A DNA stretch of 51,462 nucleotides from a virus. Made by a program: the position numbers and the translations under genes. The stretch is taken from UHGV virus genome UHGV-0127437; one strand, 5' to 3'. Positions 1 through 51,462 of this stretch are shown here, piece by piece. The notes under the pieces were generated by a model. The model was not told where the DNA came from, made no database searches, and saw nothing but the letters and a program-made list of their open reading frames with translations. How positions within the stretch are numbered: the stretch's first letter is position 1; the number at the start of each line of letters is the position of its first letter.

Positions 1-49
1 ACATTGATGGGCTATGCCGGGCAGATACAATTCACGACAGACACTTTTT

Positions 50-1315
50 TCACTTCACACGCAAAAGGTCTTCATATCGAGTGGTGTATCGCGGTGAGAG
101 CATCTCCCGCTTCATCTGCCACTGCTGTTGTATGCCCTGTCCGGCGAAGTAGAGCGTACCTACGCCGTCTTTGGTGTTGAGATGATCCAGCACCTTCATC
201 AGTTTGTCGCTATTGCGCCGCGGCGCGTTATCATCAAAAAGGTTGAGTTGTGCCACCCCCTGGCTGAAGAAGTCGCCGAGCATAACGCCTGCCTTCTGGT
301 AACGGCGTCCATCTTTCCAGACAGCATCCAGGCATCGCGTGGCCGCGCCGATAATGTCCCGGCTGTCCTGCGTCGGGGTCAGAAGCTTCACAGAGGCGCT
401 GTTGCCGTAATACGGTTCGTTCAGTGCAAACGGGCTTGTCTTCACGAACGCGGAGATAAACCGGCAATATTGATGCTCGCCGCGCAGCTTCTCCGCCGCC
501 CGGCTGGCGTAACTGAAAATCGCCTGACGCATCTCTTCGTAATCAGTGATACGACCACTGAAGGAGCGTGAGCAGACGATTTCCTGCTTTACTGGTGCAA
601 ACTCTTCCAGTTCCAGACACGGCTCACCACGCAGCTCGCGTACCGTTCTTTCGAGCACAACATTGAAATGCTTCTTGATAAACCGGATATCTGTGTCAGC
701 CAGGTCAAGAGCAGTTTCGATGCCCATCCCCTCCAGCTTTTTAGAGATGCGTCGCCCTATACCCCACACCTCGCCAACTGGCAGCGCAGCTAACAGTTTA
801 CGCTGCCGGCCCACGTTCGATAAATCAACAACACCACCAGTCTGTCGTTGCCACTTCTTTGCCGCATAGTTAGCCAGTTTCGCGAGGGTTTTTGTCTGCG
901 CAATACCGACACCGACGGTGAGATGTGTACGCTGTAATACTGTAGTGCGGATCTCCCGGCCAAATTCAGTAAGATCACGGCAGTTTCGCACGCCAGTCAT
1001 GTCACAAAATGCCTCGTCTATGCTGTAAATTTCGACGCGGGGACTAATTTCTTCCAGCGTTGTCATTACGCGATTCGACATATCAGCGTAAAGCTCATAG
1101 TTACTGGAGAACGCGACGATGCCGTGACGGCGAAAAGTCTCTTTTTGTTTGAAATAGGGCTCCCCCATTTTAACAAAGGACTTCGCTGCTGCTGAACGGG
1201 CAATAACACAGCCATCATTGTTAGAGAGAACGACAACCGGCCTTCCTTTTAGGTCTGGCCTGAACACCGTTTCACAACTCGCATAGAAGCTGTTCACGTC
1301 TACGAGTGCAAACAT
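50..1315 (-). CDS. umuC: DNA polymerase V catalytic subunit UmuC (Y-family translesion polymerase)
   Basis: 421-aa ORF. The N-terminus MFALVDVNSFYASCE...VVVLSNNDGCVIARS is the UmuC/Y-family signature. It starts directly after the stop of the umuD-like ORF. Confidence 0.9.
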   Translation of the reverse strand: MFALVDVNSFYASCETVFRPDLKGRPVVVLSNNDGCVIARSAAAKSFVKMGEPYFKQKETFRRHGIVAFSSNYELYADMSNRVMTTLEEISPRVEIYSIDEAFCDMTGVRNCRDLTEFGREIRTTVLQRTHLTVGVGIAQTKTLAKLANYAAKKWQRQTGGVVDLSNVGRQRKLLAALPVGEVWGIGRRISKKLEGMGIETALDLADTDIRFIKKHFNVVLERTVRELRGEPCLELEEFAPVKQEIVCSRSFSGRITDYEEMRQAIFSYASRAAEKLRGEHQYCRFISAFVKTSPFALNEPYYGNSASVKLLTPTQDSRDIIGAATRCLDAVWKDGRRYQKAGVMLGDFFSQGVAQLNLFDDNAPRRNSDKLMKVLDHLNTKDGVGTLYFAGQGIQQQWQMKREMLSPRYTTRYEDLLRVK

Positions 1316-1317
1316 AC

Positions 1318-1734
1318 TCAGCCAGCAGACTTCACGATGTAAGTTACGACGCCGAAAACCTCCAGATTGTCTTCACTTCCAATCATGATTGGTTTATACA
1401 CAGAGTTTTCAGGCTTGAGCATGACAGCAGGATGCAGCAACAGGCGCTTAACTGTGAACTCACCGTCGACCGCTGCAATGACAATGTCCCCATGCCCTGC
1501 TTTTCGTGAACTGTCGACTACCAACAAATCGCCTTCGCCGATTCCGGCATCACGCATAGAATCTCCTGTGGCCTTCACGAAATACGTCGCGCTTGGGTGC
1601 CTCACCAGCAATTCGTTAAGGTCTATACGCGACTCAACATAGTCCTGAGCAGGGGAAGGAAACCCGCATTGCACAAGGTCACTAAACATTGGGAGCGCCA
1701 CATGGCGTAGATCTGTAGGCGTGAAAAACTGCAT
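1318..1734 (-). CDS. umuD: UmuD (S24 self-cleaving accessory subunit of Pol V)
   Basis: [13 protein letters not shown]...ATGDSM...[17 protein letters not shown] matches UmuD. The track start 1743 is a GTG. The ATG at 1734 has AAGGTG 6 nt upstream. Confidence 0.9.
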
Positions 1735-1752
1735 GATAATCACCTTAATTGA

Positions 1753-1772
1753 TACTGATTATATATACAGTA
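1753..1772 (-). promoter_or_regulatory. LexA (SOS) box in front of umuDC
   Basis: TACTGattatatataCAGTA is a CTG-N10-CAG palindrome 19 nt upstream of the umuD ATG. Confidence 0.85.
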
Positions 1773-2034
1773 TTATTGTATCAATGGCAGCGATCAAGTC
1801 TCTTAGAAGTACAACACGGTAAGTAACTGGCGTGAGGTGAAATTTAGTTTTGTGGGACATCATCGGCGACCTGCACTATCGAACGATCGCCAACTGGCCG
1901 CATCAGTGTCTTGCATACGCTCTGGTGAGTAAACTTGACGACCCTTCGCCTTTAACGCCCCTCTATCATGTATGTCGATCAAGTACCGCGTTAGTGCTAC
2001 ACTTGCACTCTTTCAGAATTCACTGATTTTTCAC

Positions 2035-2397
2035 ATGTTAAAGCTATTTAGTCGATATGTTTCGGTTGGTGTTGTGAACACCGCGATTCATTGGTTATGC
2101 TTTGCTGGTTTGCTTCACTTCTTTGGCGCCAGCCAGGCCATTTCCAATGTTACGGCATTTTGCGTGGCTGTAACTTTTAGCTTCTTCGCTAATGCAAAGT
2201 TTACTTTCAACTCTCAGGCTACGACCGGGCGTTACATTGCGTTCGTCGTATTCATGGGGGTTATGGCTATGCTCACTGGGTTTATCGCAGATCAACTCAA
2301 GGCACCACCGATTTTAACGCTTGTGGCGTTCTCGGCTTTCAGCCTGATCGCGGGATTTATCTACTCAAAATTCATAGTATTTAGGGATGCTAAATGA
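2035..2397 (+). CDS. gtrA: GtrA-family bactoprenol-glucose flippase
   Basis: 120-aa polytopic membrane protein ([20 protein letters not shown]...YSKFIVF) immediately upstream of gtrB with an overlapping stop/start. Confidence 0.8.
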
Positions 2398-3314
2398 AAA
2401 TCTCTCTGATCGTTCCGGTCTTCAATGAAGAGGCCACGATACCGATTTTCTACAAAACGGTTCGGGAATTCGACGAATTAAAACAACATGAAGTTGAGAT
2501 AGTATTCATCAACGATGGCAGCAAAGACACAACGGAATCAATTATCAATGCGCTTGCTGTATCCGATCCGCTCGTCATGCCATTATCATTTACCCGTAAT
2601 TTTGGCAAGGAGCCAGCTTTGTTTGCCGGGCTTGATCACGCAACAGGTGATGCTGTTATCCCTATCGATGTCGATTTACAAGACCCCATTGAAGTTATCC
2701 CGCATCTGATAGAGAAATGGCAGGCTGGCGCTGATATGGTTCTGGCTAAACGCACCGATCGTTCAACGGATGGAAGGCTAAAACGAAAGACCGCAGAATG
2801 GTTCTACAAGTTACACAACAAAATCAGCAACCCACAGATCGAAGAGAATGTGGGTGATTTCCGTCTCATGTCCCGTGAGGTTGTGGAAAACATTAAGCTA
2901 ATGCCAGAACGTAACTTGTTCATGAAAGGCGTTCTTAGCTGGGTTGGCGGAAAGACTGACGTTGTGGAATATGCCCGCGGCGAGCGCGTAGCTGGTGACT
3001 CTAAATTCAATGGCTGGAAATTATGGAATCTGGCTCTTGAAGGGATCACCTCCTTCTCAACGTTTCCGCTACGCATGTGGACATACATTGGCCTTTTTGT
3101 CGCAGGTCTGTCATTCCTGTATGGGGCATGGATGATTGTTGATAAGTTATTTTTCGGCAACAGCGTCCCTGGCTATCCGTCGCTGCTTGTATCAATACTT
3201 TTCTTGGGGGGTATTCAACTTATTGGGATCGGTGTTCTTGGTGAGTATATAGGAAGAATTTATATAGAAACAAAGAAAAGACCAAAATATATTTTGGGGA
3301 AACGCAAAAAATGA
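2394..3314 (+). CDS. gtrB: GtrB bactoprenol glucosyltransferase (GT2)
   Basis: [13 protein letters not shown]...INDGSKD...DVDLQDP is a GT2 DxD-type N-terminal domain. Two C-terminal TM helices complete the typical GtrB architecture. Confidence 0.9.
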
Positions 3315-4909
3315 GAATAACGAAGATTTTTATTGTCACTTTGACATTCATTGTTATAAGTCTGCCTTTATTTGGTCACTTCTGGACGTCAGGAGACCTG
3401 TCCGCCCATTATTATAGGCTCATATCTATAAAACATCAGTTGGAAACACATCAGTTTCCGATGTATTTCGATTTCGTAACTGATAACATGCAAGGGTATG
3501 GATATTCATGGAATTTATTTTACCCTCCACTGACAGCTTTTCTGTATACAATTATAGAGCTATTAAGCTTTAATAGCATTGATGCTGTTATACAGTTAAA
3601 AATAAGCATAGCAATAATCTCAGCAATAAATTTTTTTATTATGTATTTTTCTGTAAAGAGAATTTTCAACTCTTCACAAATTGCTTTTATCTCAGCGATA
3701 CTATCCGTTACATCATACTATTTTCTATACAATCAATACACTCGCTCTGCATTTCCTGAAGCTCTTGCTATGAGCTTTGTACCCTTGTTACTTTTGGGGC
3801 TATTTGGGTACATCAACAACAATAAAAATAAAATTTATTTACCATTGTCGTTTTCGTTAATACTGTTAACAAATATACCCGCAACCATTGTCACTCTTAT
3901 ATTTATAACTTTATTTGTAGTAATCTTTCATAAGAAATTCATAGAACAATATCGAGATGTAATTTTACATTCATTTATAGTTATTGGTATAACGTCATTT
4001 TTTATACTTCCGCTTTATTACACATCTAAAGGTGACATTTACGCCTTTACATCTATGAAATCAAGTTATGAATCAATGTGGAAGCTAACCATACCAGTTA
4101 TTAACTTAATCATACCGACAAGAACAACGGAGTACCCTTTCAGACTTATTACACCGGGATGGGTTATAATGGGGCTAATAATAGCCTTGTTCACCATGAA
4201 AAAAAATGGTGATAAATTATCTTCCATGCTTGATGGGCACCATAAGGTGGCTATTTCAATATCTTTATTATTCATAATAATGTGCTCACAAATGTTCCCA
4301 TGGAATCACATACCAAAACAGCTTCCGGTACTTAATTTCATTCAGTTCCCCTGGCGAATGATGCTTATATCATCGCCAATCCTGTGCATTTTCGCTGCTC
4401 TAACTCTTGTCAAAATCGCCCAAGAATCCCAAGGGAAGAAAGGTTTAATTTATATTGTCATATTTTCATCAATTATTCTTTCTATGTATGCGTCAACAAG
4501 TCCATTCGATAACAAGGCGAGACTGCCATGGTATCAAGTATATCTTGATTACATGCCTAACAACATGGCGAGAAAAATAAATGAAATTAAAAAAACCAAA
4601 AAAGAACCTATAGTGTTAAGTGGAAATGGAAGTATTGTAAGCGCTAGATTAACTGGCGGCTATCCAACATATAAATATATTTGCATGGATGATTGTACAA
4701 TTCAACTTCCTGTAATTCCTTATAGAGGATATGAGGTAGAAGGAGTTAAATCTTTTTCTGAAAACAACATGGGGTTGATGCAGGTTAACGTATCAAAAGG
4801 GAGTGGGCAAATAAATTTAAAATATAATCCAATTATTATCTACATATCATACGGAATTACGTTAATCACAATAATATTGTTGTTATATTTTACAAGAAGA
4901 AAATCATGA
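3311..4909 (+). CDS. GtrC-type serotype-specific O-antigen glucosyltransferase (large polytopic membrane protein)
   Basis: 532-aa, very AT-rich, multi-TM ORF in the third position of a gtrAB cassette. The call rests on position and architecture, not on sequence recognition. Confidence 0.6.
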
Positions 4910-4911
4910 TA

Positions 4912-4938
4912 GAAGGGGCCGCATAAAACGGCCCCTTC
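4912..4938. terminator. Bidirectional intrinsic terminator between convergent gtrC and tailspike
   Basis: aaggggccg-cataaaa-cggcccctt GC-rich hairpin located between the two stop codons. Confidence 0.7.
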
Positions 4939-4941
4939 TTA

Positions 4942-6978
4942 TTAAACTATATTACCCACACCATCTTTCCACGCACTTCCTGTCCATGTGATAGCATAAC
5001 CAAGAGTTGTATCCAGTATCTGCGCTCCTGCATCTGCTGCGTTTAATGAAGGGCGTAGTGCGGTCGTAAAGCTCGGTATCCGCACAGGTTTGTTAGCCTG
5101 TATGACGTTGTTCGGAGAAGTAATGTTACCAAAAGAACCAGATACTACGTGGATGACTGCGTAGCGATAACGTAACGCACCTACGCCAGTCCCTTCATCA
5201 GTGCCTAATGAAATAGTGCCGTCTCTGTGTGGCCGCAGGTACGCATGGCTACCTGACTCGTATACCGGGCCGAGGCGCATTGGGTTGGCGGTGCCGATAC
5301 AGATCCAGTTGGCAGAGAATAGCCGGTTATATGCTGTAGGGGCAGACCCATCAACATTATTGACTGTCAGGTCACTGACACCCAAGCCGTTGTGCCCACC
5401 AATAATACTCACTCGACCCGTAAGGTTAGTCATATAGTGGGTTCCAGCTTCACTATAGGTGTTTACCAAGTTAACGTTCGCTACCCGGTTCATGTAGAGA
5501 TTCCCTACACGAATGGTCGTGTTAACAAAGAATAGCTTGCTGCCGCGCCCATCCTGCCATTCTTTCGGATAACCGTTGACTGACGTTGTACCACTCCCAG
5601 ATCCGTCTGTAGCGTAATCGTTCATTCGGTTCGCGGGTTTCTCTGCGGTGTTTATCGCGGCATCGAGGTAAACCCCGCGAATGACGCTATTTGAGAAAAA
5701 CAGGTCGGACGTTCCTGTGCCGCCCCAAATCCAGTTAAGCGCGTAGCCGTTAGCCCCTTGCGGGTATTTAGTCCCGTCCCGGATATCCCGGTCAGTACCC
5801 TTTAGTTTCAACCCATACGAGCTAATCGCGCTTACCAACTGAGTGGGCTGTTTTGGGTCGAGAGGCCATGCAAAGAAATTATCGAATGACAAATCGCACA
5901 TGCTTTGACTGTTGATGCGCCCATTGATATTGAACGTATTGCCAGAACCGTTATTCTGGTCAGATCGGGAGCAGTCGAGGAGAACTGCATCATTCGCAAA
6001 GTAGCCGATAACCGCAGTACCAGACAAGGTTAACCCTGACACTGCCGGAACAAACAGGCCATATGAGAAGCACGCCGTTGCCCCGACGTCATCCACCCCG
6101 GTCAGCGATGGCGCTTCAAGAGTCCCGTCTGTCCGTTTGCGCCACCCCATCAGCACAACGTTGTTGATTGAGATTCCGTGGTCGCAAATACATAAGCCTG
6201 CACTGATCGCCGGGTCATCAGCGCCCTCTACAACGTCTGTCAGGACGTACGTTGCGGGGGTGCCTTTGAGGTTAAATCGGGTAAATCCCGGATCACTGAT
6301 AAGCGTCGCGAGTGTCGTCGCCTCATGACGCATACTATGTGAACGCACCGTGACGGCCTGCGCACCGGTAATGGTCGTGTTTCGTGGGATCATTCCCCAT
6401 TCAATATCAAAATCACCTGGGGGGAAGTGGCAGTTCCTACCAGCATTCTCATCTAAAAACGCCTGGATTTCTTCTTTTGTTGCGCCGCTTCCCCCCGTGA
6501 AATACACGTCATAAGACAGCCGTTCTGCAACCGTCACATCACCATAGCCGATCTGATCTGCACCGGTTGGCAGCGCCAGTTCGCGGCGCAGGACATCGCT
6601 GACATCTACGGCCAGCCATTTTCCGACACCTGTACCGCCGGATGAATCTGGAGTAGAGCCTGGCGGAACGGTTTTCGGTAGGGTCGTTAGATCATCCCAG
6701 CGATACCATGCGCCTGTTGTCTCATCCTGAATGATGTCACCGGCGGAATTAATAACCGCCCCGCCCTGAAATGTCCCGACTGGATTTAAGCCGAGGTTCG
6801 CGAGCGCTGTTTTATAACGCTCTTCCATTCCATGCCACGTAAGGCGCGGCACGCCAAAACGGTCATCCCATGTTTCATTAACCCGGTCATTCGAAAGGTG
6901 ATCAAAGTTCTGTGCGTTATCGTAAAGAACCTTGGCGGATGCAGAACCAAGAGGTTCATTGGTGTTATAGGTGGTCAT
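4942..6978 (-). CDS. Tailspike / receptor-binding protein (probable beta-helix O-antigen depolymerase)
   Basis: 678-aa terminal gene of the tail module next to gtrABC. It is Gly/Asn/Thr-rich and repetitive, like beta-helix tailspikes. The N-terminal ~120 aa look like a conserved adaptor domain. Confidence 0.6.
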   Translation of the reverse strand: MTTYNTNEPLGSASAKVLYDNAQNFDHLSNDRVNETWDDRFGVPRLTWHGMEERYKTALANLGLNPVGTFQGGAVINSAGDIIQDETTGAWYRWDDLTTLPKTVPPGSTPDSSGGTGVGKWLAVDVSDVLRRELALPTGADQIGYGDVTVAERLSYDVYFTGGSGATKEEIQAFLDENAGRNCHFPPGDFDIEWGMIPRNTTITGAQAVTVRSHSMRHEATTLATLISDPGFTRFNLKGTPATYVLTDVVEGADDPAISAGLCICDHGISINNVVLMGWRKRTDGTLEAPSLTGVDDVGATACFSYGLFVPAVSGLTLSGTAVIGYFANDAVLLDCSRSDQNNGSGNTFNINGRINSQSMCDLSFDNFFAWPLDPKQPTQLVSAISSYGLKLKGTDRDIRDGTKYPQGANGYALNWIWGGTGTSDLFFSNSVIRGVYLDAAINTAEKPANRMNDYATDGSGSGTTSVNGYPKEWQDGRGSKLFFVNTTIRVGNLYMNRVANVNLVNTYSEAGTHYMTNLTGRVSIIGGHNGLGVSDLTVNNVDGSAPTAYNRLFSANWICIGTANPMRLGPVYESGSHAYLRPHRDGTISLGTDEGTGVGALRYRYAVIHVVSGSFGNITSPNNVIQANKPVRIPSFTTALRPSLNAADAGAQILDTTLGYAITWTGSAWKDGVGNIV

Positions 6979-6990
6979 GCTGGCCTCATA

Positions 6991-7019
6991 AAATAGAAAA
7001 CCCGCGATTATTCGCGGGT
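6991..7019 (-). terminator. Intrinsic terminator after the HExxH moron, just upstream of the tailspike start
   Basis: On the minus strand: ACCCGCGA-ATAA-TCGCGGGT followed by TTTTCTATTT. Confidence 0.65.
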
Positions 7020-7043
7020 TCTGAATGTTATCTAGTGGAGTGA

Positions 7044-7565
7044 TTATTTGATGAAAGACAAGATCTCATTTTCTTGGAAAGTGTATTTTTTATCCTCTTC
7101 CTCAACAGAGAGACAAAGTGCATCTGATAATTTCCTTACTACTGAATAATTATCAGCTATCAGTGTTGCGGTTTCCTGATCTACTTGATGGTGCAGCGAT
7201 TCAAAACTGATACTATTGCCGTAAAGATTTTTCAATAGCAGCAAGTATTCATGCGCTTTTAACCAGTCAAGACGCCCTCCTCCACCTGCATTAAACTCTC
7301 TTCTCACGGTGGCTGCATTATATGCAATACCATTAAATGCCTGTGCATACACACCAGACCATAAAGTAATTATTCTGGATTTGGTGAATGTTATTACGTC
7401 ATTGACATCATAAATGTTCCAGTCAGGTATTATAGTGGTCGACCCTTTCGGCCCTGAAAGAGAATCATTAATTATCTCTATAGGGCCGACAATACCACCT
7501 TGTAATTTCCATGAGAGCCAATGCCCAACCTCGTGTAACACAACATCCTTTAACTGAACCGCCAT
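7044..7565 (-). CDS. HExxH zinc-metallopeptidase-like moron protein (FtsH M41 / ImmA-like layout)
   Basis: The ATG at 7565 is preceded by GGGAGGGG. VVLHEVGHWL lies at residues 8-17. The downstream pattern ...IEII..GPKGSTTIIP...TKSRIITLWSGVYAQAF resembles the FtsH protease domain. The gene is AT-rich relative to the tail genes. Confidence 0.5.
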   Translation of the reverse strand: MAVQLKDVVLHEVGHWLSWKLQGGIVGPIEIINDSLSGPKGSTTIIPDWNIYDVNDVITFTKSRIITLWSGVYAQAFNGIAYNAATVRREFNAGGGGRLDWLKAHEYLLLLKNLYGNSISFESLHHQVDQETATLIADNYSVVRKLSDALCLSVEEEDKKYTFQENEILSFIK

Positions 7566-7607
7566 ATCCCCTCCCGCATCCACAGTCGATATTACACTAC
7601 ATCACGA

Positions 7608-10325
7608 TCATCCTACATTGCCGGGATAAGTGGCATTGTCGTAATCGTAGAAGCTGGGTTTATACTGCTTCGCCGTTACCTGGCATGTGCCATCAGATTG
7701 AGGCGCGATCTCAGAGATAATGGCGTTATAGCCAACGCGCGAAGAGTCGCAAAAAATAAGGCGTGGTGGCTCAATAGCCGGATCATTGAGGACGATTTCA
7801 GCAAATTCATTCAGGTATCGCACTGTCACCTGATAATCATCAGCCCTGATTGCCGTAAGAAGAGATGATGCGGTCCCGTCCTGAAATCGGATGATCACTC
7901 GCGGGTTTTCATAACTCCAATCCAGTGGCTCGGTTACCGTGAATGTTGTCAGCGCATTTTCGGTTGTCATTTCATCAACCAGACAGGAAATAGTTTTATT
8001 GCCAGGAATATCGTCTGTCAGCACTATGCGGTCGCCGACGTTATAGCAAAGGGCGTCCAGTTCGGTTAATGTCGTATGCGTCAGCCGTTGCTGTAGGTAC
8101 TTAATCAGCCGCCGCATGCCGATCTGATATGCCCGGTCCCGGTCGAGCACACCGTCAAGCGTATAGTCTTCGATTTTTACGGGCGTTGGATTTCCCGGTA
8201 TCCGGCACTGTACCGTTTCCTCCGCCCAGGTGGTGCCGTTGATATACGTAACGTCCACGCCGTCATAGTCGTCGTAAGACGGAGCCACGAACGCGGTTTG
8301 CAAGTCTTCTGTCATCTCATGTGGACTGATAACCCCCGACCAGGGCTTAACGCCTTCGCGCGCAACCGAGGCAAGCCCGTCTGCCAGCAGAAAATAGCTT
8401 TTCCCGGCGTTGGCGATCTTCTGCAAAACCTCCAGCGCAGATGTGCTGTCAGTCGTCTCGAAGTCGAAAAACTCATTGTCAGGCGTCCAGTACGCACTTT
8501 CCAGCGCATCAATGGCGTCGGTGTCCATATCCAGCCCCAGCGAGTTACCAACATAGTACAGCGCGCCGGAGATGCTGCGCGCCGCGCCAGTGTCGTAAAT
8601 CCTTGTAGCTACCACGTTCACCCGGCGATCGGACTGCGCCGCCAGCTTACCGCCGGTTTCCACCGTGACGCCCATCGTCGTTACGCCAGCGTACGATGAC
8701 GGCCTGGTCAGCAGGCGGCCACGCAATGATTGCCAGTACATATTATCTCGGCTGTTATCCTGCCCCTGCTCGTTAGTGCGCCGACACCGCACTTCAACAA
8801 GACCGGGAGAATTCAGCGTGATGCGCTCAGTGAAACCAAGGCCATTAATATTTTTTGTGTTATACGAACCGGTTTTGCTCATCCATCCCGAACCAGAACC
8901 ATAAACGCGGTACTGAACTTCCCAGCGAACCGTTCTGTTTTGTTTTCTCCCTTTTTTGTCGTACCCGCAAATGCCATTCGGGAAGAAGAAATTCACTTCA
9001 AACATGTCGATGGTTTCATTATCCGGGCATGCCAGAAATGGCCCCATCCAGGAGTCATTCTGGTTAACGCCAGATGCCTCAAAATCAAGTACGGTACGCG
9101 CCACGAAACCCGGCCATGTGTTATCGACAACACCGTCAATCAAGCGTTGAAGAGTCACACTGGTGCCGTCCACGTCGAAAATTTTGAACTGATATCCAGC
9201 GTGAGAAACAGAAAGCCTGATATACCCCTCAGGAATACCCGTAAAAGGCGCGCCGGTTTCATTCTCATAAGCCAGCGTTATAGACGCGGTGACTTCCTCT
9301 TCTTCCTCTGTCGCGTCTGCATGCGGCGTATACGAAGCGATAAACAGGCTATAGTCGACGCTGTTGTACCAGAGCGTTACCGGCATTCCGACGTAAGGGG
9401 CGATTTCCGCCAGATTGTCACTGGTAATACGGCTGTATGCGCCATCGTTGGTAACAACAAACTGATCGGGTACGATTAGCTCAACCGTCGCACCAGCAAC
9501 CCAGGAATCAGGCAGCTCGTTTGTTGCAGTATCGTCGTCAGCGCTTAATCCGTTAAATGTGATTGTACTTCCCGACACCGTCAGCGACTGCGCCACAACA
9601 TCATCCGTATCCGGCGCGGTCTGGGCCATATCCAGCCCGGCACCCGATGACGTCCCGCCAACCTCGGTAGAGTTAAACCAGTTTTCGCTACGGCGATCAC
9701 CAGCCACATTCTGACCTGGCTGAAAAACGGTGTACGTGAAACCATCACCAAGCGATGAAACTGGTGTGGCACCAACACGCATATCCCCTTCGCCGAATGA
9801 AAATTGTCCGAATCCCAGAGCAACGAACATTTCAACGGTCATCACTGTCGGATCGTCCGGGCGGAACCGGGTTACCGGCTGCACTACATAATCGGGGTAA
9901 ATTCGGCGGCGTCCGAACAGCTCGCGGATTGGATCGCCCAGTTTTGCACGATTCGCTTTTGCCGGGTTAACGTCCAGTGAATCGCCTGTCGACGAAGAAA
10001 AACCACCGGGATCTGATGCGCCAGGCGCAAAGAACAGCGCATAAGCCACAGATGCGACCGAAACAGCAACGGCAATCCACGCCAGCGCAACGGCGCCATG
10101 AGGAACCGGATAAATGCGCACATCACTTGTCGGGCTGATCGCATAATCGAACCATGCCGCAGCCGGGATATTCACGCCGTCCACTTCAATGGCGATCGGA
10201 TGTTTCATATCAGCGCGATAATTATCAACGTTCCGCGTCATCCACTGATGGATCGTGATAGCACTATGTTCATGCGTTTCCAGCGGTTCGCCAGGTAATC
10301 GGGAAGGATAAATTCTAATGGTCAC
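7608..10325 (-). CDS. Tail tip / host-specificity protein (J-like central fibre protein)
   Basis: 905-aa ORF following the NlpC/P60 tail protein, at the position and with the size of siphovirus J-like proteins. Confidence 0.7.
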   Translation of the reverse strand: MTIRIYPSRLPGEPLETHEHSAITIHQWMTRNVDNYRADMKHPIAIEVDGVNIPAAAWFDYAISPTSDVRIYPVPHGAVALAWIAVAVSVASVAYALFFAPGASDPGGFSSSTGDSLDVNPAKANRAKLGDPIRELFGRRRIYPDYVVQPVTRFRPDDPTVMTVEMFVALGFGQFSFGEGDMRVGATPVSSLGDGFTYTVFQPGQNVAGDRRSENWFNSTEVGGTSSGAGLDMAQTAPDTDDVVAQSLTVSGSTITFNGLSADDDTATNELPDSWVAGATVELIVPDQFVVTNDGAYSRITSDNLAEIAPYVGMPVTLWYNSVDYSLFIASYTPHADATEEEEEVTASITLAYENETGAPFTGIPEGYIRLSVSHAGYQFKIFDVDGTSVTLQRLIDGVVDNTWPGFVARTVLDFEASGVNQNDSWMGPFLACPDNETIDMFEVNFFFPNGICGYDKKGRKQNRTVRWEVQYRVYGSGSGWMSKTGSYNTKNINGLGFTERITLNSPGLVEVRCRRTNEQGQDNSRDNMYWQSLRGRLLTRPSSYAGVTTMGVTVETGGKLAAQSDRRVNVVATRIYDTGAARSISGALYYVGNSLGLDMDTDAIDALESAYWTPDNEFFDFETTDSTSALEVLQKIANAGKSYFLLADGLASVAREGVKPWSGVISPHEMTEDLQTAFVAPSYDDYDGVDVTYINGTTWAEETVQCRIPGNPTPVKIEDYTLDGVLDRDRAYQIGMRRLIKYLQQRLTHTTLTELDALCYNVGDRIVLTDDIPGNKTISCLVDEMTTENALTTFTVTEPLDWSYENPRVIIRFQDGTASSLLTAIRADDYQVTVRYLNEFAEIVLNDPAIEPPRLIFCDSSRVGYNAIISEIAPQSDGTCQVTAKQYKPSFYDYDNATYPGNVG

Positions 10326-10702
10326 TTCCAGAACTCCACTTTAACGAAGCGGCGAACAAACTGTGCCACCGGCGTGAAAGAAACGTTGGATTTAGGGTTG
10401 CATTCGGCCACATGCAGACGGCCATTAAGCACCACGACAACGCCGACATGCGTAACAGTTGAGCCTGAATAGCAGGCAACACCCGCACCTTCACATGGCT
10501 CGCAGCGTTGTAGGGAAAGCATCAGTTTCCTCGCTTCTCGATTAAGCCCTCCACTATCTTTCGTCACTCCGGCGAAATCCGGCCACTCATGAAGCCCCAG
10601 ATCGCGACGCACCTCATTCACAATGCCGAAACAGTCAAGTTCAGGGTAAGCGCGACCGCCCTTCAGCCATCTGACCGAAAGGTATTTATCTTGATTGAAC
10701 AT
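10322..10702 (-). CDS. NlpC/P60-family tail tip protein (lambda K-like cysteine peptidase)
   Basis: 126 aa with a candidate catalytic Cys (ELDCFGIV) and His (VTHVGVVV). It sits between the minor tail proteins and the J-like gene. Confidence 0.65.
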   Translation of the reverse strand: MFNQDKYLSVRWLKGGRAYPELDCFGIVNEVRRDLGLHEWPDFAGVTKDSGGLNREARKLMLSLQRCEPCEGAGVACYSGSTVTHVGVVVVLNGRLHVAECNPKSNVSFTPVAQFVRRFVKVEFWK

Positions 10703-10711
10703 TGAAACTCC

Positions 10712-11200
10712 TTAGCTCATGTAACGAAGGCCAGGATAGAACGGGAGTGTGTAGCGATAGCGTGGCCAGGCAGTATCCAGCACATTCATGTATCCCGCGA
10801 TAATCTGCGCCTGTGTTGCAGTCCAGTACCCGTTTTTAACCGTCAGGGTATAAGGACGGTCTGCGGGCGCGGCTAAATCGTCAGATGTATATTGTCGGTA
10901 GGTCACCGTGGCGCCACGTAGATTTTCCAGCGCGCTACGCACGGATGTGGATGCTTCTCCTTTGATGTTTGAGACAGCAAACTGCAAGTCCTGCGTGCCG
11001 TCACTGTTCCGCGCCGGTAGCGCAACATCGATGGCGCTGGCGATGAATGTGACCTCTTCACCAGTTTCCGTCGTCGCTGTTATATTGTCGTAGCCATCGC
11101 AGAGATACATGACATCATCACCGATGTTGATCTGCAAAGTTTTGATAATGACCTCTTCACCGGAAGAGGCGTACAGTCGTTTTAAAGTCGGACTGGTCAT
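10712..11200 (-). CDS. Minor tail / tail tip assembly protein
   Basis: About 162 aa. The ATG at 11200 forms an ATGA overlap with the upstream stop (the track start 11212 is a GTG). It is the second gene after the tape measure. Confidence 0.55.
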   Translation of the reverse strand: MTSPTLKRLYASSGEEVIIKTLQINIGDDVMYLCDGYDNITATTETGEEVTFIASAIDVALPARNSDGTQDLQFAVSNIKGEASTSVRSALENLRGATVTYRQYTSDDLAAPADRPYTLTVKNGYWTATQAQIIAGYMNVLDTAWPRYRYTLPFYPGLRYMS

Positions 11201-11661
11201 GCTTCCGGCCACTCCCTGTTAAGTGCAATATCGATGATGCTGCTGTTGATGATGTAATCCGGGAACTCAGCCCAGCCATCGCCGAGGACGGGTCGAGTCC
11301 ACAGCTCAAGCGTCGCGGAGAACTGCCAGTAAATCGGGGCGACCAGCGTCGGCCCCTGATAGATGTCCGTAAACCGACATTTGTAGAGTTCAACGCCCAG
11401 CGGCGTTTGCAACCGCATAAAAAACCAGTCGGCGCCGTCAGTGATGGTTTCGTGATACCAGCCCTCAAAAAGCTGAGCCTGAGCATCGTTTTCGAAAAAC
11501 CACTGCACATTTGCCTGTGTCGGTGTCGAAATAAACGCGCGGCGCTGACGGGCGCGGCCGGTGGTCATTTCGGTGCGCTTTAACGGACTGACTGGCTGAA
11601 ATGCATAACCGTCCTGAAGCGGCATAGGGAGATAATCGTGAGGGTAGTATTTTTCAGCCAT
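11197..11661 (-). CDS. Minor tail (distal tail-like) protein
   Basis: 154-aa ORF immediately after the tape measure gene. Its start overlaps the tape measure stop. Confidence 0.55.
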   Translation of the reverse strand: MAEKYYPHDYLPMPLQDGYAFQPVSPLKRTEMTTGRARQRRAFISTPTQANVQWFFENDAQAQLFEGWYHETITDGADWFFMRLQTPLGVELYKCRFTDIYQGPTLVAPIYWQFSATLELWTRPVLGDGWAEFPDYIINSSIIDIALNREWPEA

Positions 11662-14600
11662 CAGGTCGTTCTCCTTCCGGTGTACGTTCCTCGCATTGCG
11701 TTACCCACTTTCCCGTTACCCCGGACAATCTGGTTCGCCACCTGATCAACTGCGTCCGTCGTCGCCTTTTTGGCGGTGTTGGCGAGAGACATATCCATCT
11801 GCTCAGGCGTTACACCCTGCTGAATATGGAAGTCCTGCTGAATCTGGGGGCTGAATACAGTTGAATTACTGTTGTTATTGACGTTCTGCGCCCCCGTACC
11901 GAAACCGGGCTTGCTCAGCGTTGCATCCAGAGAACCACCATTGCGCAGCGCCTCAAGGTTCGAGACGCCTATCCGGTTGGTTGCAGCCTGGTCAAAAACA
12001 TACTCGCCTTTATGCACTATCCCGGCGGGCTGGTATTTCCCTCCTGGGCCAGTGTAACCACCATTAGCGAAGCCTGCGCCAGCAGTCATGGCTGATGAAG
12101 CAGCGGCAACTGCCGCAATTAAAGGAGTGGTTGCGGCCTCTGCTGCGGCCATCGCAGCTGGAGCTATTGCCCATCCCGTAATAGGGATCGCAGCCGCAGA
12201 AGCATATGCGTTAATTGCTGCAATCTGTGACATTGCGGTTGCTTGTCCGATCATTGATGCAGACGCGCCAGCCGCTGCCGTTTTTCCTACAAGCAATTGA
12301 ACAGCCTGATACACCAGCCACTGCGCCGCCATCTTCGTCAGCGCATCAATAACAGCTTCACCCATTCCTGTTGCCATGTTTTTAAATCCATCACTCAAAC
12401 TTTCCGTTCCATGCACCATCGCTGAAAGATTGGATGAAATGGCGGTTTCAGTGGAGTTTAGAATTGATGTTGCTGCTGTAGTAACTGATTCATAAAGTGT
12501 TGGGACACTGTTCAGATATGACTGCAACCCATTTTGAACACCTAACTGCCAGTTACCATTCAGTTGATCCAACTGAGTGTAATAGGATTGCTGCATGGCA
12601 AGGCGCTGATTGAGAGCCTGCTGTAGAGCGGCGGTTTCCTGGTCGTATAAGTTTTGCGAGATCTGCCCGGTCGTTCTCTGATTGGTTAATTCGACCTGCT
12701 TTTTTTGGTACTCACTGACGATTTTTGTCAGTTCCTGCTGACGTTTCTGCTCCTGAGAAAGCACCGTGTTGCTATTAAGGCTATTTTGTAGCCCTGTAGC
12801 ATCATTTTGCAGACCAGAAGAAAGCGTATTTTTATACGCTGTCAACTTATCAACATCTTTACGGAGCGCTATCTCCTTTTCGATAGCTGCGTTTTTCTGC
12901 AATTGAGCAGTAATAGCCTCCTGATTAGCCAGTAGGGATTTCTGATCAGCAGTCAAAGTTTTCTTCGATTTAATATCAGAAAGTTGTTGCTCCCATTTAA
13001 TAAGAGCTTGTTGCGCAGAACCTATTTTCTCTGTTGTGTCGAACTGTGAGGTTAAAGTAACGTACTGCTGGTTTAACTGATCCAGCATCCTCACGCCAGC
13101 ATTCTCGGTATATGCTTTACCTTTAGGTGTTTTTGGGGTTTTGGGATCCTTGTATCTATCGTTGATATTTTTCCGTAAACGAGCCTCTTCTTCCTTGCTG
13201 ATTACTGCACCATCTTTAATTGCTTTGGTTAGCTTGTCCTGTTCCTTTTTTCTTTTCTGCTCATTAGACAACGTCTGCTCAGTAAGTGAATTAATAACTT
13301 TCTGGGCCTCAATACTTTTTTGCTGGCGTTGGTTGTATCCATCAATTGTATTGTTAATTACGTCCTGCGCCGTTTTTTCACTTTGCAGTGTAGATAACCG
13401 CTGTTTAAGCAAAGTTACCGCTTTTCGCTGCCGATCTAAATCATCAGATTTCCATGCACCATAGGGACCTGCATTAGCGGCCTGTCCACGCTCCAAATCA
13501 GCAAGCGATTTCTGTGCGCGTTCAAGCTCGCTGCTGGCATCCTGAATTTTTTGCTCTACGGATGCTTCACGACCAACATCAAGCATGGCATCCCACGCCC
13601 ATCCAGCAGCTTTAGCCAGTGAGTTCCATGCGGTTTCCAGATACCCCAGATTTTCCTTAATCTGATTGGAGCGCTGAATCATCGACGAAGAATATGCTTC
13701 GCTGGCAACGCGCGCGGCTTCCTGCTGATTCCCTTCATCCTGAAGAGCTTTAATCTGGTTGTATGTTGCCAACGTAAGGAAGTGATACTGGTCGTTCAGT
13801 TTGGTGATGGCATCCAGAGGGTCCGCGGCGATTTTGTTGAAATCGTCCACCAGTTTATCTGTCGCAATACCTGTGGCTTCGCTCGTTTTAACAACGGCAG
13901 TTGTCACGCGCTCCAGCGAATCACCGACCACCTTTCCAGACTCCACCAGTAAATTTAACGTCGATGCCGCTTTGCCAGTGGTAGAGTTCGCCGCCATACC
14001 AGCGCGCGCAGCAATATCCGCCAGTTGCCCCGATGTTTTCCCTACCTGATTACCCGTCAGGATAAGTGATTTATTGAAAGCGTCCTGCTCCTGCGTGCCT
14101 TTGTAGTACGCCACGCCCAGCACGCCGACCGCGGCAGCCGCCAGCGTGAAAGGATTGATCAGGCCCATCACATAGGAGCCAACCCCTTTAATCGCCGGGC
14201 CGATACCGCCGAACATGTCCTTTAACTGGCCTCCCTGCTGCATCAGCACCATAAACGGACTTTGCCCGGTAGACAGACCCACGACGATATCGGTCATCTG
14301 AGCGGGCAGTATGCGCATCGCAAAAGCGGTTTGCTTTGCTGACATGCCAGTATTTTTCAGTTGCTCTGAAAACCCGGTGAGACGATTACGAGCCTCTTCG
14401 ATTTTTTTCGAATAGACATCAAAGGTCTCATCGTCCAGCATGCCTTTCGACTTGAATTTCGCGAGTTGTTGCTGTTGTTTATCCAGTTTATTCAGAGCCG
14501 CGTTAACTGGATCAATGCGGTCAAGCAGTTCCGATAATGCGGAAGATTCTTCCTCGGTGGCTTTAGTCACCTTCCCGGCACTGGCCGCTGCTTTCTGCCC

Positions 14601-14702
14601 CCACTCGGTAAGCCCGTGAAGGGCGCTGGTCAGGCTTTCAGCATTTTTTTCTGCGCCGGTGCTGTCAATAATGACGGCGAGGCGGGATGTCTGTTCTGCC
14701 AT
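11661..14702 (-). CDS. Tail tape measure protein
   Basis: 1013 aa, with long Ala/Gln/Lys-rich coiled-coil stretches and Gly/Ala hydrophobic segments. It lies downstream of the G/GT chaperone pair. Confidence 0.9.
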   Translation of the reverse strand: MAEQTSRLAVIIDSTGAEKNAESLTSALHGLTEWGQKAAASAGKVTKATEEESSALSELLDRIDPVNAALNKLDKQQQQLAKFKSKGMLDDETFDVYSKKIEEARNRLTGFSEQLKNTGMSAKQTAFAMRILPAQMTDIVVGLSTGQSPFMVLMQQGGQLKDMFGGIGPAIKGVGSYVMGLINPFTLAAAAVGVLGVAYYKGTQEQDAFNKSLILTGNQVGKTSGQLADIAARAGMAANSTTGKAASTLNLLVESGKVVGDSLERVTTAVVKTSEATGIATDKLVDDFNKIAADPLDAITKLNDQYHFLTLATYNQIKALQDEGNQQEAARVASEAYSSSMIQRSNQIKENLGYLETAWNSLAKAAGWAWDAMLDVGREASVEQKIQDASSELERAQKSLADLERGQAANAGPYGAWKSDDLDRQRKAVTLLKQRLSTLQSEKTAQDVINNTIDGYNQRQQKSIEAQKVINSLTEQTLSNEQKRKKEQDKLTKAIKDGAVISKEEEARLRKNINDRYKDPKTPKTPKGKAYTENAGVRMLDQLNQQYVTLTSQFDTTEKIGSAQQALIKWEQQLSDIKSKKTLTADQKSLLANQEAITAQLQKNAAIEKEIALRKDVDKLTAYKNTLSSGLQNDATGLQNSLNSNTVLSQEQKRQQELTKIVSEYQKKQVELTNQRTTGQISQNLYDQETAALQQALNQRLAMQQSYYTQLDQLNGNWQLGVQNGLQSYLNSVPTLYESVTTAATSILNSTETAISSNLSAMVHGTESLSDGFKNMATGMGEAVIDALTKMAAQWLVYQAVQLLVGKTAAAGASASMIGQATAMSQIAAINAYASAAAIPITGWAIAPAAMAAAEAATTPLIAAVAAASSAMTAGAGFANGGYTGPGGKYQPAGIVHKGEYVFDQAATNRIGVSNLEALRNGGSLDATLSKPGFGTGAQNVNNNSNSTVFSPQIQQDFHIQQGVTPEQMDMSLANTAKKATTDAVDQVANQIVRGNGKVGNAMRGTYTGRRTT

Positions 14703-14741
14703 TGCGGTCTCCGGGCATAAAAATACCCGGACATACCGGGC

Positions 14742-15529
14742 TTATTGTTTCTGTTTGCCGTGTTTTTTCTGTTCCTGCGCCCACTGCTCACGCCATGCGT
14801 CATCGAGGGCAAATATCGCCGCGTCAAATTCATCACGATCAATGAGGACGGGACGTGCAGAAAGAAAGCGCTCAATATCATGAAGCGATATCGGCAGCGG
14901 CGCGCCAGCCATCCCGGCATATAGCCGGGAGCGGGAAATAACGGAGTAAGCGTTGAGAATTTCCCCTGTCACACCATCAATTTCAGGCTCTGGGATTGGC
15001 GGGAGTTTTAATTTCTCCCTTCGCCACTTTGCCTTTTCGCCCTGCTCCCCGCCGAACTCGCTCAGCCACTTCTGCGCTTCGATGGCTTTTTTACGGTTTC
15101 CTGCTTTTGCTGCTCTTTTCCCTGGGCGATGCTGGCGGCTTCAGCCAGAATTTGCCAGTAAATCGCTGGTTCCTGTTTCATAAGTGCAGCACCGCGTTCC
15201 GGCGTGTATTCGATCGGCACCTCTTCGCCATCAACAAGCTCACCAACACCCTTCCAGTCTTTCAGCAGGTAACGCGCGCAGTTATCGATCAGCAGGTCAT
15301 CAGCAGAGTCAATTTCCCCAACCGCTGACAAGCTAAATTCACTGGTTCCAACCTGGTAACTGGCATCCATCTTTTCAATATGGCGGCGGATAAGGGCATT
15401 ACGTGAGCGGTACTGGTCGTTATCAATGCTGCTGACGAGCAATTTCAGCCCTTCAATGGGTTTAAGGTCTTTCAGCGGTGTAAACCAGCGCTCGCCGCCA
15501 ACATCAATTCGTGGGTTTAGGATAATCAT
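14742..15529 (-). CDS. Tail assembly chaperone GT-like fusion, made by a predicted -1 programmed frameshift
   Basis: The downstream ORF (14742..14972 and its upstream extension) is in the -1 frame relative to G. I read it as open from both slippery sites through to 14742. Confidence 0.55.
15062..15529 (-). CDS. Tail assembly chaperone (G-like)
   Basis: The ATG at 15529 has GGAG 7 nt upstream. It sits between the major tail and tape measure genes and ends in a Lys/Gln-rich tail containing slippery heptamers. Confidence 0.7.
   Translation of the reverse strand: MIILNPRIDVGGERWFTPLKDLKPIEGLKLLVSSIDNDQYRSRNALIRRHIEKMDASYQVGTSEFSLSAVGEIDSADDLLIDNCARYLLKDWKGVGELVDGEEVPIEYTPERGAALMKQEPAIYWQILAEAASIAQGKEQQKQETVKKPSKRRSG
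15116..15122 (-). promoter_or_regulatory. -1 ribosomal slippery heptamer G_GGA_AAA. A second candidate, A_AAA_AAG, is at 15086..15092.
   Basis: The zero-frame codons cag-GGA-AAA-gag and gtA-AAA-AAG lie in the last 20 codons of the G-like ORF. Lambda G/GT uses GGGAAAG. Confidence 0.55.
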
Positions 15530-15545
15530 TCGAAACTCCTGCATG

Positions 15546-15581
15546 AAAAAAGCCCGCGCCGCCATGCAGAGCGGAACGGGC
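15546..15581 (-). terminator. Hairpin plus T-tract attenuator after the major tail gene
   Basis: On the minus strand: GCCCGttCCGC...GCGGcgCGGGC followed by TTTTTTC, between 15592 and 15529. Confidence 0.45.
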
Positions 15582-15591
15582 AAGGGAAATT

Positions 15592-16752
15592 TTATGGTTC
15601 AGTTACGGTAATGGTTGCCGTATCGGTAAAAGTGCGCGCCTTAGCGGTGATAGTTGCCGTTCCGGCCGCAACACCAGTAACGACGCCTGACGCACTAACT
15701 GTTGCCACTTCAGGATCGGATGACTCCCACGTAACAGTATCCGTTGCGCCTGCGGGAGCCAGCGTTGCAGTGAGGCTGGTTGTATCGCCCACATCAACGG
15801 AAGCTGTTTCCGGGGTTACCGTGATGCCGGTTGCTGGAATGGTAACGGCGCGGGTAATGGTCGGTGACTCGTCGGCCGCAGTGATATCCAGTTGAACCTG
15901 GATAATGTCGGTATTGCCCCCATCCGGCCAGTCGCCTGCGACCTGCACTTTCGGGAAGTTAAATGTGTATTGCCCTTCGTCATTCGCCAGCGTGAAACTG
16001 AATGGCACGGTTGCACCGGTAAGTGTTTTGCTCCAGACCTCCCACGCAGCTTTAGACCATGACAATGTGATCGAACCTGACGGCGTAAAGGTGGTTGGGA
16101 TATTAGCCCCGGCATAGGGTGAACCGGTGCCGATGCAACGCTGGGTCTGGACGTTGTTGTCGAACTGGATGTTGAAGGTATCAATACAGAAGCCATCACC
16201 ACCGTCGATTCCGTTCAGGTTTATCGCAGTGACCTCTTTGAACGAGTAACGCAGTTCTCCAGCATTATCTGCGGGAGTACCGGTGATGTAACTCGTATCA
16301 TCTGCTTTTGAGCCCCAGCCCAGCCCGGCGAATGTGACTGTCGCGGTAACGTCGCCATCATTCGGGACCTCTAACTGGAACACGCTTACCTGCGCGCCAC
16401 GAATAATAGAGGCAATGCCAACGTCCGAAGCGTATGTTGCGAGTGAGAAAGAGATACGGTCATTCCCCATCGTCAGCACGTTGCCCGCCCACTCCGCGCC
16501 AAAGCACGAAGCCAGGAAGTCATCATGCTGGCCGTAGCGGAACTTTGCCCCGACATCGCCACCTACATCGACCGTTCCCAGCGTAGCGCCCTGTGCCATT
16601 CGGGTACCGCCGATTTCGTCGTTGTCATTGGTATTCTGGGATGGACCAACGCCCCAGCTTGTACGCTTGAAAAGATTCCAGACGCCTGCAGGCGTAATTC
16701 CTGGAGTCGTCTCCCGGATAAAGGCCGAGAGTACCTTAGCGCCGCTCGACAT
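15592..16752 (-). CDS. Major tail protein with C-terminal Ig-like (Big_2-type) domain
   Basis: 386 aa. The C-terminal ~80 aa (ITVTPETASVDVGDTTSLTATLAPAGATDTVTWESSDPEVATVSASGVVTGVAAGTATITA) form a classic Big_2 pattern. Confidence 0.8.
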   Translation of the reverse strand: MSSGAKVLSAFIRETTPGITPAGVWNLFKRTSWGVGPSQNTNDNDEIGGTRMAQGATLGTVDVGGDVGAKFRYGQHDDFLASCFGAEWAGNVLTMGNDRISFSLATYASDVGIASIIRGAQVSVFQLEVPNDGDVTATVTFAGLGWGSKADDTSYITGTPADNAGELRYSFKEVTAINLNGIDGGDGFCIDTFNIQFDNNVQTQRCIGTGSPYAGANIPTTFTPSGSITLSWSKAAWEVWSKTLTGATVPFSFTLANDEGQYTFNFPKVQVAGDWPDGGNTDIIQVQLDITAADESPTITRAVTIPATGITVTPETASVDVGDTTSLTATLAPAGATDTVTWESSDPEVATVSASGVVTGVAAGTATITAKARTFTDTATITVTEP

Positions 16753-16778
16753 GCGGTCACCTCCATCGAAGTTAAGCG

Positions 16779-17171
16779 CTACAGAGCGCGGTAAGGGATT
16801 TGTAGATTGAACTGAGACCAGCCATCCGTTTCGCCAGCGGGAACAGCGGATACGGCGAAATAACTGAGTTTTCCGTCATCCTGGAATTCGAATAATTCAC
16901 GGAGTTTGTCTGCTGTTTGAGTGATAAGCAGAGAGCCAGAACCAACAGGGACGAAGATCTGAATGATGAGGACGCCGGTACGGTGAACAACCGGACCACC
17001 GCCGATTTCATTTGCTCCGGCCATGCCTGAAATGTTGGTGAAACGAGCCCAGATATCACGACCACTTGGATCAAATACGGGTCCGTTTGGATAATCCACG
17101 GCATCAGAGGCAATAGCCGTCTGCGCCGTCATGCGAGCAATGACAGCGTTACGAATTTCTGTGAGGGTCAT
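16779..17171 (-). CDS. Tail completion / tail terminator-like protein
   Basis: 130-aa ORF directly upstream of the major tail gene. The call rests on position and on general resemblance to tail-terminator families. Confidence 0.5.
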   Translation of the reverse strand: MTLTEIRNAVIARMTAQTAIASDAVDYPNGPVFDPSGRDIWARFTNISGMAGANEIGGGPVVHRTGVLIIQIFVPVGSGSLLITQTADKLRELFEFQDDGKLSYFAVSAVPAGETDGWSQFNLQIPYRAL

Positions 17172-17719
17172 TTGTAGGCCTGTGTTACACCATTAAATGA
17201 AACCGCATAAACGCCTGCCGGTGCCTGCTTTGAGTGCCCGTTTTCAAGCGGTACGGAATAAGGAAGGTTTGACTGGATGTAGATGACCGAATAACTTGGC
17301 GCCGCAAGAATTGTCGACGTCCCGTTATTTATGGTGTTTGCACCGTTCGGGTCTGGCTCGCTTGGCACGTAATTGCTTGGAGAGCCAATGCTAACAAAAT
17401 GCGATGCCCGAAAAGTTCCTGCTCGATATTCTGCGGGACGTTTTATATCCATGCTGTCATTGACGCGGGCTTTCCTTTTAAGCCGTCCTGTTTTTGTCAG
17501 ATTTTCGGGGTTAGAGAGCTGCGACTCATTCCACTCGCTTACCGCTTTGTTGTATTGAACTGCTGTCTGGTTTACAGCCCATATTTCAGGGTTACCGACC
17601 GGTGACCGAATAACGATCTCATTGAGCAACTGAATGGCTATAACGCGTTGCAGTTTTCCGACATCCTCTTCCACTTTGTCAGCGAACAATGCAGGGTCAA
17701 GACTCCAGGCCTTAGTCAT
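17168..17719 (-). CDS. Head-tail joining (HK97 gp10-like neck) protein
   Basis: The ATG at 17719 has GGAGAG 8 nt upstream. The C-terminal LPYSVPLENGHSKQAPAGV resembles the gp10-family motif. Confidence 0.5.
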   Translation of the reverse strand: MTKAWSLDPALFADKVEEDVGKLQRVIAIQLLNEIVIRSPVGNPEIWAVNQTAVQYNKAVSEWNESQLSNPENLTKTGRLKRKARVNDSMDIKRPAEYRAGTFRASHFVSIGSPSNYVPSEPDPNGANTINNGTSTILAAPSYSVIYIQSNLPYSVPLENGHSKQAPAGVYAVSFNGVTQAYK

Positions 17720-17918
17720 CCCATACTCTCCGCCACTTGCAAAGAATCCGTTCAGGCACGAACAGTACAGCAAAAATTAGCGGCCATAAAAGCACGGCGA
17801 TTACACCATAAGTAGCCTTAAGCCATACCGAGCCACCATCCCTGACGAGCAATACGGATACAAACTCGAAAAGACCGAGAGGCAGTCCGCAGATTAGATA
17901 AAGCAGAAGAAATTGCAT
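17712..17918 (-). CDS. Small hydrophobic protein with about three predicted TM segments, embedded in the head-tail connector cluster
   Basis: 68 aa (MQFLLLYLICGLPLGLFEFVSVLL...VIAVLLWPLIFAVLFV). GGAGG lies 5 nt upstream. Its start forms a TAATG overlap with the upstream stop, and its 3' end overlaps the next gene's start. Confidence 0.55.
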   Translation of the reverse strand: MQFLLLYLICGLPLGLFEFVSVLLVRDGGSVWLKATYGVIAVLLWPLIFAVLFVPERILCKWRRVWDD

Positions 17919-18331
17919 TACACCCTCCGCAACTGAATGGAATATGTTGCTTTCGCCGGATCGGTTCCTGCCGTAATGACTTTGTAGCGTTGCTGTTCGC
18001 CGGTAATCAGGTCTGGTGCAGTGATGATGTGATCGACTTTCGGTTCGTCGGTAACTTCATTCGTCAGCGCTGTTAATTTCAGGTCGCCGTGCAGGATATT
18101 GACGCCATCAATGCGGTTGAGGCTGTATTTCGACAGAACGCCACGCCCGGTGTAGGTCACTGTGGTTTCACCGCCTGTTTCCGTTACCGGGTCCCATCCG
18201 GTTTGGATGACGTAAGAGCCGGTAAAGTCGTTAACAGCGTCGGCAAGATCGTCATCGAACGCTGCGGCGATTTCGGTCTGAAGCTCGTCACGAATGCCCA
18301 TGATGGACACCATTGCATTGCCGGAACTCAA
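17918..18331 (-). CDS. Head-tail connector module protein
   Basis: 137-aa ORF in the connector cluster. The true start may be an internal Met (18313 or 18301), because the track start overlaps the upstream ORF by 44 nt. Confidence 0.45.
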   Translation of the reverse strand: MSSGNAMVSIMGIRDELQTEIAAAFDDDLADAVNDFTGSYVIQTGWDPVTETGGETTVTYTGRGVLSKYSLNRIDGVNILHGDLKLTALTNEVTDEPKVDHIITAPDLITGEQQRYKVITAGTDPAKATYSIQLRRV

Positions 18332-18539
18332 CAGTGACTACACCACGTAATTTTCGCGTATACACGTCGCCATTTCGTTTTGCCCGGAGTGGATGCGGAG
18401 CGAATTCGACAATCCCCTTTCTCTCATTCGCATAAACGACATGGTTTATTTGGTGCCCGTTCACGAATACATCGCGACGCCCACGGCCATCGCCGACGTA
18501 ATGAATGTGTGGATTGATTGGTTCGATGATGCTTATCAC
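18288..18539 (-). CDS. Hypothetical small structural-module protein
   Basis: 83-aa ORF filling the gap between connector genes on the same strand. Confidence 0.4.
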   Translation of the reverse strand: MISIIEPINPHIHYVGDGRGRRDVFVNGHQINHVVYANERKGIVEFAPHPLRAKRNGDVYTRKLRGVVTVEFRQCNGVHHGHS

Positions 18540-18540
18540 G

Positions 18541-18951
18541 TTACCCCCTCACCAGCCTGATTTGTGACTGATTGACGCCATATGGCTTGAGCATCGCCAT
18601 CGCCAGTTGCAGATCGGAATCAAGAAGCGCAGTGCTATTAACCGCAAGTTCAGCGAATGTCTTTGATACGCTCACGCCGTCAGCATCAACGGAATTGCTC
18701 AGCAAAGAACCAGAGTTTGTTTTCTGCTGATACAGCCCGCCATTTGCTGCCGCCTGCGCCGCATATGCGCCAGCCTGCTTCACGTCATCAGGGATAATGA
18801 TTTCGTGGGTATTTTTGTCACATGGTAATTTCAGGCCAAGACCATTCATCCAGGCGTTAGCCATCAGTACCGATTTTGATTTTTTACTGGCATCAGTCCA
18901 GTCAGCACCGAGTATCTGATCAACGTCCGCCACCGTGATGTAGGTGATCAT
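18541..18951 (-). CDS. Head-tail connector (gp6-like adaptor) protein
   Basis: 136 aa. Its N-terminus (MITYITVADVDQILG...) and its position two genes downstream of the capsid gene are typical of gp6-like adaptors. Confidence 0.45.
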   Translation of the reverse strand: MITYITVADVDQILGADWTDASKKSKSVLMANAWMNGLGLKLPCDKNTHEIIIPDDVKQAGAYAAQAAANGGLYQQKTNSGSLLSNSVDADGVSVSKTFAELAVNSTALLDSDLQLAMAMLKPYGVNQSQIRLVRG

Positions 18952-18954
18952 GAA

Positions 18955-19218
<264 letters not shown>

Positions 19219-19232
19219 AAGCCCTCCAAAGG

Positions 19233-19251
19233 AAAAGGGGCCGAAGCCCCT
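19233..19251 (-). terminator. Hairpin after the capsid gene (attenuator or mRNA stabiliser)
   Basis: On the minus strand: AAGGGGC-TTCG-GCCCCTT followed by a T-rich stretch, between the capsid stop and the next SD. Confidence 0.4.
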
Positions 19252-19265
19252 TGTGTGTGATGGTG

Positions 19266-20402
19266 TTAGCCCAGAAGCATTACTGCGTGGGCTGGTTTGA
19301 TGGAAGCCACGCCCCACGCCAGGCCAACTTCATAACGCACCTGACGGTACTGACGATACAGCGCGATCTGGAAGGTGATACCGGAAACTGGGTCGGTGAC
19401 ATTCATCACGTCATCAGCGGTGTCACCACCTTCCGGCATCGCCGGGGTACGAGAAGCCAGCAGAAATGCGTTGCGGTCAAACGCCATATTTGCAGTGAAA
19501 CCACCGACTACAGTGATAGCAACGCCGTCTGCCAGGTCCTGACGCAGCCCCGGTGCTGCCAGGGTGATAGTGGTAGCGGTCGCAGCAGCAACGACATACT
19601 GGTTATCGTCACCAGCGAAAGTCACAAGCTGGCCCGCAGCAATAGCACCCGTGCCGGTATCAATGGCAATAAGGATATCGCCTTCGGACTTGGCGCCATT
19701 CACCAGGTAACCAGCAGCTGTAGCGGCAGCAGCGCGCTTAACTCCAGCAGAACTGTGGATATTGAAGCCCTGCAGACGCCCCAGAACACCCTCACGCAGC
19801 AATTGTTCAGTCCCGGCTTCATTGACTTTGAACAGAACCGATTGCTTACCACGCATGTTGGCAATGGCGTCAGAATCAAGAACCATCTGCAGGTTAGTCG
19901 TCGGAGAGCCATTTTGTTCCAGAACTTTTCGGGTGTTTGCCGCGTCGGAAAGATCATCTTTGATGCCAAACGGGGTAGTGCCAGCAGTACCAACAGCGCG
20001 TGATGTACCGTAATAAAGTGCCCCCAGATCGGAGTCAACTTCGTTAGACAACGCGCGGAATGCCTGGGTGAACTGGTCGGCTAGGATAGTGTTGTAAGTA
20101 CCTGCCGGGCCGAGAGCCAGTTGTTCTTCACCGTTCCATTTGACCGGTGCCATTTTGGATTTGGTAATTTTTACATCGACAGTGCCAATGTTCTGATCAC
20201 CAGTATTCGGCGCAGACGGCCCCGGTACGATATCCTCGGTAACTGCTTCCGGTGCGACCGGCGCAGTTACTGTCTGCCCCTTCGCCGCTGCGTCTGCTTT
20301 GGTATTGCGCGCGACGGCAGGAATAAACCCCACCTGCTCACGAGAAACGATATCCAGAGCGGTATAGATAGTCGGGATCAACCCGGTCAGTGTATTCGAC
20401 AT
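19266..20402 (-). CDS. Major capsid protein
   Basis: 378-aa ORF after the scaffold gene. Its size, position and Ala/Gly/Thr-rich composition fit HK97-fold coat proteins. Confidence 0.8.
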   Translation of the reverse strand: MSNTLTGLIPTIYTALDIVSREQVGFIPAVARNTKADAAAKGQTVTAPVAPEAVTEDIVPGPSAPNTGDQNIGTVDVKITKSKMAPVKWNGEEQLALGPAGTYNTILADQFTQAFRALSNEVDSDLGALYYGTSRAVGTAGTTPFGIKDDLSDAANTRKVLEQNGSPTTNLQMVLDSDAIANMRGKQSVLFKVNEAGTEQLLREGVLGRLQGFNIHSSAGVKRAAAATAAGYLVNGAKSEGDILIAIDTGTGAIAAGQLVTFAGDDNQYVVAAATATTITLAAPGLRQDLADGVAITVVGGFTANMAFDRNAFLLASRTPAMPEGGDTADDVMNVTDPVSGITFQIALYRQYRQVRYEVGLAWGVASIKPAHAVMLLG

Positions 20403-20488
20403 GATTCATTTTTCCTTAGAGATAGATTTGGGTTGGTTGAGCTATCCAGCTCTGGCGCCAGCCACCATCCGGAAGCTGGCAAATGCAG

Positions 20489-21253
20489 TTAGTCGACGAT
20501 GGTGATACCGTCTTTGAGGGCTGTCTGTTTCCCGGTCTGATCCAGAGAATCGAATGCTGAGCGTTTCATTGTTTTCTGCCCGGCATCGTGTTGAGTCGTT
20601 CGTGAACCACCGCCGTTATTGCCACTGGCTTTCAGGATGTGGTCTTTTTGCGGGTACTGCTCTACCAGGAACTCCAGCGCTTCATCGAATGAGGCCAGTT
20701 CGCCCGGTTTAGAGCGGGAATAAATTTTGTTGCCGGTGCCGTCATAGGCGACAACTTTACCCTCTTCGACTTTAAACGACTGCCCGAAGCGGGCCTGAAG
20801 CAGATCGGCAGGGATGGCGATTTTATCGGTGATAAATTTGGAGCCGGTAAAACTACCGCCGATCATCGAATCGTACAGTTGACCTTCCAGCGTTTTACTT
20901 TTGTTGTTGGCCTCATCCAGTTGCGCCTGGAATGATTTGGTGATTTCGGCTTTCACCTGGTCAACTGCGCCAGCATCGATCAGTTTTTTCTGGTCGATTT
21001 TGGTCATCATTTCGATTGCTTCGAGCGCCTTTTTAGGGTCTTCAATCCCTGAGAAAGCAGCAAGTTTTGTTTCAACGGCTTCTTTGGCTTCGCGATGGGA
21101 TTTAGCCTCGCCATTCAGCGCCGAGATTTTGCTGACAGCCTGAGCGGCATCGAAGCCAATTTCTTTCCCGTCGTCATGCACGTAAACCGGCAGACCATTA
21201 GCATCGACTTCTGCGTAGTGCTTACCATTTACTTCAACTGTCTTCAGTTTCAT
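20489..21253 (-). CDS. Scaffolding protein
   Basis: The likely start is the ATG at 21253 (MKLKTVEVNGKHY). It is an acidic and Lys-rich helical protein directly upstream of the capsid gene. Confidence 0.6.
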   Translation of the reverse strand: MKLKTVEVNGKHYAEVDANGLPVYVHDDGKEIGFDAAQAVSKISALNGEAKSHREAKEAVETKLAAFSGIEDPKKALEAIEMMTKIDQKKLIDAGAVDQVKAEITKSFQAQLDEANNKSKTLEGQLYDSMIGGSFTGSKFITDKIAIPADLLQARFGQSFKVEEGKVVAYDGTGNKIYSRSKPGELASFDEALEFLVEQYPQKDHILKASGNNGGGSRTTQHDAGQKTMKRSAFDSLDQTGKQTALKDGITIVD

Positions 21254-21314
21254 GTTGTTACCTTTGATTTGGTCATCCGACCGTTGCACCGCTCACCATC
21301 CGGATTGCGGCCAT

Positions 21315-21339
21315 AAAAAAGGCCGCCCGGAGGCAGCCT
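21315..21339 (-). terminator. Intrinsic terminator upstream of the scaffold gene
   Basis: On the minus strand: AGGCTGCC-TCCG-GGCGGCCT followed by TTTTTT. Confidence 0.65.
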
Positions 21340-21355
21340 GTTGTGAATTTCAGAT

Positions 21356-21380
21356 AATAAAAAAGGCCGCCTTAGCGACC
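21356..21380 (-). terminator. Intrinsic terminator of the 37-codon ORF
   Basis: On the minus strand: GGTCGC-TAAG-GCGGCC followed by TTTTTTATT. The TAA stop of the small ORF sits in the loop. Confidence 0.55.
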
Positions 21381-21485
21381 TTTCTTTTTGTATTCCCGTT
21401 CGAATTTCCACATTTCATAAATTGAACGACTGGATATAACTATTGCAACCAGACCTAAGGCTATTGTGATTAACTGGATAATCAT
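21372..21485 (-). CDS. Unannotated 37-aa single-TM peptide (MIIQLITIALGLVAIVISSRSIYEMWKFEREYKKKGR)
   Basis: It is too short to appear in the ORF track. AGGAGGTG lies 5 nt upstream of the ATG. It has a hydrophobic N-terminal half, a basic C-terminus and its own terminator. Confidence 0.5.
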   Translation of the reverse strand: MIIQLITIALGLVAIVISSRSIYEMWKFEREYKKKGR

Positions 21486-21514
21486 TATCACCTCCTGTTG
21501 GTCTAAATAAGATA

Positions 21515-22627
21515 TCACAACCCCGCCTCTTTAAACGCCTGTGCGTCACGTTCCCGCAACTGCGCCAGCGTCAGCCATTCGCCTTTATCGGTGTAGAACT
21601 CATCAGGAGACATACCACCATCACGAATCAACCGGGCGCGCTTCTCGCCAACGATTTGCTTCTGGCGATCGAACGACTGACGCGAGAACCATTCCTGATA
21701 GTTGGTATCGCCAGGCACAACACCATCCATACTGGCGCGTTCCGCTGGCGGGATATCGCGAACATCGATACCCAACTCTTTCGCTGATTTGAGGATGAAG
21801 GTTTCAGTGGAACGGCAGCAGAAATGAATTTTCCCTGGCCCCTGCAAATAAGGAATCTTATGACCGATTGGCTTATTTTCCAGCGTGTACTTAAGGCGGT
21901 CGCGAATCCTGCACATCTGCGTCGTTCGGTTGTCCAGGGTGGAAAGCCACTGCTTACCCTTCATCAGGTCGTTATTGGCGTCAGCAAAGCTGTTACGCGC
22001 CGTCGCCGCAAGGTGCCCCACTGCCGTTTTCGCGGTGCTGGCGGCATTGGCGCGACTCATCTGTAACGCGCCATCCTGATAGCCGCGATTAGCGTGACCG
22101 CGAACCTTGCGCGCTATCTGCTCGTTCGTATCTCCCAGCAAAAAACCCTGTCGAACTGCGTTACTGATGCGGTTGAGGCGATCCGCTTCGAGATTTGAGG
22201 CCCACTCACTGAGCAGTCGCCCCTGAAATGGCTGCGCCATTGCCGCAGCATAAACAGCGTCTGGAGAGATACCCACCAGCGGATGAACGTCGGTCACGAA
22301 CTCCGGCAACAGCGCGTCAAAGAGACTCAACTGATACCCCGCCTCATGTTGCGCCAGGTCATTCAGTTCAGTAGACAGGCTGGAAAACATGCCGTTTATC
22401 GCAGTGCGGTTAATTTCCCGCACGCTCGCCAGCAGCGCTTCAAGACGCGTGACCGTAAAGCTGTTCGGCTCTATGCCATCCATCGCCACCAGCAGGCGCG
22501 CTGTCAACTCAGCATCACTTTCGTTGAGCAGCTTCACCATCCTGTTGGCAACGCCGGTACTGTAACGACTAATCCAGATAGCGTGCGCTATGGACTCATC
22601 ACGCAGTTGTTCGTTAACCGTCGCCAT
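21515..22627 (-). CDS. Head morphogenesis protein (SPP1 gp7 / MuF-like)
   Basis: 370 aa immediately after the portal gene. The motif region ...KGKQWLSTLDNRTTQMCRIRDRLKY is typical of the gp7/MuF family. Confidence 0.75.
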   Translation of the reverse strand: MATVNEQLRDESIAHAIWISRYSTGVANRMVKLLNESDAELTARLLVAMDGIEPNSFTVTRLEALLASVREINRTAINGMFSSLSTELNDLAQHEAGYQLSLFDALLPEFVTDVHPLVGISPDAVYAAAMAQPFQGRLLSEWASNLEADRLNRISNAVRQGFLLGDTNEQIARKVRGHANRGYQDGALQMSRANAASTAKTAVGHLAATARNSFADANNDLMKGKQWLSTLDNRTTQMCRIRDRLKYTLENKPIGHKIPYLQGPGKIHFCCRSTETFILKSAKELGIDVRDIPPAERASMDGVVPGDTNYQEWFSRQSFDRQKQIVGEKRARLIRDGGMSPDEFYTDKGEWLTLAQLRERDAQAFKEAGL

Positions 22628-24017
22628 TGTTACCGCCCATCAACGTTACCTGCTGGTTTTTCAGCTCGTCGATAACCTCTTCCGGTTTCGCGTCAGGGTC
22701 GATGAATTTTAGCGCCTGAAGCACGCGAACGGCATCAACCTGGCGGATGTCGCCCCCCTGTCGCAGGGACTGAACGGCCATAGCAGCAGATGAATCGAAC
22801 GTCTGAGCAGTAACATCCAGTTCGGTGCGCACATCAACATTGCCGCCATCACTTTCACCAATCCACTGAGCCATGATTTGCAGAATGTTATCAAGTGCAT
22901 CCTCCAGAGAACTCGCCATGGTGTACAGTGGCGAGTTTTCCTGCATATGCTCTTCATGCGTCTGGTCGTCAGATTTTGTTGATGTGTTTTCTGCGCGCAG
23001 CAGTTTCGCACCCGCCTGGCGCATCTGATTTTCCAGATCATCCAGCGATGTTTTGCCGGATTCAATGGCAGCGCCGGTGTGCTCGGTGTATTCCATACCC
23101 TGCTTTGCGCGGTCGCTGAATTTAGTAGCGCTGGATGAGCCAATGACCAGTTCCTGATCGTCTTCCAGACCAAAAACTGACAGAAGCGGCACACGCACAA
23201 CATGAAGAATGTTGTCCTGCTCACTCTGGCTTTGCCAGTGCTTGATATTCAGCAATGCCAGATTCAACAGCGGCGGAGAACCGCGCATAAACCCGGTTTT
23301 CTTGGTGTAGAGCGTTACAAGGGTAATATCGTCGCGACTGGTTTCCCACTCTTCATAAAGAGTCCAGGTGGATTCCCCACCATCACCTTTGTTACGGCGC
23401 CAGATTTCCACTTTACGCGGCATGATGTGGCGGATCTGCTCAACTTTGGTTTGCCCGAAGTCGTCACCATCCACGACAATGACTTCTTTTACGCGTAACT
23501 CAGTGAGCACAACTTTTCCGCTGACAACCTTTGATTTCCAGCCGATCACCTGCCGAGGATTAAGCATCGTTACATACGGTCGACCACCAGCAGCCTGCTC
23601 GTCAGCTTTTGTGCGGATTTCTTCGGCGTTTGTGCGCGGGTAATCCACCAGTGCATGTGCGAGACCATACTGAAACGCCAGGCTAAAGAATTGCTGCGCC
23701 CAGACATCAAGGCGACTGCCTTCCATATCGATGTTTTCGGCATAATCTTTGATTTTTTCCGGCGTTTTTTCGCTTAACACTGTTGGCTCAGCAAATACGC
23801 GCCCGGTATTTTGCTTAATGCTTTCTTCGTAGGCCGGGAGCAGCGTCGCAACAGACAGGCGTTTCTTATAGTCCTCTTTGTCCTCGCGCGGCCAGCGAGG
23901 TAGGTAGGCTTCGCCCTGCCGGCGCATTTCCAGCGTGCCGCCCATCAGTGCATCGTTAATGTCCCACGCCTCAACCATGTCGTTATAGTCGAGGTTGGGT
24001 GTCGAAATATCTGGCAT
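22614..24017 (-). CDS. Portal protein
   Basis: 467-aa ORF between TerL and the MuF-like gene, with the canonical position and size. Confidence 0.75.
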   Translation of the reverse strand: MPDISTPNLDYNDMVEAWDINDALMGGTLEMRRQGEAYLPRWPREDKEDYKKRLSVATLLPAYEESIKQNTGRVFAEPTVLSEKTPEKIKDYAENIDMEGSRLDVWAQQFFSLAFQYGLAHALVDYPRTNAEEIRTKADEQAAGGRPYVTMLNPRQVIGWKSKVVSGKVVLTELRVKEVIVVDGDDFGQTKVEQIRHIMPRKVEIWRRNKGDGGESTWTLYEEWETSRDDITLVTLYTKKTGFMRGSPPLLNLALLNIKHWQSQSEQDNILHVVRVPLLSVFGLEDDQELVIGSSSATKFSDRAKQGMEYTEHTGAAIESGKTSLDDLENQMRQAGAKLLRAENTSTKSDDQTHEEHMQENSPLYTMASSLEDALDNILQIMAQWIGESDGGNVDVRTELDVTAQTFDSSAAMAVQSLRQGGDIRQVDAVRVLQALKFIDPDAKPEEVIDELKNQQVTLMGGNNGDG

Positions 24018-24020
24018 GGT

Positions 24021-25592
24021 TTACATCCGAAGTTTGGTGACTTTGCCGACTTTCTTCGGCGGTGAATGCAGAACTTCATAACGAGTTCCGTCCCAGTCGT
24101 GATCTTCCTGTTGCGTGTCAACGTCATCAGGGTTTTTGCTGTCGCGGACGAGTACAGGAATACGGCTTATCCAGCCACGGCAGTAATCAAAAACATAAAA
24201 CGCAGGTTTTTCTGGTATCCCGGATTCCAGTTTTTTACCTTCGACAACCGCCTCCAGCATGTCGGCAAACAATGCGGCGCCATTAACGCGAGAGCCGGGC
24301 TTTTTGTTGGCCTCAACCCATTTAACGCCCTGCACTTCCATTTTCTGAGCGATTGAAAGTTCATCATCGCCAGTGTTGTAGATCGCGCTGTCGGCCGGGC
24401 CGGGAACAACCTTTTTGCAGATACCCGGCATAATGTTGAGTTGTCCCTGAGTGACGCCATCGAGTTTTATCTCATCAGGTTCGTCAACTTCCTGGCCTGT
24501 TAGCCGCTTATCAATCCACGCAACGCCTTTTGCGACGTTGGTAGATGACATGTTCAGCCCTTTATTCAGTTCGTCAGGCGGGCAACCGTACCACTCGCCA
24601 ATCAGAATCAGAGACCCGGCGGGCGGGCAGAATTGACGCCCATCCGGCAGCGTCGCGACAGTGCCATCCGTGCGAGCCCACCAGAGATTAGAGAACGGCT
24701 TCGACTCACCCCAGTCATGGGAACGGTCAACGGTCCAGCTATCCGGTATGCGGAACGGCTTAATGACGTGAAGCGCCTCACTCCATAGATGGTCAAAGCG
24801 TCCGCCACTGGTAACATCCCACGAACCCTCTACCCATGCCTTGCGGCGGTTCGGGTCTTTGATGGACATCAGCGTTGCTATGTACTGCGGATCCAGATAC
24901 GGGTTCTCTTTGAAAGAACCGTGTATCGCGACGCGGGTTAACGTGATCTCTTCTTCCCGCTCGGTTTGAGGGTTGAACACTAATTGTTTGTGACGCTGTA
25001 CAGTTCCGCGCGGTGCCGGTTCGATAAATCGTTTTTTTACCCAGGTGTGACCGATGCCAAATGGGTTTGTCGTGCTGAATACTTCGAGTGGGATCGGTTT
25101 TAGCAACGATCCATCTTTTCGCGGATAGTCTTCAGGCCGGAACGATGAGCGGCGACACGAAAACATTGCTTCGTAGAAATCTGAGTTAGGTTGTTTGGTC
25201 AGCTCGTTAAAGCCGATAAACGGAAATTCCTGCCCGTGGAAGTTCCAGTAATCATCAGCTTCGCTTCCGAACCGGAACAGCAGTTCTTCACCAGTAGGCC
25301 ACACCCATCGCAATTCACTCGCGGACCGAAGAAAATTTGCCCCGTCGCCGAACAGGTTATACATACGCTTAGACTGCGTGATGATGTCTGCCAGGTTCTT
25401 ATACTCAGTGTCAAAAATGACACCGCGCCAGAATGAACCATAACCGACACCGACATTACGGCGAAAACGCGCCAACTGCGCAGCGGTTTTGCCTGGTCCG
25501 CGCGTTCCCTCGTAGAGGATCTCATTACATGGGCAACTCAGCGAAAGAGACTGTGATCCGGGCAGAGGCTTCCATACAGCCTTGTAATTCAT
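24021..25592 (-). CDS. Terminase large subunit
   Basis: 523 aa. Walker A-like YEGTRGPGKT lies near the N-terminus, and the C-terminal half looks nuclease-like. Its start overlaps the TerS stop. Confidence 0.85.
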   Translation of the reverse strand: MNYKAVWKPLPGSQSLSLSCPCNEILYEGTRGPGKTAAQLARFRRNVGVGYGSFWRGVIFDTEYKNLADIITQSKRMYNLFGDGANFLRSASELRWVWPTGEELLFRFGSEADDYWNFHGQEFPFIGFNELTKQPNSDFYEAMFSCRRSSFRPEDYPRKDGSLLKPIPLEVFSTTNPFGIGHTWVKKRFIEPAPRGTVQRHKQLVFNPQTEREEEITLTRVAIHGSFKENPYLDPQYIATLMSIKDPNRRKAWVEGSWDVTSGGRFDHLWSEALHVIKPFRIPDSWTVDRSHDWGESKPFSNLWWARTDGTVATLPDGRQFCPPAGSLILIGEWYGCPPDELNKGLNMSSTNVAKGVAWIDKRLTGQEVDEPDEIKLDGVTQGQLNIMPGICKKVVPGPADSAIYNTGDDELSIAQKMEVQGVKWVEANKKPGSRVNGAALFADMLEAVVEGKKLESGIPEKPAFYVFDYCRGWISRIPVLVRDSKNPDDVDTQQEDHDWDGTRYEVLHSPPKKVGKVTKLRM

Positions 25593-26077
25593 CCACCAAG
25601 AACCTCATTTTGTTGTTTCTGCGCAGCAGCTTCCCAGTCGTCAACGTTGTCACAGGATGGAACGGGCATAACGTTGTGAGTCGATATAACGTTCTGTTCA
25701 ACCTTTTGCTTGTTGGTATAAACGTCACCGACCTCTTTCGCAGCCTGTTCGAGAAGCTGGGCCGTCATGCCGAGGTTTTTCATGTTCTCGGCGGTCACAG
25801 ACATTCGTTGCAGTACGCGAAGCCGATAAGCCTTATTAGCAATCGGGATTTCTGCAATTTCCGTCTGGAAGCGCTCGCGGGTTTCGTTGAACATCTCCAC
25901 CCATTTTTTCGCCAGGCCTTTGCCGTTAGCTTTTGTCGGGTCGTGGGATTCAACCTGCTGACGGGGGATCGTGATGCCGAATTCTTTTTTGACAGCCTCC
26001 ACAACCTGAGAAGGGGTGTCGAAGCACGCAAGCGATTGAACGATGAAGGCTTTGACCTCACCTTTTAATGCCGCCAT
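25589..26077 (-). CDS. Terminase small subunit (DUF2280-like)
   Basis: 162-aa ORF immediately upstream of TerL, translationally coupled to it, with an HTH-like N-terminus. Confidence 0.6.
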   Translation of the reverse strand: MAALKGEVKAFIVQSLACFDTPSQVVEAVKKEFGITIPRQQVESHDPTKANGKGLAKKWVEMFNETRERFQTEIAEIPIANKAYRLRVLQRMSVTAENMKNLGMTAQLLEQAAKEVGDVYTNKQKVEQNVISTHNVMPVPSCDNVDDWEAAAQKQQNEVLGG

Positions 26078-26109
26078 AGCTTACCTGCCCGTCATAATCA
26101 GTCATAAAA

Positions 26110-26748
26110 TCAAGCCAGTTTCAGCATGCACGTCCCGCACGCTCTGGCAATGTTAAGATGTGCAACCTCCGCAGGCTTATTCGCCGCATCAACCATTTCC
26201 TGCACTTCATTACTGGCACCGTATCGGCGTACGACACCGACAAATTCTTCGACATCATGTCCGCGCAATGTCAGTACCGGCTGACCGGTCTCTTTATTGA
26301 ACTTCGGCGCGCCATAGTCGTCGGTAGACTGGGCAATATGGTAAAGCTCATGCTCTACCAGTGCGCAGAACTCAAGGTCACTGCATTGTGAGCAGTAATC
26401 GGCTGCCAGCGTGATGATGAACTTCGGAATGCGCCCGAACCATTCATACATCTGCTGTTCCATTCTGGCCTTCTGCCAGCCGCCGGCGCGGAGTATTACC
26501 TGTTCGGCCTGGCCGAGAACGTAGCGCCCTTTCTTCGCGAACGAATCGGACGCCCACATGAAGCAGAGATCGGCATCAATCAGGTGCGCGTGGTCAGGGT
26601 TATGGATGCTTCCTGTATCGCTCAGGATTTGCCTGTTTATCCACTCATGCACTTCATTGGCGGGGATCAGCCTGGTGTATGGCTGCCAGTTTTCAGCATT
26701 GATAAAGTTAACCGGCGGGAGTGGCCTGCGCTCGTCATCGTTAGCCAT
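26110..26748 (-). CDS. Phage metallopeptidase-like protein (HExxH)
   Basis: 212 aa with the motif VEHELYHIAQ. It occupies the first position of the packaging module, as in the 'putative phage metallopeptidase' families. Confidence 0.55.
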   Translation of the reverse strand: MANDDERRPLPPVNFINAENWQPYTRLIPANEVHEWINRQILSDTGSIHNPDHAHLIDADLCFMWASDSFAKKGRYVLGQAEQVILRAGGWQKARMEQQMYEWFGRIPKFIITLAADYCSQCSDLEFCALVEHELYHIAQSTDDYGAPKFNKETGQPVLTLRGHDVEEFVGVVRRYGASNEVQEMVDAANKPAEVAHLNIARACGTCMLKLA

Positions 26749-27127
26749 GAGTTAATCCTGTTTGAAGAAAAGGTAAGTAACCAGATTCGCCCGCCACGGC
26801 TCCGGCTGGCCGCTATGAAGGTAAAAGCTCGCGTTACCATCGCGAGGAAAACCCGGCGTGACCCGTTTTTGAATAACCACGCTCACTCGCGCAGGGAGAA
26901 TCCTCCTCAAGGAGGCTGCGGTCTTAGTTCGGGCGTGGAGACTGCGACGAATCGGCGCTATGGGCATTCTTGTCGCAGCGGTCGCCACCATCTCACGATG
27001 TTGCTATGCCACTTCCGTCTGTTCCGGCTGCCAAGATATGGATCACCTCATTGGTTGATGCCAATCTATGCTTCTTGTCGGGTAAGCATCAGCAAAGCAC
27101 CTTGGAAAGTGATTTGGTGATGCCAAC

Positions 27128-27150
27128 AAAAAACCGCCCGGAGGCGGCTA
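27128..27150 (-). terminator. Intrinsic terminator after the AT-rich moron (T-tracts on both sides)
   Basis: CCGCC-cgga-GGCGG stem. On the minus strand it is followed by TTTTTTG. Confidence 0.7.
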
Positions 27151-27152
27151 TT

Positions 27153-27512
27153 TTATTTTTTAGTAACTGTATATCGTATGGCCGTAGTCGTCATACGGCT
27201 GGCTGTGATGAATATTTTATATTTAATTTTTTCTGCATTAAAGAAATCTTTTAAGAGCTTATAGTAACGTTTAGTTATCTCTGCCCCTCTGTTTTTAATA
27301 TCTCCTTGAGTAAGCCCCTCACCTTCGTAAGTAATTTCAGCTTTTCTTTTCCCTAAGTAAACATTTTCGGGAAGCTCGTTACCATCGAAATCCTTCTTAA
27401 GTCCATTTTTTTCAAGTAGCTCGGAAACCTCACTATAGATGTTCGACTTATCACCGACCGTAATATCGAAGGTAACCATTACATAATATGAAATTGTGGC
27501 TTTTTTTGACAT
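27153..27512 (-). CDS. AT-rich moron protein of unknown function
   Basis: 119-aa Lys-rich ORF (MSKKATISYYVMVTFDITVGDKSNIYSEVSELLEKNGL...) between Rz/Rz1 and the packaging module, with its own terminator. Confidence 0.6.
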   Translation of the reverse strand: MSKKATISYYVMVTFDITVGDKSNIYSEVSELLEKNGLKKDFDGNELPENVYLGKRKAEITYEGEGLTQGDIKNRGAEITKRYYKLLKDFFNAEKIKYKIFITASRMTTTAIRYTVTKK

Positions 27513-27623
27513 TCACTATTTCTCCATTGAAGCGAAGAAATAGTATCGGCAAGTCTAAAAAAAATTTTATTAACTAAGATCAGACATACTACATTCGACT
27601 TGATGCTTCTCTCGCCAGAAGAC

Positions 27624-28193
27624 TTAATCTGCACTATTTGCGGAACTCCTGTTGTTTGAGCTTCTAACTGACTCATAAATCTTCTCGCATGTCATTCCAG
27701 CTCGGTAGCTTTCGTCAGATCGCTCAGCATAATATCGAGCCTCTTCTGCAAGGCGTCCGAGCATGTCGGCGAGCATTCCGGCGTCGACTCCGGCTGTTTT
27801 GCTTCTGACGGAAGCGGCAAGATTTGCGGTGTGCTTTGCGGCGTCCAGGCGGGTAGCGAGTTTTTTTGCTTCGGTGCGCAGCTGGTTAACAGTGGCAGAC
27901 AGGCCAGCAGCAGTGGCAGCAGATTTAGCGGCTTGTGCTTGTGCATCTTTTACAGCCTCATCACGGGCAATTATGCGCCCTTGTTCAATCCAGCGGGCGG
28001 CGGCCTGTGCGTTCACTGTCTGTGACGACTCCGCACTGTCGCGCTCTGCCCATTTTTTTTGCCAGTCCCTGTCGCTCCAGACATTTCCGGTGATAAACGC
28101 GCCAGCCACCAGAAGTAAAACGACAACGGGTTTCCACCAGGCTTTTATGCCAGCAATTAACAGCGCCGGGTTCACTGGTCTATCCCCCAGCAC
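27624..28193 (-). CDS. Rz: i-spanin (Rz-like)
   Basis: N-terminal TM ([18 protein letters not shown]) followed by an Ala/Gln-rich coiled coil. It follows the endolysin and contains the embedded lipoprotein ORF. Confidence 0.8.
27692..27946 (-). CDS. Rz1: o-spanin (Rz1-like lipoprotein) embedded out of frame in Rz
   Basis: It has a signal peptide with lipobox LLTSC ([23 protein letters not shown]) and a Pro-rich mature part. It lies entirely inside the Rz ORF. Confidence 0.8.
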
Positions 28194-28702
28194 GTAAGCG
28201 CGCTTTCCTGGTCGCGACGGGAAACCTGCCCAAAGCAGTTATTGGAGCGAATGCGGCAATCTTTTCCGCCGTCGAATATCCAACGCCTGATTTCAGCACA
28301 GGCCCCTTTGCGGTCTCCTGCGTTCAGCTTACGAAAAAATCCAGATGGCAGGCATTTACCAGAGCCGATGTTGTACGGGCAGAACGACGCGATCCCCGCT
28401 TTCTGTGGTTCTGTCAGTGGTACTTTGATATTTCGCTCTACCCAGGCCAGCGCTTTATCGCGCTCAATGGCGTTTACCTGGTCACATTTCGCCTGCGTCA
28501 GCTTCATGCCCTGCACCACCGGTTTACCATCAACCATTGTGGCGCCACGGCAAATCGTCCAGATCCCGCCACCATCTTTGTACGCTGTCAGACTGTTACC
28601 CTCTTTCTCATTCAGGAACTGATCGAGAATAACCGACGCTGGCGCACCGGCGAGAACCAGTGCCAGAACGGCGGCACTAAGTTTTGCTCTCCACCCCATC
28701 AT
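28172..28702 (-). CDS. SAR endolysin (T4-lysozyme-type, GH24)
   Basis: E-x8-D-x5-T triad ([18 protein letters not shown]). The N-terminal Ala/Gly/Leu-rich segment [21 protein letters not shown] looks like a signal-arrest-release anchor. Confidence 0.85.
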
Positions 28703-29004
28703 TCACCAGCCTTAGTAAGCGCGTCGGCAACAACACTTACAGCCGCCGGACGCTCAGCAATGGGTTTATCACTGATTCCATCCAGGTAATCGCGGATCAT
28801 GGCTGTGCGCTTCTCGTCTTCTTTACGTTTACGACGGGCATCAATTCGGCCATTTACGTAAGAGATCAGAGAAATAAGCAGGCCGACAGCACCAAAGAAC
28901 ATGTAGACCATGTCCTGTGTGGTAAAACCTAATGCTGCCGCGAGGGTTCCAACCCACGCGAAAAACTGCGTGAAAATGTTCCCTGAGTGATCGTTCATTC
29001 TCAT
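28699..29004 (-). CDS. Holin (two TM helices) with a dual-start motif
   Basis: MRMNDH... gives a Met1-Arg2-Met3 arrangement like lambda S107/S105. It has two hydrophobic helices and a highly charged C-terminus, directly upstream of the endolysin. Confidence 0.8.
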   Translation of the reverse strand: MRMNDHSGNIFTQFFAWVGTLAAALGFTTQDMVYMFFGAVGLLISLISYVNGRIDARRKRKEDEKRTAMIRDYLDGISDKPIAERPAAVSVVADALTKAGE

Positions 29005-29102
29005 GGTCTCTTACCTCGCGTTTTTCGGAGGCTGTGTGTAAGGGAAAGGCCGCCCGGTGGATTAACGACAAAACACAGAGGAATCGTTCCGAACGGCACA
29101 AA

Positions 29103-29124
29103 TAAAAAACCCGCCAGAAGCGGG
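29103..29124 (-). terminator. Intrinsic terminator upstream of the lysis cassette
   Basis: On the minus strand: CCCGC-TTCTG-GCGGG followed by TTTTTTATTT. Confidence 0.7.
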
Positions 29125-29192
29125 AATAGAAGATAAGCGCACGGCTTTAATCGCCCACAATGCGCGGGATAATTGTCCCAAGGTAGAGGGAT

Positions 29193-29513
29193 TCAGTTTT
29201 TTGCTACCCATTCTCGCCAGCGGGCCTCTCTAATCTCAGGGCTCAGTCGCTGATCTTCAAAATGGTTTGCCAAATTTATCGAATCTGGCAGCAATGCCCA
29301 GGCGACATAGAAATCATGTGGCTCAAACTCTCCACCAGCAAATTCGTATGCACCAACATGGTAAACCTCGCCGTCTTCTTCGAGTGCCAGCACCTGAGCA
29401 ATATGCCAACCATCACAGGGGTTAAGAAGGATAACCCAACGCCCATTAAATTCTTTGGTTGGTTTTTCACTTGCGGGTCTGAAATGAAGCTGTTCGGTAA
29501 TTGGTTGCGACAT
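29193..29513 (-). CDS. Hypothetical moron protein between Q and the lysis genes
   Basis: The likely start is the ATG at 29513 (MSQPITEQLHF...), giving 106 aa. It is bracketed by two hairpins. Confidence 0.55.
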   Translation of the reverse strand: MSQPITEQLHFRPASEKPTKEFNGRWVILLNPCDGWHIAQVLALEEDGEVYHVGAYEFAGGEFEPHDFYVAWALLPDSINLANHFEDQRLSPEIREARWREWVAKN

Positions 29514-29531
29514 ACTGGCTCCAGAAACGAC

Positions 29532-29557
29532 AAAGCCCCGCACGATGGCGAGGCTTT
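29532..29557 (-). promoter_or_regulatory. 9-bp hairpin downstream of Q (candidate tR'-like terminator or late-leader structure)
   Basis: On the minus strand: AAAGCCTCG-ccatcgtg-CGGGGCTTT followed by GTCGTTTCT. Confidence 0.3.
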
Positions 29558-29617
29558 AAGTTCGTCGACAATCAAAGCTATGGCGACAATATCAGATTTA
29601 CATGAAATATAGCCGTT

Positions 29618-30301
29618 TTAATCTACTTTTGCAATACTTTGCTCACAATTTGTCGCTTTTTGCTGCGAACGTGTTTTGGTTAATGATAGTAATGATTCCC
29701 TGTCCAGTTCAGCAAACAGTCGGAGCATACCCAACCAGTGCGCTGTAAAGGTCTTGGACCAGTTTTTATCCTCTACCCCCACCAGCGCCGCGAGATCGGC
29801 ATATTGATACTGCTCACGCCCTGCCAGCGCTGATTTCATATCCTGCGCCGCCAGCCAGATAAGCTGCCGCAGACGCTCTATTGTCTTTTTCGCCACGCGC
29901 TTCCCCCCCATTTGCTTACTGAACTGCTCCCACGCCCAGCGAGTAATGATTACCTGGTGATCCCAGCATGTGCTTTCGCTGTAATTCCAGAGCAACCAGG
30001 CTTTTTGATGCTCGTCGAGTGACATTAGCGCCCGACGCCATGAAGCAGTGGAGTATTCGACCGGCTGCACCAGCGGGATATGCGATCCTTTGGCGTGTGA
30101 TTGTTTTCCGGGGATCGGAGGGTTGTTCAGCGTTATCAGTTTTCCCGTAACTTCATCGCGTACACGCAACCTCTTGCGGGGATAAGTATTCGTATCGAAC
30201 TGCGCGTTCTCCAGCCAGGCCATTAACTGTCCCTTTGTCGCTCCGCTCAGATCTACCGTGGCCGCAATCAGTTGCTGACGAATATAGGATAAATTTTTCA
30301 C
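29618..30301 (-). CDS. Late-gene antitermination protein Q
   Basis: 227 aa with a GTG start preceded by GGGGA. It is the last regulatory gene before the lysis cassette, and its sequence style resembles the phage antitermination-Q family. Confidence 0.7.
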   Translation of the reverse strand: MKNLSYIRQQLIAATVDLSGATKGQLMAWLENAQFDTNTYPRKRLRVRDEVTGKLITLNNPPIPGKQSHAKGSHIPLVQPVEYSTASWRRALMSLDEHQKAWLLWNYSESTCWDHQVIITRWAWEQFSKQMGGKRVAKKTIERLRQLIWLAAQDMKSALAGREQYQYADLAALVGVEDKNWSKTFTAHWLGMLRLFAELDRESLLSLTKTRSQQKATNCEQSIAKVD

Positions 30302-30434
30302 TGATTTTCCCCTGCTTTCTGCTGAATACGGATGTAATTGCGAAGGATGCGGTATGCCACAGGAAAAGATCCCCGGTAGCGATAAATACGGAGACGCAGC
30401 CAGCGCCAGCGAAGAGACTCAATAACTTCAGGCT

Positions 30435-30821
30435 TCACTTGTCCACCCTCTCGTTTTGCCATAGCGGCAACATCCCTTTATGTCCTGCTCGCCTGATCCT
30501 TGATTTAGCATTACGCTCAATCTGGATCAGCTTTTCGATGTTCTGTCGGCGCTGCTTTTCTTCCCGACGCAGATATTTCACATTCTCGACATATCTGTTT
30601 TCGGTATCACATAGGTGCAGGATGTAGTTGAAAGGGTCCACCAGCGCATCGCAGCGACGACAGCGCAATGTTCGCTCCTTTTCATCCACCCAGACGGAAT
30701 CGTGATGACAATAAATTTTGCCGCCTTCTTCCCGTCGCATCGCCAGTTCGTCGCGCAGATCCTCTTTCCTCTCGGGGAACGCAACGACATTGCTCAGTTC
30801 TTTTTCCGTTTCGGTTGTCAT
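30435..30821 (-). CDS. Zinc-ribbon-like nin-region protein
   Basis: The ATG at 30821 forms an ATGA overlap with the rusA stop. It contains a CHH...CRRC cluster followed by a basic coiled coil. Confidence 0.5.
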   Translation of the reverse strand: MTTETEKELSNVVAFPERKEDLRDELAMRREEGGKIYCHHDSVWVDEKERTLRCRRCDALVDPFNYILHLCDTENRYVENVKYLRREEKQRRQNIEKLIQIERNAKSRIRRAGHKGMLPLWQNERVDK

Positions 30822-31174
30822 ACGCCCTCCTCGATGATGATCTGACCTTTCTCGCCCCATAGCTTCGTGATGCGACAATCCCAGACGCTGGAATCATCAT
30901 CAAACAGGGCATCCATCAGTGCTTTAAGCATGTTGTCGCAGTCTGGTTTTGACTGGTGCGGCTTGCCGTTGAACTGCTCTCGCTTCTTTTTGCTCCAACT
31001 CGCTGGCATCGGCATAACGAACGTGACGTGGGCGCCGGACTCCGGCAGATGAATTTTGCGCAGGCGTGCTTCATCGCAGAATGCCCGGTAACGCATGACC
31101 GCTGGTCGAGTTTTCCATTTGTCGGCCCGGGTCATTCTGGGCTTGCCGATCGGCGTGATGTCGTAAATTTTCAT
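30818..31174 (-). CDS. rusA: RusA-family Holliday junction resolvase
   Basis: 118 aa. It contains KPDCDNMLKALMDALFDD, the RusA catalytic aspartate motif region. Confidence 0.85.
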   Translation of the reverse strand: MKIYDITPIGKPRMTRADKWKTRPAVMRYRAFCDEARLRKIHLPESGAHVTFVMPMPASWSKKKREQFNGKPHQSKPDCDNMLKALMDALFDDDSSVWDCRITKLWGEKGQIIIEEGV

Positions 31175-31452
31175 ACAGGCACCACCAGCCCACGGCGGAC
31201 TATCTCAATGACAGTAAGCACGATAGCGCGGTCCATTAACTGCCGACGCTCATCGCGAGAGAGGTTTTTTCCGTTGTCTATTTCTGTATGGCAGTGCACA
31301 CAAATTGCAGCAGTTGCACAGTCATCTGCTTTCAACCCCATGCCCTTGCCTTCGTTTCGGTGAGCAACTTGCGTCCCCCACTCCCCACACAGGACACAGC
31401 GCTCAATCTGACCAACGGCAGCGAGCCATTTCCTATTTCGATAAATAGCCAT
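31171..31452 (-). CDS. YbcO/DUF1364-like Cys-His nuclease-like nin protein
   Basis: CVLCGEWGTQVAHRNEGKG...CVHCHTEID parallels the Cys/His layout of DLP12 YbcO. The ATG at 31452 lies 2 nt after the upstream stop. Confidence 0.5.
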   Translation of the reverse strand: MAIYRNRKWLAAVGQIERCVLCGEWGTQVAHRNEGKGMGLKADDCATAAICVHCHTEIDNGKNLSRDERRQLMDRAIVLTVIEIVRRGLVVPV

Positions 31453-31454
31453 GC

Positions 31455-31661
31455 TCACCCCCAGCCTTTTTGTCGGAAGGTTCTCGGCGTCCGCGCCGGA
31501 CGTTCGCACTCTTGTAATTTCGCGCTGACTGTCCAGGTCAGGAAATCAGGATTGAGGCTCTTTTTGGCTCTGACGCCGCGAGACTGATAATCGGCAATCA
31601 GGCGCTCTGCCTGCTCGGTGGTGCATTCCGTGTGGTGAAAATATGAATACTTCATCGCCAT
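31455..31661 (-). CDS. Hypothetical nin-region protein
   Basis: 68 aa starting at the ATG at 31661 (TGATG overlap with the upstream stop). The longer track ORF starts inside the upstream gene. Confidence 0.45.
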   Translation of the reverse strand: MAMKYSYFHHTECTTEQAERLIADYQSRGVRAKKSLNPDFLTWTVSAKLQECERPARTPRTFRQKGWG

Positions 31662-32260
31662 CACCCCGCAAAGCTCATAAGCTGGGCGGCGGCGTTCTCG
31701 GCCTCTTCCCTGCTGTTGAAGGTACGGGACAAGATCCAGCGCCACAGGACATCGAGTGCGGCCTTATACAGGTGCTGGAATTCGGTTTCGTCCATACTGG
31801 CGAACGCGATGCTGCGAGGGTGTTTGCGGAGCGTGCCATCTGGTAACTGTATGGCGTCAAAGTGACCGGCCTCGACAGTTACCCAGGCGCGGTAAGCGTC
31901 AAAGGATTTGCACAGGCTTATGCCGTTCGTGATACGGCGACTGGCGATCTGCTCCAGATACTGCTCGGCAGCGTCCAGCAGAGCGCTTTCATTGCCGCCG
32001 TATGAGGCAAGGAATCTGGCATAACCGTTAACGAGTTTGCGTTCATTCGAAGAAATAGCGCCGCCGGTTGGTTCCCAGTATTCGAACCCGAGATTCAGGA
32101 GCGCAAAGAAACGGCGATGAAACGCAGGATTGCGTACAAGTTTAAAGTCGGCAACCAGAACGGAGCCGAGCTTGCATTTTGATTGCAGAAAATCACTGGT
32201 CTCCGGCGTCGCGGGGATCAGGATTCCTGTTGACTGCTTAATGAGTTGTAATTGCGCCAT
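31661..32260 (-). CDS. DUF1367-like phage protein
   Basis: 199 aa. MAQLQLIKQSTGILIPATPET...FHRRFFALLNLGFEYW resembles a conserved lambdoid nin-region family. Confidence 0.55.
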   Translation of the reverse strand: MAQLQLIKQSTGILIPATPETSDFLQSKCKLGSVLVADFKLVRNPAFHRRFFALLNLGFEYWEPTGGAISSNERKLVNGYARFLASYGGNESALLDAAEQYLEQIASRRITNGISLCKSFDAYRAWVTVEAGHFDAIQLPDGTLRKHPRSIAFASMDETEFQHLYKAALDVLWRWILSRTFNSREEAENAAAQLMSFAG

Positions 32261-32297
32261 GGTTGTTCACTCCGTGGCGCAGCAGGTTAACGGCTGT

Positions 32298-32546
32298 TCA
32301 GACCGTTGATTTCATATTATCAGAAGGTGGCGTTACCCGGTAGCCGAGACGGCGAATAAATTGCATAAAGCCATTGGGAGTAAAGACTTCTTCATCATCC
32401 AGCAAAGGCCGCATAGAAACCATGCCATTGACGCGATAGATAAGATGCCTGCCCGACGAAGGAAAGCTAAACACCACGCAGCCGTCAGACCGTCTTACAA
32501 TGTCATACCAGTTATCTTCTGACGTTTGCAAAGCTGAATTACTCAC
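32298..32546 (-). CDS. Small protein downstream of dinI; candidate LexA-controlled antirepressor
   Basis: 82 aa with GGGAGA 5 nt upstream. It lies in the same transcription direction as dinI, 117 nt downstream, with only a weak hairpin between them. Confidence 0.4.
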   Translation of the reverse strand: MSNSALQTSEDNWYDIVRRSDGCVVFSFPSSGRHLIYRVNGMVSMRPLLDDEEVFTPNGFMQFIRRLGYRVTPPSDNMKSTV

Positions 32547-32663
32547 ATTCTGTTCTCCCTTCGAGCGACATACAGACGCGGTTAAAAATTGTCGGCAGCA
32601 GCATCAAAGGGATACGCAAATTGCGGTATTCTGAAAAAATGCGCGCCAGCCCCAAGCGCAATG

Positions 32664-32897
32664 TTAGTAAAACCAGTCGTCGGCGCTTTCCCAGGTCTCC
32701 TGAAGAATCTCCTCAATGCGCTGCTTGTCCCCTTTTTCACCCCCCAGAATACTCAGGCCATCAGCCCCGGCGCGGCGAATTGTAAGTTTGACCCCTTCAT
32801 AGTTCTGGCTGAGCCTGCGTAACAGTTCGGCTTCTAATGCTGGCACTGCGCCATCAGGAAGTTTCTTTGTTCGATCAATAGTTAACTCAACTTTCAT
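32664..32897 (-). CDS. dinI: DinI-family DNA-damage-inducible protein
   Basis: MKVELTIDRTKKLPDGAVPALEAELLRRL...GGEKGDKQRIEEILQETWESADDWFY closely parallels E. coli DinI (...KEDKQRISEILQETWESADDWF). The ATG at 32897 has GGAGG upstream. Confidence 0.9.
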   Translation of the reverse strand: MKVELTIDRTKKLPDGAVPALEAELLRRLSQNYEGVKLTIRRAGADGLSILGGEKGDKQRIEEILQETWESADDWFY

Positions 32898-32915
32898 AGT
32901 GGCCTCCATTGCGTA

Positions 32916-32935
32916 TACTGTATTTTTATACAGTA
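32916..32935 (-). promoter_or_regulatory. LexA (SOS) box upstream of the dinI-like gene
   Basis: TACTGTATTTTTATACAGTA is a perfect CTGT-N8-ACAG palindrome 19 nt upstream of the dinI ATG. Confidence 0.9.
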
Positions 32936-33006
32936 TACCTATAAAACGAAATGATCAACGTTTTAAGAGCACGAATTGTTAACCCATAGACACAAATTTC
33001 AGGCGT

Positions 33007-33028
33007 AAAAAAACCCGCCGAAGCGGGT
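33007..33028 (-). terminator. Intrinsic terminator ending the upstream two-gene cassette
   Basis: On the minus strand: ACCCGC-TTCG-GCGGGT followed by TTTTTTTAC. Confidence 0.75.
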
Positions 33029-33173
33029 TTAATCATTAAGAGCATTTGCATCTGTGGCAGGTGAGGAGTTCATATTGTGCTCGCATTTAAGTCCCCTTAA
33101 ATGCGCAGAAGCCGCAATCGGGTGTTCAGTCCGACTGCGATTTAATTATTGCTGGTTGATTATTAAAAATCGA

Positions 33174-33437
33174 TCAACACTGATATGGAGGAATTTGGTA
33201 CCTTGCGATCGCGTCTTGAGGATTTTCAGGGAAAACACCATCTCGAGTTGCGATTAAGTATGTTGCCCCACCAAAAAAATGTCTAACAACAAAATAATCT
33301 TTCATAATCGGCGTTTGTGTCTGGTCTGAAGCAAGAGGCTCAGTTGGCAACTGAATTATGGACTCTCCGTTATAGTTCTCAAGTGTTGCAATCTTATATT
33401 TACGGACTTTATCGCAAGCTAAAAAATGAGTGCTCAC
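33174..33437 (-). CDS. Hypothetical 87-aa protein (second gene of an overlapping pair)
   Basis: Its GTG start forms a GTGA overlap with the upstream stop and is preceded by GGAGGAGGAG. The gene is AT-rich. Confidence 0.5.
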   Translation of the reverse strand: MSTHFLACDKVRKYKIATLENYNGESIIQLPTEPLASDQTQTPIMKDYFVVRHFFGGATYLIATRDGVFPENPQDAIARYQIPPYQC

Positions 33438-33664
33438 TTCTCCTCCTCCTGTTTTAAGTATACCGAATCGCTACCTTGAAGTAAGGTTATCGGTTGCTCG
33501 GAGGAAATCTTTACCCTCCACTGGGTAATTTCGAAAATGCTCTTGCTTCTTAGTGATGACAAACATGCTCTTGCAACCGTTTTACGTGATACTTGGACGG
33601 CAAGGCCAGTGTTAACCTTGCCTCGCTCATTCTGTGACTTTGCCGCACTGTTAAAATCACTCAT
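33434..33664 (-). CDS. Hypothetical 76-aa protein (first gene of an overlapping pair)
   Basis: ATG with GAGG 7 nt upstream. The gene is AT-rich and I recognise no family. Confidence 0.5.
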   Translation of the reverse strand: MSDFNSAAKSQNERGKVNTGLAVQVSRKTVARACLSSLRSKSIFEITQWRVKISSEQPITLLQGSDSVYLKQEEEK

Positions 33665-33826
33665 TGGCTACCTCGCAATCGTTCAGTATACGTCCCAATA
33701 CAACCCTAGGTGTTTGTTTTGTCTAGAAACGAAACCCGTAGTAAACTTTATTAAGTTGCAAACAAAATTCACCGCCTTAATCTAAAAACTTAAAACCAAT
33801 TTAATTACAAAGGTTCATTACAGTAA

Positions 33827-34393
33827 CTATATGCTCAAGATAATAATATCACGCCCCAATAACACACTTACAATTGCGGGCCAATGACTAAAAATGAATA
33901 CAACCAAAGAGATGAGACATATTACAAAGATAATAATGCATAACCACTTCATTGAAAGGTATAATAACTCACCTCTTTTCACTCGCTTCCACTCTTTTTT
34001 TAATACATTATGGCTTGCCATGGTGAAATCATCGATATCTTCTTTTAAATCTGAAGAAGGTGTTCCAGAAGATACTTTAACATTAAGTAATTTAATGGCA
34101 TCTCTTAGAACAGTTTCTTCTCTTGAAGGTTTACTATGATTGAGCCTGAGATAAATTTCTGATTGAACTACTGTGATCCCTTTGTATGCAGATTTTCGTT
34201 CTTCATCTGAAACTTCCGAGTCTCTTCTCAATACATCATAAAATCCAAGCAGGTTTGAAAGAGCTTGCCTTAATTCAGAGATCCATGCCTGACGGAACTC
34301 AGATGTTTTTAGTTCCTTAGTAATAACAAGACTAATCATCGCGCCAATTGCGGCTAAAAATGCTATAATTACAGCAATGACAGGTTCATTCAC
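33827..34393 (-). CDS. Membrane protein with N- and C-terminal TM helices flanking a ~130-aa helical domain
   Basis: 188 aa with a GTG start. TM segments are VIAVIIAFLAAIGAMISLVI and LCIIIFVICLISLVVFIF. It is very AT-rich and divergent from the next operon. Confidence 0.55.
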   Translation of the reverse strand: MNEPVIAVIIAFLAAIGAMISLVITKELKTSEFRQAWISELRQALSNLLGFYDVLRRDSEVSDEERKSAYKGITVVQSEIYLRLNHSKPSREETVLRDAIKLLNVKVSSGTPSSDLKEDIDDFTMASHNVLKKEWKRVKRGELLYLSMKWLCIIIFVICLISLVVFIFSHWPAIVSVLLGRDIIILSI

Positions 34394-34495
34394 TTTTCTT
34401 ACCCCTAAAATAATTAGCCTAAAAGCTCCTGAAATCAGAATATCTAATCTTACTGGATATAAATTTAAAGATAGACTTTAAAGCCAAACCTAGTA

Positions 34496-34504
34496 TGTTA
34501 GAAT
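34496..34504 (+). promoter_or_regulatory. Extended -10 promoter element (TGtTAGAAT) for the membrane-protein/methyltransferase operon
   Basis: TG-n-TAGAAT lies 50 nt upstream of the ATG at 34555, with TTTAAA about 16 nt further upstream. Confidence 0.4.
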
Positions 34505-34554
34505 AACCTTTTAACAAGAAGTTTGTCGACATTTTAACGTAACCGAGAAGTAAA

Positions 34555-35136
34555 ATGAACGCTAACTCACAGCCAACGCCAGATCAAGAAATCAAGATCG
34601 AGGTCATCCGCTGGCATCAAAAACTCCAGGAAATCACCTACATCGAAGCTGGTCAACACATGCGTGCTTTGAACCAACTGATGTGGCAGATTCCAAGTCT
34701 GGTAATCGCCATTAATGGTGGGCTCTGGTATGCTGCTACACTAGTTAATGAAGCCTCACTTTGGATGATTTTTGCTTTTTTAACAGTTTTCGACCTGCTC
34801 ACTATTTGCACGCTTTTTCGACTTAGGGTTCTGATAGGAAAAAAAATAACCAAACAAAATGATATTGAAGAACTATCGAAAAATAGCATACTTCAAGACC
34901 TTAGTAATAAATCCGGCATAATAATCTCACCTACCCCAGCTCCTAAAAAAGAGAGCAAGTTCATTGTAGTTGGATGCTGGACCATATGCTTATTGCTCTG
35001 CGCTATTATTAATTTTCATGGCTCATTTAATCCGTCGATATTTTCAAAACCTAGCGAAAACAATAAGTCCGAACAAAACACAACTCACCTCATCTGTGTT
35101 TCTAAGACAGCACCCACAAATGGAGAAATAAAATGA
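34555..35136 (+). CDS. Three-TM membrane protein of unknown function
   Basis: 193 aa with GAGAAG upstream. Two adjacent TM helices follow an N-terminal amphipathic helix, and a third TM lies near residue 135. It is AT-rich. Confidence 0.6.
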   Translation: MNANSQPTPDQEIKIEVIRWHQKLQEITYIEAGQHMRALNQLMWQIPSLVIAINGGLWYAATLVNEASLWMIFAFLTVFDLLTICTLFRLRVLIGKKITKQNDIEELSKNSILQDLSNKSGIIISPTPAPKKESKFIVVGCWTICLLLCAIINFHGSFNPSIFSKPSENNKSEQNTTHLICVSKTAPTNGEIK

Positions 35137-35738
35137 CCACATGGAAATTTTATGATGACAATGCCTTACGTTTATTTAATGACTATCAATCCCTAAATTT
35201 TAAAGATATATTTTCTGACGTTGAATCCTACTTCCTTGCTTCCCGCGGAGATGCTCTGGACGTAGGTGCTGGTTCTGGAAGGGATTCTGCTGCTTTATTT
35301 AAAATGGGCTACAATGTAACAGCTGTAGAGCCAAGCGATAACATGCGAAATCTTGCGGCCGAAAATCATAAGCACTGTGATATTACTTGGGTCAATGATT
35401 CATTGCCTGAACTAAGAAAGATCACTCAATCACTAAAGACCTTTGACCTTATAATTGTTAGTGCAGTCTGGATGCACCTAAATGAAAACCAGCAGGAGAG
35501 GTCGTTATTTACTCTATTCAATCTTCTATCCGCCAATGGAGTTATGATCATTACATTGCGATTAGGGCCAGCCGAACCCGATAGACAAATCAGTGTGATT
35601 TACACAGAAGATTTAATTGCTCTTTCAAAAAAATTAGGGCTAACGGTTGAATATATTAGCCCTGTCAATACGGATAGTTTTAATAGACCATCCGTTACTT
35701 GGCAAAAAGTGGTTTTATCTAAAAAAACCACTTCATAG
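35133..35738 (+). CDS. Class I SAM-dependent methyltransferase (small-molecule/protein type)
   Basis: Motif I is ALDVGAGSGRDSAALFKMGYNVTAVEP and post-I is DLIIVSAVWMHL. There is no DPPY/NPPY DNA-MTase motif. It has an ATGA overlap with the upstream membrane ORF and GGAGAA as SD. Confidence 0.75.
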   Translation: MTTWKFYDDNALRLFNDYQSLNFKDIFSDVESYFLASRGDALDVGAGSGRDSAALFKMGYNVTAVEPSDNMRNLAAENHKHCDITWVNDSLPELRKITQSLKTFDLIIVSAVWMHLNENQQERSLFTLFNLLSANGVMIITLRLGPAEPDRQISVIYTEDLIALSKKLGLTVEYISPVNTDSFNRPSVTWQKVVLSKKTTS

Positions 35739-35744
35739 ATGCCA

Positions 35745-36989
35745 TTACTCACAAAGCCCATAACGTGATGAACAGACCTCGGTATTCAGGCTTGATTTGA
35801 CCAAGTCGTAGACTTTCCCCCCGCGACCTGTTTTGGCCCACTCCACAACTTCATCAACACTTGGCGAGTTCAGGTTTGCGCGAGGTCCATAGAACCCAGA
35901 CCAATCAATATGCTGCACCTCAGGTTCTAACCCATAGAGCTGCACATTTCTACCAAGGGGCAGGTCAAACGACTTCATCCAGCGCTGGTTTATCTCGCCA
36001 ACACTCATCCAGTGAACCCAGCGAGACGTTAGACGAACCTTCAGCTCCCACTCTTTGTGCTTCTCAATATGCTCCGGCCAGCGCGAAAATGTCTCAGCAA
36101 TTTCTTCTTTGTTACACAGCACGCAATTCATACAACCGACACGTGAGGCTCCCTGCGTGTAAAGCGGGTTTGGCGATATCCCGAAGTATTTGTGGAGCGC
36201 GAATACATCTGTGGCCGTCCACTGGTGAATGGGAAGGAAGTTATACAAAAAATCCGGGTCACGCTTGTCAGTGGAGAAGCGCTCATAGCTGGCTCTCTTT
36301 GATGACTCATCTGCCCGTACACCAGACCACTGGACGACCACGTCGCCATCATCCAGCATTGGTTGCAGAGCTTTATCAAAGGCGATCTGAATTTTGAGCT
36401 CATCGGTACAGAATCGGTCGCGAAGCATCGGAAATTTACCATGCAACAGTGCGCAGTCTAGAAAGCTATTTCCGCTTGGATGCATAACAGACAGAGCAGC
36501 ATCCAGCGCAGTTTCGAATTCAATTCCCCAACGCTCAGCAGTACGCAGCCAGGCCTGCCCAAACGCTGTATCGGAGCGGCCGAGTGAAGGCATAACAACA
36601 CCCCTATATGCCCCCATACGAATGGCCTGACGCTTAACCCAGTTCTTCTGGATGTATCCTCGGCGGCGTTCAAAATCAACCTCGGTATATATCCGCTTAA
36701 CAACCTGAACTGGCGCGCATCCAATCTGTTCATGGATAGTTTTTGCGAACTGTACGGTAAGCTCGTGTTCATTATCTGTATCAGCCATAACAGCCTGAAC
36801 TCTACCGCCAAACAATGCATGGGCAACTGCCAGAGTGGCCGTGCTGTCCTTTCCTGCTGAATAATTGACGACGATTTTGTGATCATCAGGGATGCGGAAT
36901 TCAGTGAGGTAGCGATTATAGGCCAATCCAATTTCGCGAATTTTTTCGCTGATGTCGGTCGGTGCAATAATCATTGCTGCGTTGCTCAT
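35745..36989 (-). CDS. PAPS-reductase-family PP-loop ATP pyrophosphatase (DndC/SspD/IbrA-like)
   Basis: 414 aa. PP-loop VVNYSAGKDST, plus the CysH-type C-terminal signature PIHQWTATDVFALH...NPLYTQGASRVGCMNCVLC. Confidence 0.75.
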   Translation of the reverse strand: MSNAAMIIAPTDISEKIREIGLAYNRYLTEFRIPDDHKIVVNYSAGKDSTATLAVAHALFGGRVQAVMADTDNEHELTVQFAKTIHEQIGCAPVQVVKRIYTEVDFERRRGYIQKNWVKRQAIRMGAYRGVVMPSLGRSDTAFGQAWLRTAERWGIEFETALDAALSVMHPSGNSFLDCALLHGKFPMLRDRFCTDELKIQIAFDKALQPMLDDGDVVVQWSGVRADESSKRASYERFSTDKRDPDFLYNFLPIHQWTATDVFALHKYFGISPNPLYTQGASRVGCMNCVLCNKEEIAETFSRWPEHIEKHKEWELKVRLTSRWVHWMSVGEINQRWMKSFDLPLGRNVQLYGLEPEVQHIDWSGFYGPRANLNSPSVDEVVEWAKTGRGGKVYDLVKSSLNTEVCSSRYGLCE

Positions 36990-37399
36990 AGCTTCACTCC
37001 ATGACGTAGTTGGGCGGTAAACTCTTTAGCCACCGTTGAATATGGATGTTCATGACAATCAAGGACTTTCAAACTGTCAGCAAACATCTCCACACCCTGA
37101 GCCCGAACTTCTGCCAGGTACGCGTCGGTTGCCGGGGTGATCATAGCTGCCACCGCGTCATCGATATGACAATCATCAATACCGCAAAAATTCGCCTCTT
37201 CACGGTTCGCGTTCAGGTGGCGAATGATCTTTTTGGCAGCCTTAAGCCCCGCATTCTCGGCAGCCAGCGCCGCGAGCTTGGCTTCCGATTCGGCAAGTTT
37301 CTTACGCAAACCAGTTTCACAGGTATGCGCGCCGCTGCGCCCCCTCTCAAAGGAGAATCCGCAGTCACAATAAAAAACGTTGTCTTTCTCGGTGATCAT
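36986..37399 (-). CDS. Ead/Ea22-like protein
   Basis: 137 aa with a Cys-rich N-terminus, a coiled coil and a C-terminal ...TPATDAYLAEVRAQGVEMFA typical of Ea22-like proteins. It has an ATGA overlap with the PAPS-reductase-like gene. Confidence 0.5.
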   Translation of the reverse strand: MITEKDNVFYCDCGFSFERGRSGAHTCETGLRKKLAESEAKLAALAAENAGLKAAKKIIRHLNANREEANFCGIDDCHIDDAVAAMITPATDAYLAEVRAQGVEMFADSLKVLDCHEHPYSTVAKEFTAQLRHGVKL

Positions 37400-37656
37400 G
37401 CAGCCGCCTTGTTGTGTGAAAAACGTTTCAGGTCAAAGTCGATAGTTGCCCGCAGGTCACGGAAGATTCCGCAGCGCCCGTGACGAACCAGGCCACCCTG
37501 CTCTACCGCTACGCGGAGATATTTCTCCGCTGTGGTCCGGTGCAGGCCGAACATCGCAACGACGTCATTCGTGGTGATGCGTCCCTGCTCCTTCACAAGT
37601 TCGATAATCCGGTTGATGATCAGGGTGCGTTCTTTGTCGGTTTTCTTTCTGGCCAT
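37396..37656 (-). CDS. Small winged-helix-like DNA-binding protein
   Basis: 86 aa (RIIELVKEQGRITTNDVVAMFGLHRTTAEKYLRVAVEQGGLV). Confidence 0.45.
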   Translation of the reverse strand: MARKKTDKERTLIINRIIELVKEQGRITTNDVVAMFGLHRTTAEKYLRVAVEQGGLVRHGRCGIFRDLRATIDFDLKRFSHNKAAA

Positions 37657-37659
37657 CGG

Positions 37660-38346
37660 TTATTCCCTCCCTGTCAGCTGCTGAACGAGATTTCTGTGGC
37701 GACCAATAACACGAACCGCGTCACGCAGTTTGGTCAGTTGCTCCAGCTTGTTTCTGGTGCGGCGGATTTCGCGAGAAATGTCCCGCACCGCTGGTACCGC
37801 TTCGACTGCGGCGCGCCCTTCAGTGAACGAGGGGATTTCACTCACGATCTGTTCGACCGGTTTTGCTTCTTCCGGCGCGGCAGGTGCCTCCGGTACCGGT
37901 TCTTGCTTAACGGGTTCTGTCACAACAGCAAGGGACCAGGTAACGCCTTTGCCCTTCCCGTTCTTCACCACAACGCCCTGGCGCTCCAGCGCGCGAAGAA
38001 CAGAGACCATTCCGCGGGCATTGCGATTGACGGCCGCGGCCAGCGAAACGGTCGTCATTGCCCCCTGCTCACGCAGCTGCTGTCGGACGACATCAGGATC
38101 TACGGGTTCCGGCTCCTCACCTTTCAGGCGCGGCGCCGGATGAACAGGTGCATTAGGCGTTGACTGCTGAGACTGACCTTTCACGGTACCGAGGAACCAG
38201 CCGCCGTCTCCAAAATCGCATAACCCCTGATCACGCTGCTCACGTAACATGGTGAGCGCATCAACCGGGTCGATTTCAAGACGGTCAGCAACTTCGCGGT
38301 ATGTCGCCCGCCCCATTTTTTCCAGTACCTGAATTACGGTTTCCAT
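37660..38346 (-). CDS. DUF1627-like protein with two winged-helix-like segments and a Pro/Glu-rich linker
   Basis: The ATG at 38346 has GAGGAA upstream. It lies immediately after P, as in many lambdoid prophages. Confidence 0.5.
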   Translation of the reverse strand: METVIQVLEKMGRATYREVADRLEIDPVDALTMLREQRDQGLCDFGDGGWFLGTVKGQSQQSTPNAPVHPAPRLKGEEPEPVDPDVVRQQLREQGAMTTVSLAAAVNRNARGMVSVLRALERQGVVVKNGKGKGVTWSLAVVTEPVKQEPVPEAPAAPEEAKPVEQIVSEIPSFTEGRAAVEAVPAVRDISREIRRTRNKLEQLTKLRDAVRVIGRHRNLVQQLTGRE

Positions 38347-38357
38347 GTGATTTCCTC

Positions 38358-39047
38358 TCAAATCAGTCCAGCGTCTTTTCGCTGTTTGTATTTCGCCATC
38401 AGCATCTGCGCCGGAGTCGGGCCTCGATCCTGATCTGGTGCGGTAAGTGCCCGACGTACTGGTGGAACTGGTTTCCCATCGAGAACACGCATTTCCCAGT
38501 CGTGGAGTAAATCGCCAGCAACGCGAACAAGCTCTTTCTCGCTGAGCTGGCCGTCAGTACCGCGTCTGCGCAGTTCAAGGCAAATGTGATAGAGCACGGG
38601 CTGGCTCCACGGGTATTGCTCACTGGTCGGGTAGCGAAAAACCAGCTTTCGCCAGCGCCAGTATTCGCTCATGATGTCGTCCACACTGACCCCCAGCGCG
38701 CCACTCCCCTCACGGCACCACGAAATAAACTGACCCGGCGACGGCCAGAACGGTGACTGACTGGATCGGGCTTTCTGCATTCCGGCTGAAAGCTGCTCAC
38801 GGGAGGTGATGCCTGACTCAGCAAAAGCGGCGATCCATTGCTGCTTTGCAACGCGAATATCATCGCCAGTACGTAGGTTCGTCTGAGTGGATGCCGGAAA
38901 TACCTGCATGAGATTTTCAAAAAGCATATCCACCAGCTTTTCAGCGTCACTGTTAACAACCTTACGGCCGTCGTAAGAATCTCCAGCCATGCGCGATAGC
39001 ATTTCGCTGTCGCGATTCTGAATTGCACGATAAAGATCCGGGGTCAT
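38358..39047 (-). CDS. Replication protein P (DnaB helicase loader, lambda P-like)
   Basis: ...QWIAAFAESGITSREQLSAGMQKARSSQSPFWPSPGQFISWCRE aligns with lambda P (...QWVLAFRENGITTMEQVNAGMRVARRQNRPFLPSPGQFVAWCRE). It has an ATGA overlap with the O stop. Confidence 0.9.
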   Translation of the reverse strand: MTPDLYRAIQNRDSEMLSRMAGDSYDGRKVVNSDAEKLVDMLFENLMQVFPASTQTNLRTGDDIRVAKQQWIAAFAESGITSREQLSAGMQKARSSQSPFWPSPGQFISWCREGSGALGVSVDDIMSEYWRWRKLVFRYPTSEQYPWSQPVLYHICLELRRRGTDGQLSEKELVRVAGDLLHDWEMRVLDGKPVPPVRRALTAPDQDRGPTPAQMLMAKYKQRKDAGLI

Positions 39048-40042
39048 AAAAATTTCTCCCATGCTTCAGCACTGTTCCAGTGCGGGCCGGTTTCGGATTT
39101 GCTTGCGCTGACATCTGCGCGTGGCTTGCGGGTAGTGTCTTCACGGTGAAGGGTTAACGTGTCCCACTTGGCGCGGAGCTTTGCGGGGGAGAGAATATTT
39201 TTGTACCAGAACGAGTCTTTGCAGGCCCATCTGAACAACTCACAAATCTCTTTGTGGGTGCGTCCGTCCAGCTGGCGCATCAGGCGTATGTCATTCGCCC
39301 AGCCAGCCATGTTTGGTTTTTTCAGGGATGGTTTGGTGATGTCACGCAGCGCCAGCATCCACTCTGCGCAGCGGAGATCGTCAGATGTCCCCCACTTGTC
39401 ACCTTTCGGAGTCTGGACTGCTGCATCAGGAACAACTTTGGAAATTCTCTGACGTACATTAAATACGTTAGTATTTAATATATATTGTTCATGATGTGCG
39501 CTTGTTTGTGCGGATGTATGTGCGCTTTCATGTGCGCTACCTACCGCCAAACCCGCGCCGTTACTGGCTTCGCCATGTGCGGGCATATGTGCGCTGGTAT
39601 GTGCGGAAGTTTGTGCGGGCAAATTGTCCATTTTTTGAGCATATTCGGCATAATTTGAGATCGTGATCACACGCCCTCTTTGCCGCTCCCCTTCAATGGA
39701 AATCATCCCTTCACGCACAAAAAACGTCAGCATTCTCTCAACAGCATCACGGCTTGTTGGGTTGCCTTTTCTGTCACGTAGTTTCAGGCCCAGATCGGCC
39801 GCCGTGGTCACCAGTTGTCCGGTTTGTAGCGGCCATTGGCGACCTTTAAAGCTCGCTGTGTATGGCTGGCTGGCAGCGCCCAAAAGCAGGTTATCCCACA
39901 ACGTACGCAGGTAAACATCTTCTGACCAGGGCTGCTTGAGTACACTCCGGTACAACGGGATGAATCCGGTCTTCTGGTTTTCCATCCGGTTGCTCCTGAC
40001 GGCGGTACGCGCCGCAAAATCGGCGTAGGCGACATTCGACAT
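39044..40042 (-). CDS. Replication initiator O-like protein (contains the origin)
   Basis: 332 aa upstream of P. Its N-terminal winged-helix region is followed by a (T/Q)SAH repeat linker encoded by the iterons. Confidence 0.8.
   Translation of the reverse strand: MSNVAYADFAARTAVRSNRMENQKTGFIPLYRSVLKQPWSEDVYLRTLWDNLLLGAASQPYTASFKGRQWPLQTGQLVTTAADLGLKLRDRKGNPTSRDAVERMLTFFVREGMISIEGERQRGRVITISNYAEYAQKMDNLPAQTSAHTSAHMPAHGEASNGAGLAVGSAHESAHTSAQTSAHHEQYILNTNVFNVRQRISKVVPDAAVQTPKGDKWGTSDDLRCAEWMLALRDITKPSLKKPNMAGWANDIRLMRQLDGRTHKEICELFRWACKDSFWYKNILSPAKLRAKWDTLTLHREDTTRKPRADVSASKSETGPHWNSAEAWEKFL
39495..39617. repeat. Origin iterons: 8 copies of TGTGCG on a 12-bp register, in two clusters of four, next to an AT-rich tract
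   Basis: TGTGCG starts at 39495, 39507, 39519, 39531 and at 39576, 39588, 39600, 39612. The AT-rich block 39441-39490 adjoins them, giving lambda-ori-like geometry inside O. Confidence 0.8.
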
Positions 40043-40157
40043 AGCTATGCCTCCCTTGCCTGGTGTTTTGAAAAACTCTTTGTCATAATGACCTCGTGAT
40101 TTCGCCTGGAATTACACCGAAGGCCGTCTGTGTTGGCGCACAGCGGTCTTCACCCTT

Positions 40158-40412
40158 TCAGAACAAGCCCTGTTGCCTGCCCCGTTTAGCCCGTTTTGAA
40201 TCAAACCGATCAGCCGGTAATGTTTGCTTTTCTGCCCACAATTTCGCGTGGCGTAAAACATCATCAAAAATCCTCCCCTTTCTGCTTGCCTGACTCATTC
40301 GCTTGTACATATCGACGGCCTGAAATGCCCCCCCCTGAGCCACCGCTACGGTGAAGCCCTGGCGGATCAACTCTTCCCGGACGTGCTTTTCTATGAACTC
40401 CAAATGATTCAT
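40158..40412 (-). CDS. Hypothetical early protein
   Basis: 84-aa ORF between the CII-like and O genes, with GAGG 9 nt upstream. Confidence 0.45.
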   Translation of the reverse strand: MNHLEFIEKHVREELIRQGFTVAVAQGGAFQAVDMYKRMSQASRKGRIFDDVLRHAKLWAEKQTLPADRFDSKRAKRGRQQGLF

Positions 40413-40421
40413 CTGGTAACC

Positions 40422-40964
40422 TCACATGACACCCGGCGCTATGGCCGCGATACCACTCAGAACCTGAACGACAGCATCACCCGGCAACATATTCAGCAGA
40501 TGCTCAATCCCTTCCCTGACCTCTTTCACCAGCTGATGCTTTGGCGCATTCAGCATTACGGCCTGTTTCGCCTCGCTGATTTCCTTCTCCATCGCTGCAA
40601 AACGCGTCATGAAACAATCCTGTCCGATAAGACGCCCACGAAATTCCATCGGCAAAACAGCCAGGATTGCAGGAGTCAGCTGGCGGATGTTTTCGCGCGC
40701 ATATCCGGTATCACTGTCCAGCCAGCGGAAAAGCTTCTGCCGCTTACGGCTCAAGTCATCAGGAAAATCCAACCCGGCGCCGCCCTGCCGTTCCCATTCT
40801 TCAACGATGATCCCGGCGACTACGTCCTGGTTGTCCAGCGATGCCGACCACGCACGAACGGCAGCACGAATCTGGTCATGCTTATCCGCCGGATCAGGCT
40901 GATTGCGATTTATCATCGTGGCCGGAGGAAACCCGGTATTTTGTTGAAATGAAATTGAATGCAC
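40422..40964 (-). CDS. YdaT-family protein (functional CII analogue in Rac/CP-933P-type immunity regions)
   Basis: ...EEWERQGGAGLDFP...LFRWLDSDTGYARENIRQLTPAILAVLPMEFRGRL parallels E. coli YdaT (...EEYLRQGGGELP...YHRWLKGETKTQREKIQKLIPAILAILPRELRHRL). The GTG start lies 2 nt after the cro stop. Confidence 0.7.
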   Translation of the reverse strand: MHSISFQQNTGFPPATMINRNQPDPADKHDQIRAAVRAWSASLDNQDVVAGIIVEEWERQGGAGLDFPDDLSRKRQKLFRWLDSDTGYARENIRQLTPAILAVLPMEFRGRLIGQDCFMTRFAAMEKEISEAKQAVMLNAPKHQLVKEVREGIEHLLNMLPGDAVVQVLSGIAAIAPGVM

Positions 40965-40966
40965 GG

Positions 40967-41200
40967 TTACGCCCTCGCTTCCTGCGCCGGTAATCCATCC
41001 GTTGGGTTCGGATACAGATCAGGGCGCAATTCGTGAGGGGTAACACCGGTTATGCTGTGAATTTTTAATATGTAATCTGGCGGCACAATGCCTCTGTCGC
41101 GATGTTTCCAATGGCTAATTGACATACTGGTTACACCAAGTGCCATGCTTAACTTTCTCGCTGAACCAGCAGCCTTAATTGCTTTATCAAGTGCTGTCAT
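40967..41200 (-). CDS. Cro-like / YdaS-type HTH regulator
   Basis: 77 aa. The HTH is ARKLSMALGVTSMSISHWKH. It is the first gene of the rightward (here minus-strand) early operon and has AGGAGA as SD. Confidence 0.75.
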   Translation of the reverse strand: MTALDKAIKAAGSARKLSMALGVTSMSISHWKHRDRGIVPPDYILKIHSITGVTPHELRPDLYPNPTDGLPAQEARA

Positions 41201-41227
41201 TTTCTTCTCCTAACTATCAACGAAGAA

Positions 41228-41256
41228 AGTAAACCACAGATTTATATTTCAAGCAA
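41228..41256 (-). promoter_or_regulatory. PR candidate (TTGCTT-N17-TTTACT) with operator OR-a (41228..41246) covering the spacer and -10
   Basis: It has the same geometry as PL: -35 element, 4 nt, then a 19-bp operator whose last 6 nt form the -10. The OR-a plus-strand sequence is agtaaaccacagatttata. Confidence 0.5.
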
Positions 41257-41274
41257 TATTCAATTTATTGAGTG

Positions 41275-41293
41275 TGTAAACTAACCATTTACA
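41275..41293. promoter_or_regulatory. Operator OR-b (tgtaaactaaccatttaca)
   Basis: 19-bp palindrome TGTAAA-N7-TTTACA, 47 bp from OR-a and 9 nt upstream of the repressor ATG. Confidence 0.55.
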
Positions 41294-41301
41294 ATGAGAG
41301 A

Positions 41302-41685
41302 ATGAGAAAAGAAGAACCCAACAAAGCATTGATAGCGCGACTCAATGAGGTCTATGCCAGAGGCATTACCAAAGCAGATATGGCGCGAATAGCCGGAGTC
41401 TCGCCTCAGGCGGTCAATAGCTGGTTTAAAAAAGGCGTTATTAGCAAAAAATCAGCACTGGCTATAGCCGATGCTGTTGGCGTTTCGATCGCCTGGCTAC
41501 TCGGGGAAGATGTCGGCGAGAAAGATGGTATGAAGCCCGACGAGCAGCGCCTGCTGGAACTCTATCGCCAGTTGCCGGAAGAAGAGCAGCAGAACATGTT
41601 GCGGATCGTGTCTCTGCGCCTTAAGGAACTCGACGAGCTGTACGCCAAGTACATGGGACGGCGGATTAAGGGTGATGCGGAATAA
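41302..41685 (+). CDS. Prophage repressor (CI-like HTH) lacking an S24 autocleavage domain
   Basis: 127 aa from the ATG at 41302. The HTH_3-type segment is ITKADMARIAGVSPQAVNSWFKKG, followed by a short helical C-terminus. It is divergent from cro. Confidence 0.75.
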   Translation: MRKEEPNKALIARLNEVYARGITKADMARIAGVSPQAVNSWFKKGVISKKSALAIADAVGVSIAWLLGEDVGEKDGMKPDEQRLLELYRQLPEEEQQNMLRIVSLRLKELDELYAKYMGRRIKGDAE

Positions 41686-41771
41686 CTCCCCACGGAGAGC
41701 TTATGAGGCTGGGTATTGCACATAGGCCATACGAACCACCTCTGGGTAGAAAACTTAAATAAAATTTAATA

Positions 41772-42692
41772 GTGGGAATGGTAATGGAAGCACCTTATCA
41801 ATTAGAATTCACTGAAAACATTTATTATTCAATAGGTAATAACCCCAGCATTAAAGAAATCATTGAGTCTCTTCAAGGCTGGGAAGCTATTATCAAACAA
41901 TCTAAAGGAGTCCTTGCAGAGCTAACTGGAAGTGATATCCTGGATATTGAAGTTAGGGTTCAAAAGTTAGAAGTCGGGAGCCTAACTGAAAAAATTCTTA
42001 TCAAGTTAGGTTTTGGCAACGAAGAGAATTTTGATAAATTTCTCGAAAATGCGCATGAAAGGTACATCGGAGAAGGAAAAATGCGTAGCGCCTTAGTTTG
42101 GACGGTTATAGCAGGTGTACTCGCCACGGGTATGTATTTAGCCGTCAAAAACATGGCACCCAATAATGCCTCCCACTTCGAAGCAAATAATAATATAATC
42201 ATTAACATAGGTGCTGGCGAAACTAACATTTCACCTGAAAGAATACAGTCGGTGCTCAATAGTACATTAGTTGATAAAAAAACCGCTGCCAAAGGTGCTG
42301 TCAAAATTTTATCTCCAGCGCGAAATGACGAAAATGCAACATTAATGATAGGTAGCGATAACACTTCCGTAACAATACCTTCAGATTTAATCTCTAAAAC
42401 ACCAACCGAGGTTAGTTTTGAAGCTGATACATATACTCGAGACCATTACGATGTTGACCTTGAGATAAGAGCTCTTGATCTCGACAATCCGACAAAGGGA
42501 TGGGCTGCCGTGATTCCTGGCTTAGTTGATCGAAGGGTAAAACTAGTTTTGGCACCCGGGATTAAACCAGAAGACCTATCCCATAAATTCGCCTTCCGCG
42601 CTGATGTAACCATTACTTATAAACTTACGTCATCTAAAGGCGAAGCATACAAGCCAACAGAAATATTTTTAAGCAAATTAATCGCGGAATGA
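41772..42692 (+). CDS. Unrecognised single-pass membrane protein co-oriented with the repressor (rex/sie position)
   Basis: About 302-306 aa, with possible starts at GTG 41772, ATG 41778 or ATG 41784. It has a central TM (ALVWTVIAGVLATGMYLAV), is AT-rich, and ends at a terminator. Confidence 0.65.
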   Translation: MGMVMEAPYQLEFTENIYYSIGNNPSIKEIIESLQGWEAIIKQSKGVLAELTGSDILDIEVRVQKLEVGSLTEKILIKLGFGNEENFDKFLENAHERYIGEGKMRSALVWTVIAGVLATGMYLAVKNMAPNNASHFEANNNIIINIGAGETNISPERIQSVLNSTLVDKKTAAKGAVKILSPARNDENATLMIGSDNTSVTIPSDLISKTPTEVSFEADTYTRDHYDVDLEIRALDLDNPTKGWAAVIPGLVDRRVKLVLAPGIKPEDLSHKFAFRADVTITYKLTSSKGEAYKPTEIFLSKLIAE

Positions 42693-42698
42693 AATTAA

Positions 42699-42721
42699 CC
42701 CGGCCACCGCGCCGGGTTTTT
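42699..42721 (+). terminator. Intrinsic terminator of the repressor operon
   Basis: CCCGGC-caccgc-GCCGGG followed by TTTTT. Confidence 0.7.
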
Positions 42722-43038
42722 ATTGCCCTTTCCTCACAAACTCCGCAGCATCCCTCTTTGCGCCCTTGACTGTTTAGCAGCTATACACGCTACATCTACT
42801 TAATCAGGCTATCCTTGTTGATATATGATGCAAATAATCAGTTGGGAAATAATAAGAGAGTATCTGATAGTATGCCTGGTAACTGTTGTTATGGTCGCCG
42901 CGATTTCACTGGTTATGCTGGCCTGGTGAATTTTGCAGGGGTCTTTTCCCTGAAACATGCGCGACAACACACTCTGGTAAGACAAGCTCTGTTATGGTGC
43001 ATGAACAAGAAATAACAGCACCATATATCCGACTTACA

Positions 43039-43072
43039 GCCCGGATTACGACACGTTCCGGGCTTTTTTTTT
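43039..43072 (+). terminator. Strong intrinsic terminator with no annotated upstream gene
   Basis: GCCCGGA-ttacgacacgt-TCCGGGC followed by T9. Confidence 0.7.
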
Positions 43073-43075
43073 GCC

Positions 43076-43285
43076 CTATTCTTCCAGCAACTTCACCGCC
43101 AGTTCCATCGCCTGAATCTGGTCAGCATCCCACTTATCCAGCCCCTTCGATATCTCCGTTCGTATCACGTCAGCTATAGCCACTCTTTTGGTTTCATGCC
43201 CTTCAGCCACCATCGCAAACACAACATCACCCACAATCCGGCACATTTCCTGATAGCGCAACTGCGCCAGTTCCTCGTAATCCAT
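43076..43285 (-). CDS. Small helical protein, possibly YmgB/AriR-like
   Basis: 69 aa from the ATG at 43285, with GAGGG 6 nt upstream. The pattern ...IVGDVVFAMVAEGHETKRVAIADVIRTEI...AMELAVKLL loosely resembles the AriR family. It is antisense to both flanking operons. Confidence 0.4.
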   Translation of the reverse strand: MDYEELAQLRYQEMCRIVGDVVFAMVAEGHETKRVAIADVIRTEISKGLDKWDADQIQAMELAVKLLEE

Positions 43286-43343
43286 CACTAACCCTCGGCA
43301 ATTGATGTTTTTGTGAGCATAACACACGCTCCCTCTCCCAACA

Positions 43344-43362
43344 TATAAACCTAAAATTTACA
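43344..43362. promoter_or_regulatory. Operator OL-a (tataaacctaaaatttaca)
   Basis: It matches the TRTAAAC-N5-ATTTAYA consensus and lies 47 bp from OL-b and 18 nt upstream of the PL -35. Confidence 0.5.
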
Positions 43363-43380
43363 CCAAACATTAATTGAAAG

Positions 43381-43409
43381 TTGACACAACTATAAACCAG
43401 TGATTTAAT
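43381..43409 (+). promoter_or_regulatory. PL promoter (TTGACA-N17-TTTAAT) overlapped by operator OL-b (43391..43409)
   Basis: It has a consensus -35, a 17-nt spacer and a near-consensus -10. OL-b (tataaaccagtgatttaat) covers the spacer and -10. Confidence 0.65.
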
Positions 43410-43558
43410 CAATATCACAGCAACACGACCACCCAGGCAGGACGCCCACGAAGTAGCCGTCCGGGGCATACGAAGACCGGAATGAGGTGGATGAGTTAAC
43501 GCGCAGCAGGTATCAAACGTTCCGCCAGCCGGGCGACAACGGCAAGCAGAGGGTGAAA

Positions 43559-43831
43559 ATGAAAATTGATTTAGATCTCAAGGCGCAGGGAGTTGACGTT
43601 TCAACCAGCGGTTATCGCGATTTTGTTAACGCCGAAATTCGCGGCGTTGAAGTGGATGATGTGCTGGAAGAAATCGAAAGCGATGTACTGTTCGCTGCCA
43701 TCGACCTGCCGGATTACATCGACTGGGCTGACAACAACAGCAAGTTACCGGAAATTCTGGATCGTCTTTCTCCTGACGAGGTCATTAGCTGGCTTCGCGA
43801 TAACGGGCATCTGGAGGATAACGATGATTAA
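43559..43831 (+). CDS. Highly acidic first PL-operon protein
   Basis: 90 aa from the ATG at 43559, with GAGGG upstream. By my count it has 25 D/E against 7 K/R. Confidence 0.55.
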   Translation: MKIDLDLKAQGVDVSTSGYRDFVNAEIRGVEVDDVLEEIESDVLFAAIDLPDYIDWADNNSKLPEILDRLSPDEVISWLRDNGHLEDNDD

Positions 43832-43952
43832 CCAGCAGCAAGTCCGGGAGGCTCAACGCCTTGCATGGTTCGCCGTTCGGCATCGCAATATCCAGGTATG
43901 GGAAGAAGCCAAACGTATTTACGCACTTGCTATCGGGAGGACTCTTCACTGA
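43824..43952 (+). CDS. Hypothetical 42-aa protein
   Basis: MINQQQVREAQRLAWFAVRHRNIQVWEEAKRIYALAIGRTLH. It has an ATGA overlap with the upstream stop and a TGATG overlap with the next start. Confidence 0.4.
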   Translation: MINQQQVREAQRLAWFAVRHRNIQVWEEAKRIYALAIGRTLH

Positions 43953-44137
43953 TGGAGACGCTATTCGCACTGGTATTAACGGTCGCAATGACCAACGGTG
44001 ACTTTCAGGATGTGATTCTCGGTGTATATGACAACCAGCAGGAATGCCAGGCCGCAGCTGTCGAGCAAAAGGTTAATGGTGAGTGCTGGCCTGTTGAGGG
44101 AATTATTCGCAACGGAGAGCTGCCAGCAAGCATCTGA
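43952..44137 (+). CDS. Small DUF1482-like protein
   Basis: METLFALVLTVAMTNGDFQDVILGVYDNQQECQAAAVEQKVNGECWPVEG..., translationally coupled to the upstream ORF. Confidence 0.45.
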   Translation: METLFALVLTVAMTNGDFQDVILGVYDNQQECQAAAVEQKVNGECWPVEGIIRNGELPASI

Positions 44138-44146
44138 GGAGGGGTA

Positions 44147-44305
44147 ATGCAGAAAGAATGCGGTTACTGCCGCAAACCCGTTGAAGAAGGCAAAGAAGTA
44201 AAGAGCATCCTTTTCTATCGCAATGGCAACCGGCTTGCCAACAAAGAAAAAGAATACTGCTCAAAGCAATGCGCTGAATACGATCAGATGGCGCACGAAA
44301 GTTAA
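44147..44305 (+). CDS. Small CxxC...CxxxC zinc-ribbon (TRASH/MYM-like) protein
   Basis: 52 aa (MQKECGYCRKPVEEGKEV...EYCSKQCAEYDQMAHES) with GGAGG 5 nt upstream. It is not in the ORF track. Confidence 0.5.
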   Translation: MQKECGYCRKPVEEGKEVKSILFYRNGNRLANKEKEYCSKQCAEYDQMAHES

Positions 44306-44392
44306 CCAGCAGTCCTGAAATATGAAACAAAAAATTCGCCATTAATTTGGCGCGGCTTCTTACACCCTGAATTTAACAACCGGAGAAGTTTT

Positions 44393-44680
44393 ATGGAAAT
44401 CGTAAAAATCGAAATGAACCTGAAAGCAGTGAATAAAGAATTGGCTGTATTCAACTGCGAGAAGAAAGTATCAGGCGTTATTCATTCAGCCGAAACGGGC
44501 GCGGTCACGGTCATTCTTGACGGTGGCTATGTATTCGGCAAGTTCGACTGTCCTCTTTGTGCTGTAGAGGCAATTTCAATGCTGTCCGTAAAAGTAAGTG
44601 ATGGCGATAACGCCGGGTTTGGCAACTACCGCAGCTACAAACTCGATTACTCAGAAAAGGTTTTCAGCACCGTTCATTAA
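44393..44680 (+). CDS. Hypothetical early-left protein
   Basis: 95-aa ORF with GGAGAAG as SD. Confidence 0.5.
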   Translation: MEIVKIEMNLKAVNKELAVFNCEKKVSGVIHSAETGAVTVILDGGYVFGKFDCPLCAVEAISMLSVKVSDGDNAGFGNYRSYKLDYSEKVFSTVH

Positions 44681-44686
44681 GCAAAA

Positions 44687-44703
44687 GCCCACACGAAGTG
44701 GGC
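44687..44703 (+). promoter_or_regulatory. boxB-like hairpin GCCCAC-ACGAA-GTGGGC
   Basis: 6-bp GC stem with a pentaloop, in an 127-nt gap before the recE-like gene. It shares CACGAAGT with a PL-leader hairpin. Confidence 0.3.
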
Positions 44704-44807
44704 CTGCCCGTCCGGCGTCACCGACCAAAGCGAACCGGACATTTCTACCTGGTAAAACCGAGGTGCCATTAAGGCGCCTCCATTCTACACGAATTGAGGA
44801 TAAAATA

Positions 44808-47720
44808 ATGAGTGGAACTAATCCTGTATTTTTAGTCCGCAAAGCAAAGAAATCATCAGGCCAGAAAGATGCAGTTCTCTGGTGCAGCGATGATCTTGAA
44901 GCGGCAAATGCCACACTGGATTATCTCCTGATTAAATCCGGCGCAAAGCTGAAAGATTATTTTAAAGCTGTTGCCACTAATTTCCCCGTCGTTAACGAGC
45001 TTCCGCCAGAAGGCGAACTCAGCTTAACGTTCTGCGATTTCTACCAGCTTGGAAGCGACAACATGACCTGGGCGCAGATCCCCGGTGTTACGTTGCCCTC
45101 TTCTGATGCTGCCGCCGAAGCACGTCAGCATATCGTTAACGGTGTTGATACCGAAACAGGTGAAGTGCTGGAAGATCACACAGAAGAAGTTGTTGATACC
45201 GAAACTGGCGAAATTACCCAGCACGAACAGCCGTCAACTGAAGACAATGGCGATCGACCTGAACACCCTCAGTTAACTGTTGTGGCAACGATGCCCTTCC
45301 GTCATCGCGTTCTGGCTCAACATATTGGCGATGGCGAGTATCTCTATCATGTCGATGAAGAGCAGAAAAAAGCAATTCTCGCTCTGGAAATGGACACTGA
45401 TAACTCATATGTCCAGAACCTTTTACTTGCGTCTGAGAATGTTGAACCATTCAAAAAGGCCATTGAACACGATATCCATAAAGCGGTAAATGCTGTTAAG
45501 AACGTGTTTCCTGCCGATGGCAAAATCCCTGAGCTGGCAAGCGTTATCCAGTTTCTGAAAACATGGTTCGATACCCCTCATATTGATCGCGGGCTGCTCG
45601 TTAAAGAGTGGTGCAAAGGTAATCGTGTATCAGCTATTCAGCGTACTGAAAGCGGCGCGAACGCTGGCGGCGGAATTGCATCCGATCGCAAAATGCCCCA
45701 GACCACTCTCGGTCTTGAATTTGAAATAGCCTTAGGCCTGCTGGCGCGTCAGTATGAATTTGATATTTATTCTCTGCCATTGCAGATCGAACTAAAGGCT
45801 AATTCAATCATGAACGCAGTTGACGACCCTGAGTGGCTGGCAACGCGCGAACTGTTCGTGTCAATGCCTGGTGGTCTGGACTATTCCCGCGCATGCATCG
45901 TTGCAACGGTAAAAACCACACCAGATGAACTGTACAAATCCCCATTTCGCCACCGCGAGTACCTGAATAAGGTGCTGACAGAAACTGACCATGCCAATCC
46001 CGATCCGCTTGTCGTTGATATTGCCTGCGGACGTTCGTCCATGCCTATGCCAACGCCAGTAAGACAGGATGAACCATCCGTTGAAGAAGTAAACCGACAA
46101 CTCGCAGCTGCGCGCGGTGATTACGTTGAAGGTATCAGTGACCCTAACGATCCGAAGTGGGTTCATGAAGACTACAACGCCGCCTCAAATGAGGGAGAAA
46201 AAACGGAAAATGAGGACGTCGCCGATGTGCAGGTTCAAGAAACTGACGGTAATGAAGAACAGGCTGGTGATGCGCTGCGTACAAGCGAAAGCGATCTGGG
46301 GAATGGTGAAGAAGCAGATACCGGCGAACAAGCCGATGTAGACCACAATCAACCGGAAGTGAGCCAGAACAACGATTCTGCAAGCCATTCTGAGCCAGAA
46401 GCGCAACAGGAAGAACCAATGCCAGTGTGGCCGGAATACTTCGAGCCGGGGCGTTATGAAGGCGTACCGAACGAGGTATATCACGCGGCGAATGGCACCA
46501 GTTCGACGATGGTAAAAGATGCCCGGGTATCGCTGATGTATTTCGAGGCGCGCCACGTATCCAAAACCATCCAGAAAGAACGCACCAAAGTCCTGGATAT
46601 GGGGAATCTGGTGCACGCGCTGGCATTACAGCCTGAACAACTGGAAAAAGAGTTCAGCATCGAGCCGGAAATCCCGGAAGGTGCGCTCACGACGACAGCG
46701 ACGATCCGCGCGGTTATCGACGAACACAACGCCAGCCTGCCGGCATTACTCACCGCAGACGATATCAAAGCGTTGCTGGAAGAATACAACGCCACCCTGC
46801 CCGCGCCATTACCGCTTGGGGCATCCGTTGACGAAGCGTATGCGTCATATGAGCAACTCCCGGAAGAGTTCCAGCGCATCGAAAACGGGACTAAGCATAC
46901 AGCAGCGGCAATGAAGGCCTGCATCAAAGAATACAACGCCACCCTGCCGCCGCAGGTGAAAACCAGCGGAAGCCGTGACGCGCTGCTTGAGCAACTGGCG
47001 ATCATCAACCCTGACCTGGTCGCACAGGAAGCACAGAAGCCACAGCCGTTGAAAGTATCCGGCACCAAAGCGGATCTGATTCAGGCAGTGAAATCCGTCA
47101 AACCTGAAACAGTGTTTGCCGACGAGCTGCTTGACGCATGGCGCGAAAACCCCGGCGATAAAATTCTGGTTACCCGCCAGCAGTTGAGCACCGCGCAGGC
47201 CATCCAGAAAGCGCTGCTGAATCACCCGACCGCCGGGAAGCTGCTGACGCATCCGAACCGCGCCGTAGAGGTGAGCTATTTCGGTATTGATGAGGAAACC
47301 GGGCTGGAAATCCGCGTGCGCCCAGACCTTGAAATCGACATGGGCGGCCTGCGCATCGGTGCGGACCTGAAAACCATCAGCATGTGGAATATCAAGCAGG
47401 AAGGCCTGCGCGCCAAACTGCACCGGGAAATCATCGAGCGCGATTATCACCTGAGCGCTGCCATGTACTGCGAAACCGCAGCGCTGGACCAGTTTTTCTG
47501 GATATTCGTCAACAAAGACGAGAACTACCACTGGATCGCCATCGTCGAGGTATCCGAAGAGTTGCTGGAACTCGGCATGCTGGAATACCGCAAAGCAATG
47601 CGCGCCATAGCGAACGGGTTCGACACTGGCGAATGGCCAGCGCCGATTACCGAAGATTACGCCGAAGAACTCAACGATTTTGATGTGCGCCGCCTTGAAG
47701 CGCTGCGCGTACAGGCATAA
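44808..47720 (+). CDS. recE: RecE-like exonuclease VIII (C-terminal PD-(D/E)XK domain) with a long N-terminal extension
   Basis: 970 aa from the ATG at 44808 (GAGGA SD). The C-terminus (...GVPNEVYHAANGTSST...IRVRPDLEID...GADLKTIS...YHLSAAMYCE) fits the RecE-type nuclease. It lies immediately upstream of the annealase. Confidence 0.65.
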   Translation: MSGTNPVFLVRKAKKSSGQKDAVLWCSDDLEAANATLDYLLIKSGAKLKDYFKAVATNFPVVNELPPEGELSLTFCDFYQLGSDNMTWAQIPGVTLPSSDAAAEARQHIVNGVDTETGEVLEDHTEEVVDTETGEITQHEQPSTEDNGDRPEHPQLTVVATMPFRHRVLAQHIGDGEYLYHVDEEQKKAILALEMDTDNSYVQNLLLASENVEPFKKAIEHDIHKAVNAVKNVFPADGKIPELASVIQFLKTWFDTPHIDRGLLVKEWCKGNRVSAIQRTESGANAGGGIASDRKMPQTTLGLEFEIALGLLARQYEFDIYSLPLQIELKANSIMNAVDDPEWLATRELFVSMPGGLDYSRACIVATVKTTPDELYKSPFRHREYLNKVLTETDHANPDPLVVDIACGRSSMPMPTPVRQDEPSVEEVNRQLAAARGDYVEGISDPNDPKWVHEDYNAASNEGEKTENEDVADVQVQETDGNEEQAGDALRTSESDLGNGEEADTGEQADVDHNQPEVSQNNDSASHSEPEAQQEEPMPVWPEYFEPGRYEGVPNEVYHAANGTSSTMVKDARVSLMYFEARHVSKTIQKERTKVLDMGNLVHALALQPEQLEKEFSIEPEIPEGALTTTATIRAVIDEHNASLPALLTADDIKALLEEYNATLPAPLPLGASVDEAYASYEQLPEEFQRIENGTKHTAAAMKACIKEYNATLPPQVKTSGSRDALLEQLAIINPDLVAQEAQKPQPLKVSGTKADLIQAVKSVKPETVFADELLDAWRENPGDKILVTRQQLSTAQAIQKALLNHPTAGKLLTHPNRAVEVSYFGIDEETGLEIRVRPDLEIDMGGLRIGADLKTISMWNIKQEGLRAKLHREIIERDYHLSAAMYCETAALDQFFWIFVNKDENYHWIAIVEVSEELLELGMLEYRKAMRAIANGFDTGEWPAPITEDYAEELNDFDVRRLEALRVQA

Positions 47721-47732
47721 GGGGGAATAACA

Positions 47733-48821
47733 ATGTCCAATTTAGTCGCCACCACTGAAAACCAAACTCAGAAAATCGACAACGTTTCTATCCTGACGAA
47801 CGGGGAACTGTTCAACCGCCTGCGCACGCTTTCGGAGGTAATGGCCAACAGTGGAAACTTCGTCCCAGATCATTACCGGGGGAAACCGGACGCCTGCATG
47901 GCTGTTGTGATGCAGGCTGCGCGCTGGGGCATGGATCCTTTCGCTGTAGCGCAAAAGACTTTCATCGTCGGGAATTCCGGTGTGCTTGGTTATGAAGCGC
48001 AGCTGGTTAATGCGGTGATCAACACTATGGCCCCCACTAAGGATCGTATCCACTTTGAATGGTTCGGCGAATGGGAAAATATCGTTGGACGGTTCGTGGA
48101 GAAGACAAGCAGCCAGAATAAAAAGTACATCGCGCCGGGCTGGAATTTGAAAGACGAAGCTGGCGTGGGCGTTCGCGCCTGGGCAACGCTTAAAGGTGAA
48201 TCTGAACCGCGCGAGCTGGTCCTGATGCTTTCGCAAGCACAGGTACGCAATTCAACATTGTGGGCAACCGACCCACGCCAGCAGTTAGCCTATCTCGCCG
48301 TTAAACGTTGGGCGCGTCTCTACTGCCCCGACGTGATTCTCGGGGTTTATACCGCCGATGAGATTGACGAGCGTGAGGAGAAGGTAATCAACCCCTCGTC
48401 TGTTGAAAGGGTCACCATTGATGAGATTGCCAGCAGTGCGCGCACGACAGCCAGCGCGCAGGAATCAACTAAAAACATCGATCAGTTAGCCGACGATCTG
48501 CGTGACCGCATTGAAAAAGCAATGACGGTCGACCAGGCAAGCGCTATCCGCGGTGAAATCGAGACCGAAAAACCAATACTTGGCACAGCTCTATACACGG
48601 AACTGAAAAATAAGGCCGTTCGTCGTTATTACCTGGTCGATCACCGCAACCGGGTGGAAGCGGCTATCAATGCCCTGCCTAACCCGGGCGAACCAGAAGC
48701 GGCAGAACTGTTTGCTAAAGCTGAAGGCGTTCTCAATGCCGCCAAACGTCACTTGGGCGATGAACTGTACGACCAGTTCCGCATCACCCTGGACGACATG
48801 AAACCGGAATACGTGGGCTAA
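47733..48821 (+). CDS. recT: RecT/Red-beta-superfamily single-strand annealing protein
   Basis: ACMAVVMQAARWGMDPFAVAQKTFIV and WATDPRQQLAYLAVKRWARLYCPDVILGVY parallel the Bet motifs (IALLIVANQYGLNPW and WQSHPKRMLRHKAMIQCARLAFGFAGIY). Confidence 0.7.
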   Translation: MSNLVATTENQTQKIDNVSILTNGELFNRLRTLSEVMANSGNFVPDHYRGKPDACMAVVMQAARWGMDPFAVAQKTFIVGNSGVLGYEAQLVNAVINTMAPTKDRIHFEWFGEWENIVGRFVEKTSSQNKKYIAPGWNLKDEAGVGVRAWATLKGESEPRELVLMLSQAQVRNSTLWATDPRQQLAYLAVKRWARLYCPDVILGVYTADEIDEREEKVINPSSVERVTIDEIASSARTTASAQESTKNIDQLADDLRDRIEKAMTVDQASAIRGEIETEKPILGTALYTELKNKAVRRYYLVDHRNRVEAAINALPNPGEPEAAELFAKAEGVLNAAKRHLGDELYDQFRITLDDMKPEYVG

Positions 48822-48861
48822 GGGAGGCGGGAGGGCGGCCCCTCCCGTCACAGGGGGTTAT

Positions 48862-49101
48862 ATGCGCCTTATCAATCGCAGTAAGCAATCTCCGTTAGGT
48901 CGTCGGGCATGCGATGCAGCACTGGCAAAGCATGTTGAGCTTTACGGGGAGTTTGGCCGACAGAAAACAAAGACCACTTATACCGTGGCGGTCGACGGCG
49001 TGAAGGTGACAGTAGAAGTTGTTAACCGACATAAGAGCTATGTCGCCACCGCAATGACAGGTATGCGCCGACTGCGCGCACTGCCAGGGCAGATTGCCTG
49101 A
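48862..49101 (+). CDS. Hypothetical protein
   Basis: 79-aa ORF between recT-like and xis. Confidence 0.4.
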   Translation: MRLINRSKQSPLGRRACDAALAKHVELYGEFGRQKTKTTYTVAVDGVKVTVEVVNRHKSYVATAMTGMRRLRALPGQIA

Positions 49102-49124
49102 TAACGAATTATCAATGTCACAAC

Positions 49125-49150
49125 ACCGGCGCATCTATACTGGCGCCGGT
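49125..49150 (+). promoter_or_regulatory. 8-bp perfect hairpin upstream of xis
   Basis: ACCGGCGC-atctatactg-GCGCCGGT with no T-tract. It could be a processing or attenuation structure in front of xis-int. Confidence 0.3.
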
Positions 49151-49165
49151 TACCTGAGGTGAACC

Positions 49166-49381
49166 ATGTCACAGGTAATTTTTAACGAAGAGTGGGTTGT
49201 TGAGTCCAGACTTACCGAAAGAACAGGACTTACTGAAGGACAGATTAAAAATTATCGCCAGAAACTATGGGTTGAAGGTGTTCACTTCAAGCGCCTTACT
49301 GCGCTTGGACAGACTGACAACTCTAAAGGTCTGCTTTGGTACAACTACCCGAAGATTAATCAGTTAGTTCAGGATGCTTAA
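49166..49381 (+). CDS. xis: Excisionase-like protein (DUF1233/e14-type)
   Basis: 71 aa directly upstream of int and overlapping it. EWVVESRLTERTGLTEGQIKNYRQKLWVEGVHFKR resembles e14-type excisionases. Confidence 0.65.
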   Translation: MSQVIFNEEWVVESRLTERTGLTEGQIKNYRQKLWVEGVHFKRLTALGQTDNSKGLLWYNYPKINQLVQDA

Positions 49382-50667
49382 TGAAATACCCGACTGGTGT
49401 TGAACTGCATAACGGAAAAATCAGGATCACATTTATCTATCGCGGCATTCGTTGCCGCGAAGTTCTCCAGGGTTGGGTTGTCAACAGTAGCAATATTAAA
49501 AAAGCGGGCAATCTGCGCGCGGCAATTGTGAGTGAGATACAACTCGGTAAGTTCGACTACGCAGATCGTTTCCCGGAATCAAAGGCTCTTAAGAAATTTT
49601 CGTCCACAAAACGGATCTCCACATTCAAAGAACTGAGTGATTTTTTTACAGATACAAAGTCACTGGAGGTATCTGAAGCCACTTTGCTATCCATCACATC
49701 AGTCGTTAACACCCTGAAACGAGTCGTGGGCGAGAACACACGGCTGGTTGATATTCAGCACGCAGATATTCTGAATTACCGCAAAGAACTCCTGACCGGG
49801 GAGGTTTTCAACCCTTCAATGCCAAACCGCATCAAAAATGGGCGCGCGCCCTCAACAGTCAATAAACAGATGGCTGTTTTATCAGAAATGCTGAAGCTTG
49901 CAAACCGAAGCCAGTTTATATTGCATGCTCCTTATGAAGGAGTGTCGAGACTCAAGTTATCTAAAAATGATCCCGATCCACTTTTACTTCATGAGTACCA
50001 GGCACTGATAGCCGCCCTTCCCCGTAGCCAGGCATTAATCATCATTATTGCAGTGCATACGGGGATGAGGCCGGGCGAGATATGCGCACTGGCATGGGAA
50101 GATATTGATTTGGTAAAAGGTGAAATCCACGTATCCAGAAATTTGACGAACAAGCGAGTATTTGTACCCCCTAAAACAGATGCCGGGATAAGGACGATAA
50201 CGTTGCTGAAACCTGCTCATGATGCTCTGCTGGAGCAATACGAAATCACCGGGAACAGTCCAAAACAGGAAATTAAGTTTCATCATCGTGAGATCGGAAA
50301 AACTGAGCAGCAATATCTTCGCTTCGTTTTTTCACCGACATCATACTCGTCAACGAAAGGCGGTTACTTTTCCAAGGACTCGATTTCCTATGGCTGGAGG
50401 CGTGGAACTAAACTTTCAGGTATACGTGAGCGCAATCCATATCAGTCGCGTCACACATATGCCTGCTGGACGCTGATGGCCGGAGCGAACCCGTCGTTCA
50501 TTGCCAGCCAGATGGGGCATGAAGATGCGCGTATGGTGTACGAGGTTTACTCCAAGTGGATTGGTGACATGAACCAGGATCAGGTCAACATGCTGAACAA
50601 TCAGATGCCGACAGCACTGCCCCCAGGACGCCCCCACGGGCGAGGGAGTATGAAAAAAGTCATTTAA
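49381..50667 (+). CDS. int: Tyrosine integrase (lambda-Int family with N-terminal arm-binding domain)
   Basis: 428 aa. Catalytic-region motifs are HTGMRPGEICALAWEDID and SRHTYACWTLMAGANPSFIASQMGHEDARMVYEVYSKW. Confidence 0.9.
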   Translation: MKYPTGVELHNGKIRITFIYRGIRCREVLQGWVVNSSNIKKAGNLRAAIVSEIQLGKFDYADRFPESKALKKFSSTKRISTFKELSDFFTDTKSLEVSEATLLSITSVVNTLKRVVGENTRLVDIQHADILNYRKELLTGEVFNPSMPNRIKNGRAPSTVNKQMAVLSEMLKLANRSQFILHAPYEGVSRLKLSKNDPDPLLLHEYQALIAALPRSQALIIIIAVHTGMRPGEICALAWEDIDLVKGEIHVSRNLTNKRVFVPPKTDAGIRTITLLKPAHDALLEQYEITGNSPKQEIKFHHREIGKTEQQYLRFVFSPTSYSSTKGGYFSKDSISYGWRRGTKLSGIRERNPYQSRHTYACWTLMAGANPSFIASQMGHEDARMVYEVYSKWIGDMNQDQVNMLNNQMPTALPPGRPHGRGSMKKVI

Positions 50668-50737
50668 TTTCATAGCGCTGGTTTCAATCCACACAATCAG
50701 CGTTAAACTACTAATACCGTTAATTTAGGGAGAAAAG

Positions 50738-51412
50738 ATGATGCGCGTACTGGTTGTCGAAGATAATGCCTTATTACGCCACCACCTGAAGGTTCAATTA
50801 CAGGATTTGGGGCACCAGGTTGATGACGCAGAAGATGCAAAGGAAGCCGATTATTATCTTAACGAGCATCTGCCGGACATCGCCATCGTCGATTTAGGCC
50901 TCCCGGATGAAGACGGGCTTTCGCTGATCCGCCGCTGGCGCAGCAATGACGTTTCCCTTCCTGTTCTGGTATTAACCGCCCGTGAGGGCTGGCAGGATAA
51001 AGTGGAAGTGCTGAGCGCCGGCGCCGACGACTACGTGACAAAACCATTTCATATTGAAGAAGTGGTCGCGCGTATGCAGGCGTTAATGCGCCGCAACAGC
51101 GGCCTGGCCTCGCAGGTTATCTCTATTCCGCCTTTTCAGGTGGATCTCTCCCGCCGTGAATTGTCCGTAAATGATGAAGTGATAAAACTGACGGCGTTTG
51201 AATACACCATTATGGAAACGCTGATCCGCAATAATGGCAAAGTCGTCAGCAAAGATTCGTTGATGCTACAGCTCTACCCGGATGCGGAACTGCGTGAAAG
51301 CCATACCATTGATGTATTAATGGGGCGCTTACGCAAAAAAATTCAGGCGCGATATCCTGATGATGTGATTACCACCGTCCGTGGTCAGGGATACCTGTTC
51401 GAACTGCGCTAA
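50738..51412 (+). CDS. phoP: Response regulator PhoP
   Basis: 224 aa, near-identical in pattern to enterobacterial PhoP ([23 protein letters not shown]...[12 protein letters not shown]). Confidence 0.95.
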
Positions 51413-51462
51413 TGAATAAATTACTGCGTCATCTTTTTCCTTTATCGCTGCGCCTGCGCTTT
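51412..51462 (+). CDS. phoQ: Sensor kinase PhoQ, first 17 codons only (runs off the window)
   Basis: [17 protein letters not shown] compares with E. coli/Salmonella MKKLLRLFFPLSLRVRF. It has a TAATG overlap with the phoP stop. Confidence 0.85.
   Translation, partial: MNKLLRHLFPLSLRLRF

Follow-up and report, generated by a model that had tools for sequence, protein, structure and literature searches.

Gene and immunity region

The window, i.e., the whole 51,462-nucleotide stretch of viral DNA analysed here (UHGV virus genome UHGV-0127437), carries on its plus strand an open reading frame (ORF) at positions 41772 to 42692 that would encode 306 amino acids (aa) if translation started at the GTG codon. 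This ORF had been called with the GTG start in an earlier, sequence-only reading; the ORF itself is retained, but a start at the ATG codon at 41784, yielding a 302-aa product, is preferred. Because this ATG corresponds to the first residue in 34 of 34 aligned homologs and in the PHROG 4506 profile and is preceded by a GGGA ribosome-binding site (positions 41774 to 41777, 6 nt 5' of the ATG), it is taken as the start, so that the gene most probably spans positions 41784 to 42692, including the stop codon. Profile and alignment assign its product, a predicted bitopic membrane protein, to the PHROG 4506 family. By its composition, the ORF stands out as foreign within the prophage: its GC content is 0.393 (0.323 at third codon positions) versus 0.505 (0.565) for the adjacent repressor gene, 0.516 for the PL genes, and 0.497 for the window, which places the ORF within the lowest 6.7% of 909-bp windows by GC content and agrees with the AT-richness noted earlier.

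Upstream of this gene and on the same strand lies a gene for a CI/DicA/RacR-like helix-turn-helix repressor (positions 41302 to 41685, 127 aa counted from the ATG). The mechanically called ORF (41272 to 41685) opens at a GTG at 41272, and RefSeq starts a 96%-identical homolog from Escherichia coli at the ATG equivalent to 41302. The protein matches the Pfam families HTH_3 (E value of 1.6e-8) and Phage_CI_repr (9e-6) and, weakly, the NCBIfam DicA/RacR models, and the Pfam search found no Peptidase_S24 domain in it, in line with the description of an S24-less CI-like repressor in the sequence-only reading. The gap between the repressor stop codon and the ORF amounts to 86 bp when measured to the GTG and 98 bp when measured to the ATG (the leader, positions 41686 to 41783 on the plus strand, defined by scans and direct reading). 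The consensus scan detected no terminator in this gap, its predicted RNA fold is no better than those of shuffled sequences (z = -0.37), and it has no T-run, so the claim that a terminator hairpin is missing there stands. No convincing sigma-70 promoter (no site matching at least 9 of 12 positions) was found in the 98-bp leader by a scan that also misses gene copies needing their own promoter: it was blank upstream of the opposite-strand copies in loci L085 and L087, where such a promoter is required, and is therefore uninformative in either direction. The arrangement suggests co-transcription with the repressor gene. For the copy in the window, transcription reading through from the promoter of the repressor gene is simpler to assume than a separate promoter.

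As had been proposed, the gene is closed by an intrinsic terminator of its own at positions 42697 to 42724 of the plus strand, located by the scan and by blastn; it consists of AACCCGGCCACCGCGCCGGGTT, which forms an 8-bp stem with 6 GC pairs (42697 to 42718), followed by TTTTATT. The 25-bp hairpin is 100% identical in locus L008, although the gene there is only ∼65% identical at the DNA level, and the homologs in L085 and L002 are also closed by terminators of their own.

The gene and the repressor are bracketed by two pairs of operator-like sites, which place the gene within the immunity region. The OR-like pair (positions 41229 to 41291, strand not assigned) comprises GTAAACCACAGATTTA at 41229 to 41244 and GTAAACTAACCATTTA at 41276 to 41291, 47 bp apart from start to start, and its TAAAC-N-ATTTA motif recurs with the same 47-bp spacing at 43344 and 43391, beside PL. 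The second OR-like operator is overlapped by a promoter-like sequence, TTGAGT-16-TACAAT (41268 to 41295, plus strand, 9 of 12 positions matching), a putative analogue of PRM that, judging by the spacing, would start transcription at about the ATG at 41302 and thus produce a leaderless repressor mRNA. The OL/PL region (43344 to 43409, plus strand) contains the operator-like repeats TATAAACCTAAAATTTA (43344) and TATAAACCAGTGATTTA (43391) and a promoter, TTGACA (43381 to 43386)-17-TTTAAT (43404 to 43409), which was read by eye, as the scan demands an A at the second position of the -10 hexamer and thus does not list TTTAAT. Between the terminator and PL, outside the mobile cassette described below, lies a small DUF2767/FumD-like gene on the minus strand (43076 to 43327; Pfam DUF2767, 2e-38; NCBIfam FumD, 1.9e-30). 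No Rfam RNA element was found in or around the gene, the sole nearby match (43024 to 43071) being below threshold. The suggestion that the gene occupies the rex/sieB position is correct for rex, since it lies between the repressor and OL and is co-oriented with the repressor as in lambda. It does not hold for sieB: the related Rac prophage of K-12 encodes sieB beside PL and on the other strand, and the equivalent place in the window is held by the DUF2767/FumD-like gene.

Protein architecture and predicted topology

The AlphaFold2 (AF2) model of the protein (pLDDT of 83) begins with an alpha/beta domain with a beta-alpha-beta-beta-alpha arrangement (residues 1 to 98, positions 41784 to 42077), which is predicted to be cytoplasmic and in which L30, G65, S66, and F77 are conserved across the deep family. 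It is followed by a transmembrane (TM) helix, ALVWTVIAGVLATGMYLAV (residues 103 to 121, positions 42090 to 42146), recognised by its hydrophobicity and conservation and containing the conserved Gly116. With a Kyte-Doolittle average of 1.97 over 19 aa, this is the sole hydrophobic segment of the protein, and it is found in the same place in 35 of 35 aligned homologs, which confirms the single central TM helix described earlier. Among 139 distant representatives, a hydrophobic peak of at least 1.6 is present in 115, and a second such peak in only 1. Beyond the membrane, the alignment reveals a juxtamembrane motif, ANNNIIINIGAG (residues 134 to 145, positions 42183 to 42218), whose residues N137, I140, N141, I142, and G143 are invariant among close homologs and 60 to 68% conserved in the deep family. 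The Asn-rich juxtamembrane helix and a helical stalk predicted to be periplasmic would connect the TM helix to a C-terminal beta-rich domain (residues 186 to 299, positions 42339 to 42680), also predicted to be periplasmic, which may weakly resemble an OB-fold barrel and contains the conserved residues P207, A230, D232, D234, G239, W240, and R251.

The orientation in the membrane, with the N terminus inside and the C terminus outside, is a prediction from the positive-inside rule, its only basis: the mean number of Lys and Arg residues flanking the TM helix is 3.13 on the N-terminal side versus 1.22 on the C-terminal side, with the N-terminal side richer in 112 of the 139 representatives. At a median identity of 28%, W240 is conserved in 100% and S66 and P207 in 99% of the sequences. 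The presence of conserved residues on either side of the TM helix, together with the uniform length of the 639 sequence clusters described below, suggests that both domains are under purifying selection. No conserved His, Cys, or Lys residue was found in the deep family alignment, which would fit a binding protein better than an enzyme.

Family membership and distribution

The protein is a full-length match to PHROG 4506 (E value of 2.5e-144, 480.8 bits; residues 5 to 304 of the 306-aa ORF aligned with positions 1 to 299 of the 300-position profile). This family has no functional annotation, so membership in it names the protein but explains nothing. No other family assignment was obtained. 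There was no match in Pfam (the best, DUF5376, had an E value of 0.14, below the cutoff) or NCBIfam, a Pfam scan of all 35 members of the alignment yielded scattered chance matches only, and PADLOC-DB v2.0 (5027 models, 2023 library) gave 0 families at E values of up to 1. The best match in a profile search of PDB sequences was a methylase with an E value of 0.4 and is not meaningful; by this sequence comparison, the protein is without a match to any solved structure. The sequence-only reading had been unable to place the protein in any family, and PHROG 4506, of unknown function, is indeed its sole match. Homology to a characterised Sie, Rex, or Abi family was not detected by PADLOC, hhalign, BLASTP, or PHROG comparison, and no PHROG annotated as exclusion matches the protein.

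The family comprises 639 clusters at 50% identity (E values of up to 1e-3), nearly all of them full-length at ∼300 aa, which rules out a chance ORF. Its members are found in prophages and phage genomes of Gamma- and Betaproteobacteria, including those of gut Enterobacterales, the bee-gut Frischella, Pseudomonas, Nitrosomonas, Kingella, and Pasteurella. CKO_01906 of Citrobacter koseri ATCC BAA-895 falls into the same protein cluster at 90% identity as the product described here, and the cluster of the E. coli homolog contains WP_192514479. Over 12.9 kb, the window is 100% identical to IMGVR_UViG_640753015_000002. The literature searched describes analogous systems only and mentions neither this gene nor its homologs.

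Genomic contexts and the mobile cassette

In ∼27 of ∼51 distinct contexts, a repressor-like gene in the same orientation lies no more than 1.6 kb upstream, with more than 20 unrelated repressors involved; chance placement would give ∼2%, at ∼60 genes per prophage. Such an arrangement recurs in coliphage 1H12 and in Salmonella, Pasteurella, Kingella, and Pseudomonas phages; upstream same-strand repressors accompany even the Pasteurella, Kingella, Pseudomonas, and Dechloromonas homologs that share 25 to 40% identity with the protein in the window. Whether the gene is always next to a prophage repressor had been posed as a check: this is the case in 16 of 16 Enterobacterales contexts at 59% identity or more, but not for about half of the distant family members. 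Among 28 distinct upstream proteins, 12 contain HTH_3 and 11 contain Peptidase_S24 domains. Elsewhere, the family is found in further slots that are classical for accessory genes: as opposite-strand copies separating Q from the lysis genes, after Q in Pseudomonas phages, in one Mu-like phage, and in one P2-like remnant. The family member is always a single gene, and no conserved partner was seen across the contexts. The idea that the protein is dedicated to one repressor, in the manner of an ImmA-like protease, was rejected: it lacks a HEXXH motif as well as any conserved His or Cys, and it is paired with unrelated repressors.

Comparison by blastn delineated a mobile cassette of 1085 bp (positions 41640 to 42724, plus strand) consisting of the last 46 bp of the repressor gene, the 98-bp leader, the ORF, and the terminator, which forms its right end. 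A block of exactly this length, 98.5 to 99% identical, is present in five other loci (L027, L028, L005, L030, and L031), in which the flanks are unrelated or 67 to 80% identical. Alignment shows that behind unrelated S24 repressors the cassette carries the 3' end of the repressor gene as a non-coding remnant, and the 99%-identical gene is found behind at least four unrelated repressors. Conversely, E. coli prophages with a 96%-identical repressor carry other cargo instead of the gene. In sibling Rac-like prophages of E. coli, which share the YdaT-YdaS-repressor...YdaE-RecE frame, the slot holds different cargo, including HicAB, and is therefore a variable cargo hotspot. However, these cargos had no known defence match in PADLOC or Pfam (HicAB is known from RefSeq annotation only), so the slot is not demonstrably a defence hotspot. 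With its sharp boundaries and presence/absence pattern, its own terminator, and its divergent composition, the gene has the marks of a moron in the Hendrix/Juhala sense. The same prophage also carries a gtrABC-like operon beside the tailspike gene, as well as umuDC-like genes.

Comparison with known exclusion systems

The closest positional parallel is the lambda rexAB pair, which mediates abortive infection, is expressed from PRM in the lysogen, and is annotated in the order OL - rexB - rexA - cI - OR: both loci lie inside the immunity region, co-oriented with the repressor and between it and OL, both involve the membrane, and both are accessory, being absent from sibling phages. However, Rex consists of two gene products, a 279-aa cytoplasmic sensor and a 144-aa polytopic channel-like protein, whereas the locus described here encodes one 302-aa bitopic protein, and hhalign returned probabilities of 0.26% against RexA and 0.21% against RexB. 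SieB of P22 and Rac is likewise a membrane-associated exclusion function, encoded in the cI-to-PL interval of a Rac-like prophage, but sieB of the K-12 Rac prophage is on the opposite strand to racR, next to PL, and the best BLASTP E value against Rac SieB was 5.1.

The gene for BstA sits downstream of and beside the prophage repressor locus, and its product, which contains a KilA-N-like domain, associates with DNA in the cytoplasm. BstA, too, is the product of a single gene, is ∼300 aa long, and occurs in Enterobacterales prophages, but the candidate differs from it in having a TM helix and no Pfam KilA-N domain; PADLOC gave 0 matches, though PADLOC v2 may not include a BstA model. BstA of Salmonella phage BTP1 is reported to be an abortive infection protein present in diverse Gram-negative prophages (PMC8585504).

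SieA of P22, an inner-membrane superinfection exclusion protein, blocks DNA injection and is thought to interfere with the trans-envelope conduit for DNA delivery (PMC10883804). Like SieA, the candidate is predicted to be a prophage-expressed, single-gene inner-membrane protein without enzymatic motifs. SieA has 162 to 164 aa and three predicted TM segments, and its gene, restricted to P22-like phages, lies elsewhere in the genome (PMC10883804), whereas the candidate has 302 aa, one TM helix, and large domains on both sides of the membrane and is shared by phages of the lambdoid, Mu-like, and P2-like types. Much as this prophage carries the candidate alongside gtrABC-like cargo, P22 combines c2, gtrABC, sieA, and sieB (PMC10883804). 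The entry-site model proposed below also comes conceptually near SNIPE, a membrane-bound nuclease reported to cut phage DNA as it is injected and to associate with the tape-measure protein and entry factors (PMC13190303); SNIPE is a single-protein defence that resides constitutively in the membrane and exploits the place where the genome enters. Unlike this nuclease, the candidate family has no nuclease motif and no conserved His, Cys, or Lys.

Proposed function and alternative explanations

We propose, with about even confidence, that the gene is a lysogen-expressed moron inserted into the immunity region of a Citrobacter prophage of the Rac/lambda-like type and encodes an envelope-located exclusion or defence protein. 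As the protein has no similarity to known defence or exclusion proteins, the functional call comes from location alone; its genomic context suggests exclusion or defence and makes the gene a good candidate for a new phage-exclusion gene. The features that favour the moron/exclusion reading are the position between the repressor and OL, the linkage to repressors across large distances, the mobility of the cassette, the accessory slots occupied elsewhere, the variability of the slot, the foreign GC content, the purifying selection on both domains, and the single TM helix with its strong positive-inside bias. In the lysogen, transcription from the repressor maintenance promoter would read through into the gene and end at the gene's own terminator, and the product would be a bitopic inner-membrane protein with a ∼95-aa cytoplasmic domain, one TM helix, a periplasmic stalk, and a small C-terminal OB-like barrel. 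Its most likely role would be to protect the lysogen from other phages at the cell envelope. In the preferred version, superinfection exclusion, the periplasmic domain would bind the trans-envelope DNA-delivery apparatus of the incoming phage (a tape-measure, ejection, or tail-tip protein) or an inner-membrane entry factor, and interference of the SieA type with the DNA-delivery conduit is the mechanism that we favour. In a second version, the protein would be an abortive-infection sensor whose periplasmic domain senses entry and whose cytoplasmic domain, or oligomerisation driven by the TM helix, executes the response. The family is spread over many genera and over lambdoid, Mu-like, and P2-like phages alike, a breadth that is harder to reconcile with a narrow, self-type-specific injection block like that of SieA. 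The gtrABC-like genes beside the tailspike gene represent other lysogenic-conversion cargo aimed at phage receptors, an observation that sits well with exclusion.

Part of this evidence would serve a lysogenic-conversion factor just as well, i.e., a lysogen-expressed envelope protein that alters host physiology (envelope stress tolerance, host colonisation, serum or antimicrobial resistance, or signalling) instead of acting in phage defence, for which lambda bor and lom offer a comparison. The lysogen linkage, membrane location, and moron behaviour fit such a factor equally; the prophage carries gtrABC-like and umuDC-like cargo, PADLOC revealed no defence-family signature, and the bitopic shape, with a cytoplasmic domain, a TM helix, and a periplasmic domain, resembles that of transmembrane signalling proteins such as anti-sigma factors. 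However, the family is spread over phages of very different hosts and habitats, which favours a target common to phage-infected cells over a host-niche trait, and it is not accompanied by a sigma factor, a regulator, or another partner gene; besides, the repressor-adjacent slot of lambdoid phages is best known for exclusion genes. We regard a conversion factor as a less likely alternative. The tight and conserved adjacency to repressors could instead mean that the gene serves the life cycle of its own phage through the genetic switch. Its membrane-anchored product might modulate how lysogeny is maintained or how induction is triggered, a role already suggested for lambda RexA/RexB, or it might sense the envelope state and couple it to induction, an idea made attractive by a repressor that lacks the S24 autocleavage domain. 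The cassette still includes the 3' end of an HTH-only repressor gene, beside which it apparently arose, and a regulator could be contacted by the conserved cytoplasmic domain. Yet the identical protein follows no fewer than four unrelated repressors, some with and some without the S24 domain, which makes a specific repressor partnership unlikely; family members also occur far from repressors (in the Mu-like phage, in the P2-like remnant, and, on the opposite strand, in the Q-lysis slot), and close prophages with the same repressor have no copy of the gene, which is thus dispensable for the switch. A role in the switch accordingly appears quite improbable.

Decay is seen in some copies, those in L058, L021, L024, and L025/L065 being frameshifted or truncated (split tblastn hits), many cluster members are partial, and repressor-adjacent junctions are known recombination hotspots, all of which might point to a non-functional passenger at such a junction. 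Conservation has already largely refuted this explanation, and we consider its chance minimal, given the uniform length (∼300 aa) of the 639 clusters, the near-complete conservation of W240, S66, and P207, the confident AF2 model, and the reading frame that is intact in the window and in 47 plus 296 cluster members.

A bolder form of the exclusion reading, which we put forward as speculative and rather unlikely, is that PHROG 4506 represents the first described bitopic “trans-envelope” family of prophage immunity proteins, with a new fold and a new exclusion or abortive-infection mechanism. The periplasmic OB-like domain would recognise the DNA-delivery apparatus or the envelope damage that it causes, and the TM helix and the cytoplasmic alpha/beta domain would transmit or execute the response. 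If so, the gene would be a plug-in cassette carried behind the repressors of hundreds of temperate phages of Gamma- and Betaproteobacteria.

Significance

PHROG 4506 is a real and widely conserved prophage gene family, large and phage-borne, that has no entry in Pfam, NCBIfam, or PADLOC and no mention in the literature searched, and it is structurally unlike known exclusion proteins. Repressor-linked lysogen genes have repeatedly proved to be weapons of phage against phage, as with RexAB, BstA, and several mycobacteriophage and Pseudomonas systems. Being a single gene with clean cassette boundaries, the candidate is easy to test. If it is not protective, it would still be a well-defined and widespread lysogenic-conversion gene. 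If it is protective, it would represent a new membrane-level immunity mechanism, with relevance to host-range prediction in phage therapy, and would help to annotate thousands of prophages across Citrobacter, Salmonella, E. coli, Klebsiella, Serratia, Yersinia, Pseudomonas, and other bacteria.

Gene boundaries and neighbors

The mechanically called ORF at 41772..42692 (+) is genuine, and its start is better placed at Met 41784, the start in all close homologs and in the PHROG profile, with GGGA 6 nt upstream; for these reasons the gene is taken here as 41784-42692, encoding 302 aa. The same-strand protein encoded directly upstream (41302-41685) has the HTH_3/Phage_CI_repr domain without Peptidase_S24 in Pfam and a weak DicA/RacR-like match in NCBIfam, in line with the S24-less CI-like repressor recognized in the sequence-only reading. 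The mechanical start of this repressor, GTG 41272, is probably wrong; its E. coli homolog (96% identical) is annotated from the ATG equivalent to 41302, giving 127 aa. A promoter-like TTGAGT-16-TACAAT element (within window 41268-41304) ends 6 nt before that ATG, a spacing that implies a leaderless repressor mRNA, as is also the case for lambda PRM-cI. Divergent from the repressor are the YdaS/Cro-like (40967-41200, −) and YdaT/CII-like (40422-40964, −) genes.

The sequence-only reading had further described a terminator-free gap between the repressor and the ORF, a terminator belonging to the ORF itself, and a marked AT-richness, all of which hold. The consensus scan found no terminator in the gap, whose RNA is folded no more stably than shuffled sequences (z = -0.37), and placed a strong hairpin with a T-run at 42697-42724 (+). 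The GC content of the ORF is 0.393 (GC3, 0.323), versus 0.505 (0.565) for the repressor and 0.497 for the whole window. The promoter scan was non-discriminating, with no match even at copies where a promoter must exist.

Layout of the immunity region

Two copies of the motif TAAAC-N-ATTTA lie at the repressor/cro divergence (41229 and 41276). A second pair, likewise spaced by 47 bp, is found at 43344 and 43391 and overlaps a TTGACA-17-TTTAAT promoter directed toward the RecE/RecT/integrase operon. These repeat pairs look like OR and OL, which would put the ORF inside the immunity region, in the repressor-OL interval and co-oriented with the repressor. Lambda is annotated as OL-rexB-rexA-cI-OR, with rexAB in exactly the order of the window ORF. 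The prophage itself is Rac-like, encoding YdaS/YdaT, YdaE-type PL genes, RecE, and RecT. In K-12 Rac, racR is followed by ydaG and ydaF, both on its own strand, and then by sieB, on the other strand, and kilR; the window ORF therefore occupies the rexAB/ydaFG place. The "rex/sieB position" claimed from sequence alone is thus upheld for rexAB but not for sieB, whose place is filled by an 82-aa DUF2767 (Pfam)/FumD-like (NCBIfam) gene at 43076-43327 (−), adjoining OL/PL. In an E. coli sibling prophage (locus L001, 6260-6469), fumD is found at the equivalent place.

Just downstream of PL, a ~45-bp block (43501-43545) is 86 to 91% identical across many otherwise unrelated loci (L027-L031, L029, L007, and L008) and may be a regulatory site, nutL-like or other, at the beginning of the PL transcript. 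The 350-bp stretch that separates the cassette terminator from the FumD-like gene (42725-43075, +) ends in a hairpin on the + strand, AGCCCGGA...TCCGGGCT, with T9 after it (~43038-43075); the terminator scan missed this hairpin because of its 11-nt loop. The sole Rfam signal of this stretch is a sub-threshold match to the Betaproteobacteria toxic sRNA at 43024-43071 (23 bits, E 0.11), and a 66-aa ORF at 42815-43015 has no Pfam match; the stretch could encode a small transcript or a small protein such as this one. Two Salmonella island sRNAs score above the Rfam gathering threshold, isrB (44682-44770, −; 99.9 bits), located in antisense orientation in the 5′ portion of the long recE-like ORF, and isrJ (29532-29602, −; 69.2 bits) in the late region.

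A mobile cassette in a variable slot

At 99% identity, the gene follows at least four unrelated repressors, which include 137/127-aa HTH-only, 155-aa, 251/253-aa S24, and 235-aa S24 proteins. The block shared in blastn comparisons is exactly window 41640-42724, 98.5 to 99% identical in loci L027, L028, L005, L030, and L031, where its flanks are unrelated or only 67 to 80% identical. Its left edge lies 46 bp inside the window repressor gene, and its right edge is the terminator. In L027 and L005 (5857-5902 in both, corresponding to window 41640-41685), the last 45 to 46 bp of the repressor gene, with its stop codon, are retained as noncoding sequence that follows an unrelated S24 repressor. This remnant appears to be a molecular fossil of an initial linkage between the cassette and the S24-less repressor type.

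In the E. coli prophages with the 96%-identical repressor, homology ends at the repressor stop codon and other cargo follows: a 117-aa hypothetical protein in one, YoaK, HicAB, and a 141-aa protein in another, and three hypothetical proteins in further prophages. No known defense genes are found among these alternative cargos. The slot is a site of variable cargo, and the gene is one of its interchangeable inserts. Toxin-antitoxin pairs fill or adjoin the repressor-downstream slot in related prophages, as with HicAB in E. coli WEM25 (L088, 3654-5043) and a RelE/ParE pair that directly follows the homolog in Pasteurella multocida (L093, 4442-5043).

Distribution and genomic contexts of the family

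The protein, which the sequence-only reading could not assign to a family, has no match in Pfam, NCBIfam, or PADLOC (2023 release) and matches end to end only PHROG 4506, whose function is not annotated. A word-indexed search returned 72 clusters, every one named "hypothetical," from Citrobacter, Serratia, Yersinia, Kluyvera, Pectobacterium, Salmonella, E. coli, Klebsiella, Edwardsiella, Lonsdalea, and Frischella. An exhaustive profile search recovered 639 clusters at 50% identity (E ≤ 1e-3), 270 of which reach 1e-30; among the best 150 of the 639, nearly all are ~295 to 320 aa long and none carries a domain fusion. Scans of genomes and viromes extended the family to Pseudomonas, Cupriavidus, Nitrosomonas, Dechloromonas, Pandoraea, Paludibacterium, and others and yielded 49 IMG/VR contigs as well. 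Plasmid records with a family member are rare (n=5), and the two small ones resemble phage genomes. Split tblastn matches in different frames (L058, 5498-6398; L021, L024, and L025/L065) mark frameshifted or pseudogenized copies; maintenance of the gene is thus not universal.

Contexts were counted from crude ORF maps, using phmmer seeded with repressors and a Pfam scan of upstream proteins. Across the family, a same-strand repressor-like gene is found within 1.6 kb upstream in ~27 of ~51 distinct contexts, among them every one of the 16 Enterobacterales contexts at 59% identity or above; these counts reflect crude ORF calling and contexts that are not phylogenetically independent. The gene is not always beside a prophage repressor. 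Among 28 distinct upstream proteins, 12 contain HTH_3 and 11 contain Peptidase_S24. Annotated records give a concordant picture: the upstream gene encodes an S24 repressor in coliphage 1H12 (Jouyvirus; 59.7% identity to the query), a 155-aa HTH repressor in Salmonella (60%), an XRE repressor in P. multocida (31.7%), and a LexA-family repressor in Kingella potus (33.7%); in Pseudomonas phage vB_Pae_U9 (24.6%), the repressor is three genes upstream. That the repressors and flanks are unrelated points to many independent recombination events.

In the remaining contexts, the gene occupies other slots that are classical for accessory genes. It lies between Q and holin, on the opposite strand, in Edwardsiella and its relatives, follows a Q-like gene in Pseudomonas phages, precedes the lysis genes in a Mu-like phage, and in Frischella is part of a degraded P2-like element. 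No conserved partner gene was found across the contexts compared. The homolog of the bee-gut symbiont Frischella perrara (39 to 41% identical, L081-L084; gene at L081, 5001-5882) sits between ogr and a truncated gpD and is fixed there (at least 24 metagenome contigs read; 52 index blocks listed); it may be a domesticated copy kept after prophage decay.

Protein architecture

The single central membrane helix proposed earlier is borne out: residues 103 to 121 form the sole hydrophobic segment (Kyte-Doolittle 1.97), at a constant position in 35 of 35 aligned homologs. A peak of at least 1.6 is present in 115 of 139 distant representatives, only one of which has a second such peak. Within 15 residues of the helix, K+R averages 3.13 on the N side versus 1.22 on the C side, with the N side richer in 112 of the 139, so that the positive-inside rule predicts an N-in/C-out bitopic protein.

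The AlphaFold2 model built with the 35-sequence alignment (pLDDT 83.4, pTM 0.68) comprises an N-terminal beta-alpha-beta-beta-alpha domain (residues 5 to 95), the transmembrane helix, a second helix with the motif ANNNIIINIGAG, two more helices, and a beta-rich C-terminal domain (residues 186 to 299). In 138 representatives whose median identity to the query is 28%, conservation falls on L30, G65, S66, F77, G116, P178, P207, A230, D232, D234, G239, W240 (100%), and R251. Conserved His, Cys, and Lys residues are absent, so nothing suggests an enzyme.

Possible functions

The gene is a conserved mobile single-gene cassette, found preferentially in the transcription unit of temperate-phage repressors, and its bitopic membrane product belongs to a new protein family. 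What the sequence-only reading observed is thus borne out in each element, and its interpretation in part. We infer that the gene is expressed in the lysogen and plays a role in phage-phage conflict. An envelope-level exclusion or defense function is favored, with doubt and confidence about evenly balanced, because of its position and the precedents (RexAB, BstA, and others), its membrane location, its predicted periplasmic binding-type domain with no catalytic signature, and a spread over phage types and hosts that points to a phage-related target. The independence of the gene from any particular repressor also favors exclusion or defense; that it acts in the genetic switch, despite sitting in the repressor unit, is improbable. 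Constraint is seen on both predicted domains, cytoplasmic and periplasmic, and a decaying passenger, for all the pseudogenized copies, is highly improbable.

At the opposite end of the prophage from the ORF lies classical lysogenic-conversion cargo, a low-GC gtrABC-like O-antigen modification operon (1972-4909, +) encoding GtrA (141 aa), a family-2 glycosyltransferase/GtrB (306 aa), and a 532-aa GtrC-like membrane protein (PTPS_related); the lowest-GC 909-bp stretch of the window (0.31) falls within it. It adjoins a tailspike gene (4942-6978, −; Tail_spike_N), and beyond it, at the left edge of the window, are umuD-like (Peptidase_S24, 141 aa) and umuC-like (IMS family, 421 aa) genes (50-1743, −). 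A conversion factor without a defense role is unlikely, if the most credible of the competing explanations; the receptor-modifying gtrABC-like operon is itself a reason to favor exclusion or defense, and P22 likewise combines c2, gtrABC, sieA, and sieB (PMC10883804).

Exclusion could take the form of an entry block like those of SieA, Imm, or HK97 gp15, and a recent study of SNIPE shows that the phage entry site can be exploited for defense (PMC13190303). Alternatively, the protein might be an abortive-infection sensor, which stays viable because of the conserved predicted cytoplasmic domain and the broad phage distribution. We lean slightly toward the entry block. The gene represents a new protein family within the known niche of prophage accessory or exclusion genes expressed in the lysogen and is a strong candidate for experiment.

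Follow-up and report, generated by a model that had tools for sequence, protein, structure and literature searches.

A lambdoid prophage integrated in the phoPQ promoter of Citrobacter koseri separates the PhoP box from the phoP start

What becomes of an autoregulated operon when a prophage ends immediately upstream of its first gene? The question is raised by the viral genome UHGV-0127437, a prophage of Citrobacter koseri whose whole stretch of 51,462 nt is referred to here as the window. Its integrase gene (int) stops 70 nt upstream of the phoP ATG (gap 50668-50737), exactly the distance that had been read from the sequence beforehand. PhoPQ is among the best-studied bacterial signalling circuits, a master Mg2+ and virulence regulator, and its positive feedback has been described as one of just two PhoP targets that are conserved in ten enteric species, including C. 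koseri (PMC2650801); the arrangement described here bears on that published claim of conserved autoregulation. Prophage integration has cut the phoPQ promoter P1 between box and start; we consider it probable that a hybrid promoter together with induced read-through then drives phoPQ, and that autoregulation is lost. The regulatory part of this reading, namely promoter activity, lost Mg2+/PhoP dependence and read-through, consists of predictions made from sequence.

The features of the window are collected in Table 1. PHROGs and Pfam assignments include the terminase large subunit, portal, major head protein, tape measure protein, tail protein, O/P-like replication proteins, RecE/RecT, excisionase and integrase, and this structurally complete set of virion and replication genes suggests that the prophage is potentially inducible. 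A direct-repeat search within the window found no attL, the core of which lies about 200 bp to the left of position 1. The left end of the prophage was instead read from locus L038, which matches the window base for base over 10 kb and where purB, the PhoP box, the attL core and window position 1 follow one another in that order; the core-to-core length of the prophage is 50,896 bp. The first prophage genes past attL are umuC and umuD, oriented convergently with the displaced PhoP-activated promoter. At the other end, int encodes the domains Arm-DNA-bind_2 (PF12167, E 2e-25) and Phage_integrase (PF00589, E 3e-17) within 49381-50664, so that a tyrosine recombinase with an arm-binding domain stands beside an excisionase at the prophage end, as in a lambda-type module. 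The phoP product is 95% identical in amino acids to E. coli PhoP; the E. coli start corresponds to a second in-frame ATG, at 50741. phoQ (487 aa, PhoQ_Sensor/HAMP/HATPase_c) begins at the last base of the phoP stop codon in all same-species loci.

Table 1. Features of the window, with coordinates, strand and the basis of each assignment
Feature	Coordinates	Strand	Basis
Lambdoid prophage body, apparently complete	1-50694		Phage genes by PHROGs and Pfam
umuC (50-1315) and umuD (1318-1743)	50-1743	-	Pfam IMS/IMS_C and Peptidase_S24 on the identical genes in L037-L042
Early-left operon, reading toward int and phoP	44598-49381	+	ORFs, Pfam
recE-like gene	44598-47720	+	Pfam
recT	47733-48821	+	Pfam
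DUF4060 gene	48862-49101	+	Pfam
Excisionase-like DUF1233 gene	49166-49381	+	PF06806 (putative excisionase) on 49166-49378
int, tyrosine integrase, 428 aa, TAA stop 50665-50667	49381-50667	+	Pfam
Two GCCCCCA motifs, candidate arm-type Int-binding sites of the P arm	50619-50625, 50630-50636	+	Lie in the int 3' coding end
Candidate hybrid sigma-70 promoter for phoPQ	50650-50697	+	Consensus match and conservation
Best PhoP-box-like sequence, TTCATAGCGCTGGTTTC, includes TGGTTTC	50669-50685	+	8/12 (best in 50560-50737)
Imperfect inverted repeat AGCGCTGGTT / AATCAGCGTT, 11-nt loop	50674-50704	+	RNA fold
attR core	50691-50705		Alignment of empty sites, two-ended remnants and window
Host-derived phoP leader, Shine-Dalgarno GGGAG 50728-50732	50706-50737	+	Identical in empty and occupied sites
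phoP, response regulator, 224 aa, ATG 50738	50738-51412	+	Pfam Response_reg and Trans_reg_C
phoQ start, cut by the window end	51412-51462	+	Same-species loci

The uninterrupted form of the locus was found in three prophage-free loci of the same species (L001, L008 and L010), whose PhoP is 100% identical to that of the window and which diverge from it upstream of about 50691-50695. This comparison, proposed in the original prediction, defined attB, attL and attR, and in none of the empty sites was the same 70-bp sequence found together with a PhoP box. What the empty sites do carry is a perfect box, GGTTTAcgaaaTGTTTA, matching at 12 of 12 positions and lying 12 nt upstream of CATAAT as in E. 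coli; measured from the ATG the box (GGTTTACGAAATGTTTA) is 59-75 nt upstream, where it had been foreseen. The empty C. koseri site thus resembles E. coli K-12 P1 in its direct-repeat box, 12-nt distance, CATAAT hexamer and homologous leader (PMC3335776, PMC3750022), and its purB-phoP spacer is 168-170 bp against 168 bp in E. coli. The homology to the K-12 leader also bears out the resemblance initially suspected for the sequence proximal to the ATG.

Two ends of one insertion can be matched precisely. The 15 bp ACACAATCAGCGTTA of the attR core are common to attR and attL, and the 11 bp AATCAGCGTTA (50695-50705) are identical in attB (L001, L008, L010), attL (L002, L004, L005, L038), attR (window) and the deduced attP; the latter sequence contains the crossover and is present as a single copy in the empty site. 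The E. coli core differs from it (AATC-GCGTTAC). The first bases of the attB core belong to the -10 hexamer CATAAT and its last lie near the transcription start, and because the crossover overlaps this hexamer the promoter is severed between the activator site and the start. A lambdoid prophage with a Rac-type tyrosine integrase has entered P1 by site-specific recombination. In the lysogen, phoPQ keeps the -10-proximal host bases and the leader and gains the phage P arm (the int 3' end plus 27 nt) upstream, while the PhoP box and all DNA upstream of it are found at attL beside purB, some 50.9 kb away. Unlike the E. coli/Salmonella phoPQ promoter, that of the window contains host DNA only in the last -10 bases and the leader, the rest being phage. 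The suggestion that the prophage had displaced or replaced the PhoP box can accordingly be made more exact: the box was moved to attL rather than deleted, and phage DNA stands in its place.

The junction is not peculiar to one assembly. It was present in all 24 of the examined contigs that carry the exact Int, including the C. koseri genome CP000822, which matches the window without a difference over 5082 nt, and in 49 of 49 IMG/VR contigs reaching beyond int. Wherever Int relatives (84-100% identity) or fragments were examined, in Citrobacter, Enterobacter, Lelliottia and Scandinavium, they adjoin phoP, and about 73 bp separate phoP from every close Int relative or fragment in 16 species-representative genomes; the phoP-promoter attB is used by the whole integrase family across these four genera. 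That we are looking at an assembly artefact or a chance adjacency of phage and phoP can be practically dismissed, given an identical junction in many independent complete genomes and metagenome assemblies and the recovery of matching attL junctions and empty sites.

Could a PhoP box be present upstream of phoP in the lysogen? Both strands were scanned for the pattern KGTTTA-N5-KGTTTA with up to 3 mismatches, and no match was found on either strand in 50561-50740, in agreement with the earlier remark that no tandem GTTTA repeat is visible near phoP. A lone TGGTTTC had also been remarked upon at 50680-50686; the motif is there, but at 50679-50685, one base to the left. The box-like sequence of which it forms part stops 6 nt short of the -10 hexamer, which puts it in the wrong helical phase, and is not functional-looking. 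At the position equivalent to the native box, 50663-50679 (the final codons of int and a further 12 nt of phage sequence), the score is 3/12. In Salmonella expression is low with the box 7, 17 or 28 nt from the -10, whereas a box at 12, 23 or 33 nt works, and the native phoP promoter has the geometry of architecture I (PMC3335776). The window has neither the direct repeat nor a box ending 12 nt from the -10, whereas the direct-repeat box is present at 12/12 both in the empty site and at attL. In E. coli a constitutive promoter, P2, lies upstream of P1 (PMC3750022), and therefore an equivalent C. koseri promoter, if present, would be displaced too.

It should also be considered that the phage might bring a non-canonical or remote PhoP site by which autoregulation is kept, either the GGTTTC half-site at 50680-50685 or a reverse-strand box with 1 mismatch, TGTTTATTGACTGTTGA, inside int at 49852-49868. 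Copies of the reverse box persist in the tiny int fragments of remnants, and Perez et al. 2009 report putative PhoP sites in the phoP promoter of all ten species, C. koseri included; a site accepted there may score poorly against the consensus used here. We nevertheless regard this explanation as very unlikely. The box containing the half-site matches at only 8 of 12 positions and sits 6 nt from the -10 in a non-permissive phase. In the window the reverse box stands some 825 nt upstream, whereas in remnants its position relative to the core varies from -134 to -236 and mismatches accumulate in it; its recovery from genome-derived remnants is in part due to ascertainment, as the peptide TVNKQMAV served as the search seed. 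Variable distance to the promoter, decay in remnants and this seed bias led us to reject it as a substitute regulatory site. On the reading that we prefer, integration leaves PhoP probably unable to activate phoPQ directly in the lysogen, so that positive autoregulation would be lost.

Basal expression of phoPQ would then come from a PhoP-independent hybrid sigma-70 promoter of the form TTCATA, 17 nt, CA(C/T)AAT. In the window its candidate parts are an A/T-rich tract (50650-50668), a phage -35-like hexamer (50669-50674), the 17-nt spacer and the -10 hexamer CACAAT (50692-50697), the last three bases of which belong to the att core. With CACAAT rather than CATAAT it matches the consensus at 8 of 12 positions, and it went unreported by the promoter scan because this is just under the threshold; the orthologous TTCATA-17-CATAAT of C. 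werkmanii was reported, at 9/12. Across 54 distinct attR sequences the -35 TTCAT is kept in 52 and the -10 CAYAAT in 51, and no occupied locus lacking the phage arm was found either among these or in a sample of 102 metagenomic loci. Conservation of the arm could reflect the binding of Int, Xis or IHF rather than promoter function; in the clade with a fixed remnant, column conservation is almost equally high in neighbouring remnant DNA, and the arm is not clearly more conserved. As a phage -35-like hexamer stands at the correct spacing, "replaced" may fit the event better than "destroyed".

A second source of transcripts is suggested by gene order. recE, recT, xis and int all lie on the + strand, co-oriented with phoP, and neither the 70-nt gap nor the 3' end of int contains a predicted intrinsic terminator, which agrees with the original prediction that phoPQ lies downstream of an int/PL transcription unit with no obvious terminator between them. 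The inverted repeat listed in Table 1 is the main hairpin in the fold of 50590-50745; lacking a U tract and with a fold z-score of only -1.1, it was rejected as a terminator. It was also rejected as a pair of C/C' core sites around the overlap, since the crossover would then fall in sequence absent from attB. Because nothing terminates them, early-left (PL-type) transcripts through int would be expected to run on into phoPQ after induction. Lambda PL transcripts likewise cross att into flanking host genes after induction. The two cases share an int that is last before att and co-oriented with the host operon, with no terminator between; they differ in that the flanking operon here is a global regulator and that read-through is in this case predicted.

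The same co-orientation and the same absence of a predicted terminator could be taken further, to argue that most phoPQ transcripts of the lysogen start at an int promoter or in the early-left operon and read through, and that the attR hybrid promoter is not their source. This we think unlikely. A repressed lysogen normally has the early-left operon and int switched off, and remnants of 0.7-0.9 kb without any phage promoter keep an intact, conserved phoP behind the same arm. We retain the hybrid promoter as the probable basal source, to which read-through would add after induction.

The rearrangement may be reversible. Precise excision is possible in principle, because Int, Xis and intact cores are present, and it would give back the native promoter. 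On the + strand of 51.9 kb, 5 of the 10 matches to GCCCCYA cluster in the two att arms, three of them 110-160 nt to the right of the attL core, which makes these motifs candidate arm-type Int-binding sites. IMG/VR yielded neither a free attP nor a circular form; attP is only deduced because all 49 informative contigs there are integrated copies. The wider proposal that this integrase family acts as a natural promoter-swap element, abolishing autoregulation, installing a phage-borne constitutive promoter in its place and undoing both on excision, is put forward tentatively, as a possibility that we would place somewhat short of even.

This insertion point is taken by related phages or what is left of them in roughly two thirds of the Citrobacter/Enterobacter-type loci sampled. 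Of 102 loci in an unbiased metagenome sample, 68 had the phage arm and 34 the native box, and none lacked both. The sampled prophages are reduced to 0.7-0.9 kb in remnants that keep the arm, and one Enterobacter-like clade has only a remnant of about 0.9 kb and no direct-orientation PhoP box. Decayed remnants have fixed the rearrangement in some lineages, including at least this clade. PhoP in remnant-carrying genomes is full-length and 94-98% identical, which speaks for phoPQ still being in use there.

These frequencies invite a simpler view, in which the phage has merely chosen a conserved landing pad of 11-15 bp, its arm restores enough expression, and loss of the box has no measurable phenotype. 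Occupation of 68 of 102 loci and the fixation of remnants in a clade mean that occupation is clearly tolerated; phages commonly bring sequence that repairs the target gene; and work in E. coli suggests that autoregulation matters only at very strong stimulus. However, deletion of the PhoP box in Salmonella blocks growth at 10 µM Mg2+ (PMC2650801), loss of the autoregulated P1 attenuates Salmonella virulence (PMC4778762, citing Shin 2006), and a feedback-driven surge could not be reproduced by a constitutive promoter. We find a neutral choice of attB rather unlikely on balance, and keep to the reading in which integration has probably cost phoPQ its autoregulation.

How new is such an arrangement? 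The integrase module is like that of Rac IntR and other lambda-type modules in its arm-binding and tyrosine recombinase domains, its adjacent excisionase, the RecE/RecT genes upstream and an int that is the final early-left gene and adjoins att. The Rac prophage uses ttcA as its attB; here, unlike Rac, attB is the phoP promoter, and Int has only about 50% amino-acid identity to IntR, the closest integrase in a sequenced phage. Megablast and blastn searches with int found no copy in 5426 complete E. coli genomes, where the only match was Rac intR, with about 66-69% nucleotide identity over a third of the gene, and the INPHARED phage collection held no record with this Int (best match about 51% amino-acid identity). 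Our literature search found no published account of prophage integration at purB-phoP or upstream of phoP.

Active lysogeny is known from Listeria phi10403S in comK and from Streptococcus pyogenes SpyCIM1 upstream of mutL. As in those cases, a temperate element would uncouple a host regulatory or repair gene from its normal signals, and precise excision would restore it. Here, in contrast, the coding sequence is untouched, the cut falls between activator site and -10, and the phage apparently provides a substitute -35; against those established switches, what is known for phoPQ is the change in cis-elements, read from sequence. A nearer parallel at the same operon is found in Yersinia pestis, which has no PhoP box immediately upstream of phoP because of a cis-regulatory rearrangement and keeps autoregulation through a PhoP-dependent promoter upstream of the co-oriented neighbour y1795 (PMC2650801). 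Unlike in Y. pestis, the box belonging to the window's operon is 50.9 kb away and faces convergent prophage genes.

A practical caution follows, in that a PhoP box upstream of phoP should not be assumed in Citrobacter/Enterobacter. CP000822 is a natural mutant, made by a prophage, of the exact cis-element deleted in the Salmonella work, and lysogen, remnant and empty site together offer natural, isogenic-like pairs for testing the purpose of autoregulation. C. koseri ATCC BAA-895 is such a lysogen, and the AP023452.1 strain is an example with a naturally empty site. If the promoter swap is true, Citrobacter and Enterobacter cloacae complex strains and clades would differ in PhoPQ dynamics by the state of one site, with the induction surge, low-Mg2+ growth and antimicrobial-peptide or colistin heteroresistance among the properties affected. 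The phoP-upstream state is in any case a simple genotype to set against strain- or cluster-dependent PhoPQ phenotypes, a link to colistin heteroresistance being speculation.

The displaced half of the promoter has a history of its own. At attL, box and core are intact beside elements with full int and are decayed or lost in L022, L195, L153 and the L032 clade, a decay that may reflect relaxed selection on the displaced promoter. Where it is retained, and if our reading is true, the attL promoter would put the adjacent prophage end, antisense to umuDC or comprising remnant cargo genes, under host Mg2+ sensing. A point against lost autoregulation comes from L002, a small two-ended remnant with all its genes on the + strand, in which the intact attL box could still drive phoPQ by read-through, as happens from an upstream gene in Yersinia.

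Site-specific integration of this Citrobacter koseri prophage cuts the native PhoP-activated phoPQ promoter (P1) at its -10 hexamer, carrying the PhoP box 50.9 kb away so that box-less phage DNA now lies upstream of phoPQ. Same-species contigs were collected by look-up of the exact PhoP protein, and several states of the site were recovered: empty sites with purB, a spacer of 168-170 bp and phoP (contigs L001, L008, L010), full prophages with int adjoining phoP (L003, L006, L007), and ~4.5-kb remnants with both junctions present (L002, L004, L005). The original prediction had placed the prophage within the phoP promoter region, and alignment of that region with prophage-free strains now defines attB as ...CCCCCCGGTTTACGAAATGTTTA-TCCCCGCCGCAA-CATAATCAGCGTTAAACTACTAATACC...ATGATG, attR of the window as ...GTCATTTAATTTCATAGCGCTGGTTTCAATCCACACAATCAGCGTTAAACTAC... 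and attL as ...GGTTTACGAAATGTTTATCCCCGCCGCAACA(C/T)AATCAGCGTTAGACTGCGAATGAAAAAAAT.... The core identical across all three is AATCAGCGTTA. attL falls outside the window; in L038, a contig that shares 10 kb of identical sequence with the window, its core lies ~200 bp left of position 1, immediately preceded by the PhoP box, and the core-to-core distance is 50,896 bp. Both arms hold clusters of GCCCCYA motifs, the attL group comprising three located 110-160 nt right of the core; these are candidate arm-type Int sites.

Features of the window around the integrase, the attachment site and phoP, with minor repeats and cargo
Feature	Position	Strand	Remark
attL-end cargo	1-4909		umuDC (-); gtrA/gtrB/gtrC-type O-antigen glucosylation module (+)
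CTCCTG units	19067-19143		tandem, 12-nt-spaced copies
55-nt direct repeats	46692-46953		three, diverged
Excisionase-like gene (DUF1233)	49166-49381	+	upstream of int
int, 428-aa tyrosine integrase	49381-50667	+	Pfam Arm-DNA-bind_2, Phage_integrase
Reverse-orientation PhoP box in int	49852-49868	-	1 mismatch
GCCCCYA motifs	50619, 50630		int 3' end
int stop codon TAA	50665-50667	+
Best box match	50669-50685		8/12
TTCATA	50669-50674		17 nt upstream of CACAAT
Imperfect inverted repeat	50674-50683 / 50695-50704		spans phage arm and att core
Sequence common to attL and attR of this lysogen type	50691-50705		15 bp
CACAAT	50692-50697		-10 hexamer
T/C polymorphism	50694		base before core, third of hexamer
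att core	50695-50705		attB, attL, attR
phoP, 224 aa	ATG at 50738	+	Response_reg, Trans_reg_C
Second in-frame phoP ATG	50741		counterpart of E. coli start
phoQ	from 51412	+	directly after phoP

In the empty site the PhoP box, (T/G)GTTTA-N5-(T/G)GTTTA, matches at 12/12 positions and ends 12 nt upstream of CATAAT, as in the E. coli K-12 phoP promoter (GGTTTATTTAATGTTTA-12 nt-CATAAT), whose leader is homologous. The Salmonella phoP promoter is of architecture I, with a single direct box 12 nt from the -10 hexamer; a 58-bp fragment is enough for Mg2+- and PhoP-dependent transcription, and spacings of 12, 23 and 33 nt work whereas 7, 17 and 28 nt give little expression (Zwir et al. 2012, PMC3335776). 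Because of where the core falls in the box-12 nt-CATAAT layout, the crossover starts inside the -10 hexamer, and it parts the transcription start from the PhoP activator site. The native -35 position, read by eye, matches consensus at only ~2/6, which fits activator dependence. A constitutive P2 lies upstream of P1 in E. coli (PMC3750022), and by analogy a C. koseri equivalent, if present, would be displaced as well. The polymorphic hexamer reads CATAAT in empty C. koseri sites and always CACAAT at C. koseri attR; the base before the core at attL is T in L002 and C in L004, L005 and L038, and attR in all other host genera reads CATAAT. Excision would leave a CACAAT hexamer in some strains.

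The distance from int to phoP is exactly 70 nt, as first read, and the suspicion that the box had been displaced proved right: a pattern search of both strands of 50561-50740 found no PhoP box with <=3 mismatches, and the box now stands beside the attL core. A rival reading is that a cryptic PhoP site acts on phoPQ. The best match in 50560-50737, TTCATAGCGCTGGTTTC, stops 6 nt short of the -10 hexamer, a non-permissive phase, and the sequence at the native box-equivalent position scores 3/12; since the pattern occurs 148 times across the whole window versus ~108 expected by chance, weak matches carry little meaning. The phage arm supplies TTCATA, preceded by an A/T-rich tract from the final int codons. 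TTCATA-17-CACAAT scores 8/12, slightly below the promoter scan threshold, and the orthologous C. werkmanii TTCATA-17-CATAAT was reported by the scan (9/12). We infer that the lysogen loses direct positive autoregulation and that phoPQ would be sustained by this hybrid, PhoP-independent sigma-70 promoter. Alternatively, phoPQ might be transcribed chiefly by read-through: recT and a recE-like gene also precede int on the same + strand, and the int-phoP gap has no predicted intrinsic terminator, in line with the original prediction. In the proposed mechanism early-left transcripts would also cross int into phoPQ on induction, and excision would restore the native state. The intact P1 at attL would fire at the umuC 3' end, giving convergent antisense transcription, with no terminator predicted in between.

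The attR inverted repeat (AGCGCTGGTT...AATCAGCGTT) forms the strongest hairpin (50674-50704) and was rejected as a terminator, being without a U tract. Other hosts keep it as ACGCTGGTT; Int, IHF or RNA processing are candidates for its role.

Scanned against a single genome for each species, Int had relatives (84-89% identity) or fragments in C. werkmanii, C. pasteurii, C. braakii, C. portucalensis, C. youngae, C. meridianamericanus, two further Citrobacter strains, Enterobacter mori, Enterobacter genomosp. O, 'E. cloacae M-7', Enterobacter sp. ECC-175, Lelliottia wanjuensis, two Scandinavium MAGs and 'Bacterium BS0013', each ~73 bp upstream of phoP. The exact Int adjoins phoP in 24/24 contigs read, and attR with the phoP leader occurs in all 49 IMG/VR contigs reaching past int. 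This Int is absent from the 5426 complete E. coli genomes searched, and the E. coli core has a 1-nt deletion relative to this one. Metagenome contigs were scanned with AATCAGCGTTAAACTAYTMATAC, entirely downstream of the crossover, to avoid ascertainment through int. Among 102 classifiable loci, 34 carry the native box upstream of phoP and 68 the phage arm (28 with full-length int, 26 with an int remnant, 14 with upstream sequence too short for int typing); none lacked both. Two related leader types had the arm in 23/23 sampled loci, and in their contigs including purB a remnant of 820-915 bp, similar to 'E. cloacae M-7' (L032), separates purB from phoP, with no direct-orientation PhoP box in the whole interval. 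The native box is present in a different Enterobacter lineage, in agreement with the box and PhoP binding shown at the E. cloacae phoP promoter (Kang et al. 2019). As rough, non-random figures, the long C. koseri contigs sampled gave ~11 empty and 8 occupied places, and exact Int gave 304 index blocks versus 1509 for exact PhoP.

The arm directly upstream of the core is kept in every occupied locus, while deletions, following several distinct routes of decay, have shrunk prophages of 51 kb to 0.7-0.9 kb. This retention is consistent with selection for phoPQ expression from the arm; recombination may be another ground for it, and within-clade conservation did not separate the two. Next to full-int elements (L147, L220, L038) the native promoter displaced to attL is intact, and in several remnants (L022, L195, L153, the L032 clade) it is mutated or gone, which would be expected of a promoter that had ceased to drive phoPQ. 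PhoP in these genomes is full-length and 94-98% identical. By analogy with Yersinia, autoregulation could also come from an upstream box, a rival that would apply to small co-oriented remnants only. In the C. koseri remnant L002 (5527-10000), all genes (Acyl_transf_3, DUF6418, xis, truncated int) lie on the + strand between an intact PhoP-activated attL promoter and phoP. Control of the LPS-type acyltransferase may have passed to PhoP, and read-through may keep autoregulation going. The Enterobacter-like clade (L032 and the metagenome loci L133-L223) and Scandinavium (L033/L034) have only a 0.7-0.9-kb remnant between purB and phoP, without attL core or direct-orientation box.

A further rival holds that promoter replacement is physiologically neutral. 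Perez et al. (2009, PMC2650801) report that two PhoP targets are conserved across ten species, C. koseri among them, and that phoPQ autoregulation is one of the two; they report putative boxes in all the phoP promoters (Figure S3) and no growth of box-less Salmonella at 10 uM Mg2+. PMC4778762, citing Shin 2006, reports attenuated Salmonella virulence on loss of the autoregulated P1. The 2007 genome list has a single C. koseri genome, the lysogen CP000822.1 (L131), which matches the window region at 100% over 5082 nt. A full-text literature search found no description of a phoP-promoter integration site. The element, a prophage of lambda type, uses a new attB and resembles phage regulatory switches; its target and its spread make it worth experiment.

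The remainder of the window is apparently a complete lambdoid prophage, with terminase, portal, major head, tape measure and tail protein genes, a tailspike, O/P-like replication genes, gtrABC-type cargo and umuDC. Sister prophages at the same site have an Acyl_transf_3 gene in place of gtrABC. The reverse-orientation near-consensus box in int, TGTTTATTGACTGTTGA, overlies the conserved peptide TVNKQM; tiny int fragments of remnants (L029, L032-L034, L133-L223) retain copies at -134 to -236 from the promoter, with mismatches building up. In C. braakii ATCC 51113 a truncated second integrase lies upstream of the full copy (L017 and L019, one contig, ~18 kb apart), which suggests tandem or successive integrations at one site. 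A different prophage adjoins phoP in C. koseri L009 (9780-10000); its late and lysis genes run on the opposite strand, and of int just a 3' remnant is left, in which the GCCCCCAGGAC motif occurs in triplicate. The CTCCTG run, assigned to overlapping ORFs at 19251-20402, may encode a low-complexity linker of a head-region protein, and the 55-nt repeats in the recE-like gene code for (E)YNA(T/S)LP repeats.
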